From contig NC_057752.1 in NCBI RefSeq assembly GCF_004010195.1, positions 5,919,991 to 5,983,990 on the forward strand: a DNA stretch of 64,000 nt, in the 5' to 3' direction. The position numbers were made by a program, and so were the translations under genes. This stretch comes from Chiloscyllium plagiosum. Taxonomy: Eukaryota. Positions 1 to 64,000 of the stretch are shown piece by piece; the stretch's first letter is position 1; every line of letters begins with the position of its first letter. Below the pieces are notes generated by a model that was not told the DNA's origin, did not search any database, and was given only the letters and a program-made list of their open reading frames with translations.

Positions 1-64
1 GAGGGGGAGAAGGTAGGGCGGGGGGAGTGAAGGGGCGAGGCCTGGGCATGGGATAAAGACGCTG

Positions 65-410
65 GGTGATGGCAACATTCTGGTGGCATTGTTGCTATTC
101 AATCCTGAGTTTCTGGCGATGTTCTGGGGACCCAGGTTTAAATCCCTTCACGGCAAATGGTGGAATTTAAAATCAATCCAATCTGAATTTAAGAGTTTAA
201 CAATGACCATGAAACCATTGCTAAATGCCTCAACAACCCATCTGGTTGATTAATGTCCTTCAGGGAAGGAAACTACCATCCTTAGCTGGTCTGGACTAGC
301 TGTAAATCCAGACCTACAACAATGTGGTTGACTCTAAACCACCCTCTGGACAATTAGGGATGGACAATAAATGCCGGCCTCACCAGTGACACTCACATCC
401 TGTGAATAAA
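65..410 (+). mobile_element. SINE-like repeat with L2-type 3' end
   Basis: Degenerate B-box (ggtttaaatccc); tail caataaatgccggcctcaccagtgacactcacatcc is shared with copies at about 8340-8965, 10865-11140 and 12185-12230. Confidence 0.6.
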
Positions 411-2149
411 TTTACAAAACGGTGCTGAAATTTGGGGAGGGAAGTTGGGGAGGGAAATGCTGCTGATGTCTCCAGGGTCGAAGTGGGACTTTGGAAGCAG
501 TATTGGGGGAGGGGGCATACGCACAAACAACCCAACCCACAATTCTGACACTACCAGCTTGCACCCAAACACCCTAAAGACTGCGAGATATATCCACACA
601 GAAACCTACCGCTGTTCAGCCAATCACAGGAAGAAAGCCTGCAGGATCATAAGAAATTCTGGAACAGAACATGCCCTGAAAAGGCCCGATCTGGAATGAA
701 GGGCCAGATTACAGGACTGTCCAATGGTCCTGCAAAGTCCAGGACTGCTGGTTACCTTGACCCCTGGGGTAGAGAATTCCAAAGATTCACAACCCTTTAA
801 TGAAGCAATTTCTCCTCTTCTCAGTCCAAAATGGCCACCCCCTTATCCTATGACTGTGCCCCTCCCCCTGTGTTCTAGATTCCCCAGCTAAGGGGAAATA
901 CCCTCTCACTATCAAACCTGTCAAAACCTTTCAGACTTGTCTGGTTCAATTAACTCATATCTCATTCTTCTAAATTCCACAGAATATAGCCAGAGCCTAC
1001 TCAAACTTTCCTCATAGGACTAATCCTCTTAATTCAGAAAGCAGTCATAGAGTCGAGTGCACAGTTTCACATCCATATGGCTTCTGTTCAATGAAATGCT
1101 TGGCACGCATTGTGTTGCTGGGAGCTTTGATTTGCAAAAAAATAGTTGTCATTGGAACTCCAATACTCCAGTACCATGGGAGTTTGTGAACCTAGTCTAA
1201 ATCATCTCTCGGCATGGAACGTGAAATAACTCCACAGAAGCTGATATCCCATCACCAAGTCACTCTTCATTTACACATGGAGAGACCTTGACACTGATCC
1301 AGCTCCCTCAGAGCCAGCTCTCAGAGCAACAGAATCTCTAACCCTCCTGTCTTTTTTTCCCCATATTTTAAAGCATTTTTAATGTGGTGCAATGGATACA
1401 TGTTGATTGAAGAGTGGGTTCGAGAAAATACAAAATACAGTTGCATTAGTCCAGATCTTTTGGTTTCCGGCTGGTTGGAAACTGAATATACCCATAATCG
1501 GATCATTCAGAGATCCTGACTCACTGACTCTGTGGGAGTTACCTAGGAAGTTTAAACTTCCCCAGCTGGCTGGGACCCTTGAAAAGGTGATGGTGAGCCA
1601 TATTCTTCAACCACAGCAGTTTACATGGTGTAGCTACTTCCACTCTATTTATGATATATTACAAGGTTACTCCACAGTCAGACTAACTATTAGGTTTCAA
1701 CTCCTATTGTTACAGAGAACCCTCCTGTTTATATCTGTCAGCCGGGGCTCCCTGATTGGGGCTGTTAATCTGGTCCAATCAGGGAACACATATTCCATAA
1801 GGTCCATCTGACTGACCTTGTTACAATCACGACAGATGACACCAGCCAGAGTTGATTGGCTCCTCATTGGAAAGGCTAGAAATCTAAAAGAAATCACATT
1901 AGAATCCTCCAGGATGGCTGTCTCACATCCCCTAGAGACTAGCAACAGAATGGCATCATCAATTAGTCAATACCGCTAGTGATGACAGGTTGGTGAAACA
2001 ACAGAGGAAAACAGAAGAAAATAGGAAAGGATCTTTTAACATGGTACTGGTGGAATATTATTCTACAGCTGCTTGAACTACCACATAGGTCTTCTTCCGA
2101 TTCAAACTTTTGGATGATGCTTTGCTGTGAATCTTGCAAACCAGAAAAT

Positions 2150-3090
2150 ACAAGGCTGAGTCCACTGCTTTTCGTCATTTGTATAAATGATTTGGATGTG
2201 GGCATAAGAGGTAAGTTTGCAGTTGACACCAAAATTGGAGGTGTGGTGGACAGCGAAGAAGGTTACCTCAGATTCTACAGGATCTTGACCAGATGGGCCA
2301 ATGGGCTGAGAAGTGGCAGATGGAGTTTAATTCAGATAAATGCGAGGTGCTGCAGTTTAGGAAAGCAAATCTTCGCAGGACTTATACACTTAATGGTAAG
2401 GTCCTCGGGAGTGTTGCTGAACAAAGAGACCTTGGAGTGCAGGTTCATAGCTTCTTGAAAGTGGAGTCGCAGGTAGATAGGGTAGTGAAGAAGGCATTTG
2501 GTATGCTTTGATTGGTCAGAGTATTGAGTACAGCAGTTGGGAGGTCATATTGAGGCTGTACAGGACATTGGTTAGGCCACTGTTGGAATATTGCATGTAA
2601 TTCTGGTCTCCTTCCTATCGGAAGGATGTTGTGAAGCTTGAAAGGGTTCAGAAAAGATTTACAATGATGTTGCCAGGGTTGGAGGATGAACAGGCTGGGG
2701 CTATTTTCCCTGGAGCCCGAGGGGTGACCTTATAGAGGTTTACAAAATCATGAGGGGCATGGATAGGATAAATAGACAAAGTCTCTACCCAGAGTCCAGA
2801 ACTAGAGGGCATAGGTTTAGGGCAAGAGGGGAAAGATATAAAAGAGACCTAAGGGGCAACTTTTTCACGCAGAGGGTGGTACGTGTATGGAATGAGCTGC
2901 CAGAGGAAGTGGTGGAGGCTGGTACAATTGCAACATTTAAAAGGCATTTGGATGGATATATGAATAGGAAGGGTTTGGAGGGATATGGGCCGGGTGCTGG
3001 CAGGTGGGACTAGATTGTGTTGGGATATCTGGTCGGCATGGATGGGTTGGACCGAAGGGTCTGATTCTGTGCTGTCCATCTCTATGACCC
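2150..3090 (+). mobile_element. CR1-clade LINE 3' fragment (HER1-like)
   Basis: RT remnants (INDLD, KFAVDTKIGG, WAEKWQMEFNSDKC), C-terminal FFTQRVVRVWNELP, ctatga-type tail. Confidence 0.92.
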
Positions 3091-3964
3091 TATGACAAGG
3101 GGTAAAAATTGGAGCTTATCCAAGTTCCCAGAAGCTACACGTTCCACCATATTGAGTCCAGCATCATTTTCATAATCGTCATGCTTCCCAACCAATGTAG
3201 AGCATACAGATTTTAAACTGTTCAAAGACATCCCCCGTGACTGGTCAGAGAGTTCATTAAAACTGTGCAAGGAAAACTTGTGGCGCTATGCTATTTTTAC
3301 ATCTAGAATCTACATGAAAGAAACAAAATGAGAGCTTTTACTTCTGGGCTTGTCAAAACTTGCAAACTGCGGCTGTAAATCCAGAGTTGTGCCAGTAATT
3401 CGACTGCTTGCGATGAAACCAAAGTAAATCAAAAAGCTCCATGAACATAAAAATCATAAGCAGAAATAGGTCATTCAGCCTTTCACACCTGCTTCATCAT
3501 TCAATACGATCATAACGGAGTTGTTTGCATTTCAAATCCTACATTCCCAGCTACCCCTCATCATCTTTGATTCCCTGCCTAACAAGAATCTAACTACCTT
3601 CACCTTCAAACTATTCAATGACCCTGCCTCCACTGCCTTTTGAGGCAGAGATTTCCAAAGTTGCACAACTCTCAGAGAGAAACAAAAATCCTCCTCATCT
3701 CTGTCCTAAAAGGGCAGCCCCTAATTTTAAAAGTGTCACCCTAGTTCTGGACAACAGGAAGCATCCTTTCCAGATACACTTTGTTAAGACCATTCAGGAT
3801 CTTATTAACTTCAATCAAGTCTCCCCTCAGTCTTCTAAACTCCAGTAGAAACAAATCCAGCCTGTCAATCTTTCCTCCTAAGATCATCATTTCCCCATCA
3901 TTCCAGGTATGAATCCAGTAAAACCTCTCTGAACTGCCTCCAATGCATTTACAGGACAACCACT

Positions 3965-4174
3965 GTATCAATGGGTCCGGTTACCATGCTTTCAGTTACC
4001 CACTGTTTACCGCAGCCCAAACATACTACATGGAACAGTCCAGAACCAGGGACCGGGGGCTGCCGGGGAGGTACATTTCCCACTGAAATGAATGGGTTCG
4101 CTACTATCCGTGGTTTCGGGCATCCGCTGTAGGTCTTGGAACATATCCCCTGCAGGTACAGGTGGACTACTGTA
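3965..4174 (+). mobile_element. Tc1/mariner Tigger-type MITE (MER44-like)
   Basis: End ...ggtcttggaacatatcccctgcaggtacaggtggactactg|ta resembles the MER44/Tigger7 terminus with a TA target; left TIR degraded. Confidence 0.55.
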
Positions 4175-4574
4175 CATCCTTCCTGGACTGGCTCTGCTGT
4201 TTATTCACCCACTGATTGCACAAGCTTAGTTTAAACAGGATCCCTGCCTAGGCCAAAATAAACTTATTTTTTAAAAGAAGTCAATTTCACCAAGCTTTCT
4301 TGAATTAACAAAAACGGTAAGTTTATTAATGACTAAACATGAGCAGAAGTAGTAATGCAATACAGGGAGAATTTTAATAAGAAGTGATAATGGGGGAATG
4401 ACCAGCCCACTCTCAGCAGAAAGCCATGCCTTGCAGATGTATCTGCATCACCTTCCAGGAATATAGAAAAAACAACAGTTTAAAACTGACTACAACTCTA
4501 GTCCGTGTATGTTATTGGCTGGACACACTAGTGTGTGGACTAGAATATTGTGAGGCTCCAGTTTTGAAAACAGC

Positions 4575-5115
4575 CATTTTAAGCACTCCTGCACTGCGAG
4601 TAAAACATCTTCAAAGAGGAAGAAGAACACCTATACAAGGTATTCGCAAAAAACGGATATCCTCGCAATTTCATCAACAGATGCCTAAGGGAAAGACAAC
4701 AGAACGAGGACATGCCGCAACCCAAAGGACTAGCCACACTACCATACATCAAGAACATCTCTGAAATGACAGCCAGACTACTGCGACCACTAGCACTTAT
4801 AACAGCACACAAACCAACAGCCACACTCAGACAACAAGGGCAAGCGAAACAAAGAACAGCCAGGGAATTCCTAGAAGCATGGCACTCATCCACAAACTCC
4901 ATCAACAAACACATCGACCTGGACCCAATATACCGGCCACTACAGCGGACAGCTGAAACTGACAACCGGAAGCGGCAGGGACAGGCCACTATAAATGCCG
5001 GAGAAAACACCACAGAAGCGCTTCACAGGAGGCTCCCAAGCACTGAGGATGTCACCTAGACGGGGACGAAACGTTTGCAACAAAAACTTCCAGCTCGGCG
5101 AACAGAACCACAGCA
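4575..5115 (+). mobile_element. Penelope-like element 3' fragment (family A), internally deleted
   Basis: Peptides LPYIKNISEMTARLL and AREFLEAWHSSTNSINKHIDLDPIY are typical of the PLE RT-thumb/GIY-YIG C-terminus; followed by a hammerhead motif. Confidence 0.85.
5040..5078 (+). ncRNA. Minimal type-I hammerhead ribozyme motif (PLE family A)
   Basis: gca-CTGAGGA-(stem II)-GAAAC-GTT-tgc: core boxes intact, stem I gca/tgc, palindromic stem III AACGTT. Confidence 0.7.
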
Positions 5116-5781
5116 TCTTCTCTCTCACTCTGAATGCTGGAATTCATTCACTATCAAAAGGAATCAGAATAACAGAATTTTAACCAACCTGCAATCCAAA
5201 ATCAACTGCACTACTGCCAGCTTCAACACAATCAGTACCATCCAATAACAGCTGCAACATCTTTGTTCATGTTGAACAGTTCACAATTCGATTTTTTTAA
5301 CTTTTATCTTTTTGGACTCAACACTTGTGTGCATGTGTGTTGAATTACCATTTCTTCTCATGTTTAATAATTAATAAACTCTTTATTTTAGTTAATTTAA
5401 GAATGTCTGGCTAAATTGGCTCTTTTTAAATCAGAAAGATATCCACAAGGTAAGGGATCCTGTTTAAATGATCTTTTTTGCAACCAATCAAGGGGAACAG
5501 GTGAATAACCAAAGATGAGTCACTGCGTCTCTCCTTACTTGGGAGTTTGAAAATTTGGGGTATCCCACGTGGAACCATAGCAAATTGGCGAACCTTGATC
5601 ACAGACTGGTCAGAACACTGAGATATTCATTGATCTGTAGGGAAGCCTATAACCTAATCTCAAAAACGGGTTCTTCAGCTCTCTTCCCCATGGGAAAATG
5701 AAACACGTGAACCTTGCATTCGGACAGAAATGCTAGTGAGTTATTTTTGATCTCAACTTCCTTTCATCTTAGAAGTCAAGT

Positions 5782-6115
5782 GGCACGGTGGCTCAGTGGT
5801 TAGCACTGCTGCCTCACAGCGCCAGGGAGCCGAGTTCGATCCCAGCCCTGGGGCAACTGTCTGTGTGGAGTTTTCATGTTCTCCCAGTGTCTGCGTGGGT
5901 TTCCTCCGGGTGCTCTGGTTTCCTCCCACAATCCAAAGATGTGCAGGTTAGGTGAACTGCCATGCTAAATTGCCCATAGTGTTCAGGGATGTGTAGGTTG
6001 GGTTCATTAGTTAGGGGTAAATGTAGGGAAATGGGTCTGAGTGGGTTATTCTTTGAAGGGTCGGTGTGGACTTGTTGGGCCAAATGGCTTGTTTCCACAC
6101 TGTAGGGATTCTAAG
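5782..6115 (+). mobile_element. tRNA-derived SINE (HE1/V-SINE-like)
   Basis: A-box tggctcagtgg, B-box gttcgatccc, body gtgtctgcgtgggtttcctccgggtgctc, CR1-like tail. Confidence 0.9.
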
Positions 6116-6682
6116 ATAATTTAGCACTGCTGTTCATAAGCTGGTACTATCCTGAGATTTTGGGAGACTCATATTCTACCTGTGGCAAAGTCAGGAACTA
6201 CCATTACCTCCAAGCATAAACACCTTACAGTAAGTGCCGGTAACCTTTTTCATGCTCAATGACAATTCATTTTTGAGGCCCTTCTGGTAATGTCCCTACC
6301 TCTGTGCCATGAGGCCTGGGTCCAAGTCCTACCTGCTCCAGAGGTATGTCATAACATTTCTGAACAGAATGATGAGAAAATATCTAAATATCTTGCAGTT
6401 TCTTTACAGTAAAGCAACCAAAATGCTCTCTTGATCTCTGTCAAACAATCCAGGCTTACTATCAGGCAGACTACAGAGCATGTCACATGATCCTCTGCAT
6501 TTACCCTCAATTTAAAGCTACAATCCCAAAATATAAAGAAACATATCAACCTTGTCATTGTAACATTGGCCAAATGCACTAAGCTGAGAAAATTGCATCC
6601 CCTAGGACAGCAATACCTTTTCTCTCCTGGCCCTAAGCTCTGTAATTCCTTCTCTATGCTTCTCTACCTCTCTTCCCATGGG

Positions 6683-7190
6683 GGTTGGTTAGCTCAGTTG
6701 GCCAAATGGCTGGTTTGTGATACAGAGTGACAACAACAGTGGGGGCAGCATGGTGGCTCAGTGGTTAGCACTGCTGTCTCACAGTACCAGGGACCCAGGT
6801 TCGATTCCAGCCTCGGGCAACTCTCTGTGTGGAGTTTCCACATTCTCCCAGTGTCTGCGTGGGTTTCCTCTGGGTGCTCCAGTTTCCTCCCACTGTCCAA
6901 AGATGTGCAGGGAAAGTGAATTGGCTGTGCTAAATTGCCCGTAGTGTTAGATGCATTAGTCAGAGGGAGATGGGTCTGAGTGGGTTACTCTTCGGTGGGT
7001 CGGTGTGGACTTGTTGGGCCGAAGGGCTGTTTCCACACTGTAGGGATCAATTCCTATACCAGCTGAGATCATCATGCCTTCTTGACCGCACCACTTACCT
7101 GAGGCATGGTGACCCTCGGGTTAAAATCACCGCCTGTTGTCTCTCTAATGGAACAGCAGTCCTCTGAGACTTTGGCAACTTTACTTTACC
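6683..7190 (+). mobile_element. HE1-like SINE (about 6744-7045) nested in a second tRNA-SINE family
   Basis: Outer head tagctcagttgg is interrupted before its B-box (tcaattcc, about 7047) by a full HE1-like copy; the outer family recurs at about 55185-55270 and 55870-55915. Confidence 0.75.
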
Positions 7191-7671
7191 TCTCTTTCCT
7201 CCTTCCAGACAATCTTTAAAACCTACCTATTTGATCAAGATTCTTGTCATCTGCCCTAATATGTGGCTTGGTGTCACACTTTCTTTGACAATGCTCCTGT
7301 GAAGCACTTTGGAAGGCTCTACATCAATATAATATTGCTGTTGACGTAAATAGATATAATGTATCAAGTTTTAATACATACAAACAAGGAGCAGGAACAG
7401 GCTACTCAGCCCCTTTGAGCCTGCTCTGGCGTCCAATAAGATGAGGTTGATCTAATTGTAATTTTAAATCCACATTCCCTCCTACCTACTCCTGATAACT
7501 TCCCGACTCCTTGTTTTACAAAAATCTATCTACCTTTGCTTAAAAAAAAATTCAAGGACTCTGCTTCCACCACCTTTTGACGAAGAGTTCAAAGGACATA
7601 CTACTCGATGAGAGAATAAAATTTGCCTTATCGCTGTTTTAAATGGAAAACCCTGACATTTAGATAGCGAC

Positions 7672-7953
7672 GCTGAAAATGTGTTGCTGGAAAAGCACAG
7701 GTCAGGCAGCATCCAAGGAACAGGAGAATTGACATTTCGGGCATAAGCCCTTCTTCAGGAATGAGGAAAGTGTGTCCAGCAGGCTAAGATAAAAGGTAGG
7801 GAGGAGGGACTTGGCAGAGGGGCGTTGGAAATGCGATAGGTGGAGGGCGGAAGATGAGGCGCTCTTCCTCCAACCGTCGTGTTGCTATGGTCCATCCCTT
7901 GTGGTTGGAGGGTTCCTAGGCGGAAGATGAGGCGCTCTTCCTCCAACCGTCCT
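7672..7953 (-). mobile_element. Rearranged Penelope-like mini-insertion (family B) with hammerhead motif
   Basis: 14-bp TSD atttagatagcgac (7658-7671 / 7954-7967); EERLIFRLGTLQPQG peptide; minus strand ctgaaga-agggcttatgccc-gaaatgtc. Confidence 0.85.
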
Positions 7954-8034
7954 ATTTAGATAGCGACCCCTGGTTCTAGATTCTTCCACAAGTGCACAGT
8001 GCCAAATCATCTTTCATAAGGGAAAGTGTTGGTT

Positions 8035-8335
8035 TAGATTAGATTACAGTATGGAAACAGGCCCCTCAGCCCAACAAATCCACACCAACCCTCTGAAAAG
8101 TAACCCACCCAGACCCATTTCCCAACATTTACACCTGTCATACTATGGGGCAATTTAGCATGGTCAATTCACCTGACCTGCACATCTTTGGACTGTGGGA
8201 GGAAACTGGAGCACCTGGAGGAAACCCACGCAGACACGGGGAGAACGTGCAAACTCCACACAGACAGTCGCCAGAGGCTGGAATCGAACCTGGGACCTTG
8301 GCAGCAGCGCTAACCACTGAGCCACCGTGCTGCCC
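8035..8335 (-). mobile_element. HE1-like SINE
   Basis: Reverse complement of the 5782-6115 family. Confidence 0.9.
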
Positions 8336-8571
8336 ATGGTGTAGTGATAATGTCACTGTACAAGTAATCGAGGACTCCAGGCTATTGTTCTGAGGACATG
8401 GCTTCGAATCCCACCAGATGGTGAAGTATGAATTCAGTAAAAATGTGGAATAAAAAGACAGCCAATGGCAATCCTGTAACCACTATCGAATAAAAACCCA
8501 TCTGCTTCACTAATGCTTTACCTGGTCTGGCCCAATAGTGACCGGAGCAGTGTAGCTGACAATGCTGGCGC

Positions 8572-8928
8572 GTACGTTAGAGCCCGGGTGTCCTTGGAGA
8601 AGGAGCACGCGGTGTCCACCAACACCCTGGAGTTGTTCAGGGAGAGGTGGGCGCCGCAGGGAGTGGAGTGCATCATTTCTCCCTCCAATTCTATTTTGAT
8701 TTAGTCCCGTCCCTCCCCTCCCCTTCACTGTTTTGATCACACAGCACTGTCCCTTGATGTGAAGGGCAGTGTTTGTCACTGGCCACCCGGGTGTTTTCCT
8801 ATCTTCTTGGTGGTGGAAATTGAATAAAGATTCGTGCACTTTGTGTCTTTCACTGTGTCTCACACCTGCACACACACACCATGGGTGCTGGGGATAAAAT
8901 AAGCACTACCGCACTTGGGCGAAAAAAG
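8572..8928 (+). mobile_element. 5'-truncated Tx1-clade (L1 group) LINE 3' end
   Basis: YVRARVSLEKEHAVSTNTLELFRERW resembles the Tx1 ORF2 C-terminus; 3'UTR and short A tail; 14-bp TSD gacaatgctggcgc (8558-8571 / 8929-8942). Confidence 0.75.
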
Positions 8929-8999
8929 GACAATGCTGGCGCTGCCAGTAATGCCCACACTCCACCAGTGGGGGGGAAGGTGGGATTGAGCTGCCAACT

Positions 9000-9420
9000 C
9001 TGAATGACGGAGAGGCAGAAGTCGCGCCTACGCGTGACGGTTTAAATAGCTGCTCTCGCGGGGTTTGGAGCTTGTAAGAGTGACGTACTTTGCAGCGAGG
9101 AGTGGGCGGTGAGTGAATTTGTTGGAGTTAAGGGAAGAGGAAAATAAAAGTATTCTTGTAAATCGTCTTTTACCCTGAGCCGAGTTAGACGATGGTGTAG
9201 ATAGGCTCAGCCTTCTTGCTAATCCTCTTCCCTCACACAGTTGCTCGGATTCGAGGCTGTCGAATGAACAGGTCGCCAGCGGCCTGATCTGAAAGGCTCT
9301 TCCCCGGAAGAGAGTTGTTCCTGTTCCCGTCTTTGCGACGCTCGTTCCCTGCATCTCTCTTAACCCCTTCACGGCTCCATCTTGTGATCGTTTCTGGACG
9401 CACTCGGGCTTGCTTTTTTT
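9000..9420 (+). promoter_or_regulatory. CpG-rich putative ARF3 promoter with non-coding exon 1 ending about 9108
   Basis: Unique, locally CpG-dense sequence in an otherwise CpG-poor window; TTTAAATA at 9041, TGACG(T) CRE-like sites at 9035 and 9081, GGGCGG, and a strong donor cg|gtgagt at 9109. Confidence 0.65.
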
Positions 9421-10109
9421 TAAAAAGTCGTCTCTCACTTAGTGATGAGTTACCAGTCTTTGCAAGGCTTAAAATATAAAAGTTTTTTAAATTAAGAAAT
9501 GCCTGTTTTTCTCTCAGGCAGGAGGCTGGGAGAACACAGCAAGCCAGGTAGCATTAGGAGGTGGAGAAGTCGATGTCTCGGGACTGGGGATGGGGGGAAG
9601 CTGTAGGTAAAGTTGGGGGAGGTGCAGAGAAGTGATGAACGCACGTAGAGAGTATAGCCTGGAGACAAAAGAAAACTTTAGATGCTGGGTTCTAAAGTAG
9701 ACAACCAGGAGGCTGGAAGAAGGCAGCATCAGGTGGTGGGGAAATTGACGTCTCGGGTATAACCCCTCTCTGCTCGCGACTGCTATCCGTCTCGGTGCTT
9801 CCTGCACTAAAGTTTTAATGACCGTCCTGTTAAGAGGTGCAATAGGAACGCCCATTGAACAGTGTTTGCACTTTCATTTTGCACTGGAATTTTAAGATGA
9901 GGTAAAAGTTTTTGTGTAAGTTATTTTGTGCCATTGCTGCTTGTTACTGGGCATTGGCTGGTACTGTACCTTGTCCTTGTTTGCAAAGTGATATTGTAGT
10001 TTTGTTTTGTAAACACTCCAAGTTGGGGTGCTCACATTTCTTTTTGCATGTGAGCAACTCTCAGCTGCTTCCCACAGAGTTGATACTGACGGATGTGATT
10101 TCTTTTTAA

Positions 10110-10387
10110 GCCTCTCAGCACCAGGGTCCTAGATTCAATTCCATCCTCTGGTGACTGTGCAAACTCCACACAGACACATTCTCACCGTGTCTGCGTGGGT
10201 TTCCTCTGGGTGCTCAAGTTTCCTCGCACAATCCAAAGATGTGCAGGCCAGGTGAATTCGCCATGTTAAATTGCCCATAGTGTTAGGTGCGTTAGTCAGA
10301 GGGGAGTGGCTTGCTCTTTGGAGGGTTGGTGTAGACTTGTTGGGCCGAAGGGCCTGTTTCTACACTGTAGGGAATCTAATCTAATCT
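10110..10387 (+). mobile_element. HE1-like SINE, 5' truncated
   Basis: Same body as 5782-6115, with aatct tail repeats. Confidence 0.85.
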
Positions 10388-10409
10388 TTAAAGTTCAAAC
10401 TGAGGCCAC

Positions 10410-12232
10410 TAGGTCAGTGGTGGCCCTTGACATCAAGGCTGCATTTGACGGAGTGTGGCATTGAGGGCTCTAGCAAAACTGGAATTAGTGAGTATGGTAT
10501 TAGGGAGCAGGTCTGTGCTGGTTGGAGTAATACCTGGCAGATAGGAAGATAGTTAGTTGTTTATTTCCAGGATGTCCTCAGCAGGAGTTCCTCAGGATAG
10601 TATCCTTTGTCCAACCATCTTCAGCTGTTTCATCAATTCTTCCCTTCATGGGTCAGAAGTAGGGATGTTTGCCAATGATGGTACAAATTTCAGCACCGTT
10701 TGACTGCTTCAGTAGCAGAGGATTGACAATGTTCAAATGCAACAAGGTCTGGACAATATCCAGACTTGGGCTGAGAAGTGGCAAGTAAGAGTCATGCCAC
10801 AAATGCCAGACAATGACCATCTCCAATAAGAGACAATCTAATCACTGTCCCTTGACATTCAATGATGGGGAGGTGATGGTCTAGTGTATTAGGCCATGGG
10901 AGTATTAATCCAGAGACTTAAGTAATGTTCTGGGGGCACTAGTTCAAATCCTGTCCTTGCAGATGGTGGAAATTAAGTCCAGTAAAAGTTTAGAATTAAT
11001 CAATGATTTCATGATATTTGAAAAGCCCATTGCTATCCTCACATACTCTGGCCTACGTGTGACTCTAGACCCACAGCATTGTAGTTGTTGTCTTGACTGC
11101 CCTTGGGGCAATTAAGGATGGTAATAAATGCTGGCCTAGCCATTGATCAAAACTCAACTGGGCTCTCTGCATAAACAGTGGCAACAAGAACAGGTCAGAG
11201 GCTAGGAATACTGTAGAACTCACCACCTGACTCACTTGCCTGGATGGGTGCAGCTCTAAGTCAGAGTCGAGTGTGTGTTGCTGGAAAAGCACAGCAGGTC
11301 AGGCAGCATCCGAGGTGCAGGAAAATCAACGTTTCAGGCTAGAACCCTTCGTCAGGAATGAGGCTGGGAGCCTTGGGGGTGGAGAGATAAATGGGGGTTG
11401 GGGAGAAGGTGGCTTAGAGTGCAATAGGGGGATGGAGGTAGGGGTAAAGGTGATAGGTTGGAGAGGACTTGAGGAGATCTTTGTAGAGAGAGGAGGAGAA
11501 CTTGGAGAGAGAGCCTACCTTGAAGTTCTTCTCTACAAAGACCTGAGTTCTCCCTCACTGTACTCCCCAAGTCCTGTCCTCTGCTGCTCCACCCTCCTCT
11601 CTGACCTATCACCTTTATCCCCACCTCTATCTACCTATTGCACTCTTAGCTAACTTCTCCCCAGCCCCACCTCCCTCCCACTTATCTCTCCACCTCTGAG
11701 GTTCTCTGCCTCATGCCTGATGAAAGGCTCTGGCCTGAAACATCGATTCTCCTACTCCTTGGATGCTGACTGACCTGTTGTGCTTTTCTAGCAACGCATT
11801 CTACTCTGACCTGCAGACCTCACTTTCTCCTTGTAGCTCTAACATCACTAAGCTGGACAAAACAGCCTGTTTGATTGGCACCATCTCCACTGTGGCTGTA
11901 TATGCTGCAGCTACTCAATCTACAAATGCAGAAATTCACCAAAGATCCTTCAACAGCACCTTCCAATGCATAACCACTTCCATCTAGAAGGACATGGGCA
12001 GCAGATGTATGGCAGTGCCTCTACGCCACTCAACATCCTGACTTGGAAATATGTTTCCTTCCTTTACTGTCAGAATCTATATTCTGGAATTCCCTGCAGG
12101 GTATTTTGGCTCACCCATAGCATGTGGACTGCAGTGGTGAGAATAAGCAGCTTAGCACTAATTTCTCAGGGGTGGCTCAGGTTGGGTAATAAAGTGTTGG
12201 CGAGCCAGTGACACCCACATTTCGAATGAAAG
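10410..12232 (+). mobile_element. Decayed L2-type LINE with nested SINE and PLE insertions
   Basis: RT remnants (gcccttgacatcaaggctgcatttgac = ALDIKAAFD; atgtttgccaatgat) and an L2-like tail at 12185-12230. Confidence 0.65.
11260..11831. mobile_element. Inverted pair of Penelope-like 3' termini (family B), two hammerhead motifs
   Basis: 11265-11465 is roughly the reverse complement of 11575-11810; near-TSD tg(c/t)agctctaa (11249-11259 / 11832-11842). Confidence 0.8.
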
Positions 12233-12678
12233 AAGAAAAGATTTACAAGGGTGTTGGCAGGGTTGGAGGATTTGAGCTATCGAGAGAGGTTGAACAGGCT
12301 CTGGCTGTTTTGCCTGGAGCCTCGGAGGCTGAGGGGCGAGCTTATAGAAGTTTATAAAATCATGAGTGGCATGGATAGGATAAATACAGTCTTTTCCCTG
12401 GCATAGGGAGTCCAGGACTAGAGGGCAGAGGTTTAGGGTGAGGTGGAAAGATATATAAGGGACCTAATGGGCAACTTTTTTTCAGAGGGTGGCATGTGTA
12501 TGGAATGAACTGCCAGAGGAAGTGGTGGAGGCTGGTACAATTGCAACATTTAAAAGGCGTTTGGAGGGATATGGGCCAGGTGCTGGCAGGTGCGACTAGA
12601 TTGTGTTGGGCTATCTGGTTGGTATAGAAGAATTGGACCGAGGGGTCTGTTTCCATGCTGTATATCTCTGTAACTGAG
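12233..12678 (+). mobile_element. CR1 LINE 3' fragment
   Basis: High similarity to 2650-3090. Confidence 0.9.
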
Positions 12679-13919
12679 TTTATTTAATGTAGCTGCTCCT
12701 TGGTGATTTAAGTTGATAAGAAATTGAATTTAAGTATTCCACAGTGAAACTGTTTGAAGCAGTTAGGTCGTATTGCTTCAGAGGAGAATTTGCTGCTTTG
12801 AGGCCGCTAGTTTGAAAGCTGTTGTTTGTATTGGAGTTGGGAGTTTTAATTGTTTCACTTGGAAGGGTTATTAGATTTTTAAAGGCTATGGTGAATTGCT
12901 TCATGAAAGGTCCTTTGATGATACTTCTGCCTTCTAATTGCAGACTACCATTCGGTGTGACAAACTTAAATGTCTGATCACTGACCATGAATATTTAGTA
13001 ATATTTCATTTTTACTGTCTGCAAACTCTTACATTTCAGTTGGAACATCACTGGCTGACTGTAAACTGGAGATGGTTATCTTACAGCAATATTTGCTCCA
13101 CCATGAGTTATGATTTTGAGTGGGTGCTGAATGTCATGACCAGACAGTGACTCCAATGCAGTGTTTGTGAGATCCTGTTATGTTCTAATGTAAGCTGGGT
13201 GTGGTATTCAAGTGTCTAATGGGCATTTATTACAAATTGTGTACAAACACTGTATTCCTCAGGTACGGAGGTGTTGAGGGTAATGCTAACCTATTAAGTT
13301 GCAACAGAGCAGCATGGTTCCACTTGGTTAATGTGCCTTGTGATCTAATAAGTAGATTGAGTTGTTTGTACCCTTCTGTTCACATGTTATGACAGTGATA
13401 TTATGAGTATGTCTCTTAAATGTATACTGAACATGGTGAAAGTCATCCCAATTGACTAGAAAGAAGTGCAAACCAGCTATTGTGGTATGTTTTTGCATAT
13501 AGAATTAAATTCTTTGCCTGATACTTCCCAAAGCACAGTGTACTATATTCTAGACTGGGTGCAGTTGCCTATCTGATGAGATGGAAAATTGCAGTGATCT
13601 GCTTAATGAAGTTTTATGGAATGCATGTCCAAACTGTTCGATCAATAAACATTAGATACCATAGTTTGTGCTCCTGTTACTTGAATTTTTCACTTGTGTT
13701 CTCTCTGCTTTTATTTTTCAGATTGTTTGTTTGATCATTATTCAAGAGCAGGAGTGTAGGGTTGTACACATCTGCCAAAGATTATTGTAAGGAGCACTAA
13801 ATACACATGGGAAGTGTTTTGTAAATAATGCAAATCCTCTGGGGAGCAGTGGAATCTCAAGTGAATGTTGTAGCACCTGTTCAAGGCATGGCAAGCTTTT
13901 GAAATGAAGTGATTGTTGA

Positions 13920-15030
13920 ATACAGAACTGGCTCAAAGGTAGAAGATAGAGGGTGGTGGTGGAGGGCTATTTTTCAGACTGGAGGCCTGTGACCAGTGGA
14001 GTGCCACAAGGATTGGTGCTGGGTCCTTGCTTTTGTCACGTACATAAATGATTTGGATGTGAGCATAAGAGGTACAGTTAGTAAGTTTACAGATGACACC
14101 AAAATTGGAGGTGTAGTGGATAGTGAAGAGGGTTACCTCAGATTACAACGAGATCTTGACCAGCTGGGCCAGTGGGTTGAGAAGTGGCAGATGGAGTTTA
14201 ATTCAGATAAATGTGAGGTGCTGCATTTTGGGAAAGCAAATCTTAGCAGGACTTATACACTTAATGGTAAGGTCCTAGGGAGTGTTGCTGAATAAAGAGA
14301 CCTTAGGGTGCAGGTTCATAGCTCCTTGAAAGTGGAGTCGCAGGTAGATAGGGTAGTGACGAAGGCGTTTGGTATGCTTTCCTTTATTGGTCACAGTATT
14401 GAGTACAGGCGTTGGGTGGTCATGTTGCGGCTGTACAGGACATTGGTTAGGCCACTGTTGGAATATTGGGTGCAATTCTGGTCTCCTTCCTTTTGGAAAG
14501 ATGTTGTGAAACTTGAAAGGGTTCAGAAAAGATTTACAAGGATGTTGCCAGGGTTGGAGGATTTGAGCTACAGGGAGAGGCTGAACAGGCTGGGGCTGTT
14601 TTCCCTGGAGTGTCGGAGGCTGAGGGGTGACCTTAGAGGTTTATAAAATCATGAGGGGCATGGATAGGATAAATAGACAAAGTCATTTCCTGGTGTCAGG
14701 GAGTCCAGAACTAGAGGGCATAGGTTTAGGGTGAGAGGGGAAAGATATAAAAGAGACCCAAGGGGCAACTTTTTCACGCCGAGGGTGGTACATGTATGGA
14801 ATGAGCTGCCAGAGGAAGTGGTGGAGGCTGGTACAATTGCAACATTTAAAAGGCATTTGGATGGATATATGAATAGGAAGGGTTTGGAGGTACTTGGATG
14901 GGTAGGAAAGATTTGGAGGGATATGGGTTGGGTTCTGGCAGGTGGGACTAGATTGGGTTCCGATATCTGGTCGGCATGGACGGGTGGACTGAAGGGTCTG
15001 TTTCCATGCTGTACATCTGACTCTGTGACT
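13920..15030 (+). mobile_element. CR1 LINE 3' fragment
   Basis: ORFs 13996-15180 carry YINDLD, KFTDDTK and LERVQKRFTRML motifs. Confidence 0.93.
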
Positions 15031-16617
15031 AGATGGAAAGAATGTTTAGCAAACTTGATGAGAAACTGTTTTGGGGTGGGGCAGGGGGAGTGGTTGCAAT
15101 TGTCGCTTCCCTTGACCGGTCCTGGAATCGAGGAAACCGAATGTGGTGAAGTACAATATCACGGCATGGTCGAAACGTAGAAATGATAAAGCCGAGAAGG
15201 GGTTATTTGGCCTATATCATCCATGCTGGCCCAAATGCTCTTTCTAATCCTATCTTCCTGCACATGATCTATAGTCCTGCAGATCTAACTTCTCCTTTTA
15301 AGGAGTTTTAAGGGTCTCTGCCTCCACCAACACAAGCAGTGAATTCAAGAAACCTCACCTTTCAAAACGTTCCTCACATCTCCTCTAATCTTTCTGCTGC
15401 TTACCTTGAACGTATGACATCCGATTCTGAACTCGTTATATCCCTCCGTCATCTTTGTTCAAAGGAAAGCAATCCCAACCCCCTCCGATCTCTCCTCATA
15501 GCTGTAATTCTCCAGCCCTGGTGGCATTCTAGTAAATCTTCTCTGCACGCTCTCCAGAGCCATTATGTCCTTCCTATAATATGACCTGAACTGTGCACAA
15601 TACTCCAGTTGTGGCCTCACCAGACTCTGTTTTATTACATCTCTACTGTTTGACAATTTTTTTGACTTTGCTTATTTTCTTTACAGTGGGTGATATCTCC
15701 AATTTACTAAAGTTGGACTTGGCTGAGCCTGCGCAGTGTGCATCTGTGTTTTTGTAAGTATTTTTGACTCTTCCCCTCAAACTTGCATTTAGTGTCATTT
15801 TTAAGACCTTTGAAAAATATGCATGCATAATGTTGGTTTTGAAATTCAGAGCTGCATCCTACCAAAGGTTTTACTGTACTAAGATTGAGCCAGAGGCTAG
15901 CAGACTTTACACTAGTAGGTAAGTGCAAATACATTAAGCAAGCTAGCCCACTGTGTCTGATTTAATGTAAGCTTTTGCATAATTGAATTCTTAATTAGAG
16001 CTTTGGAGTCAGCATCTTGACTTTTTGGGGCTGTCATATTTGTAGACAGAATCCAGTTGGATGACTTTTTCCAATTTTGAGGTGTTGTCTCTTTTTATAT
16101 TTGGGAACCAGGCAGAGCTGCTGATCTGATTGAAGCAGCAGGTAATGTGTATTTAAAGTATAGAGCATAGTGCCTACACTTCAGAATAATCTAGGTTTAT
16201 TGTTTAAACTCTGCAAATGATGTGTATATTTACAAAATTGTATTTGGGGATTTGATCCTTCTATGTTTCTTTTCAGATGGCTTGCAGTGCTAATGCATAG
16301 ATTCTGATCTGTTAGAAAATTAACTCCTGGACATTCAGGAAAGCTTAATGCAGAGTTGATAAAGGGGAACTTGTAGCTATGTATTGGTCTCCAGAAAGCA
16401 TTTGCTAAGGTGTGACATAAGCTGCTTGGACAAGATAAATGTTCATAGTATGGAGGTAATGTATTCAAATGGATTGTGCATTGGCTAAGGCACAGCAAAT
16501 AGTCAGGATTAATGGATCTTCAGGTTAGTGACATAGCTAGTGGTGTGCCACATGGATCCGTCTTAAGGCATCAGTTATTTGTTAGCTAGTGGACAGTTAA
16601 GGTTATAAGATTACAAA

Positions 16618-16796
16618 TGTTTTGGATGTAGGTTTGCTCGCTGAGCTGGAAGGTTCATTTTCAACTTCGTCCGGTGGCTCACTGAAGATATTACCTAATA
16701 GGGTGACGAAATGTCTGAAAATGAACCTTCCAGCTCAGCGAACAAACATACATCCAGAACCTCAACCTGAGCTACAAATCTTCTCCAAACTTGCTA
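16618..16796 (+). mobile_element. Penelope family-A mini-insertion with inverted 5' arm and hammerhead motif
   Basis: 16623-16663 is the reverse complement of about 16716-16756; ctgaaga...gacgaaatgtc core at 16682-16715; attacaaa flanks both sides. Confidence 0.75.
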
Positions 16797-16999
16797 ATTA
16801 CAAAGATTTATAAAATCATGAGGTGAATGGTTTGTGGTGGATGTGGGTACAGTTACAATGTTTAGACATTGGATAAATGCATCAATAATTCTGGTTATGG
16901 TGAAGGGCAAGGCTGGTAGGTGTAGGGAAAGCTGGATGACTATAAAAATTTGAGGCTTCCTTTCCTCTTTGGGCGGGGGGGTGGAGAGAAAACTATGTC

Positions 17000-19900
17000 C
17001 ACTGTAGATGGCAGAGATCCCTAGGAGAGTATAAAGGCAATAGAGTATACTTAAGTGGGAAATTGGGTGGGTAAAAAGGGGACATGAGAACTTCAGCAAA
17101 TTGAGTTAAGGAGAATCCAAAGGTATTCTACCTTGCGTTTAAGGACAAAAAGGTAACTAGGGAAAGAATAGGGCCTCTTAAAGATCAGCAAGGGTGCCTA
17201 CATGTGTAAATGCAGGAGATGGTGATACTAAATGAGTATTTTGTATCAGTGTTTTACTGTAGCAAAGGATACAGAAGATCGAGAATGTGGAGAAATAGTG
17301 ACCTCTTGAAAAACTTCCACATGATAGGAGGTGGTGCTGGATGTCTTAATGCATAAAGGTAGAACTCCTAGGACTTGATTAGATGTACCCTAGCAGTCTG
17401 TGGGAAGCTAGAAGTGATTGTTGGGCCCCTTGCTGAGGTATTTGGATCACTGGTAGTCATGTGCTGGAACGCCAGAGGTTGGCTTATGTGGTGCAACTCC
17501 TTAGGAAAGCTGGTAAGGGAAAGCTAGGGAACTATAGACCAGTGAGTCTATTAGTGGTGGGCAAGTTGTTGGAGAGAATCCTGAAGGACAAAATTTACAT
17601 GTATTTGGAAAGGCAAGGACTGATATGGGGCGATCAATGTGGCCTTGTGTATGGGAAATTGTCTGGCTAACCTAAAGATTGAGGTTTTTTCTCTTTGAAG
17701 AAGTAACCGGTTTGAGGGCAGAGCAGCAAACGTGATCCACATGTACTTCAGTAAGGCATTTGGCAAGGTTCGTCATGGTAGACTGGTTAGATCACAGAAT
17801 ATAGGGAGAACTAGCCATTTGGATACAGAACTGGCTCCAAGGTAGACCGGGAAGTGGGAAGGTTGCTTTTTGGATACGAATGTAGGAGGTATGGTTAGTA
17901 AATTTGTAGACGATGCCAAAATTGATGTAGTGGACAGCAAAGACTTTTACCTCCAGAACAATGGGATCTTGATCAGATGGGCCAATAGGCTGAGGAATGG
18001 CAGGTGGAGTTTAATTTGGATAAATGTAAAGTGCTGCATTTTGGAAAGGTAAATCTGGGCAGGACTTCTACATTTTAATGGTAAGGTCTTGGAGTGTTGC
18101 TGAACAAAGACGAAAGTAGAGTTGCAGGTAGATAAGATAGTGAAGGTGGTGTTTGGTATGCTTTCCTTTATTGGTCAGTGCATGGAGTATAGGAGTTGGG
18201 AGGTCATGTTGCGGCTGTACAGGACATTGGTTAGGCCACTTTTGGAATATTGTGTGCAATTCTGGTCTCCCTACTATAGGAAGGATGTTGTGAAACTTGA
18301 AAGGGTTCAGAAAAGATTTACAAGGATGTTGCCAGGGTTGGAGGGTTTGAGCTATAGGGAAAGGTTAAATAGTCTGGGGCTGGTTTCCCTGTTGATTTGA
18401 AGATTGAGAGATGACTTCATAGAAGTTTATAAGATCACAAGGAGCATGGATAGGATGAATAGTTGGTCTTTTCTCCCCCAGGGTTGGGAGCCCAAAACTA
18501 GAGGGCATAGGTTTAAGGCGAGAGGGGAAAGATTTAAAAGGGATCTAAAGGGCAACACTTTCATGCAAAGGATGGTATGTTTATAGATTGAGCTGCCAGA
18601 GGAAGTGGTGGAGGCTGGTATAATTGTAACATTTAAAAGGCATCTAGATGGGTATATGAATTGGAAGGGTTTAGAGGGATATGGGCTGGATGCTGGCAAA
18701 TAGGACTAGGTTAACTTAAGATATCTGGTTGGCAATCTAATCCCATTGGCCAGCATTTGGCCCATCTCCCTCCAAACATTCCGTAATCAGCTGTACAGCA
18801 TGGAAACAGACCCTTCAGTCCAACTTATCAATGCCAACCAGATATCCTGAATCATTGACAAATTACACTGAAGGGTCTGTTCCATGCTGTACAGCTGATT
18901 TTTAAGGAATGTTTGGAGGGATATGGGACTAGTTCAATTTGTTATGGTCAGCATGGGCTGGTTGGACTGAAGGGTCTGTCAATGGGCTGAGGAGTGGCAG
19001 ATGGCGTTTAAGTTTGGTTTTTAAAAACAAAACAGAAGGGCAGGATGAATACAATTAATGGTAGGGCCCTGGGTAATGTTGTAGAATAGATCTGGGGATT
19101 CGGGTACATAATTTCTTTTTGAAATTTGCATCATGTGTGGGTAGGGTGGTCTTAAGCACATATGCCTTTGCTCAGATCTTTGTGGATAGGAATTTGAGTG
19201 TCATGTTGATGAGTCCTCTTCTGGAGCACTGTGTACAGTTCTGGTCATCCTGCTGTATGAAGGATATTAGTAATTGAGGCGTGTTCAGAAAGGATTTACC
19301 AGGATGTTGCTGGGAATGGAAGGTTTAAGTTGTAAAGATATGGTGGGACTTTTTTTTAACTGCAATGTAGGAAGTTGAAGGGTGACCTTTAGAGGTTTAT
19401 GCAATCATGAGGGGCATAGATGGTGAATAGCAAGGGTCTTTTCTGTAGCCTGAGGTGTTCAAAACTAGTGTTTTTTAAGGATTTTAAAAAAGGCTTGAGA
19501 GGCAGCCTTTTTGGAGTGGTTCAAGTGTGGGATGAACTGCCTGAGGAAGTACGGATGCAGGTACAATTACAACATTTAAAAGATACTTGGATAAGTACAT
19601 GGATAGGGAAGGTTTGGATGGATATGGGCCAAACCCAGACAAGTGAGACTATAGCCTGAGGTGTTCAAAACTAGTGTTCTTTAAGGATTTTAAACAAGGC
19701 TTGAGAGGCAGCCTTTTTGGAGTGGTTCAAGTGTGGGATGAACTGCCTGAGGAAGTACGGATGCAGGTACAGTTACAACATTTAAAAGATACTTGGATAA
19801 GTACATGGATAGGGAAGGTTTGGATGGATATGGGCCAAACCCAGACAAGTGAGACTATTGGTTTGGAAACCTGATTGGCATGGACTAGTTGGACTGAAGA

Positions 19901-20760
19901 GACTTTGTTTGTTTTTGTGCTGTATGACTCTTTTTTTTTTTTTGTCTATATTAATGACTTGGCAAAAAATAATTCATCTAAATTGATACTTTAAGTGGGA
20001 GGGTCTCTGGGGTTGAGGATGTGGAACTTGAAGGGGATGGAGATATATTGTGGGCAAAAAAGGGCAGATGGCTTTTTTTTTTTAAGGAAGTGTGGTGGGA
20101 TGCACTTGAGGAAGAATCAAATGGTATGCTGTTGTTGAAATAGATTCAAAGTGCAGCACAAAGGGACCTGGGTGTCCTTGTGCATGGAAACAAAGTTAGC
20201 ATGCACATGCAGCACTGTTAGTGTGCCGTTTTTAAAGTAGGGCAGCCTTACTAAATTGTACAGAGTGTTGAGGCTGCACCCTGGAGTAGCGAGTAAAGTT
20301 TGATCCCCTATATTGATAGGTCATACTGGTAGTGGGGGGCTGTTCGAAAGTGATTCACGAAGCTGTTTCCTGGGATGAAGGTATTGACTACTTGGGAATG
20401 ACTGAACAAATTAAGCCTTCCCTCATGAGTTTGGAAGAATGAGAGGTAATCTTAATGTAACATAAGATTCTGAGGGAGCTTGGCAGGATAGGTGTAAAAA
20501 TGTTCTTACCGGTGAGGGAATCTTGAATTATGGGACACAATTGGCAAATACGAGAATATTTAAAACCCAGATGTAAAGGAATTGTTTCGTGAATTGTAGA
20601 GAATTTCAGACTGTTGTGGAGGCTAGATCACAAGTATTTGAGGCAGTGGATAGATTTTAGTGTGAATTGAAGGCTGGCTTGCACAAGAGTTGAGACCTGG
20701 GGCATATCACCTTGTTGAATGACAAGTCAGGCTTGAGTGGCTGAATGGCCTGCTCCTGTC
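17000..20760 (+). mobile_element. Cluster of decayed CR1 LINE fragments
   Basis: GNYRPVSL, KFVDDAK and LVRPLLEYCVQFWSP remnants; several successive 3' ends. Confidence 0.85.
19446..19857 (+). repeat. 206-bp tandem duplication inside a CR1 fragment
   Basis: 19446-19651 versus 19652-19857; three substitutions seen. Confidence 0.95.
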
Positions 20761-20974
20761 TGTTAGTATGTAAAGTGGTGCTTAAGCGTTAGTGGGTGTT
20801 CTTTTCACGATGAATTCTGGTGACCTATTTGTTTTTTTTTTCTGGTGTTTGGATTCTAGCTTGGAGACTTCAGTGATCCTATCATGCTTTTTTTTTTCCT
20901 CCCTCCCTATAGGTGGTGATAGACCTCTATAATCAAGTAGAAACTTCCTGAAATCAGTGGAGGAAAACAAGTGA

Positions 20975-21151
<177 letters not shown>

Positions 21152-21948
21152 TAATAATTGAAGAGTTAGTACCACATCAAACTATCTGATTTGTATGGGT
21201 TTCACTTTTTAGGTTAAATTACTAACTCCTTTATTTTAGGTAGTATAGCTATGGGCTGAAAGATAATTCTTATATCAAGTCTACAGAAAAGATTTGTGTT
21301 CTCATCAAAAACCAATGCAAGACTATTCTGATTGCACTTTCCAGCACTTAGCCTGTAATTTTTTTAATGCCTTGGTATCACAAGTGTGCATGACATTACA
21401 TAGTATTTGAGAGTTTCTGCCTCTCCCACCCTTGCAGACAGTGAGTTCCAGATTTCCATGTGTGGAACCAGTCTGCAGTTAGTGCGTTTTTTAAAACTGC
21501 ACATAAAAACATCCTTTGTCTGGACACTAGTTACATATTAGTAGTAGTTTTCTTTGCTTGTTCTTTATTATCTCCATGAGAGCATAGCTGTTTGTTTGGA
21601 TAACTGGGCTCAGCCAAATTTCCAACAATGAGAGCAAGTGGAAATAATTCAGTGCTGCCTTGAAGCAGCAAAAGCCTAATTAAATCAAGGTCCTGAAATA
21701 CTGAAGTAAAGATCCTTGCTGGAGGGCAGCTGCTTTAAACCCAATAGAAGCAAATGTTTTTTTTCCAATACTATACCTGATGGTTTGAAAATGCAGCACT
21801 AACTAATGCACAGTTTTCCTTTCTGTGCCTAGTTCTGTCTAATTGAGCTCTGGAGGGACTGCAGTAGTGCTGACCAGCTCTCCTAGCTAAATAGACTTAA
21901 GGTTTCTAGGAGGAAAAAGGAAAATGTGAATAAAGCTGGTAAGAGTAA

Positions 21949-22119
<171 letters not shown>

Positions 22120-22899
22120 TAAATTGGCCCTATTTAGCATCTCTTCAAGAGAAAGGAAGAGACACTTGTCCTGAGGTTTGCCTCTGGGTTCTGTATATGA
22201 TTCAATGTTTCTTTAATGGTTTGTAGAAATGTAAAGCAAGTTGTCTGCTTTTAATCTTTTTCCATCGCAGAAGGTATTGGGTTAGATGCTTGGTCATTGC
22301 TTGGTTCCTAATTTTTTTTTCACTTGCTCACTTGGAATCATCAGATTGATACCAGGGTTTTAAAAGGGTTAAATGACATGTGCATGATTATACAGTGACT
22401 TTTTTTTCATTAATCTAACACTAGGCAATCTCCTTTCCTGCTGAGAATCCAGAATGGGAGCAGCAGTTTATAGCTGGAGCTAGACCATTCTGGAATGAAA
22501 CTACTTTTTGCAAGTAGTGATTATATCGCAAAGATGCTTAAACTGATTTAAACTCAAGTTTTTGCTTCATAAGATTATTAAAGGGTTTGCAACAAAAGTT
22601 GATGAATAGATGAGTCACAGATCAGCAATGATCTGGTTGAATAGCTGAACATGCTGAAGGAGCTGAATGGCTAACTTGTTTGTGTTCTTTCAGATGTAAG
22701 GTTCCTATTATGTGGAATTAACAGCCCATCTCAAAAGGGCCTACAACAATGAACCATAATATACTGTGTCATAAACCTTGGATGTTGATAGACTTCCTGC
22801 CTGCCCTTGGTCATCATGTTGGTGATTAAGGACTTGAAGGAGAGGCTAAGTGAAAGAAATATTAACCATTTGAGATGAGCTTTCTTTTTAATCCTCTAG

Positions 22900-23024
22900 G
22901 GTTGATATTTGTGGTTGATAGTAATGATAAAGAGCGTGTGTCTGAGGCACGTGAGGAACTGATGCAGGTGCTTGCAGAGGATGAGTTGCGCAATGCTGTT
23001 CTTCTTGTCTTTGCCAACAAACAG
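22900..23024 (+). CDS. ARF3: ARF3-like coding exon 3 (125 nt)
   Basis: (G)[41 protein letters not shown]; acceptor cctctag, donor gtaaat; lies inside ORF 22875..23069. Confidence 0.95.
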
Positions 23025-23754
23025 GTAAATGAACTGTTGGAGTCCAAGGTAGTTGCACTGGATGAATAGTAAAACAGCCAGTACAGAGTCTTTGTTTTGC
23101 ATCAAGCAGTTAATTGCTGGTTTGTGTGGATTGCCACCGATTTGATGTGCATCCCACTCTGAAATGAGCTTTGAATATTAGTGGCACAAATGCATTAATT
23201 TTCCATCCTGGCCTGATGTTTTGTTCCCGATACAGTGACTACTCATGAGTCAATGAGCCAGACTCTCTCCCTGTCCTCCCTCTTGAAAGGGATATGATCT
23301 TTTGGTTTTTCGTATGGATCTTTCTAACTTATGGCTGCACTGCAGAATAAGGCACTTGCAAGTGGCGCAGTTATCACCACTAAATGGCAATCTGCATATC
23401 AACTTGTTTGTGCTTATGTTATGATAAAGCCAACAAGCTATTTTTGGCCTTAACAAATACAGTATTGCAATTGCTCGATGTTGTGTTTTACTATCATTTG
23501 CCTAGTTTGGGAGAATTGCCTTTCAGTATTGATCCATTCTTTTTATTGGAGTTAGATTCTGCTTCCAACTCCTCTTTTCCAGGCAGTATGTCCTAGTTCA
23601 TAACTCTGAATACTTCTCCTTGTCCCACATGTGCTTGCCATTTTTTTTTCTTTTTTTGCTTGCTTCCTTGTTTGAATATTCAACCAGTTCATCAACCCTG
23701 CCCTTGCTCAACTGTCAACCTCTTCAAACAATTACCAGGAATAAACTACCCCCT

Positions 23755-23867
23755 TCAAAGTTTGTGCGAAGATTTGTAGCTCGGGTGCTCGTTGTTGTGG
23801 TTCTGTTCGCCGAGCTGGAAGTTTTTGTTGCAACAAAAACTTCCAGCTCGGCGAACAGAACCACAAC
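23755..23867 (-). mobile_element. Penelope family-A fold-back mini-insertion containing a perfect palindrome
   Basis: 12-bp TSD aaactaccccct (23743-23754 / 23868-23879); the arm matches 5078-5111. Confidence 0.9.
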
Positions 23868-24609
23868 AAACTACCCCCTCCCCAACCATCTCCTGTAGCC
23901 CTCCGATCTGTTGCAATGACTCCAATGTTTTACTCCGTCCCATTTGTTGACTGTGTTCTTTAAGCTTAAAAGGATTTTTATCTCTTCAGCTGTCTTGTGC
24001 CTCTTAAGATGTTCCTTTCTAAAACCATCACTTTTTTAAACCAAGTTTTTGGTTAGCTGCCTTAACTTGAAACCAAGTATCAAAATATTTTTGATTTCAT
24101 GTGAAGTACCTTGGCCTTTTTAACTACGTGAAGGCAGTAAATTAAAATAAAAGTTGATGGTACACTCTCCAGCCTGGATAAACTTAGCATGATGCCTACA
24201 GTTGGCTACATGCCTTCACCTAACTCGTGGGTTGCAGCAGAAGTTCCTTGCATTTCACTTTTTTATAAAATCAAGCCTTGTGTGCTCTTTAACCAGCCTT
24301 GTCAACTTGTTCTGTTAACTGCATGCATTTCTGTACCTACCTCCCCAGAATCTTATTTAGTATTGTACCCTATTTTAATCTTTTTCTATTGTCTTGCAAA
24401 ATTCATCACTTAATACTGCATCAAATGCCTTCTACTGGTCTGTCCCTTTTGCATTCTGCTGCTATCCCCACTGTTTACTATTGTGGCAAGGGATTGGTGG
24501 GGGGTGGTGCTTGTTTTTAATTATGTGGGCTTTGGGAGTAGGAACAGTTTCACAGGCTTCCTGTAAAGCACTGTAATCCTGAGGTATAAATGTTGCCCCT
24601 TCTTCCTAG

Positions 24610-24768
24610 GATCTGCCGAATGCAATGAGTACAGCTCAAATCTCAGACAAGCTGGGCCTGAATTCTCTGCGCAACCGGGTCTGGTATATTCAGGCCACGT
24701 GTGCCACCAGTGGTGATGGTCTCTTCAGCGGTCTGGACTGGTTAGCTGGTCAGTTGAAACACAAGTGA
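24610..24768 (+). CDS. ARF3: ARF3-like last coding exon (to TGA)
   Basis: [52 protein letters not shown]; completes the NKQD motif; acceptor ttcctag. Total CDS 537 nt = 178 aa + stop. WLA.QLK resembles ARF3 (WLANQLKNKK) more than ARF1 (WLSNQLRNQK). Confidence 0.94.
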
Positions 24769-26484
24769 GGACTGCTTTCTCACGATTGTTTGGAAAAGTT
24801 GACTCACTCGATGAGGTGAATTTAGCCATGCTAACGTTTTTACTTTCATCATTTCCTTGGGGTGTGGCGTTTGCTGTTTACTGTCTTGAATCAATGATAC
24901 ACTCAATAGTGTCTTTGATTTTGCTGTAGTCTCTCTTCCAAGACTTGTTCAAGCAGCTCCTGCTAGCTTAATGTGAGAAATTCAAATTTGAACTGGACCT
25001 TGCGGAAAGATTTAATGAACCGACAATGCATTAAGATTTTATTCAATCAACAGTGCACTTACTGCATTCCAATAAGATATTTTGCTCCTGTTTTTTAAAA
25101 TGCACTTTTGACCACTGCTCTAAACTTGACAAGCATTTTGTTCAGTTCTTTTGTACTGCATTGCAATCACTGGATTAGTAACTTGTTCTGGATATTTTAT
25201 ATTTTTGCTTAATGCCTAACCAGTAACAATAGGTACTACAAAACTAACCTTATTAAATATTTAATCTGTTCACCTCTGCAAAATAGTCTGGTTTTGATGT
25301 TTTTGCATGGTTGAAAATATGAATTTTTAGTGAATGTACCCAAATGTTTTCTGGAGACTTGCAAAATGTTCTTTTAAATCTGTTCACTGACAGCTGAGGG
25401 GTGGTGGGGAAATCTAGATTTGTAGAGTGAATCAAAATGCTGGGATACTTGGAGCTACATGTCCTCTACTCTATATAATCGGTGGCCAGCTGCCAATTAG
25501 AATTAGAGCAACTTGCCCACCCATTTAGTGCGCTCTGATGTATACCTGGAAGTCTCTTTACAATCATTTGATAATCTTCATGTATATTTGGAAGATAAAG
25601 TAGGGAAGGACTTTTTTTCCCACCCTGCATGATTAAGGTTTCCACTGTAGCTAGATGTTGCTGCATGCTGTCAAAGAAATGAGTGGATGTATCTGTCCAA
25701 CCAAAAGTAGTTCAGGATGACTGAAGAAAATGAAAGCCTTTGATACCACCATTTTTCACAGTTTCTGTTACTGTAACCAAATACACTTTAATCAGTGACT
25801 GGGTAGGTTCACTGCATCCTTCCTTGGGTCTAGATTTAGAGCAACATAGAACTGTTAAAGAATTTTTCTAAACCTGAAATCTGACTGTGGTGTTTTAAAA
25901 TGCATGTTTAAAATTGAAGGGTAGTAACAGATGGAAAATGACTTTTGAGCTGCAAGAGGTAACGAGGGCTGAGGCAGTGGAATGGGTTACTAGAATTTGA
26001 TTGAATCATGATTCAATCTTTCCTTTTAAGAACAAGATAAGCAGTTGAGGAGATTGGGAACAGAGTGGACATTTTGAAGTTGAAACAAAGGTTGGATTAA
26101 GGCAGTGGATTTTTGGTGTGTATTAAAATTGCAACACAAATTTTAATTCCTGGCCTTGTTGCATTGAATTATTTATGAACTGCTTAACCCATCTAACACT
26201 GCGATCTATTTACCTGTTTTGTATTACCTGCCTTGAAGTGGAAGGTTTTTTGATCAGAGGCATTTCCAAATTAAAATCTTCCCCACCCCAAGCTGGTTTT
26301 TTTTCTGAATTGGCTTGTGTTATACAAATGACAATGAATAGCCCATTTCCATTTTGGACAGTTTATAGGTAGGTGTTCCCTTGCATGCAAAATTTTTTTT
26401 ATAATTGTCTTTTCTTTCTCCTTTTTTTGACTTTAAGTAAAAAAATCAAAAATTTATCCATGAACCTCCCATGGCCCCACCAAC

Positions 26485-26740
26485 TATAGAATCCCTAGAG
26501 TGTGGAAATGGGCCATTCTGCCCAACAAGTCCACACCCACCCTGACCCATCCCCTTACCCTATTAGTCTACATTTGCCCCTGACTAATGCACCTAACCTA
26601 CACATCCATGAACACTATGGGCAACTTAGCATAGCCAATTCACCTAACCTCCACATCTTTAAATTGTGGGAGGAAACCAGAGCACCTGGAGGAAACCCAC
26701 GCAGACACCGGGAGAATGTGCAAACTCCACACAGACATCG
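26485..26740 (-). mobile_element. HE1-like SINE fragment
   Basis: ggaaacccacgcagacac body on the minus strand. Confidence 0.85.
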
Positions 26741-27109
26741 AGGCTGGATTTTGCTTGCATTTTGTCATAAGGCAGTCTTAAAATATTAAGGCCTTCTGAG
26801 CCCAGAAGCTGCTTGTGTTCATGTGTCCTGCTACAAACCAAGCAGGACCCTCCTATCTTTGCCTTACTCTGAACACTTTTAACCTGTTCCCATCTCATAT
26901 TGCAAGTGTTGACCTAGGTTGTAATCACTAAATGGCAAGGTTTCAGCCATTCACTCTTTGAACTGACTGTGGTATGTAAGTGCAGAGTGGTGAAGCACCA
27001 CCTCTTCAATGAGGAAGAAGTACACTGAAGACTGACCTAGAACAGCCCTTGGGAGGGGGGAATTTCAGATTTCTTTTGTTACCATTTAAAGCAGTGCTTT
27101 CCAACATCA

Positions 27110-27346
27110 AAACAAAAATACAAATTGCTGGCAGAGCTCAGCAGGTCTGGCAGCAACTGAGGAGAGAAATCAGTTGATGTTTCAGGCCAAGTGACCCTTC
27201 CTTGAACTTCTAAGAAAGGGTCACTTGACCCAAAACTTTTAACTCTGATTTCTGTTCTTTGATGCTACCAGACCTGCTGAGCTCTTCCAGCAATTTCTAC
27301 TTTTTGTCTCTAATTTGCAGCATCCATAGTTTGTTTTTTTTTCCCC
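27110..27346. mobile_element. Inverted pair of Penelope-like termini (family C), degenerate hammerheads
   Basis: Imperfect arms of about 95 nt centred near 27207; 9-bp TSD ccaacatca (27101-27109 / 27347-27355). Confidence 0.8.
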
Positions 27347-28071
27347 CCAACATCACTGACTTCCAAGACATTTCCAGTAAGTGCTGGGTGTTGCTGAATG
27401 TCTGTCTTTTTTTATTTGACCTAGAGTTCGCTTCTGATTTCTGCAGAAGTGATTTGAGGCTTTACACTAATGAAGTTGTGTTGCAGTGAGCTTGGAATGT
27501 AGCTTCAATCTCTTATAATATCATCATTCCATTGGGGAAGATTCACATTTTTGAGATGTATCTGCAATTGTGTAGACCAAGAATAGTCCATCACTATATA
27601 ATCTCTGAACAAGTACTTGTGAGCTGAAAGATGCCCCTTGTCTTGAGTATTGCCTTGGGCATCTTCCTCCATTTATGCTTTGGAAATCTTAAGATTTGAG
27701 CATACAGCCTGTATGGAGGAAGATTGGAATAAATCAGTTTAAAATACCTGTCAAAATAAACTCCATAACAATGTTTGTTTGCTTTTTTAAAAAAAAGCAA
27801 CCAGAGAATCATTGTCCTTGTGTACCTAAGCTCTATCTTCAACCCATCTAGTTTAAGTTCATGTCTTGCTGTTCTTAGTGACTACAGATCATGCTTGCAT
27901 TAATGTTCCCATACTCCTTGTCCACATGCGCACACCATTTGTAGTGGCTTACAAATTACAACTGCTTTTTTTTTTTGTTTTCGATTTTGTAATAAAGACT
28001 CCTGGAAAGAAATATTTAAATTATTTTCAATCTTCCCACTTGCATTTGTCCAACAATACTGTTATGGGATT

Positions 28072-28900
28072 ATAGAGTCATAGTCATAAGAGTAATACAG
28101 CATGGAAACAGGTCCTTCAGCCCAAACTGGTCCATGGTGCCCACTCAGCTAGTTCAAATTGTCTGCATTTGGTCCCTATCCCTCAACCCTTCCCATCATG
28201 TACCTATCCAAATGTGTTTTTAAATGTTGCCACTGTACCTGCCTCGAACACTTTTTTATTTTCTCTGGCACCCCACTCCATATACACACACCACTCTGAA
28301 GATGGTGCCCTGCAGGTCCTCCCTAAATTCCCCCCCCCTCTTATTTTTTTCCCCCACCCACTCCTATGTCTTCAAGCTTTCAATTCCTTATCTGTGCAGA
28401 AAAAAATTATCTGCATTCATCCTGTCAATGCCCCTTGTGATTTTATACATGTCAATGTGGTCACCTCCATCTCCTACATTCCATTGAATAAAATATCCTG
28501 GCCAATCTTTCCTTGTAACTCGGACCTACTAGTCCTGGCAGCGTTCTTGTAAATTTTCTTTGCACTTTTGTTTCTAGTTTAATATACCTTTCCTATAACA
28601 GGGTGACCAAAACTGTACACAATGCTCCAAGTGCATCCTTGACAACTGTAACATAACACCCTAACTCCTATACTCAGTGCCTTGACCAATGAAGGCCTGT
28701 ATGCTAAATGCCTTTTTCACCACCCTGTCTACTTGTGACACTGCTTTCAACAAACAATATACTTTGTACTGCTAGGTCCCTCTGTTCCACAACACTCCTC
28801 CTGACCTTGCCACTTACTGTATTAGTCCTACCTTGGTTTGACTTTCCAAAGTGCAACACCTTTCTTCTGTGTATTGAATTCCATTTGCTAATCCTAAACC
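28072..28900 (-). mobile_element. Decayed CR1 LINE 3' fragment
   Basis: tcatag tail repeats followed by reverse-complement CR1 3' sequence. Confidence 0.8.
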
Positions 28901-29994
28901 TGTTCAGCGCAAATTATCCTGGCTGAAATAGACATGTGACTGCAATGCAAAAATCCTTTGGCTCCCTTCCCCTGCTCCTTTGACTACAAAGTGTCTACTC
29001 TAGATTAAGCAGGGAGTTGCTTGCTCCAACATTTTTCAAACCCTATTCAAGTTCTCCATTACTTTTTCAGAAATAAATGGAATTGGAGTAAATGAAAATT
29101 TGCATTAAATCTGTGTGTGATGCACATACTTGGTTTTAGATTTTTATTTTTAGCTGTAAATGTATCCTGTTCATGACCTTCATTCCTGAGTAATGTGCAC
29201 AAATACTGAATTTGGTAAAGGTGGGAAAGCCCTTATGCAATTAATATTCAGACTTTACTGGATTATGAATGTCTGTCTCTTGCTGTTTGTAATTAAAGTT
29301 TGCAGGGTATCGAAATAGCATGTGAAGGTTCACACACCAAGTACATCACAGAAGCACAGTCTCCACTGCTGTTTCAGCTGGTTAAAGCAATGAGGAACAG
29401 CACTATCGAGCTCTGGTTCATTGTCCAGTCAATTTGGTGGACCTCTGCTAGAGCAGTAATATGGAGACTGCCTGTTAAGCCTTTATGCCACGAGAAGTAA
29501 ATATACATTTCCATAATCTGTATTCCCTGCATGCACCATGTCACAGGGAAGAGCCCTATGAAATGTTGGGTAAATTTTGTTCTCTTGCCTGCTTGCAATT
29601 TTTAATACTTTTTGAGCCTTTGAATACAAACTAACTAATTGTAATAATGATCTGTCATCTTCTGTTTGAAATGCACAGTCTAAGTATACTTGAAACACAA
29701 TTGTCAATGTACAAGTGTCTATGTTGGAAAATGTCTCTGCAAATAGTTCATGTTTTCATCCTCCCAAGATGGCTAGTCACCTCACTGAGCTATTAGCATT
29801 TATCACTATGCTTTTCAGGTGGATTTAATCATTTATTTTTAAGAGTCTAGAAGAAACTTTCCATGGTGCTAACATATGACTTTCTTCAACATGTTGCACT
29901 TTTTGTGTTTAAGTTGTTTAGAAGTGGTGTTTGATCAGATTAGAGCACAATCTTTTTAAGGACATTTCATCTAGGATCTTAGAAAACATCTTAG

Positions 29995-30268
29995 CCCTAC
30001 AGTGTGAAAGCAAGCAGGCCGTTTGGTCCATCGAGTCTATGCCCACTCTCTGAACATCCCACCCAGACCCACATCTCTGCATTTCTTCCCATGAAGAATC
30101 TACCTAGTCTGCATATCTTTGGACTATGGGCGGAAACTGGAGCATCCGGAGGAAACCCATGCAGACTGAATGTGTAAGCTCCACGCAAACTCCAGAGGGC
30201 AGAATTGAACCCAAGTAGCTGGTGCTGTGAGACAGCTGTGCTAACCACTGAGCTGCTATGCTGCCCCC
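29995..30268 (-). mobile_element. HE1-like SINE
   Basis: ctaaccactgagc (A-box reverse complement) and the family body. Confidence 0.8.
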
Positions 30269-32859
30269 ATCTTGGGATTTTCAAATGCCATTCTTTCCTT
30301 TGTGTGTTGGGTCCAGGAGAATCCTCTAAACTGATTTGATTTTAAATGAAGGAGTTGAATGGTGTGCAGCCATAAACTAGTCATAATTGACTTGAGCTGG
30401 ATGGCATTACTAACCTCCCCTTTCCAGGGGTCCAGTCTTTCTAAGAGTTTCTCACTGCAGTGAGTTATTAATCTTTCATGATTTTCAGTCTCCTAGTTTT
30501 GCTGACCTTTAAATCTATCCATAGTCACGCTTACCATTACAATTTGGCCTTTTCTTTCCAGCTTGTGTCCCTCTCCACTTTGGATTGACTCCCTTTCTCC
30601 CCAGTAACCTGTAGCTTTGACTTCAAGCTCCTACTTTGCTTGTCTTAAATCCCTTGTTCGCCACTTACTGAGCTTTTGATCTACTAGATAATCACTTTGC
30701 TGTTGCCTGTCTGTGCATTCTCAGTGTCTATGTATCCAGCACAATTGGTTTAACTGTTCATTTCCACATGTAGATGGACAATTTTTAAGCTGGGACAAAA
30801 GCAGAATAGCTATCTACTCTTGTACTCCTGAGCTCTTACTGTCAGACCAACTTGTTACTCTTCACCCTTTTTTTTTTTCTTCAGACTCCATCTGCTGACC
30901 AGTTGCCTTTCCTTCTGTTCACTAAATAGCTTGCTCAGTCTCTTTTTTTTTTCTCTCTCTCTCTCTCTCTGACCAATTTTCAAAACAACAATCACCTTCC
31001 TTTCCTTCCTGCGCTTCTTCCCATCTGCCATCTTCTCTCAATCTCTTGACTTTTTTTCTATTCTTGAACTGCTAACTTGTCCAAATCTTTCTTGGTCTTC
31101 AACCTTTCAAGAGTGAAGATCAATCTGGTTAAGAACTCATGGGTAACTTTTTTTTTCTATTGGTTTTAAAAACTCAGTCAATCTGCCACGTTCCATTCGG
31201 TGAAACTCATTCACAACTATTACCCATATCCTAACTTGTTCTTTGCTGGCTTTTGTTGGTGCTTTAGTCTGGTTCAGCCTTATAAAACAGTGGCCATGAA
31301 ACAGCTTGAATACAAGAACTGTGTACTTTTTCATCTTCCAGCCTCTTGCACATTCTCATTCCTCGTTGCACCTTACTGTTTTTGATCATATTGTAGGCTA
31401 AATACTGGATTACCCTATCTGTTTGTGAAGCACTTTTGTTCTGTTTTCCTTCACTATGCAATGGTATTGGCAAACTGCTGTAAAAGAGGGGTTAGAGGTT
31501 TTCTGATTTTTCTTGCAACTTGTATTAGACTGCTTTGCAGTAACTATTGACTGACTTTTTATTCGATGAATAAACTAATCAAAGTCTGAAATGAGTTTCA
31601 TGTGTTTGTATGAAGTGCATGTTTCACCAAATACATCACCACTGCTCAATCTCTAAAGTGAAGTAGGAAGCATTTCAATAAATCTGCATGGTGAGCAGCC
31701 TCACTTAAACCAAGCCCTAATATGAAGCTGGAGTGCATTCCGGCCACGATGCAGTAATTCGCAAATGTTCAGCAAAACAGCATGCTGATGGCAAATAAAA
31801 GCGCAAAGCCAGTGTTCTTAGCAAAAGGGAGCAAGTTTTTAAGTGTTTTAAAATATCCAACATGTTTTAATAGTGGCTTTTTTTTTGAAAACCTAAAATT
31901 GCATTAGTCACAGCATTGTTTACTCTTGAGTCACCTTCTCTATGCTTTTTTTTGTATCTTTGACCAGTTCTAGCAAGTAGACTTCTGGATAATTCACTTA
32001 TGAGCCAGAATTTGCAGGGAATTGTAAGTGTTTTTTGTCTTCACAACAACTTGAAGTTCCTTTTTTTTTAAAAAAGAACACTTTTTTTTGTGTGTGTGAA
32101 GTAACATGTGCCAGAGTGACCAATTACTTGTGCATTTTGGTATACAAATCAGTATTGTGTAACCAAAGACAATATTTCCTGGATCTAAATTTTTTAATTG
32201 ATCAATTGATTGTGAATCATAGTTCCGAATATCCTCATGATCTCTTCAAAGGTTAATGTATCACTATGGCAGGACCTGCAAGAATTTGCATATCTCACAA
32301 TGAGTTGGTGGCACCAGATGGTTGCAGACTCAAAGCTGTAGAAACTGAAGGTGGTAGCTGGTAAGTGTGTACTTCTGGTTTATTAACTTATTGTGCCTTA
32401 TGGAATTTTGTGCAAAGTTTATCTTCAGAACAATCCACTCCCTGAAGAGTTGTGAATTGCTGAAATCCAGAAGCAGTCCCAGGACAAACTTGTCAACAGT
32501 TGCTGGAGGGATTCATGCTTTGGCTGTTGATGTACCTAGCTGGAGGTGGGTGTGTACAAAATGGTTTTTGCCCCTGCTCAAACATTTTAACTGAGTTAAA
32601 ACATAGCTGTTTCCATCTTGACTCTTTATTGTTCATAACACATTAGTTCCTTATCCTTTTTCACCACCATTACAGTTTGGGTTAATCAGCTTCCCTCTAC
32701 CTTCAGCCAAGGCCATGGTCTTTCGCATCTGCTTTATTCACTGACTTGGTCTTCCACCTGAAATTGAAATATGGAATCATAGAATCCCTACAGTGTAGAT
32801 AGAGGCCATTCAGCCCATTTGAGTTGGAGCATCTCACCTAGATCCTGCCTCCTCACTAT

Positions 32860-33555
32860 CCAAGGCCCGAGACATACCTTCCAGGTGAGTCTGTGTAATT
32901 TACCTGCACCTCGCACCATCTAGCCTAGTGTATTTTCTGCTCAATGTGGTTTAAGTGCAATTTAGGTGACCACTTTACAGAAGGCCTACATTCTGTCTGT
33001 GAACACTTGACCCTGAACTTCTGATTGCCTGGTATTTCAACAGTGTTCCCTGGCTAACATCGCTCTCTCAGGCTTGCTAGAGTGCTGCAGCTAAGTTCAG
33101 TGCCAACTGGAAGAACCACTCATTTTCCACTTGGGACCCCTGCAACCTCTTGAACTCTGTATAAAGTTCAATAATTTTAGAGCTTGAACATCTTTTCCCA
33201 TGTCTTTGCCCCAGTCCACACACACCAGACCTTGCCATTACATGGATTGCTACCACAAGCAGCCTGTTAGCAGCCACTAACATCCGTCTCCATTAGCAGC
33301 TACTTATTCTCTCGGGCTTACAGTTACCCATTCCTTTTATCTGCCCAACTGTTTGGTTTTTTTCCATCTCCACCTATTATTTACTCCCTTTCTCCCTCCC
33401 CACTCTAGCGTGCATACCAATCTTTTTTCCTAGTTACAACTTCTTCTGAAGGGTCACTAGACTTGAAATGTTAACTCTACTATCTCCACAGATGTTGCTG
33501 GACCTGAGTTTTATTTCCAGCAATTTGATTTCCACAGTTCTTTGGGTTTTTTGCC
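32860..33555 (+). mobile_element. Old Penelope-like 3' fragment (family C)
   Basis: Degenerate GIY-YIG-region DNA similar to 53135-53480; terminus ttctgaagggtcactagacttgaaatgttaactc is a degenerate hammerhead. Confidence 0.65.
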
Positions 33556-34899
33556 TGGTTACTGGAAAAGTTTTGAATTGTCACCAATAGACAATTTGTG
33601 GGTTACCATTTTAGCTTATCTGTCTGTCTCTAGTCTGGTTTTAGTTTTCCTGTGTAATGAATCATACTAGACAGCAGAGTCCCTTCAGCCAATCAAGTCT
33701 GCATTAACAAAACTACTCTATCTACTTCCAATTTCCAGCACTTGGCCCATAGTCTTGAATGTTATGACGTATTTTAAGTGCTCATCCATGTCCTAATAGT
33801 TGCAAGGCTTCCTGGCTCCACTAACTTTCCAGGCAGTTCATTCTGGATTCCCACTGGGTGAAGCTTTTTTTCTTGTCCTCTCTACACAATCTCCTGCTTT
33901 TTTCACCTTTAAATCATGTTCCTTTTGCGATTGATCCTTCAACTAAGGTTTCAAGAAGTATTGATTCCAGGTTATAATACTGTGGGACGGTATTGCTCCA
34001 AATGTATCTGGACAACATGCAATTGTAATAAATTGCTATTTAAAACTGTTGGTCATTGTTTTTGAATTTGGCAATGCACTTTGACCCTGAAGATGTGGGC
34101 CTGGATATCCTATTCCAGTTTGCTGTTTGCTCTTCCCTGTGCAATTCATCCAGGGAGAGTGACACAATTGTAATGATTTGGTATACTGTATTTTAAGTCA
34201 TTATACTCCTTTTTAAAATTAACTTAAATGAAGAGGCTGAATTTATACTTTTTTTTTGAGAAACCAATTTTTAGCTGTATTCATGTGTGTAAATGATCAC
34301 TTTTTTATTTCTAGTTTTAAAGCTCTGCCAAATTGTGCTGATTCATTGTTGATTTTGTTTTTGTGAGTTTGGGGCAGGGCAAAGCACTTCTACAGCTGGG
34401 TATGATTTAATTGCAGATCGATAATTGATTGTGTGCTCTGAAAAATCTAACCTATGATTTGAGATCTAAAAGCTCATCAGTCTATTTTCAGACTGCAGTC
34501 ATTTGTCTCCACTTTTCAGAAGTGGACATAATTGCTGCTTAGAAAGTCACCAACATTTTGAAAGCCGATCCAAGTTGGAATTCTTTCTGAAGTGGTACTG
34601 TTGAAAGATTTGTGGGTTTGTGTTTTGTAATAAATGTTGTTGTTTTGAAGATAATTCTGATTTCTGTTGGTTTATTATTTTGATGTCTGTGTAGTTTTTG
34701 CACACTGCATCATTCTGATATGTTCATTGACCATGAATATTTGATAACCATCCCTCTTGTTATCTCCAAATTCATTACTATTATGACAGTCAGCCAAAAT
34801 CATGATACTCAATTGGAGGTTATGTCTTTCTGAACAAGAATTGTAATGTTGAGTTATACTTCGTAGCATTGCTGTACTGTTTTAAATTGAGAGCGGGTT

Positions 34900-36640
34900 T
34901 TTTATCTCTATCATTTATTGACTGTCCCTAGTTGAAGGTGGTGAGCTGCCATCTTGAACCACCGTAGTCCATATGCTGTAGGTAGACTCGGTGCTGTGAG
35001 GGAGGGAATTCCAGGATTTTGACCCAGTGACACTGAAGGAATGGCTGCTATATTTCCAAGTCAGGACAGTGAGTGGCTTAGAGGTGAACTTGCAAGTGGT
35101 AGTGTTCCCATGTATCTGCTGCCCTTGTTCTTCTTGTTTGTGCCTTGTGAATGGTGGTGGACAAACTTTAAGCCTGTTTGCTGAGCTTGTTGGCAGATAT
35201 GTTGTGCCCTTGCTAAGTGGCATCAGTGCTGTTGTGCCTCCTGTGAAGTGCTGTATTGTTCCCCTTTTGAATTTGTGGTTCTGTTTTGAGCTATTTCCAG
35301 CTGGTGCTTGTTCCAGTTTTCCATTGACCTGGACCCAATATACAAACCACTGCAATGTTTGTTAATGGAGTCAAGGCACATATCATGCTTCCAGGAATTG
35401 TCCTGCTGTTCTTGCCTGACCCAGTATAGTTATGTTGCCTGTGTAGGGATACCAAGGAGTCCTATACAAGACAGGCTAAAAGAACAGCAAGAGAATTCCT
35501 GGAAGCATGGTACTCCTCCTCCAATTTCATTAACAAACCTATTGACCTGAACCCAACATACAAACCACTGCAATAGCAAACTGGAGCCAGTACCCCTCAA
35601 ATTCAAAGGTGATTGTGCAGCAGTGCTTCACAGGAGGCAGCACAGCACAAGTGTCATATAGAAAGGGGACAAAATGTCTGCCCACGACCAACAAATCCAA
35701 TGAGCTTCCGAGCTACAGATCTTCACAAACTTGAAACAAATTAAATCATTCACAACTGGATGTGGCAGGACTGCAGCGATTAGACCTGATCCATTAGATG
35801 AGGGATCATTGGCTTTGTCTATCACTTGGGGCTCATGTATCTTAGCATGCAAGTAGTCCTGTTTTAGTACCTTCAGGTTGACATCTCATTTTTAGGTATG
35901 CCTTGTGCTGCTCATGGCATGTTTGTTGATCTATGGCTTGATGTCAATGGTTGAGTTGGGAAATATGCCAGGCCAAGAGGTTGCAGATAGTGTTGGAATA
36001 CTAATCTGCTGTTGGTCCACAGTGTCTCATTGCTGTGCTTTTTCCAGCAGCACACTCTTTTTGACTCTGATCTCCAGCATCTGCAGTCCTCATGGATGGT
36101 CAGTCTTTGTTGCTAGATCTATTTGACATCTCACCCATTTAGCATGGTGATAATACCACAACACTATATGGTATTCGCCATGTAAAGGCAGGTCTTTGTC
36201 TCCACTGGCTATAAAGTGGTCTCTTGCCAATACAATCATGGACACGTGCATCTGCATTTGGCAGATTGGTATGGGTGACGTCAGGTATGTGTTTTCCATT
36301 GTTGGTTCTTTCATTACTTGCTGTAGACCCAGTCTGACCAGCTCAATCAGTAGTGCTGCTGTTGAGCCATACTTTGGACATTGTATTCTGGGAAATTTCA
36401 TTTTGCATCCTTGCCACCCAAGTTTTCAGTGTTTCATCAGCAGAGAGACCAGGAAACCACCTGATGACTATCTTTAACCTGAAGCCACGGGACTTCATGG
36501 TGTCCAGAGTCAATATTGAGGACGCCCAGGGCAACTCACTCCTGACTCTATACTATTGTGCTGCCGTCTTTGTGGCAACTGTTCTGCCTTTGAGACAGGG
36601 AATATCTAGGGATAGTGGTAGTCATCCTGGAATGTAGTCC
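34900..36640 (-). mobile_element. Decayed L2-type LINE with nested Penelope family-A structure (about 35225-35735)
   Basis: L2-like tail on the minus strand at 34915-35135 (matches 11960-12190 and 60200-60420); the PLE segment resembles 4840-5110. Confidence 0.6.
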
Positions 36641-37929
36641 TCTCTCGGAATCTTACCTTACAGACATTAACAAGCAACAGCCTGACACACAACTCTCCTC
36701 CTGATTTTGGCTTTAGCTGCCAGATGTATTGAGGATTCTGCAGGAACAACAGGGCTGGGTGTTTGGTGGTGTTTTTTTTTATCTTTTACCAATGCCTAGG
36801 TCCATGCCAGTAGTCTGCCTAGCTTCATTTATCTGAGACTTCGATACCATTGTTCCAAAGTTGAGTGGCTTGCAAGACCACTTCAGAAGGAAGCTGAGTT
36901 GACCACATTGCTGTGGGTCTAGAGTCACATGTAGGCCAGATCAGGTGAGGATGGCAGATTTACTTCCCTGAACCAGATGGGTTTTTTCAGCAATCAGCAA
37001 TTGTTTCAGTCATCACTAGATTCTTGATTCCAGATTTTAAATCCAAGTCCCCAGGGAATTTAGAGTTTCTGGATTAACAGGTGATCAATACAATCAGGCA
37101 GCCATTCTCTCCTCCACTTGGAGAGAATGCAGTTAAGAATATTTTCATAATTGAACGATCTGTAGCAAAAATGCTACAATGAGAAGACCTTTGTAATGTA
37201 AAACTAGGAATGAGCACAATTTGTGGTTATCACTAAAAATTGAATGAACCCCAATAAATAGTTCTTTTTAACTATCATTACAATTTACCCATGTGCACTG
37301 GGACACTGTTAGACAGCTTTTTCAAAGAGCTAGCATAAGCACGTTGGGCCAAATAGTTGCATCTTGACCATTTATAGAAGCATAGGATGATAGAAGACAA
37401 GGAGGAGTGTATGTTCAGAAAGGTTTTATGACAATAGGCTACATATTGTAACTCCAGTGCCTCTGGTATCTGTGCTACTCAAACTGTCACTTGAGTCAAA
37501 ATGATCTCATCTCTAACTTCCTGAAAATACAACTCAGCTTGTTTGTATTCTTTGCTAATACTTGTCATTTGTAATGCACTGTGGCTCAATGTCACATGCA
37601 TAGGTCTGTGCTGCAGCATCAGCAGCTTTGACACATATAGTGCATCAAAGATCAACATCTTAAAAAGTGAACCAATAAAGAGGTTAGAATTAACAGAGAG
37701 CCTGGTCAGAGATGGGTTTTAATCTCAGAGTTGTGGAGAGATTGAGGATTCCAGAGAAGAGTCAAAGTTGTTGAATGTTCTGCCACTGTGGATAGTGGAA
37801 AAGGTTTGGAGTATTAAATTAGAAAAAGTACTGAGAAACTGGTCTGGTAGCATCTATGGAGTGAATCAAATGAGTTGGGTTTGTAGAAGATGAGACCGGA
37901 TTGGAGTAATTGGAATGTGGGTTAGTCAT

Positions 37930-39135
37930 AAATGTACAGCATCAAAACAGCCCCTTCTGGTTGGCATGGACGAGGTGAACCGATATCCTAAATTTAATCT
38001 TGTCCCATTTGCCAGCTCTTGGCCTATATCCCTTCTAAACCCTTCTATTCATGTACCCATCCAGATGCCTTTTAAATGTCTTAATTGTACCAGCCTCCTC
38101 CACTTCCTCTGGTAGCTCATTCCAAACATGCATCACCCTTTTGTGTGAAGAAGTTCCCCTTTTTAGGCCCATGTTTTAAACCAATCCCCTGTCACCTTAA
38201 ATCTATGCCCTCTAGTTCTGGACACCTCCACCCCAAGGAAAAGACCTTTTTTGTCTGATCACCCTATCCATGTCCCTTGTGGTTTTATAAACCTCCAAAG
38301 GTCACTCCTTAGCCTCTGATGCCCCAGAGAAACAGTCTATTCAGCCTCTCCTATAGTTCCAACCCCAGCAAAATCCTTAATCGTTTTGGAACCCTTTTCA
38401 AGTTTCACAACATTTCTCCTACAGCTGGGAGACCAGAATTGCATGCACTATTCCAATAATGGCCTAACCCACCCAATGTCCTGTATGACCGCAACATAAC
38501 CTCCTAAATCCTATACTCCATGTTCTGACCAATAAGGGAAAACATACTAAACACTGCCTTCATTATCCTATCTACCTGAGACTCCACTTTCAAGGAACTA
38601 TGAACCTACACTCCAAGGTCTTTGTTCGGAGACACTCCCTAGGACCTTACCATTTAAGTGTACAATCCTGCCCTGAATGTAGCACTTCACATTTATCTAA
38701 ATTAAAATCCACATCTGCCACTCCTTGGTCCATCTGATCAAATTGTTGTGCTGAGGTACCCACCTTTGCTGTCCTCTATATATTTCCAATTTTGGTGTCG
38801 TCTGCAAGCTTGCTTATCACTCCTCCTATGTTCACATCCAAATCACTTGCATAAATAACGAGAAGCAGTGGACCCAGCACCAATCCTTGTGGCACACTGC
38901 TGGTCACAGGCCTCTAGTCTGAAAAGCAACCCTCCACCACCATCCTCTGTCTTTTTACCTTTTTTTTGAGCCAGTTCTGTATCCACATGGCTAGTTCTCC
39001 CTGTATTCTGATCTAACCTTGCTAACCAGTCTACCCTGAGGAACCTTGTCAAATGCCTTACTGATCTCTATCGATCACATCCACTGCTCTATCCTCATCA
39101 ATCCTCTTTGTTGCTACTTCAAAAAAAACTCAATT
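37930..39135 (-). mobile_element. CR1 LINE fragment
   Basis: Reverse complement of the CR1 RT/3' region. Confidence 0.88.
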
Positions 39136-39414
39136 AAGTTAGGGTTTTGATGGGTTTGGGAAGGTAGTTCCCGACGTAAAAGAATGAGAAACTTATCTTG
39201 GGAGTTGAATTTTAAAAAAAACTTTCTAACTAATGGCCTCCTCGTGGCTCATGATTGATGTATAATTGAGAAGACTTGAAGGAAATTTAGTTCCTGTACT
39301 TGGCAAAGAACTTGGTGAGGATGTGAGGAGACACATTAACGTGCTTTTCTTTTTTAAAATGTCTTTAGCATTGATCTTTGTCACTGACAATGACAGGGCA
39401 TGTGTATGAGATAC

Positions 39415-41715
39415 TTGTAGAACATTACAGCTCAGTACAGGCCCTTCAGCCCTTGATGTTGCACCAACCTATGAAAATAATCTGAAGCCCATCTAACCTA
39501 CACTATTCCATTCTGGTCCCAATGACCATTTAAAAGCCCTTAGTTAGCGAGTCTACTCTGAGCAGTAAGAGTGTGAAATACACTGCCTGCAACTGGAGTA
39601 AAGAAACTACCTCTGACATCTATGTCCCCTCATGCTAGCCATCGCCATCTGAGGAAAAAGACTCTCGCTGTCCAACCTATCTAACCCTCAGATTATCTTA
39701 GTCCCAATTAAGTCACCTCTCAACCTTCTGTCTCCCAAAAACAGCCTCAAGTCCCTCAGCCTTTCCTCATAAGACCTTCCCTCCATACCAAGCAACATCC
39801 TAGTAAATCTCGAAATCCTTGCCAAAGCTTCCACATCCTTACTATAATGCAGTGATCAGAACTGTATGCAATACTCCGTGTAGCTGCAGCAGAGTTTTCT
39901 ACAGCTGCAGCATGATCTCATGGTTCTGAAACTCGATCCTTCTACCAGTAAAAGTGAACACAGCGTATGCTTTCTTAACAACCCTATCAGCCTGGGTGGC
40001 AACTTTCAGGGATCGATGTACATGGACAGAGACCACTCTGCTCATCTACACTACCAAGAATAGCCCATACTCTGCATTCCTGTTACTCCTTCCAAAGTGA
40101 ACCACCTCACACTTTTCCCCACTAAACTCCAATTGGCACCTCAGCCAGTTGGCACCTCTGCAGCTTATCTATGTTCCTCTGTGACCTATAACATCCTTCG
40201 TCACTGTCCACAACTCTACAGATCTTAGTGTCATCTGCAAATTTACTAACCCCTCCTTCTATGCCCTCATCCAGGTCATTTTCTATAAATGACAAACAAC
40301 AGTGGACCCAAAACACATCCTTGCAGTACCCCATTAGTAACTGAACTCCAGATGAACATTTCCCATCAACTACCACCCTCTGTCTTTCAGCTAGCCGATT
40401 TCTGATCCAAACCGCTAAATCACCCTCAATCCCATGCCTCTGTATGAAAAGCACGTTAATGTGTCTCCTCACATCCTCACCAAGTTCTTTGCCAAGTACA
40501 GGAACTAAATTTCCTTCCAGTCTTCTCAATTATACATCAATCATGAGCCACGAGGAGGCCATTAGTTACTGTTAGAACCTTATCAAATGCCTTACTGAAA
40601 TCCATACACATCACATCAACCACTTTAACCCTCATCCACCTGTTTGGTCACCTCAAAGAACTCAAGGTTTGTGAGGCACAACCTACCCTTCACAAAACCA
40701 TGTTGACTATCCCTAATCAACTTATTCTTCTCTCGATTATAAATTCTATCTCTTATAACCTTTTCCAACACTTTACCTGCAACCGAAGTAAGGCTCACTG
40801 GCCTACAATTACCAGGGTTGTCTCTACTCCCCTTCTTGAACAAGGGACCGACATTTGCTAAGCTCTAGTCTTCTGGCATTATTCCTGTAGACCATGACAT
40901 CATACAGATCAAAGCCAAAGGCTCAGCAATCTCCTCCCTGGCTTCCCAGAGAATCCTAGGATAAATCCCATCCAGCCCTTATCTATTTTTACACTTTCCA
41001 GAATTGCTAACACCACCTCCTTATGCACCTTAATCCATCTAGTCCAGTAGCCTGTGTCACCGTATTCTCCTCAACCACATTGCCTTTTTCTAGTGTGTGA
41101 ATACTTACAAAAAGTATTCATTTAGTGTTTTCCCATATCTCCTTTGACTCCATGCACAACTTCCCACTACTATGCTTGATTGGCCCTAATCTTCGGGCCT
41201 GATGAAGGGTTCCTGATAAAGGGCTCCAGCCTGAAATCTCGATTTTCCTGCTCCTCGGATGCTGCCTAACCTGCTGTGCTTTTTCAGCAACACACTACTC
41301 TGGCCCTAATCTTACTCTAGTCATTCTTTTATTCCTGATATAGGGTTTTCCTTGATCCTACCTGCCAACGACTTCTCATGTCCCCTCCTGGCTCCTCTTG
41401 GCTCTCTCCTTTTGGTCTTCCCTAGCTAACTTGACTCTCAAGTGCCCTAACTGAGCCATCACACCTCATCCTAACATAAGCTGCCTTCCTCTTGACGAGA
41501 TTCAACTTCATTGTAAACCATGTCCCCTGTGCTCAACAACTTCTTCCCTGCCTGACAGCTACATACTTATCAAGGACCCGCAGTAGCTGTTCCTTAAATA
41601 AGCTCCACGTTTCAATTGTGCCCATCCCTTGCAGTTTCCTTTCCCCATCCTATGTATCCTAAATCTTGCCTAATTGCATCGTATTTGCCTTTTCCACCAG
41701 CTATAACTCTTGCCC
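39415..41715 (-). mobile_element. CR1 LINE (second subfamily) fragment, about 2.3 kb
   Basis: FKKGSRDNPGNCRPVSLTSV, SQHGFVKGR and KFADDTK motifs on the minus strand. Confidence 0.9.
41194..41300 (+). mobile_element. Penelope family-B mini-insertion inside CR1
   Basis: 13-bp TSD tggccctaatctt (41181-41193 / 41301-41313); duplicated cctgat(g/a)aaggg hammerhead 5' box. Confidence 0.85.
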
Positions 41716-42034
41716 TGCACTCTAGTGATGGAAAGAGCTATGTGTAAAGTGCTCACCTACTTGAGGAATTGTAAGATTCTGTTCTTGTCTTTGCCAACGT
41801 GCAGGTAACTGAGCTAATGGGAGTGGGAAGTAGCCTAACTGGGGTTATTTTACTACTGTCCCTGCCTTCCCAGAAATATCCTCACTCGTGACTATCTTTT
41901 ACTTTGGTACCTGGGACGACGTACTTCCAGTCACACTTTGCAAATAAAAACCTTTTTTAGCCCTCTGCTTAAAGTTTTGCACTACTATACTTTTCTGGCC
42001 CATGTCTTTCCCATCTTGGCTAACACTGTTGTGG

Positions 42035-42168
42035 GAGAAAGTGAGGACTGCAGATGCTGGAGATCCGAGCTTAAAGATGTGTTGCTGGAAAAGTGCAGCA
42101 GGTCAGGCAGCATCCAAGGAGAAGGAGAATCGACGTTTCGGGCATAAGCCCTTCCTGCAACACATTTT
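42035..42168 (-). mobile_element. Penelope family-B mini-insertion
   Basis: 14-bp TSD taacactgttgtgg (42021-42034 / 42169-42182); truncated within the hammerhead. Confidence 0.85.
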
Positions 42169-42210
42169 TAACACTGTTGTGGTGCTGGTATTGGACTGGA
42201 ATGGACCATT

Positions 42211-42324
42211 TCAGAAGTCACATGACACCAGGTTTATAGTCCAACAGGTTTATTCGGCATCTCGAGCTTTCGGAGAGCTGCTCCTTCGTCAGGTGAAGTC
42301 CACCTGGTGTCATGTGACTTCTGA
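42211..42324 (-). mobile_element. Mini-element with 23-bp terminal inverted repeats around a hammerhead motif (family D)
   Basis: tcagaagtcacatgacaccaggt (42211-42233) and its exact reverse complement (42302-42324); minus strand CTGACGA-aggagcagctctcc-GAAAG-CTC. Confidence 0.75.
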
Positions 42325-42575
42325 CGTTGTGCAAATGGTAAGGGCCACGCTCCTTTTCAATGACTCAGTACCCATTTCACAGTTTCCAACGCTCTCTATC
42401 ATTGAGCATTTTGCTGTATTTGCCATTCCTCCAATTTCTGTCAACTGCTGCTACCCATATAGCTAATCACCCACTTTTTTCTCTCTCCAGATTGTGTGTT
42501 TCTTGAGCTGATTCTAACACTAGGCTTCCCTCCATCACTCAAGTGGGTAACTGTGGAATGGCCTGGACTTCAATG

Positions 42576-43016
42576 CAGGTCCTAGGCCTCATACGTCACC
42601 ACTCCCTTACCACCTGATGTCTGGACGAAGAACACCTCATCATCTGCCTCGGGACCCTCCAATCCCACAGCATCAACATGGATTTCACTAGTTTTCTCAT
42701 TTCCCCTGCCTCCCCTTACCCCAGTTCCAACCTTCCAGTTCAGCAGTGTCCTCATGACCTGTCCCATCTGTCAATCTTCCTTCCCACCTATCCATACCAC
42801 CCTCCCCTCTGACTTATCACTATTGCACTCTGAGCTACCTTCCCCACACCCTCCCATTTATCTCTCCATCCCAGAGGCTCCCAGTCTCATTCCTGATGAA
42901 GGGCTTTTGCCTGAAACGTCAATTTTCCTGCTCCTCGGATGCTGCCTGACCTGTGCTTTTCCAGCACCACACTCTTGACTCTAATCTCCAGCACCTGCAG
43001 TACTCCCTTTCGCCTA
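42576..43016 (+). mobile_element. Penelope family-B 3' fragment with hammerhead (42889-42924)
   Basis: 13-bp TSD ctggacttcaatg (42563-42575 / 43017-43029); CTGATGA-agggcttttgcct-GAAAC-GTC. Confidence 0.88.
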
Positions 43017-44647
43017 CTGGACTTCAATGGGTCTAGGTCATTTTATCTAAGTCTGATTTAACTCTTAAAGTGAGGGGGATTACTACTTAACTGGTTCTCA
43101 CTATACAGGGTGTGCTTTAGCACAGCATGACTAGGGGCGAATTGCTGAAGCTATCCTTGAGAATCAGGGCTGAATAAACCAGAAAGTACTCTTTTTGGGC
43201 TCTCCTTACCACTAATCTCATTCTCTGCTAATCCAGCAGATGACTGACAGGAAAAAGTTCCCTGCCGTACTGATGCTCTGTTTGATCTGCTGCTGGATCC
43301 TGATGTTGCTCATGTCCATCTCTCCCTGGTACAAGCAGAGACTGAGCAGGGGTTTTGGAGCCATTCCCGTCTCTGCCTTATTCAGACCAGTCATCGCTCA
43401 TCTGTCTGTCTCTCACTTTCAACCTGTTTACATTGTTCCTGTACAACCTCTCCACATCACATGTCACAACAGTGTTGACCCAGGCAGTAATCACATTAAA
43501 TCACAAGAGGTTTCAGCCATTCTGTCTTTTTGAATGCACAGCAACTGACAGTGGTATGTAAGCAAGGAGAGTGGGGAAACACTGCATTTTATTTGTGAGG
43601 AGGAAGTGCACAAAAGGCTGAAGACTGGTATAATAGCAGCAGCCCCTGTGAAGAATTATTCAGATTCCTCTTGTTGCCATAGAAGTAGGGCTCACCAACA
43701 CCACTCTTTACTTTCTCATGACATTTCTAGTAAGTATACTCTGAAATGTCTTTTTTTTTTTTATTAATTAAAATAGAGTTTGCTTCTCATTTTGTAGAAA
43801 TGACTGTCTTTTATTTAGAAGTCTCTCTGGTGGAAGTTTTTTTTTTAAAAAGCAGAGGTGGGTGCTTTTATATTTGTTTTGTAAACTAGCTACCACCGCA
43901 TTACTTTACTTTATAGAGGAAGAAAAGGGAAGCACTTGTATAAGACCTTATCTGCCCCACCCAGTGACTATAAACACTTTTTTCTATGTAGTGAGGTAAA
44001 TTGGAATGCAGCCACTCTTGTGTAAGCAAGTACGGCGTCCATTTTGCCAGCAGATACTGCTCTCCGATACCACTGAAGTGAATCGCTTGTGGTTCAGGGA
44101 AGAATATGTCAGCCAAGAGACCACTCCCTGCCTTCCCTTTGAAACATGCCAACTGATTTTTTAATATCAAACACAAGGTTGGGTGCTTGGGACTATTGTT
44201 AGTCAGTATTGCACTCTGGAGTCACAAGTAAAACTTCAAAAGTTACGGAGAATATGAAATTGGCTTTGTGCTATGTTGGTGGTACTACTTAAATGCCAGT
44301 TATTGGAATTGCTGGTCTTGTTGCAGTTTCTCTTTTAAAAAAGTTGTTAAACCTGCAGAATGCACATGCCCAATAGTATATGGATTTCTACGTAGAAAAG
44401 TGAGAGGTAATGGATCCAGAAGGAAGAACTAAGCAGGCCATGTTCTTGGCAAATAGGTTTTTTTTTGAAATGGGATAGGGAAGTAAACTGGTCTGGGGGT
44501 ACAGATTCACAAGTTAAAAGTGAATTAATGAAGAGTTCTCTCTCTCAATGTCCACTTCTCTGTGCATCTCCACCAATCATTACCCTGATGTGGTAGAGAC
44601 TTAGGCTCTCAAGTAATATTGGGAGCTCCTTGCTTGTGATAGGGTCA

Positions 44648-44806
44648 ACTTGGAGAAAGTGCGAACTACAGATGCTGGAGATCAGAGCTGAAAAATGTGT
44701 TGCTGGGAAAGCGCAACAGGTCGGGCAGCATCCAAGGAGCAGGAGAATCGACGTTTTGGGCATAAGCCCATAAGAAGGGCTTATGCCCAAAACGTTGATT
44801 CTCCTA
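44648..44806 (-). mobile_element. Penelope family-B fold-back mini-insertion
   Basis: 11-bp TSD tgatagggtca (44637-44647 / 44807-44817); 29-bp inverted arms 44741-44769 / 44777-44805. Confidence 0.88.
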
Positions 44807-45094
44807 TGATAGGGTCACCCATAGTAATAAAGTTAGGGAAGGAGCTGGACAAAGTGCAGTCCAAAAAGCTGTCAATTGCTGAGGACAGCAATTAAGAACC
44901 GGGAACAGAATCTACCTCTGGCTGCGAAGGCTTCTAGTCGTCATAATTTGATGTGACCAAATTCCAATCCCCAACCTGTGACAACTAAACAATGATGGGG
45001 AGCTTAGAGCACCTAGTTTCTACCAGGAAAATTTCATAAACAATGCCTCTGCCATGTCCTCTGGGTTCACTGATAGGTCTACTGAACAAATGAG

Positions 45095-47645
45095 GTTTTG
45101 GTCAAGAGAAAGAAGGAAATATATGTCAGATATAGACAGGAGAGATTAAATGAATCCTTGAATGAGAGTATAAAGGCTGTAGAAGTATACTTGAGAGGAA
45201 AATCATGAGGGCAAAAAGGGGACATGAGCTAGCTTTGGCAAATAGAATTAAGGAGAATCTAAAGAGATCCTACAAATGCACTTAATGGTAAGGTCCTAGG
45301 GAGTGTTGCTGAACAAAGAGACCTTGGAGTGCAGGTTCATAGCTCCTTGAAAGTGGTGTCACAGGTAGATAAGATAGTGAAGAAGGCATTTGGTATGCTT
45401 TCCTTTCTTGGTCAGAGTATGGAGTACAGGAGTTGGGAGGTCATGTTGCGGCTGTACAGGACAACAGTTAGGCCACTGTTGAAATATTGCGTGCAATTCT
45501 GGTGTCCTTCCTATCGGAAAGATGTTGTGAAACCTGAAAGGGTTCAGAAAAGATTTACAAGGATGCTGCCAGGGTTGGAGGATTTGAGCTATTGAGAGAG
45601 GTTGGGTAGCCTGGGGCTGTTTTCCCTGGAGCGTCGGAGACTGAGGGGTGACCTTTGGAGGCTTACAAAATTGAGGGGCATGGATAGGATAAATAGGCAA
45701 ACTCCTTTCCCTGGGATCAGGGAGTCCAGAACTAGAGGGCATAGGTTAAGGGTGAGAGGGGAAAGATATAAAAGATACCTAAGGGGCAACATTTTCACGC
45801 AGAGGGTGGTACGTGTATGGAATGAGCTGCCAGAGGATGTGATGGAGGCTGGTACAATTGCAACATTTTAAAAGGCATTTGGATGAGTATATGAATAGAA
45901 AGGGTTTGGAGGGATATGGGCTGGGTGCTGGCAGGTGGGACTTGATTGGGTTGGGATATCTAGTCGGCGTGGACAGGTTGGACTGAAGGGTCTGTTTCTA
46001 TGCTGTACATCTTTGACTCTAAATACATGAAGGGCTGAAGGGTAATGAGGGAGAGAGTATGGCCCCTCAAAGATCAGCAAGGCAACCTATGTGTGGAGCC
46101 ACAGGAGATGGGGGAAGATACTAAATGGGTATTTTGCATCAGTGTTCACTGTGGAGAAGGACATGGAAGATATAGAATTTTAGGGAATAAGTAGTGACAT
46201 CTTAAAATGTCCATGTTACAGTGGAAGAGGTGCTGGATGTCTTCAAATGCATAAAGGTGGATAAATCCCTGGGACCTGATAGGTATACCCTAGAACTCTG
46301 GGAAGCTAGGGAAGTGATTGCTGGAGTCCCTTGCTGAGATTTCTGTAATTGATAGTCACAGGTGAGGTACTGGAAGTTGGCTAACGTGGTGCCACTATTT
46401 CAGAAAGGTGGTAAGGACAAGCCAGGGAACTACAGACAAGTGAGCCTGACGTCTGGCAAGTTGTTGGAGGGAATCCTGAGGGACAGGATTTACATGTATT
46501 TAGAAAGGCAAAGTCTGATTAGGGATAGTCAACATGGCTTTGTGTGTGGGAAATCGTGTCTCACTAACTTGATTGATTTTTTTTTTTTGAAGAATTAACA
46601 AAGAGGACTGATGAGGGCAGAGCAGTGGATATGATCTATTTGGACTTTAATAAGGTGTTCAACAAGTTCCTCATGGTAGACAGATTAGCAAGGTTAGATC
46701 ACATGGAATTCAGGGAGAACCAGCCATTTGGTTACAGAACTGGCTCGAAGGTAGAAGACAGAGGGAGCTAGTGGATGGTTGCTTTTCAGACTGGAGGCCT
46801 GTGACCAGCAGTGTGCCACAAAGATTGGTGCTGGGTCCACTGCTTTTCATCATTTATAATATAGATGTGAATATAAGAGGTGTGGTTAGTAAGTTTGCAC
46901 ATGACACCAAAATTGGAGACGTAGTGGACAGCGAAGAAGGTTACCTCAGAGTACAATGGGATCTTAATCCGATGGAGTTTAATTTTTAGATAAATGCAAG
47001 GTGCTGCATTTTGGAAAAGCAAATCCGAACAGCATCTAGACACTTAATGGTAAGGTTCTGGGGAGTGTTTGCTGAGCAAAGACCTTGGAGTGCAGGTTCA
47101 TAGTTCCTTGAAAGTAGAGTCGCAGGTAGATAGTCTAGTGAATAATGCATTTGGTATACTTTCCTTTATTGTCAGACAATTGAGTATAAGAGTTGGGAGG
47201 TCATGTTGTGGCTGTACAGGATATTGGTGAGGCAATTGTGCACAATTCTGGTTTCCCTCCTATTGAAAGGATGTTGTGAAACTTGAAAGGGTTCAGAAAA
47301 GGTTTACAAGGATGTTGCCAGGGTTGGAGGATCTGAGCTACAGGGAGAGGCTGAACAGGCTGGGGCTGTTTTCCCTGGAGTGTCAGAGGCTGAGGGGTGA
47401 CCTTTATAGAGTTTATAAAACCATGATGGGCATGGATAGGGTAAATAGGCAAAGCCTTTCCCTGGGGTGGGGGAGTCCAGAACTAGAGGGCATAGGTTTG
47501 GGGTGAGAGGGGAAAGATATAAAAGGGACGTAAGGGGCAACTTTTTCACACAAGGTGGTGCGTGTATGGAATGAGCTGTCGGAGGAAGTGGCGGAGGCTG
47601 GTACAATTACAACACTTAAAAGGCATCTGAATGGGTTTATGAATA
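45095..47645 (+). mobile_element. CR1 LINE with a younger CR1 3' fragment nested at about 45278-46020
   Basis: WKLANVVPLFQKGGKDKPGNYR, SQHGF and KFAHDTK; two successive 3' regions. Confidence 0.9.
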
Positions 47646-48125
47646 TTTCAAAATGTCACTCTCTTTCCCTACATTCTATATCTTCATGTCCTTTTTTCCA
47701 CAGTAAATACTGATGCAAAATACTCATTTAGTATCTCCCCCTCATTTCCTGCGGCTCCACACAAAGGCCGCCTTGCTGATCTTTTGAGTGGCCCTATTCT
47801 CTCCCTGGTTACCCTTTTGTCCTTTAATATATTTGTAAAAACCCTTTTTGGATTCTCCTTAATTCTATTTGCCAAAGCTACCTCCTGTCCCCTTTTTGCC
47901 CTCCTGATTTCCCTCTTAAGTATACTCCTACTGCCTTGTACTCTTCTAAGGATTCACTCAATCGACCCTGTCTATACCTGACATATGCTTCCTTCTTTTT
48001 CTTAACCAAATCCTCAATTTCTTTAGTCATCCAGCATTCTCTATACCTACCAGCCTCGCCTTTCTCTGACTCCATGCACAACTTCCCACTACTATTCTTG
48101 ATTGGCCCAAATCTTACCCTCGTGA
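47645..48125 (-). mobile_element. CR1 internal fragment, inverted
   Basis: MANRIKENPK and EILNEYFASVFT peptides on the minus strand. Confidence 0.85.
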
Positions 48126-50330
48126 TTGACTTTTGGAGAAGAGGAAGCATAAAAGTAAATCACCTCTCCGATTCATGCTGTTTAAAAGGCTTTTGCGATC
48201 ACTATGACTAGAATGGAAGATTTAGTTTGAGGGCTGATAACTCTGTTCTAAATGGATTGTCAAAGGAGGTACAGTATGTCAGAGCTGAATACTGGATGGA
48301 TTGAATCGATTCATTTTCTGGTATTGTTTTTGTAAATTATTCATTTTTACAGATTATCACCTGATTTTGGAGATGGTAGATTGTGTTGCCATCCATGTGG
48401 TGGAATGTTGCTATCTCCTGGCATGTTACTGCTGTTCACTTCGTCAGACATAATTAAGAAAATGGACATCACAACCTCCCGCTTAACTGGCTACCTATTG
48501 AAACACAGTGCTGTAAACTGACAAGTGCCCTTGTATAGTGACTAAAAAAAAATCTATAATTTTGATAATGTGCAGGAAATTTTATGAAACCAGTGATGTA
48601 CATGTGGAAGAAAGTACTAGAAAGATATTGTAATACTTCCCACAACCTTGCTTCCATTTTGCATCTCGTGCTGGAAACACACATTTTGGGCTGAATGTGT
48701 TCTTTCTCTGTAATTTCCCTTACTTGGAATCTCCAATTATTGAATAATACAGGTGGATTCCAGTTAGTTATGTTTATGGCAAGTAATATTCAAGGGAGAT
48801 TTGTTGTATTGCTATGCCTTTAAAGGAGGCTAGCAGGAAGGATTAAATTTGGCCAATTATTGATTTTTTTTTTTTTCAAAAGATGTTTCCTCCTGATTCC
48901 ATAGAGAAATTCCAATGAGGTCTGACACCATTCCAAATGGAGATTGGAATATCTCTGTCTGTCAATTAATTTTATTTAGTATCTGCAACAAAGCCACTCC
49001 CCACGCTGTAAATTCCTTTGCCTGCTTGTATGATCATGTTCTGTTATTGGATAGTGCTAATGTTCCAGCAAGTTTACACTCTGCACAATTGTTACGGAAG
49101 TGGTTGAAATTCCAGTCAGAGCAGACTGTCAGTAAAAGCGACTCTAAATATCTTAACGTTTGATCTCTCATTAACTTTGTGCTCATTTGGAATCACACTG
49201 AGCTTGTTTTCCCTTTTTGAGGTTGTAAATGAACTGTTTGCCTGCTCTATAGTTCACAGGAACTTCCGCAATCATTTGAAATTATTTGGTGAATGTCCAA
49301 CAAATATATACAATGGACTCTAAGATTGATCAGGCTGCAGTGCAGAGAAGCCAACCTTTGTCAGCACAGGATGAGGTACAGACACATTAAAATTACACAA
49401 CTTTATTTTAATAGAAGGGGAAATTTGATAAAACATTAGAAACGTAAGTGAGAAGATGTGCCCACTGAAACCCATCTATCTGCTACATTAACTTCCCATC
49501 AAGCTATTGGGACAGGAGAATGTTTTGTTTTCCCTTTTTTTGTTTGTCCTCCAAAAAGAATGTACACTTCTAATTGAATTTTTAAAGTAGTTCTTTTGAC
49601 CATCTTAAATTAGCTTTGAGTACCCCAAATCCTCCTGGGATATTTCCTCTCTCTGTACCTCTGACATTAATCCTGGATTAGTTTCTGCTTTTCACTCTGC
49701 AAATGTTAATGGCTCTGTCTTGCACTGCTGCTCTTGCATCAAGTGAGGAAGAAACTGCTGCCAGGCACAGCACTTTATTCCTTTAAGTATTTTTCTAAAA
49801 TTATTAAACTGGAGGCAGAATTCTAGTTTCACATACTTAAGTCTGGTTTTCAATGAGGTTTACCAAGAGAGAGGAGAAGAATCTGATTTCATATTTTTAA
49901 TAGAATTGGACTTTAGTCCAATTACTTTAGTCTTTTCATTTCGGTTTTTTAAAATATCTTTTAATTTATTATTATTTTGATAAAACTTGACTTTACTCTA
50001 CTCTATCTGGTTTCTTTAAACCAGCACACTTAAGAGGAAGCATGCATTTCAGCTAGATGTAGCTTCTGAATTCTTCTGCTACCATCAGATGTGTTCCCTT
50101 TTACAGAGTCATTTCTTCCATCCTAAATTTCAAGGGGAAAATTTGAGTGAAATTCTGTGTCTTTCTAATTTAGTAAATTTTTTTGAGATCTAGCCTCAAA
50201 TTTTATTGTTTTCAACTTACTTAAATCAAACCTCTGCAGCAGATTTGAATTTCAATTAGGTCAGAGATTTGAATGACTTCTTGCTTTTATAATACTGTCA
50301 TTTTTAACCTGGGTGTCTATCTCTGATTCA

Positions 50331-51008
50331 AGGAGGTAAAAACAATGACTGCAGATGCTGGAAACCAGATTCTGGATTAGTGGTGCTGGAAGAGCACAGC
50401 AGTTCAGGCAGCATCCAAGCAGCTTCGAAATCGACGTTTCGGGCAAAAGCCCTTCATCAGGAATAAAGGCAGAGAGAATGAGGAAGCTTATTAAGTCCGC
50501 ATTGATGCCCTGGGGTTGAAGTGTTCCGAGGCGGAAGATGAGGCTTTCTTCCTCCAGGCGTCTGGTGGTGAGGGAGCGGCGGTGGAGGTGGCCCAGGACC
50601 TCCATGTCCTCGGCAGAGTGGGAGGTGGAGTTGAAATGTTGGGCCACGGGGCGGTTTGGTTGATTGGTGTGGGTGTCTCGGAGATGTTCCCTAAAGTGCT
50701 CTGCTAGGAGATGCCCAGTCTCCCCAATGTAGAGGAGACTGCATCGGGAGCAACGGATACAATAAATGATATTAGTGGATGTGCAGGTAAAACTTTGATG
50801 GATGTGGAAGGCTCCTTTAGGGCCTTGGATAGAGGTGAGGGAGGAGGTGTGGGTGCAGGTTTTACAGTTCCTGCGGTGGCAGGGGAAAGTGCCAGGATGG
50901 GAGGGTGGGTTGTAGGGGGGCATGGACCTGACCAGGTAGTCACGGAGGGAACGGTCTTTGCGAAAGGCGGAAAGGGGTGGGGAGGGAAATATATTACTGG
51001 TGGTGGGG
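50331..51008 (-). mobile_element. Penelope family-B fragment encoding a GIY-YIG endonuclease remnant
   Basis: ORF 50261-50923: CxxxxCxxC, NIIYCIRCSRCSLLYIGETG, HFNS, LIFRLGTLQPQGIN; 11-bp TSD tctctgattca (50320-50330 / 51009-51019). Confidence 0.92.
50429..50464 (-). ncRNA. Minimal hammerhead ribozyme motif (family B), intact core
   Basis: Minus strand attc-CTGATGA-agggc-tttt-gccc-GAAAC-GTC-gatt. Confidence 0.75.
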
Positions 51009-52194
51009 TCTCTGATTCACTCCAGTCTGAAGAGATGAAACTAAAGACCGTAAGTGATGGCCATCAAACTCACAAGTTAATTATGCAATCACTCTTTATC
51101 CACACTCTCCTCTAACTCCTGCCCAAAGAAAAACATCTGGGCCCAGTTCAACAAACGTTTTGGGTAGTGTAGAACAAGGTTCTGGATTCATTGCAACAAA
51201 TCATCAACAACAACATGTATTTATAGAGCAACTTTAACATAAGATGCTTAAACAATATGGTGTGTTTTATTTGAAAGTTTAAGTTCTCTTCTAAGGCGTT
51301 GTAATAACTTATCTAATAGAGGGTAACAACTCTGGAAAGAAAGAATCCCCCAGCATCTAATCATTTGCCTTCTAATTTTCTATTGCTGATTATCCCTCTC
51401 CATTTCAGCTAATCTAATTTGACTGCATCCAATCCAAATAGTCATTTGGTAGTACAGAACTTATATATTGCTGAAAAAAAGGACACACTTTGTTGAAGAG
51501 TATCATTTGCAAGAATACAGAGATGAAGAAGACCTGACTCATTGTTAACTCTCTGCTTTTTCTCTGTGGATGCTGCCTGACCTGAGTTTCCCCAGCGATC
51601 TGTTTATGTTTTACTGAGACGGAGATGAAAGCCCAGGCTGTTGAGCACTTTGCCAGCTGTAGAGAGATGGCAGCAGAGGAAGAAAAGCCCGAGGTTGCTG
51701 GAGATCACACTGCTGCTAGGGCAGGCAAGGGCGATCAGGGACTTCGATCAAATGCATGGCCAGACACCAGAGCAGCATGTGGGTTTGTTGGGGACACTGG
51801 GCAACCTGACACAAAGTTTGCAGGACTGCAGCATTACAATCAGGATGTTGCCTCCAGACATGTCATTGTCTGTCTGGCTGCTGCTATGGACAGTTTGACA
51901 ATTGCTATAGAGGGCCAGCTTCAACAGTCTCAAAATCTGCTGGATACGCAAACAGACCTGCAGTTTGTTGCTCTAGCCATTGGCACCAAAAGAATGGCAC
52001 ATGGACAAGGAAGCTAAATTTCACTCTAGGTACCCCTTCTTCACACAGAGACAAAAGTGGTGCCAATAGATACCCAGCAGGAGCACATACAGGTTCTCCA
52101 GAATCTCCTCCACAGCACATTTCAGGGATGGCTGAGCTATTCTCCTCCAGCCTGTCTGCCATCCTGGCCATTCAAACCAAGAAGGGTGCACAAT

Positions 52195-53845
52195 CTCACC
52201 AGTACCCTTCCACTGCCACTATCATTCGTTTGACTGAACTGGTCCTCACCCTCAACAATTTATCTTTCGAATCCTCCCACTTCCTCCAGATGAAAGGGGT
52301 AGCCATGGGCACCCACATGGGCCCCAGCTATGCCTGTCTCTTTGTCAGCTACGTAGAACAATCCATTTTCCACAGTTATACCTGCACCACTCCCCACCTC
52401 TTCCTCCACTCCATTGACGACTGCATCGGCACCACCTTGTGCTCCCACGAGGAGGTTGAGCAGTTCATCAATTTCACCAACACATTCCACCCTGACCTTA
52501 AATTTACCTGGACCATCTCTGACACCTCCCCCCCCCTCCGTCCTGGACCTCTCCATCTCCATCAACGACAACCGACTCAACAACGACATTTTTTACAAAC
52601 TCACCGACTCCCACAGCTACCTCAATTACAGGAGGCAGGGTGGGAGGAGGTGTAAAAGTGCTATCCCATATTCCAAATTCCTCCATCTCTGCCGTATCTG
52701 CTGCCAGGAGGACCAGTTCCACTACAGAACACACCAGATGGCCTCCTTTTTTAAAGACTGTAATTTCCCCTCTCACGTGGTTGAAGATGCCCTCCAACGC
52801 ATCTCTTCCATGTCCCGCACCTCTGCCCTCAAACCCCACCCCTCCAACCGCAACAAGGACAGAACCCTTCCCCCTCCCCCCCCGTCCTCACCTTCCACCC
52901 CACCAACCTCCGCATAAACCACATCATCCGCTGACATTTCTGCCACCTCCAAATGGACCCCACCACCAGGGGTATATTTCCCTCCCCACCCCATACGCTT
53001 TCTGCAACGACTGTGCCCTCCGTGATCTATCTGGTCAGGTCCACGTCCCCCAACAACCCACTCCCCTCCTAGCACTTTCCCCTGCCACTGCAGGAATTGC
53101 AAAACCTGCACCCACACCTCCCCCCTCACCTCCATCCAAGGCCCCAAAAGAGCCTTCCACAAGCATCAGAGTTTCACCTGCACATCTACAAATGTCATTC
53201 GTTGCATCCGTTGCTCCCGATGTGGTCTCCTTTACATTGGGGAGACTGGACACCTTCTCACAGAGCGCTTCAGGGAACATCTCCGTGACACCCGCACCAA
53301 TCAACCCCACTGCCCCGTGGCCAAGTATTTCAACTCCCCGTCCCACTCTGCTGAGAACATGCAGGTCCTGGGCCTCCTCCACCGTCACTCTCACACCACC
53401 CGACGCCTGGAGGACAAACGTCTCATCTTCCACCTCAGAACTCTTCAACCCCACGGCATCAATGTGGACTTCCCCAGTTTCCTTATTTCCCCTCTTTTTC
53501 CCTCCCCACCTTATCCCAATTCCAAACTTCCAGCTGAGCACCATCCTCATGACCTGTCCCACCTTTCAATCTTCCCATCTATCTGCTCCACCCTCCTCTC
53601 TGACCTATCTCCTTTACCCCTTCCTCCATCCACCCATTGCACTCCCAGCTATCATCTCCCCAGCCCCACCCCCACCCATTTATCTCTCCACCACCGAGGC
53701 TTCTAACCTCATTCCTGATGAAGGGATCCTGCCCGAAATGTCGATTTTCCTGCTGCTCAGATGCTGCCTGACCTGCTGTGCTTTTCCAGCACCTACTCTA
53801 ATCTTGACTCTCATCTCCAGCATCTGCAGTCCTCCCTTTCGCCCT
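52195..53845 (+). mobile_element. Penelope-like element, 1.65-kb frameshifted RT + GIY-YIG remnant with terminal hammerhead (53711-53746)
   Basis: QMKGVAMGTHMGPSYACLF, SIDD (degenerate YIDD), LDLSISI, YKLTDSHSYL, KSAIPYS, CIRCSRCGLLYIGETG; frameshifts and stops. Confidence 0.92.
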
Positions 53846-55270
53846 GCACATTCAGCATGTCTGCATCTTCTGTACGTCTGACCAAACCTCCAAGGCCAAA
53901 GTGTCAAAGTTCAGCTATTTGCCTGTGTGGACAAGTGGGTACTCGTCAGACAGAATTCCAGGCTCCACCCTTTCTGTGTCTGAACACCAAAACATCGACA
54001 TCTCCTACCTGATAGGGAGGACTGTCAACTCCCTTCAGCTTTTCAATCTGCCCATTTAACAAACCCCACACCCTTGGTAAAATCTGTCAATATTCCAGTG
54101 TGTCAGTGCACTGTTCCCAGAAGCCTACTCACCTGTGTGGGCCTTTTTCCTCCTGTATTCTATCATCTCTCCTGTGCCTTACAAATATTTTTAATCAGCT
54201 GTTATTACCTACTTCTGGAGTAGATGGGATTTGAACCCAGGTCTCCTACCCAGAGGTAGGGAACACTGTTACTGTGCCACAAAAGTCCTGCTTACCCCAT
54301 CTTACATATCCCACTCACTATTGTTATGATCTCTGTATCCAAATTGGGTTCACAGGTTCCACGTGTCCCCCCTGAAGCATTGGTTCCCCCTGAACATTTT
54401 AGTAGGTGCATTCCCATGACTGACTAGGGCCCAATCCCCTTAGCGATTTTGTTGGAGAGCCGCAAATGAGGCATGGCCAGACCCCTGACAGCTCCTCAAC
54501 TGTCTTTTTGTAATCCCTGGACTGATGGCTGTAAACCCACAGGACTGCCCACTCCCCAAACTGTAGAGGTGTGAGCCTCTTGACCCTCAGCCCTAATTGG
54601 ATGCTTGACCGTGCCCAAGTGTTTGGATTGATACCAGACGACAGCCTTGACTACTATGCTGGGATACCCTCACTGATGGCTACTTTCCTGGACTTGAGTG
54701 AGAACTGCTCCCATTCCCTCAGACATGGTTGTTTCCTTGCAGCACATATAGTGAGTTTGCCACCTAAGCTGCTGACATGTGGTACAGACATGAGAATGAT
54801 GTAGCAATGAGCCGTATGGCACAATGGCCACTCCCCTAAATATGACTTCTGTCAAGCTTCCTGGCTTTGTTTCTGCCTAAAAGTCAGATCGTACAGCAGT
54901 ACTATGAGCCTTTAGGCTCTGGCCAAGGTGTGGCAAGGCAAGGATGCTGCATGTGTTGAGGAAAGTGCTAAGTGAGCAAGCGAGCAAGCAGCCTGGTTCA
55001 ATCTGTGAACTTGATGCTGATTTCTGTACACCATGTCCTTGCAGCTACATTGCATTGATAGGTGCTGAGACACTCAAGTGCAGAATTAAATTGCAAGTGG
55101 ATCAGAGATGTGCCATGAGCTACAGAGACTGGCATATGTTGGATGTCAGTGTCCATAGATGGGAGAAGCATTTGAGCATTTTGGCTGGACAGTTTGATTG
55201 GTTTGTCATGCAAAGTGATGCCAACAGCATAGGTTCAATTTCTGCACTGGCTTATGTTACTATGAAGATG

Positions 55271-55437
55271 AGTTGATAAAGCTTGGTGCTGGAAAAGACG
55301 CAGGCCTCAAGAAGGATCCTGCCCAAAACGCCGACTCTCTTGCTCCGCGGATGCTGTTTGACTTGCTGTGCTTTTTCCAGTGCCACATTTTCTTAGCTCT
55401 GATTTCTCCAGCATCTGCAGTCCTCACTGTCTCCTAA
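55271..55437 (+). mobile_element. Penelope family-B mini-insertion inside a tRNA-SINE
   Basis: Near-TSD ttac(t/c)atgaagatg (55257-55270 / 55438-55451); short inverted 5' arm (gtgctggaaaag); degenerate hammerhead. Confidence 0.75.
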
Positions 55438-56379
55438 TTACCATGAAGATGGCAGTAGAGTGGGGCTTCTGAGCCCAGGGCTGATCCACTCCATCCATAT
55501 TTTTGTTTTTTTTTCAATCTTCTCCCTTTTTTTCCCCTTTTTGTTTTACTTATCTCTTGGTGAAGAGCTTGGTTACAATCCAGTAGCATGGATTGTGGCA
55601 ACTTCTGTGTTGACAAGTTGCTCCTGGTGCTGACTCATGGCTGCTGTAGTGGAGACAAGTTTGGCTTCCTAGCAACATCTGCATCCAGCACAGATTCACG
55701 GGTGAGTTTGAGCCCAGTACAAGACCTGGCGCCATCAGCAGCTACATCGTGAACTGGCCTGAAGCAGACTTGCAATCGAGGAGTCAAGTTTGGGTCACCA
55801 GTGTCAGTAGTGGTGTCTGCATTGGTAAGGTCCATTTGAGGACTCACAGTGGCATGACAATCACATCAAGGTGTGGTGTGGTGACCCTCAGCTTAAACCA
55901 CCACCAGTTTTCTCTGCCAAACAGAGACATGCACGAGAATCAGAGGCCCTGTATGCTTTGCCATCATCTTAGAAAGAGAGCACCGCTGCTACATTTCCAT
56001 CTGCCTAGAGTATGAAAAAGTGTGGATTTTAGAATAAAACATTAATTCAGCTGGAACACTCCTTGCTGAGCCACAAAAGTCAACTGAAAATTTTAAAAAA
56101 CTTGAAGGCAAACTTCGCACTATTTTAATACAGTTTTGTTATTGAAGGTGATGGTGCACCCTAAAGGCCTCCCAGTGGACACTATGTGCTTCCCCTCAAT
56201 GCACAATGAAGCGTGGACATAGCCATGGAAGAGGGGCAAACGGGTACTACAAGCGCCTCCATAGACCTACAAGCCTCGAGACCTGTTGATGGCTACTTTG
56301 AACAAGACCAAGAGGAGGTTCTCCTATCTGATCTTACCCTCAGCCCCACCCCCCGCCAACTCCATCCACAAACACACAA

Positions 56380-56914
56380 TCTCATGGAGCGGGAAGCTCG
56401 GGGTGAAGTGGCGCCAACGTTTTAAACGGAGCCCCTTTTAAGACATTAAACAGTGGCTGAAAATGAAGACACTCAATCATGAAAACCTCCCCCCCCCCCA
56501 CCCAGGCTACTAAAACTACATGTGGCTGGGTACCCAGTGGAACCTAAATTGCCATTCTATGGGACTGCTGCGTGTAACACTCTCCACTCCAAAGCCCCGA
56601 TGGAAAAGGGAAGGAGCCCTTTTATAGTCATCCCTCCAGTGGGGCTCTCCACCGTTGGAATGTAGGGCACGTCCAAGCGGCTGACGAGGTGAAGAAGTGA
56701 AGGCTGTGCAGCAACAGCCCAGAATTGAAGGAAATGAGTTGAAACCCTGACATTCTCCAGTGGAGTTAGGCGGTGCTTGCTGGTAAGAGACTGCCGGGAT
56801 AGTGGAGGACCGCAATTTGCCTCCCAAAGCCGTGGAAAGACTGGGCTGTGATCCAGGTGTACATCTGTGTGTGTGTTAACTGGGTTCGCTCACTCACTTT
56901 CTCTCTGGGCAGAA
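56380..56914 (+). promoter_or_regulatory. CpG-enriched putative FKBP11 promoter / 5'UTR
   Basis: Unique CpG-enriched sequence directly upstream of the FKBP11 ATG. Confidence 0.55.
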
Positions 56915-57010
56915 ATGAGCAGAGCTGCGCTCCTGTCTCTGATCCTTGCCTTACTTATCGGAACCTCCAGCCAAGATGAAAAAGGGCAAGAACTGAAAGT
57001 GGAAGTCTTG
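56915..57010 (+). CDS. FKBP11: FKBP11 (ER peptidyl-prolyl isomerase) exon 1 with signal peptide
   Basis: MSRAALLSLILALLIGTSSQDEKGQELKVEVL; hydrophobic signal peptide; LKVEVL resembles human LQVETL; donor gtgagc. Confidence 0.88.
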
Positions 57011-57155
57011 GTGAGCAGATTTCTTTTAAAGCCCATCTGCTGTGGAAACGTTTACTTTCAGTATAGCATTTGAAATTTGACAACTGGTAAAGAAGCAGAA
57101 CGCCTGCCTGTATTTCTTCTGATCTCCAAATGTTTTTCTTTTTTCTAAAAAAAAG

Positions 57156-57218
57156 CTGAAACCCGAAGGCTGTCCTGAGCTGTCGGCATTTGGAGACACT
57201 CTTCACATCCACTACACT
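57156..57218 (+). CDS. FKBP11: FKBP11 exon 2
   Basis: LKPEGCPELSAFGDTLHIHYT; AFGDTLHIHYT matches FKBP11; donor gtaaga. Confidence 0.92.
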
Positions 57219-57823
57219 GTAAGAAAATACCGCACGTTTCCTTTCAAACAAATACTCGCGTAAGCGAAAATGTTTTTGATACTTTTTGATATTTGACATA
57301 AGAAACCTGAGAAGCTTTGCATATCTGGAGGCCATTGGCTGATGGGGTGGGGGTTTTGATTATAATAACACGTCAGCAAGAATATTCCTTAATCCGTTTA
57401 AAATATCCCCTTTCCCACCGGTAAAGTACAGGCAAAGAAGTGGAAAAGTATTACTTATAAAATGTTATCGCAAGGTTTTATTCCATTTGGAAACTAACGG
57501 TCACTCAGTTAGGTTTAGAGCATATTTGTAAGAAAAGTTTATAATCCAGTGATTAGAAACTCAGAGCAAGTGACAAATGGACACGTCATTCCTAACATGT
57601 AGCGTCCATATCGCTTCTAGCTCTGCATCTTAAATGGATTAAGTTGTAGCCAGCACTGAGTGCAATATTCCATCCACGTTTAGTGGAAGCTGGTTCATAT
57701 TTAGGTTTGGGAAAGTCGTGAGTTCCACTTTCTTTTTGCCCCTCGGTTAAGATGTTGCGTTTTCAGCCCCTTTATTATTTCTATCCGGCATTACAGGAAT
57801 GACCCGGGTTCAGAAAACTCGCC

Positions 57824-57861
57824 AGTTCTGAGGAAGGGACGCTGGACCCGAAACGTTAACT
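57824..57861 (+). ncRNA. Hammerhead motif in a family-C mini-insertion (about 57825-57923), FKBP11 intron 2, sense strand
   Basis: agtt-CTGAGGA-agggacgctggaccc-GAAAC-GTT-aact; stem I agtt/aact; tcgcca flanks both sides. Confidence 0.7.
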
Positions 57862-57934
57862 CTGATTTTTCTCCTCAAATGCACCCAGACCTGCTGAGCT
57901 TTTCCAGCAATTTCTGTTTTTGTTCGCCAAATGG

Positions 57935-59200
57935 ATACTGGGTCCTATGCTTTTCGTCATTTATATAAACAATTTGGACATGAATAAAGGAGGTATGCAG
58001 ATGACACCGAAATAGGTGGTGTAGTGGACAGGGAAGAAGATTATCTCAAGAGTACAGTGGGACCATGATCAGATGGGCCGAGGAGTGGCAGACGGAGTTT
58101 AAAATAGAAAATCCTTTATTATCACATGTACTCCAGTGCAAGGAGTACAGTGAAAATTTAGATAAATATGAGATGTTGCATTTATGTAAGGCAAATCAGG
58201 GCAGGACCTTTACAGTTAATGGTAGGACCTTGGGGAGTGTTGCTGAACAAAGAGACCTCGGAGTGCAGGTGCACATTTTCTTGAAAGTAGAGTTGAGGTA
58301 GACAGGGGTGAAGAAGACATTTGGTACACTTACCTTTATTGGTCAGTGCATTGAGTAAAGGAGTTGGAGCACCATATTGTGGGTGTACAGGACATTGGTG
58401 AGGCCAGTTTCAGAAAGCAGTTTCTGGCCTCCCTGCTTTAGGAAAGATAGAGTCATAGTCATAGAGATGTACAACATGGAAACAGACCCTTCGGTCCAAC
58501 CCATCCATGCCGACCAGATATCCCAACCCAATCTAGTCCCACTTGCCAGCACCTGGCCCATATCCCTCCAAACCCTTCCTATTCATATACCCATCCAAAT
58601 GAATCTTAAATGTTGCAATTGTACCAGCCTCCACCACTTCCTCTGGCAGCTCATTCCATACACATACCACCCTCTGCGTGAAAAAGTTGCCCCTTAGGTC
58701 TCTTTTATAGCTTTTCCCTCTCACCCTATGTTGTGAAAATTGAAAGGGTTCAGAAAAGATTTACAAGAATGTTGCCAGGATTGCATAGTTTGAGCTATGG
58801 GGAGAGGCTGAATAGGCTGGGGCTGTTTTCCCTGGAGCATCAGAGGCTGAGGGGTGACCTTTTAGAGGATTATAAAGTCATGAGGGGCATGGATAAGGTG
58901 AATAAGTAAGATCTTTTTCCCAGGGTAGGGGAGTCCAAAACTAGGGAGCACAGGTTTAAAGTGAAAAAGGAAAGATTTAGAAGGCACCTAAGGGGTAACT
59001 TTTCATGTAGAGGGTGGTGCATGTATGGAATGAGCCGTCAGAGGACATTTAAAAGTCATCTGGATGGGTACATGAATAGAAAGGGTTTAGAGGGACATGG
59101 ACCAAATGCTGGCAAATGGGACTAGATTGATTTAGGATATCTGGTTGGCATCAATGAGTTGAACCAAAGAGTCTGTTTCCTTGTATTGTATAACTGACTG
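57935..59200 (+). mobile_element. CR1 fragment with an antisense CR1 3' end inserted at about 58448-58728
   Basis: The CR1 sequence aggaaagat|gttgtgaaa is split by a reverse-complement CR1 tail. Confidence 0.88.
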
Positions 59201-59417
59201 TATGGAGCAATAGACCAGACGAGACAGCTCAGAAATAAGTATGTGGGCAGCTTCATTTAATTACAGACAAGTGCAAAGCATTGCATGAAGGATGGGAAAA
59301 TGAGTGATGTGTGTCCTCAGAAAATTGGTCAAAATAGCAAAGCTTCAATTTTGAGTCCGAGGAACTTTGGATTCGATGCTCAAAGTGCTGAACCACTGCA
59401 GAGTTCTTGTTGTTTTC

Positions 59418-60195
59418 CTGCATTTTGGAAAGGATCAGGGCAGTACTTATACACTTAAGGGTAAGGTTCTGGGGAGTTTTGCTGAACAAAGAGACCTTGG
59501 AGTGCAGGTTCATAGTTCCTTGAAAGTGGAGTCGCAGGTAGATAGGATAATGAAGAAGGCATTTGGTATGCTTTCTTTTATTGGTCAGAGTATTGAGTAC
59601 AGGAATTGGGAGGTCATGTTATGGCTGTATCTGACATTGGTTAGGCCACTGTTGGAATATTGTGTGCAATTCTGGTTGCCCTCCTATAGGAAGGTTGTGA
59701 AACTTGAAATGATTTAGAAAAGATTTACAAGGATGTTGCCAGGGTGGAGGATTTGAGCTATTGGGAGAGACTAGGGCTATTTTCCTTGGAGTGTTGGAGG
59801 CTGAGGGATGACCTTAGAGGTTTATAAAATCATGAGGGGCATGGATAGAATGAATAGCCAAGGTCTATTCTCCGGGGTGGGGGAGTCCAGAACTAGAGGG
59901 CATAAGTTTAAGGTGAGAGGGGAAGGATTAAAAAGGGGATCTAAGAGGTGACTTTTTCACACAGAGGGTGGTGCATGTATGGAACAAGCTGCCAGAGGAA
60001 GTGGTAGAGGCTGGTACGATTACAACATTTAAAAGGGATCTGAATGGTATATGAATAGGAAAGGCTTAGAGGGATACGTGCCAAATGCTGGCACATGGTC
60101 TAGATTAATTCAGGATATCTGGTCAGCATAGATGAGTTAGACCAAAGGGTCTTTTTCCGTGCTGTAGTCGGGTCTTCTTCCGTCTATGACTCTGT
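59418..60195 (+). mobile_element. CR1 LINE 3' fragment
   Basis: LHFGK...EQRDLGVQVH...LVRPLLEYCVQFW. Confidence 0.9.
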
Positions 60196-61169
60196 GGGTC
60201 TCACTGGCAGGGCTAACATTTGTTACTTGTCCCTACATTCCCATGAGAAGGTTGTGATGAACTGCCTTCTTGACTGGTGCCCACAATGCTGTTCGGGAGG
60301 GAGTTTCAGGATTTTGACCCATTGGCACTAAAGGAATTGCAATATTTTTCCAAGTCAGGGTGGTGAATAGCTTGGAGAGAATGTATCTGCCCTGATTGTT
60401 TCTAAATTGAAGTGGTCATGGGTTTACAATCCAATGAGCCTGGGTGAGTTACTGTAGTGAATCTTGTAGATGGTACACACTGCTGTCACCAGGGTTGAAG
60501 GGTAGTAATCAAAAGCATTTTAAACTGTATTTAAATAATGCCCACACTTAAAAGCCTTTCATTAGTTATAAAATGCTTCGGGACATCCTGAGGCTGTGAA
60601 CAGGCAGAAGCTAATCTTAAATGCTCTCCTGAACCTGGAATTCCTGCACATAATAACCTCAGTTGAACCACACCTGACTGCTGATGTAAATCACATGCCT
60701 GTGAAATGGCATTGAGAATTGTTGACAGTATGTGGGTCACAAGAAAAGGGCACAGAATTTGCATATATGTCAGTCATTTTCTTATCTGTTCATCTTTTTT
60801 TCTGGATATTTATTATCACTCTAAATATCATCCATCATTTCCACTATTATTAACCATGGTACAAATTCCATGGTAAACCCTGGTAATATTCTAGATATGG
60901 TGAGTATGACTTATTGGGAATACTGCTATTGGTTTCAATTGGGTTATTGTGAGTTAACTTGAGGTTATTCGTGATGTTGGAGATTTTTTTGCATTGGGTT
61001 ATTTCAAATATTGGGAGGATACCCAATGTGATAGCGAGAGATAACTGTGGGATATTGTTGGACACTAGAGATTACTACTTATAATTATGTTGAATAGTGG
61101 ATCTAACTCTGTGCATTGTTATGGCTGTAAGAGAATTGATGCACTGTCTTCCCCTACTCTGTTTCTCAG

Positions 61170-61257
61170 GGGAAGCTGGAAGATGGAACCTTGTTTGATA
61201 ATTCTTTAATCCGGGATCCTCTGGTGGTTGAGCTTGGCAAAAAGCAGGTTATTCCAG
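61170..61257 (+). CDS. FKBP11: FKBP11 exon 3
   Basis: [29 protein letters not shown](G); acceptor tttctcag, donor gtaaaa. Confidence 0.93.
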
Positions 61258-61564
61258 GTAAAATGTGACAATCTGCTGCTGCAATGAGACTGTGCTGAAG
61301 AAATGCATCCTACATACTATTACAAAGATTGACCCAAGAATAAGTCAATTGCTTGCCCTCATTTGGTACTATAAATGTTGACTCTCGCTAAAGTCTCGCT
61401 TGACTCTCACTTGACTCTCGCTTCAATCCATACACAAAAACCTTCACTGAGATCAAGAACCACATTTTGATTTCAGGTATTTCAATGTTACTGTTCCAAT
61501 TCTGAAACTATAAGTGCAAATGTGTTTGAAGAGAATTTAAATCTGACTTTATTTCTATTGATAG

Positions 61565-61598
61565 GTTTGGAACAGGGTCTCCTTGATATGTGTGTTGG
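61565..61598 (+). CDS. FKBP11: FKBP11 exon 4 (34 nt); gene continues beyond the window
   Basis: (G)LEQGLLDMCVG; acceptor tgatag, donor gtaagt. Confidence 0.92.
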
Positions 61599-62979
61599 GT
61601 AAGTCAATGTGATTTGTAATGTTAATTTATTATTACAGTTTGAGGCAAGTGTAGGAATATTGCAATATGAATTAATTGGTTTTAAATTCAGAGATGTTAG
61701 TAATATTGTGTCTGTCTGGTTGAGTTTTGTTCACCCCTGCTGTCCTCTCAAGTGCTTTTGCTGGGCTATGGTCCCATTGGTACCACCAACCCTCCAGTTG
61801 TTCACTTAAGTACCCTTTCTTTATGCAATCCTAAATACTTAGTGTCTGTTTATCTTCGAGCTGTGCATCTGAATGATTACAATCAAGCTTAATTCCTAAT
61901 CTGAAGCCGTTGACTCCCTGGTGGAGTTCAATTTCACTGGAATTAGCTTTTCTCCAGTGTCTCATCCAAGAGTCTATTCTTTGTGTTGAATCTCGACAGT
62001 GAGAAACAGCAGGCATGCTAGCTGAGCTCCATCCACATCCTGCATTTCTGATTGCATTTTTGAAGAGTAAATAAGAGAAAGGAACCATGGCAAGTTTTTC
62101 CCTTTACACCTCCAGCATGCTGTGAGTGGCAGACAGCACGGAGCAGGAATTGAACCAGGGACCTTTGCATATTGATTAATGATAAGCTGCTTTATAAACT
62201 GAACCACAGTGTTCTAACTGTTTATAAGAAGAGTCTATTAATCTCAGATCCATTAGTAATCTATATACTGTGAATCACAGTAACTAACTCAGTCTGACAT
62301 ATAACATGACCTTTGGTTTTGGACACCAAAATCTATGTTGAGGACTATAGTCAGCATGTAAATTGATCCCCCTCCCATTTTTCAGCTAATAAATGTATAT
62401 TTAGGACAGAAGTCAGTAGGAGTTGAAATCCATTTCTCAGCTCAAAGTTTCTTTCAAGTTGTACGCATCTTACATGCCAGCACATGGAATCAAGCAGGCA
62501 ATAGGGGTTGAGTTGCCAGAAGACACACCCATGCAGAGCAAGACCATGCATGGCTGACAAACAAACATTTTTTCATCTTTCAAAAGGGTGGCTACCTACT
62601 CAGCATATAAATTAACCCCCTGTTTTGGAAGCATTTTGTATGAACCTTCAAAGGTTGACTCTGACGCCATGATCTACATACTAGCTGTGGCATGATTTGA
62701 AGATCATTTTTCCCCCCTCTGTCTTTGGAAAGTGATGAGGAGTCTTTTTCTTTACAGAGAGAAGAGGAAGTTAACAATTCCATCTAACCTTGCGTATGGG
62801 AAACGAGGCTTTCCACCCTCCATTCCAGGCATGTATCTGGTTCCACCTCCTGGCTACACACGTTAAGTTCTGATTTAAGAAGCATTTTATTTAAATAGCA
62901 GTACTTCAGGACTCTAGAGCAATCCTAATCAATAATTTTATATTGACGTAGTGCCTTTGACATAAATGATTACCAATTA

Positions 62980-63198
62980 TAGGCAGTTCTTTTATAACAC
63001 AATGGTTGCATTCTTGTACAACCCCGTATTATAGAAAAATTGCACCTCAGAAACAGCGTTTAAAGTGTTGGCGATGTAATCACATTACAACCAATGCACA
63101 TTTTAAAAGTCCGCACTTTAGAAACTGTCCCCCCAATTCGTCAATCGCGTTACAGTGAATTCACTTTGACGAAACGCATGCTATAGCAGAACAACATG
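62980..63198. mobile_element. Tc1/mariner-type MITE
   Basis: Imperfect TIRs taggcagttcttttataac / gctatagcagaacaacatg flanked by TA. Confidence 0.6.
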
Positions 63199-63395
63199 TA
63201 TCTTTGGAATAAATACTGCTCCTGCTATTTCACGTTTTTCATAATTATGTCATCAGTATATCTTTAACTCAAGAAAACTGAATATTGTTTTCAACTACTT
63301 TGAGAAACCATTGCTGAAAAGACTAAATGGTTGGATGACAGTAAAGAGTTGAGAAAAGTTAAATGTTGGATAGGATAAAGGAAGAACATGTAATT

Positions 63396-64000
63396 AGAGT
63401 CATAGAGATGTACAGCATGGAAACAGACCCTTCAGTCCAACCCGTCTAAGCCGACCAGATATCCCAACCTAATCTAGTCCCATTTGCCAGTACTTGGCCT
63501 ATATCCCTCCAAACCCTTCCTATTCATATACCTATCCAGATGCCTTTTAAATGTTGCAATTGTACCAGCCTCCACCACTTCCTCTGGCAGCTCATTCCAT
63601 ACACGTACCACCCTCTGCGTGAAAAAGTTGCCCCTTAGTTCTCTTTTATATCTTTCCCCTCTCTTAAACCTATGCCCTCTAGTTCTGGACTCCCCCACCC
63701 CAGGGAAAACTTGTCTATTTATCCTATCCATGCCCCTTATGATTTGAAAAACCTCTACCTGGTCACCCCTTAGCGTTTGACGCTCCAGGGAAAACAGCCC
63801 CAGCCTATTCAGCCTCTCCCTATAGCTCCAACCCTGGCAACATCCTTGTAAACCTTTTCTGAACCCTTTCAAGTTTCACAACATTCTTCAGATAGGAAGA
63901 CCAGAATTGCACGCATTATTCCAAAAGTGGCCTAACCAATGTCCTCTACAGCCGCAATATGACCTCCCAACTCCTATACTCCACATTCTGACCAATAAAG
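63396..64000 (-). mobile_element. CR1 LINE 3' fragment
   Basis: ORF 63474-63872 FFTQRVVRVWNELPEEVV; runs off the window end. Confidence 0.92.

Follow-up and report, generated by a model that had tools for sequence, protein, structure and literature searches.

Whether the minimal hammerhead ribozymes of Penelope-like elements (PLEs) cut in living cells, and whether the cut RNA is then used as a template for insertion, is a question raised by a palindrome within an ARF-family gene of Chiloscyllium plagiosum. The centre of the palindrome coincides with the cut predicted for a hammerhead motif in a PLE copy found in the same 64 kb stretch of DNA, the whole of which was analysed here and is referred to as the window. 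The initial annotation interpreted the palindrome as a footprint of ribozyme cleavage in vivo, left by a cDNA that had run off the end of a cleaved RNA and snapped back on its own TGCA end.

The palindrome is the core of a PLE insertion

The palindrome is located 767 nt inside an intron of 1585 nt (23025-24609) in a gene on the + strand. The coding exon upstream (22900..23024; Pfam Arf, E 4e-13) is followed by a GT at 23025, and the exon downstream (24610..24768; Pfam Arf, E 3e-10) is preceded by an AG ending at 24609. Since Pfam Arf is matched in both flanking exons and the stop codon is in the downstream exon, the palindrome lies in the final coding intron of an ARF-family gene, as had been annotated. 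Compared with the ending typical of class I ARFs, the C-terminal exon at 24610-24768 looks divergent.

The sequence at 23792-23869 is an exact palindrome of 78 bases with no spacer, having 39-nt arms and a centre between 23830 and 23831. The runner-up perfect palindrome in the 64-kb window has a 10-nt arm, and the longest palindrome arms in Markov simulations (n=20, 64 kb each) were 6-10 nt. The palindrome and the 12-bp target-site duplication (TSD) are both exactly as described in the initial annotation, although the insertion extends beyond the interval annotated. A one-sided tail at 23755-23791 lies outside 23792-23869, and the complete insertion is 113 bp (23755-23867), made up of the 37-nt tail, a long arm, and an inverted, tail-less short arm. 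The two copies of the TSD (23743-23754 and 23868-23879) are identical and surround this whole unit, with the first 2 nt of the right copy overlapping the end of the palindrome.

The long arm (23792..23833, - strand) consists of pLTR sequence that begins at the predicted cut (-1/+1) and reaches about +41, followed at the distal end of the arm by the PLE tail (23755..23791, - strand), of which the last 2-3 nt beside the TSD may be non-element. The short arm (23828..23869, + strand) has the same pLTR sequence and ends without a tail at +39 to +41, with 2 nt in common with the TSD. The pivot, which is common to both arms, is the self-complementary hexamer TTGCAA (23828..23833), and the four bases of its inner TGCA are those that open the predicted 3' cleavage product. 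The palindrome arm had been equated with the sequence downstream of the hammerhead motif. It does match that sequence, at 5075-5115, yet the match is at 40 of 41 bases and is not an identity. Because the arm is PLE-family sequence, as found in the copy at 4.6-5.1 kb, the 113-bp insertion can be identified as a PLE stump.

Published PLE units have been described, in passages of Craig et al. 2021 (PMC8557442) and Arkhipova et al. 2013 (PMC3846280), as having an 'inverted 5'-truncated copy... 30-40-bp tail at only one end'. In the ARF intron, an inverted 5'-truncated copy adjoins the 5' end, and the tail, at 37 nt, is present on one end only. Head-to-head arms, the one-sided tail, the surrounding TSD, and a palindrome at the inverted junction are features common to this insertion and the endonuclease-positive (EN+) PLE units of those passages, and the insertion layout itself is already known. 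Compared to the units described there, the insertion is minimal (113 bp), symmetric without a spacer, and centred on the predicted cut. The passages on the PLE unit in the two papers do not relate the junctions to the hammerhead cut.

Based on its sequence, the palindrome is the core of a 113-bp PLE stump of this known layout. The stump is dead on arrival, because it carries no ribozyme core, in agreement with the initial annotation, and no usable ORF. The arms and the TSD are 100% identical and the insertion is therefore young. Classification as a retrozyme was rejected, the insertion being a single unit without a core, where the definition in a passage of bioRxiv 10.64898/2026.07.22.740005 is of tandem repeats that each have an intact hammerhead. 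Classification as a MITE was rejected due to the retroelement tail and the asymmetry.

The computed RNA fold of the palindrome is a hairpin of -76.9 kcal/mol (z -11). The ARF pre-mRNA is predicted to fold into a 37-bp hairpin at this position. In a search of sequencing runs with the stretch, 20 of the 24 runs listed contain it or part of it. The best word share was 0.97, possibly from the source, with 0.93 in two samples of another study, and such shares are uninformative for the junction words. No RNA run was listed among those containing it.

The PLE family and its hammerhead motif

The reference copy of the family, family A, is at 4604..5115 on the + strand, with 4604 being a provisional 5' boundary. 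It consists of an internally deleted ORF end and a 3' pLTR, with a tail-less end at 5113-5115. The copy translates to a PLE ORF end that has no Pfam match of its own. The proteins most closely related to it come from bamboo and epaulette sharks, at ~90% identity, and contain RVT_1 (26 hits among 171 candidates). Relatives at ~50% identity contain RVT_1 and a weak GIY-YIG match (E 0.008, below the cut-off). The single ORF combining RT with GIY-YIG at the C terminus that is typical of EN+ PLEs is seen through these relatives and not as a full ORF in the window. Pieces 81-95% identical to this PLE ORF are contained in annotated isoforms of three shark genes, MAP3K7, NT5DC1, and one that is CDP-alcohol transferase-like, being either exonised element or annotation error.

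A minimal type-I hammerhead motif was found by descriptor scans at 5040..5078 (+ strand), with a 3-bp helix I, the core at 5043, helix II, a palindromic ACGT for helix III, and a GUU triplet. The predicted cut is after 5075, inside TTGCAA, where it had been placed by the initial annotation. An ATG at 5049, 27 nt before the predicted cut, opens a frame that continues through the pLTR to the end of the copy. EN+ PLEs have a pLTR with a hammerhead motif and the ORF start, and in family A these are the motif at 5040-5078 and this ATG.

The scans identified the core sequences CUGANGA, GAAA, and UH, helix II, and the palindromic 15.2-16.2. The core, an extra base after position 9, and a G10.1-C11.1 pair are shared with known minimal hammerheads, as are the palindromic 15.2-16.2 without a helix III loop and the short helix I. 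Unlike the known examples, the sequence here has a GUU triplet, with GUC in the sister subfamily, and the insertion itself has no core. Helix I is 3-4 bp, of differing sequences, in families A, B, and E, and only 0-2 bp in the family D and F copies. An Rfam search returned no hammerhead match at the gathering score or at E<=10, and the MFE fold of the hammerhead monomer differs from the active fold (z 0.5-0.7). Both results are expected, because this is a minimal motif of the dimer type covered in passages of PMC4209133, where low in vitro activity is reported for PLE minimal hammerheads.

Linked variants at 5075, 5083, 5087, and 5089 split the family into GUU-triplet and GUC forms. GUU is an accepted hammerhead triplet, which cleaves more slowly than GUC. 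The GUU form makes up ~99% of the contig depth in DNA run X6, where the dominant form therefore has the less canonical triplet. The GUC form makes up ~11% of the depth in X16 and is found in 83 of 181 RNA reads in run X21. The abundance of the family is high, with 11,443 contig pieces in X6 and 4,949 in X16, these being two organisms. The exact family pattern was found in 0 stretches of metagenome contigs, and a metagenome protein-alignment search gave 27 pattern matches with 0 confirmed.

A convincing TSD was not found for the copies at 4.6-5.1 kb or 35 kb. Judged by eye, the 4.6-5.1-kb PLE copy is flanked by imperfect inverted repeats at ~4200-4250 and 5450-5515, as though it lay within an older DNA-transposon-like element. 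Inverted repeats are also present at 39227-39349 and 40446-40568 (123 nt, 99%) and at 50477-50903 and 53061-53487 (427 nt, 85%). Two opposed hammerhead copies of family D, at 50.4 and 53.7 kb, lie just outside the 427-nt repeats, and together these may form one large inverted PLE unit.

Origin of the two arms

The 113-bp insertion was probably formed from two cDNAs, each primed from one nicked strand of the target, that were joined via their TGCA/TTGCAA ends on the predicted cut. In this process the element endonuclease would nick both strands, 12 bp apart. One of the DNA ends would prime reverse transcription at the distal start site, generating the tailed long arm, and the other would prime at a proximal site 37 nt inside, generating the tail-less short arm. 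Both cDNAs would terminate within -1..+3 of the cut, pair over 4-6 bp, and be filled in. This would be twin priming in PLEs, and nothing proposing it was found in a search of largely open-access literature.

The end of the short arm aligns with the tail-less copy at 5113-5115 and with the short arm at 16619 (3 out of 3 ends of this type in families A and B). A tail-less end in common with these two other copies fits with both target nicks having served as primers. Exceptions to the fixed short-arm end are the 44805 arm, which ends at +9, and the pair at 27 kb, which ends at +66/+67 on both sides. The tail at 23755-23791 matches tails at 16.75-16.79 kb and 35.70-35.73 kb, and agrees with the consensus of the 126 + 25 RNA reads that run past 5112/5115. 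The head-to-head pair at 16619-16792 belongs to family B and has an 8-bp duplication. Its short arm at 16.6 kb is a clean match down to +1 of its own cut, then weak to -11 with a small deletion. This arm was conservatively scored as -11, and is a possible second cut-site end.

The protein of the Anolis carolinensis PLE PAc (Poseidon) nicks and extends both strands, and reverse transcription starts at two sites that bracket the tail (PMC11167929, Frangieh et al. 2024). An ATG at the start of helix II is common to PAc and family A, for which two start sites bracketing the tail, and nicking and extension of both strands, would likewise apply. The distance from the ATG to the cut is 27 nt in family A and 26 in PAc (PMC11167929). 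Counted from the ATG, the tail-less end is at ~+67 and the tailed end at ~+104 here, with the PAc start region at 111-118 (PMC11167929). According to the same paper, no reads of PAc, the one reconstituted element, ended at the cut in RNA-seq, and cleavage was dispensable in vitro.

The mechanism put forward in the initial annotation is unlikely. In it, a single cDNA runs off the end of an RNA cleaved by the ribozyme, folds back on its own TGCA end, copies ~37 nt of itself, and is then joined to the target. When the possible joins are enumerated, the centre can be regenerated from two cDNAs that overlap by 0, 2, 4, or 6 nt (ends +3, +2, +1, and -1), whereas snap-back of one cDNA requires 1 bp around 0, 2, or 4 nt. 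For a cDNA ending at the cut this is a 1-bp stem enclosing 2 nt, which is what makes snap-back unlikely, and the best allowed hairpin gives a different centre and so another sequence. Snap-back would account for the coincidence of the centre with the predicted cut, and snap-back 5' junctions are a low-frequency class in R2 protein-mediated insertions, as described in a passage of PMC11331408. A polymerase switching template inside its active site might also not need to obey the limits on hairpin loops. However, snap-back alone leaves it unexplained that the copied arm stops at the common tail-less end, which by chance is estimated at ~5/76 positions. As an example, the insertion speaks more for priming from both ends than for snap-back.

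Had the arms arisen by self-priming on an antisense template, or from a hairpin intermediate resolved by the endonuclease, the coincidence with the cut would be incidental. Palindromes at inverted junctions in Adineta have been read as self-priming in a passage of PMC3846280, and the tail has been ascribed to endonuclease resolution in a passage of PMC8557442. Against this, a hairpin primer would not leave a centre with zero spacer, and in vitro both tail ends are start sites for reverse transcription on sense RNA, with both DNA strands extended (PMC11167929). Such an origin is improbable here.

A shade less probable again is a secondary origin from a longer head-to-head insertion with one or two hammerheads, its centre having been lost by microhomology deletion between TTGCAA copies. 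Longer ribozyme-containing pairs are the commoner form in the window. However, central symmetry is usually destroyed, not produced, when a palindrome suffers a deletion, and the insertion is young, with arms and TSD fully identical. Microhomology deletions have been reported in Penelope copies, in a passage of PMC3846280. An assembly or library artefact from read fold-back is scarcely credible, for although the word shares do not prove the junction words, fold-back would not create a 12-bp TSD, a one-sided tail, and a short-arm end typical of the family.

The centre of the palindrome and the predicted cut

With two joined cDNAs as the preferred origin, the arms terminate at one and the same base, which is within -1..+3 of the predicted cut. 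The chance that the cDNAs end there because their template had been cleaved by the hammerhead is appreciable, if short of even. No trimming would be needed, since an RNA starting with UGCA would supply the ends. A cleaved template is favoured by the arms both stopping at the cut and skipping a stronger adjacent palindrome. This 8-bp palindrome at 5069-5076 (-8.0 kcal/mol, against -6.2 and -4.2) is nearer than the pivot to the ends of any run-on cDNA, and was left unused. The somewhat likelier explanation is that the cDNAs end there through stalling, or through trimming of longer cDNAs to a 6-bp microhomology. The ends are fixed only to -1..+3, therefore joining at a 6-bp microhomology without cleavage would yield the same product.

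There are 27 PLE arms in the window, with offsets taken from local alignments, some of them across families, and the upstream values are bounds. Thirteen start at -45..-20, eight further upstream, three beyond +3, one at -11, and two at the cut. The two at the cut are both from the palindrome event. Head-to-head pairs, called by orientation and proximity, number eight, with a single family-A pair in the window and a single pair centred on the cut. Of the other seven, two are near-symmetric (-34/-32 and -20/-23), four lack symmetry, and in one the two ends fall outside the references. Symmetry would seem to be tied to a defined RNA end, because the near-symmetric pairs sit where most of the stumps begin.

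The 13 arms that start 20-45 nt upstream of the cut do so at the front edge of the hammerhead core. They are at 16.7, 27.1, 27.3, 33.5, 41.2, 42.1, 42.3, 44.7, 44.8, 50.4, 51.6, 55.3, and 57.8 kb. This clustering at -45..-20 suggests a defined RNA start or a stall.

Reads from RNA run X21 were placed on 4850-5160, with the prediction fixed beforehand. This polyA single-cell library is ill suited to 5'-OH ends; it is expression-weighted and ~45% is the GUC sister subfamily. A total of 411 reads were placed from 12.96 million. Depth across the cut is flat (193, 189, and 192), and it climbs from 159 to 204 between 5004 and 5036. Among these 411 family reads there is no site with many read starts, and no pile of starts at 5076. 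The six groups of loose ends listed, the smallest having 9 reads, include no group at 5075-5077. If the best-supported rows are also the largest, cut-site ends make up less than ~5% of X21 reads.

No strand-change joints, at any site, are among the read joints listed. The fifteen read joints listed were rejected as evidence of pivots, being forward skips over a divergent stretch. Nor do contig counts bear on pivots, since junctions that are identical are merged into a single contig. Rows of A>G changes were likewise rejected as RNA editing; these are family polymorphisms, since they are also present in DNA runs.

The pile-up of inversion points at the cut that the initial annotation anticipated is not apparent in the data available, which are of low power (1 of 8 pairs, 2 of 27 arms, and no step in the RNA reads). 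Descriptor scanning located ten hammerhead motifs in the window, at 5043, 7758, 11355, 11717, 16682, 42292, 42893, 50460, 53715, and 57828. In nine of the ten, the centre of a palindrome is no more than 3 nt from the cut, and the micro-palindrome and the cut site are therefore confounded. Family A has five palindromes of at least 4 nt in its last 100 nt, and palindromes near the cut include the 8-bp one at 5069-5076 and a 4-bp one at 5092-5095. In the GUC subfamily only the 4-bp TGCA is available at the pivot, and there are family-D copies whose cut product begins with AATT. When the helix-III palindrome is set aside, a palindrome of 4-6 bp has its centre either at the cut or 2 nt beyond it in 8 of the 10 motifs (4 of 5 families). 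The chance of such a near-cut palindrome is ~1 in 5 per family, and it may aid RNA pairing or end-joining.

Of the footprint of in vivo cleavage initially claimed, what stands is the coincidence of the pivot with the predicted cut; no pile-up is apparent in the data available, and microhomology joining would yield the same product. The palindrome is a single event, chosen for being a perfect palindrome. It is only a hint of in vivo cutting, because it is one event and there is no pile-up at the cut in the other copies checked. Cut-derived insertions are at most a small minority in the data examined.

Implications for PLE insertion

The 5' junctions of the R2 retrotransposon are set by cleavage by its HDV-like ribozyme, as described by Eickbush et al. 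2013 (PMC3774820). In common with R2 as described there, a cut site would be read here from genomic 5' junctions, and annealing of cDNA ends would complete the insertion. R2 differs in being another element with another ribozyme, and its correlation extends over many copies and is supported by in vitro cleavage, compared to the one event here. No paper linking the inverted junctions of PLEs to the hammerhead cut was found in the search of largely open-access literature.

A single event is too little to carry the claim of cleavage, and the insertion in the ARF intron is a clean example of a known layout. It may be tentatively proposed, with the doubt outweighing the expectation, that a minority of PLE insertions are copied from hammerhead-cleaved RNA. 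In these, both target ends would prime on the 3' product, and the cDNAs would run off its 5' end and seal via their self-complementary first bases. If this is true, spacer-less palindromes centred on TGCA, or on AATT in a sister family, would be countable genomic fossils of ribozyme cleavage in the germ line. If twin priming by a dimeric PLE protein is true, the same palindromes would be its direct fossils as well. Insertions with both arms stopping at the cut would then make the question of whether PLE hammerheads act in living cells testable from genomes, as R2 junctions did for the HDV-like ribozyme.
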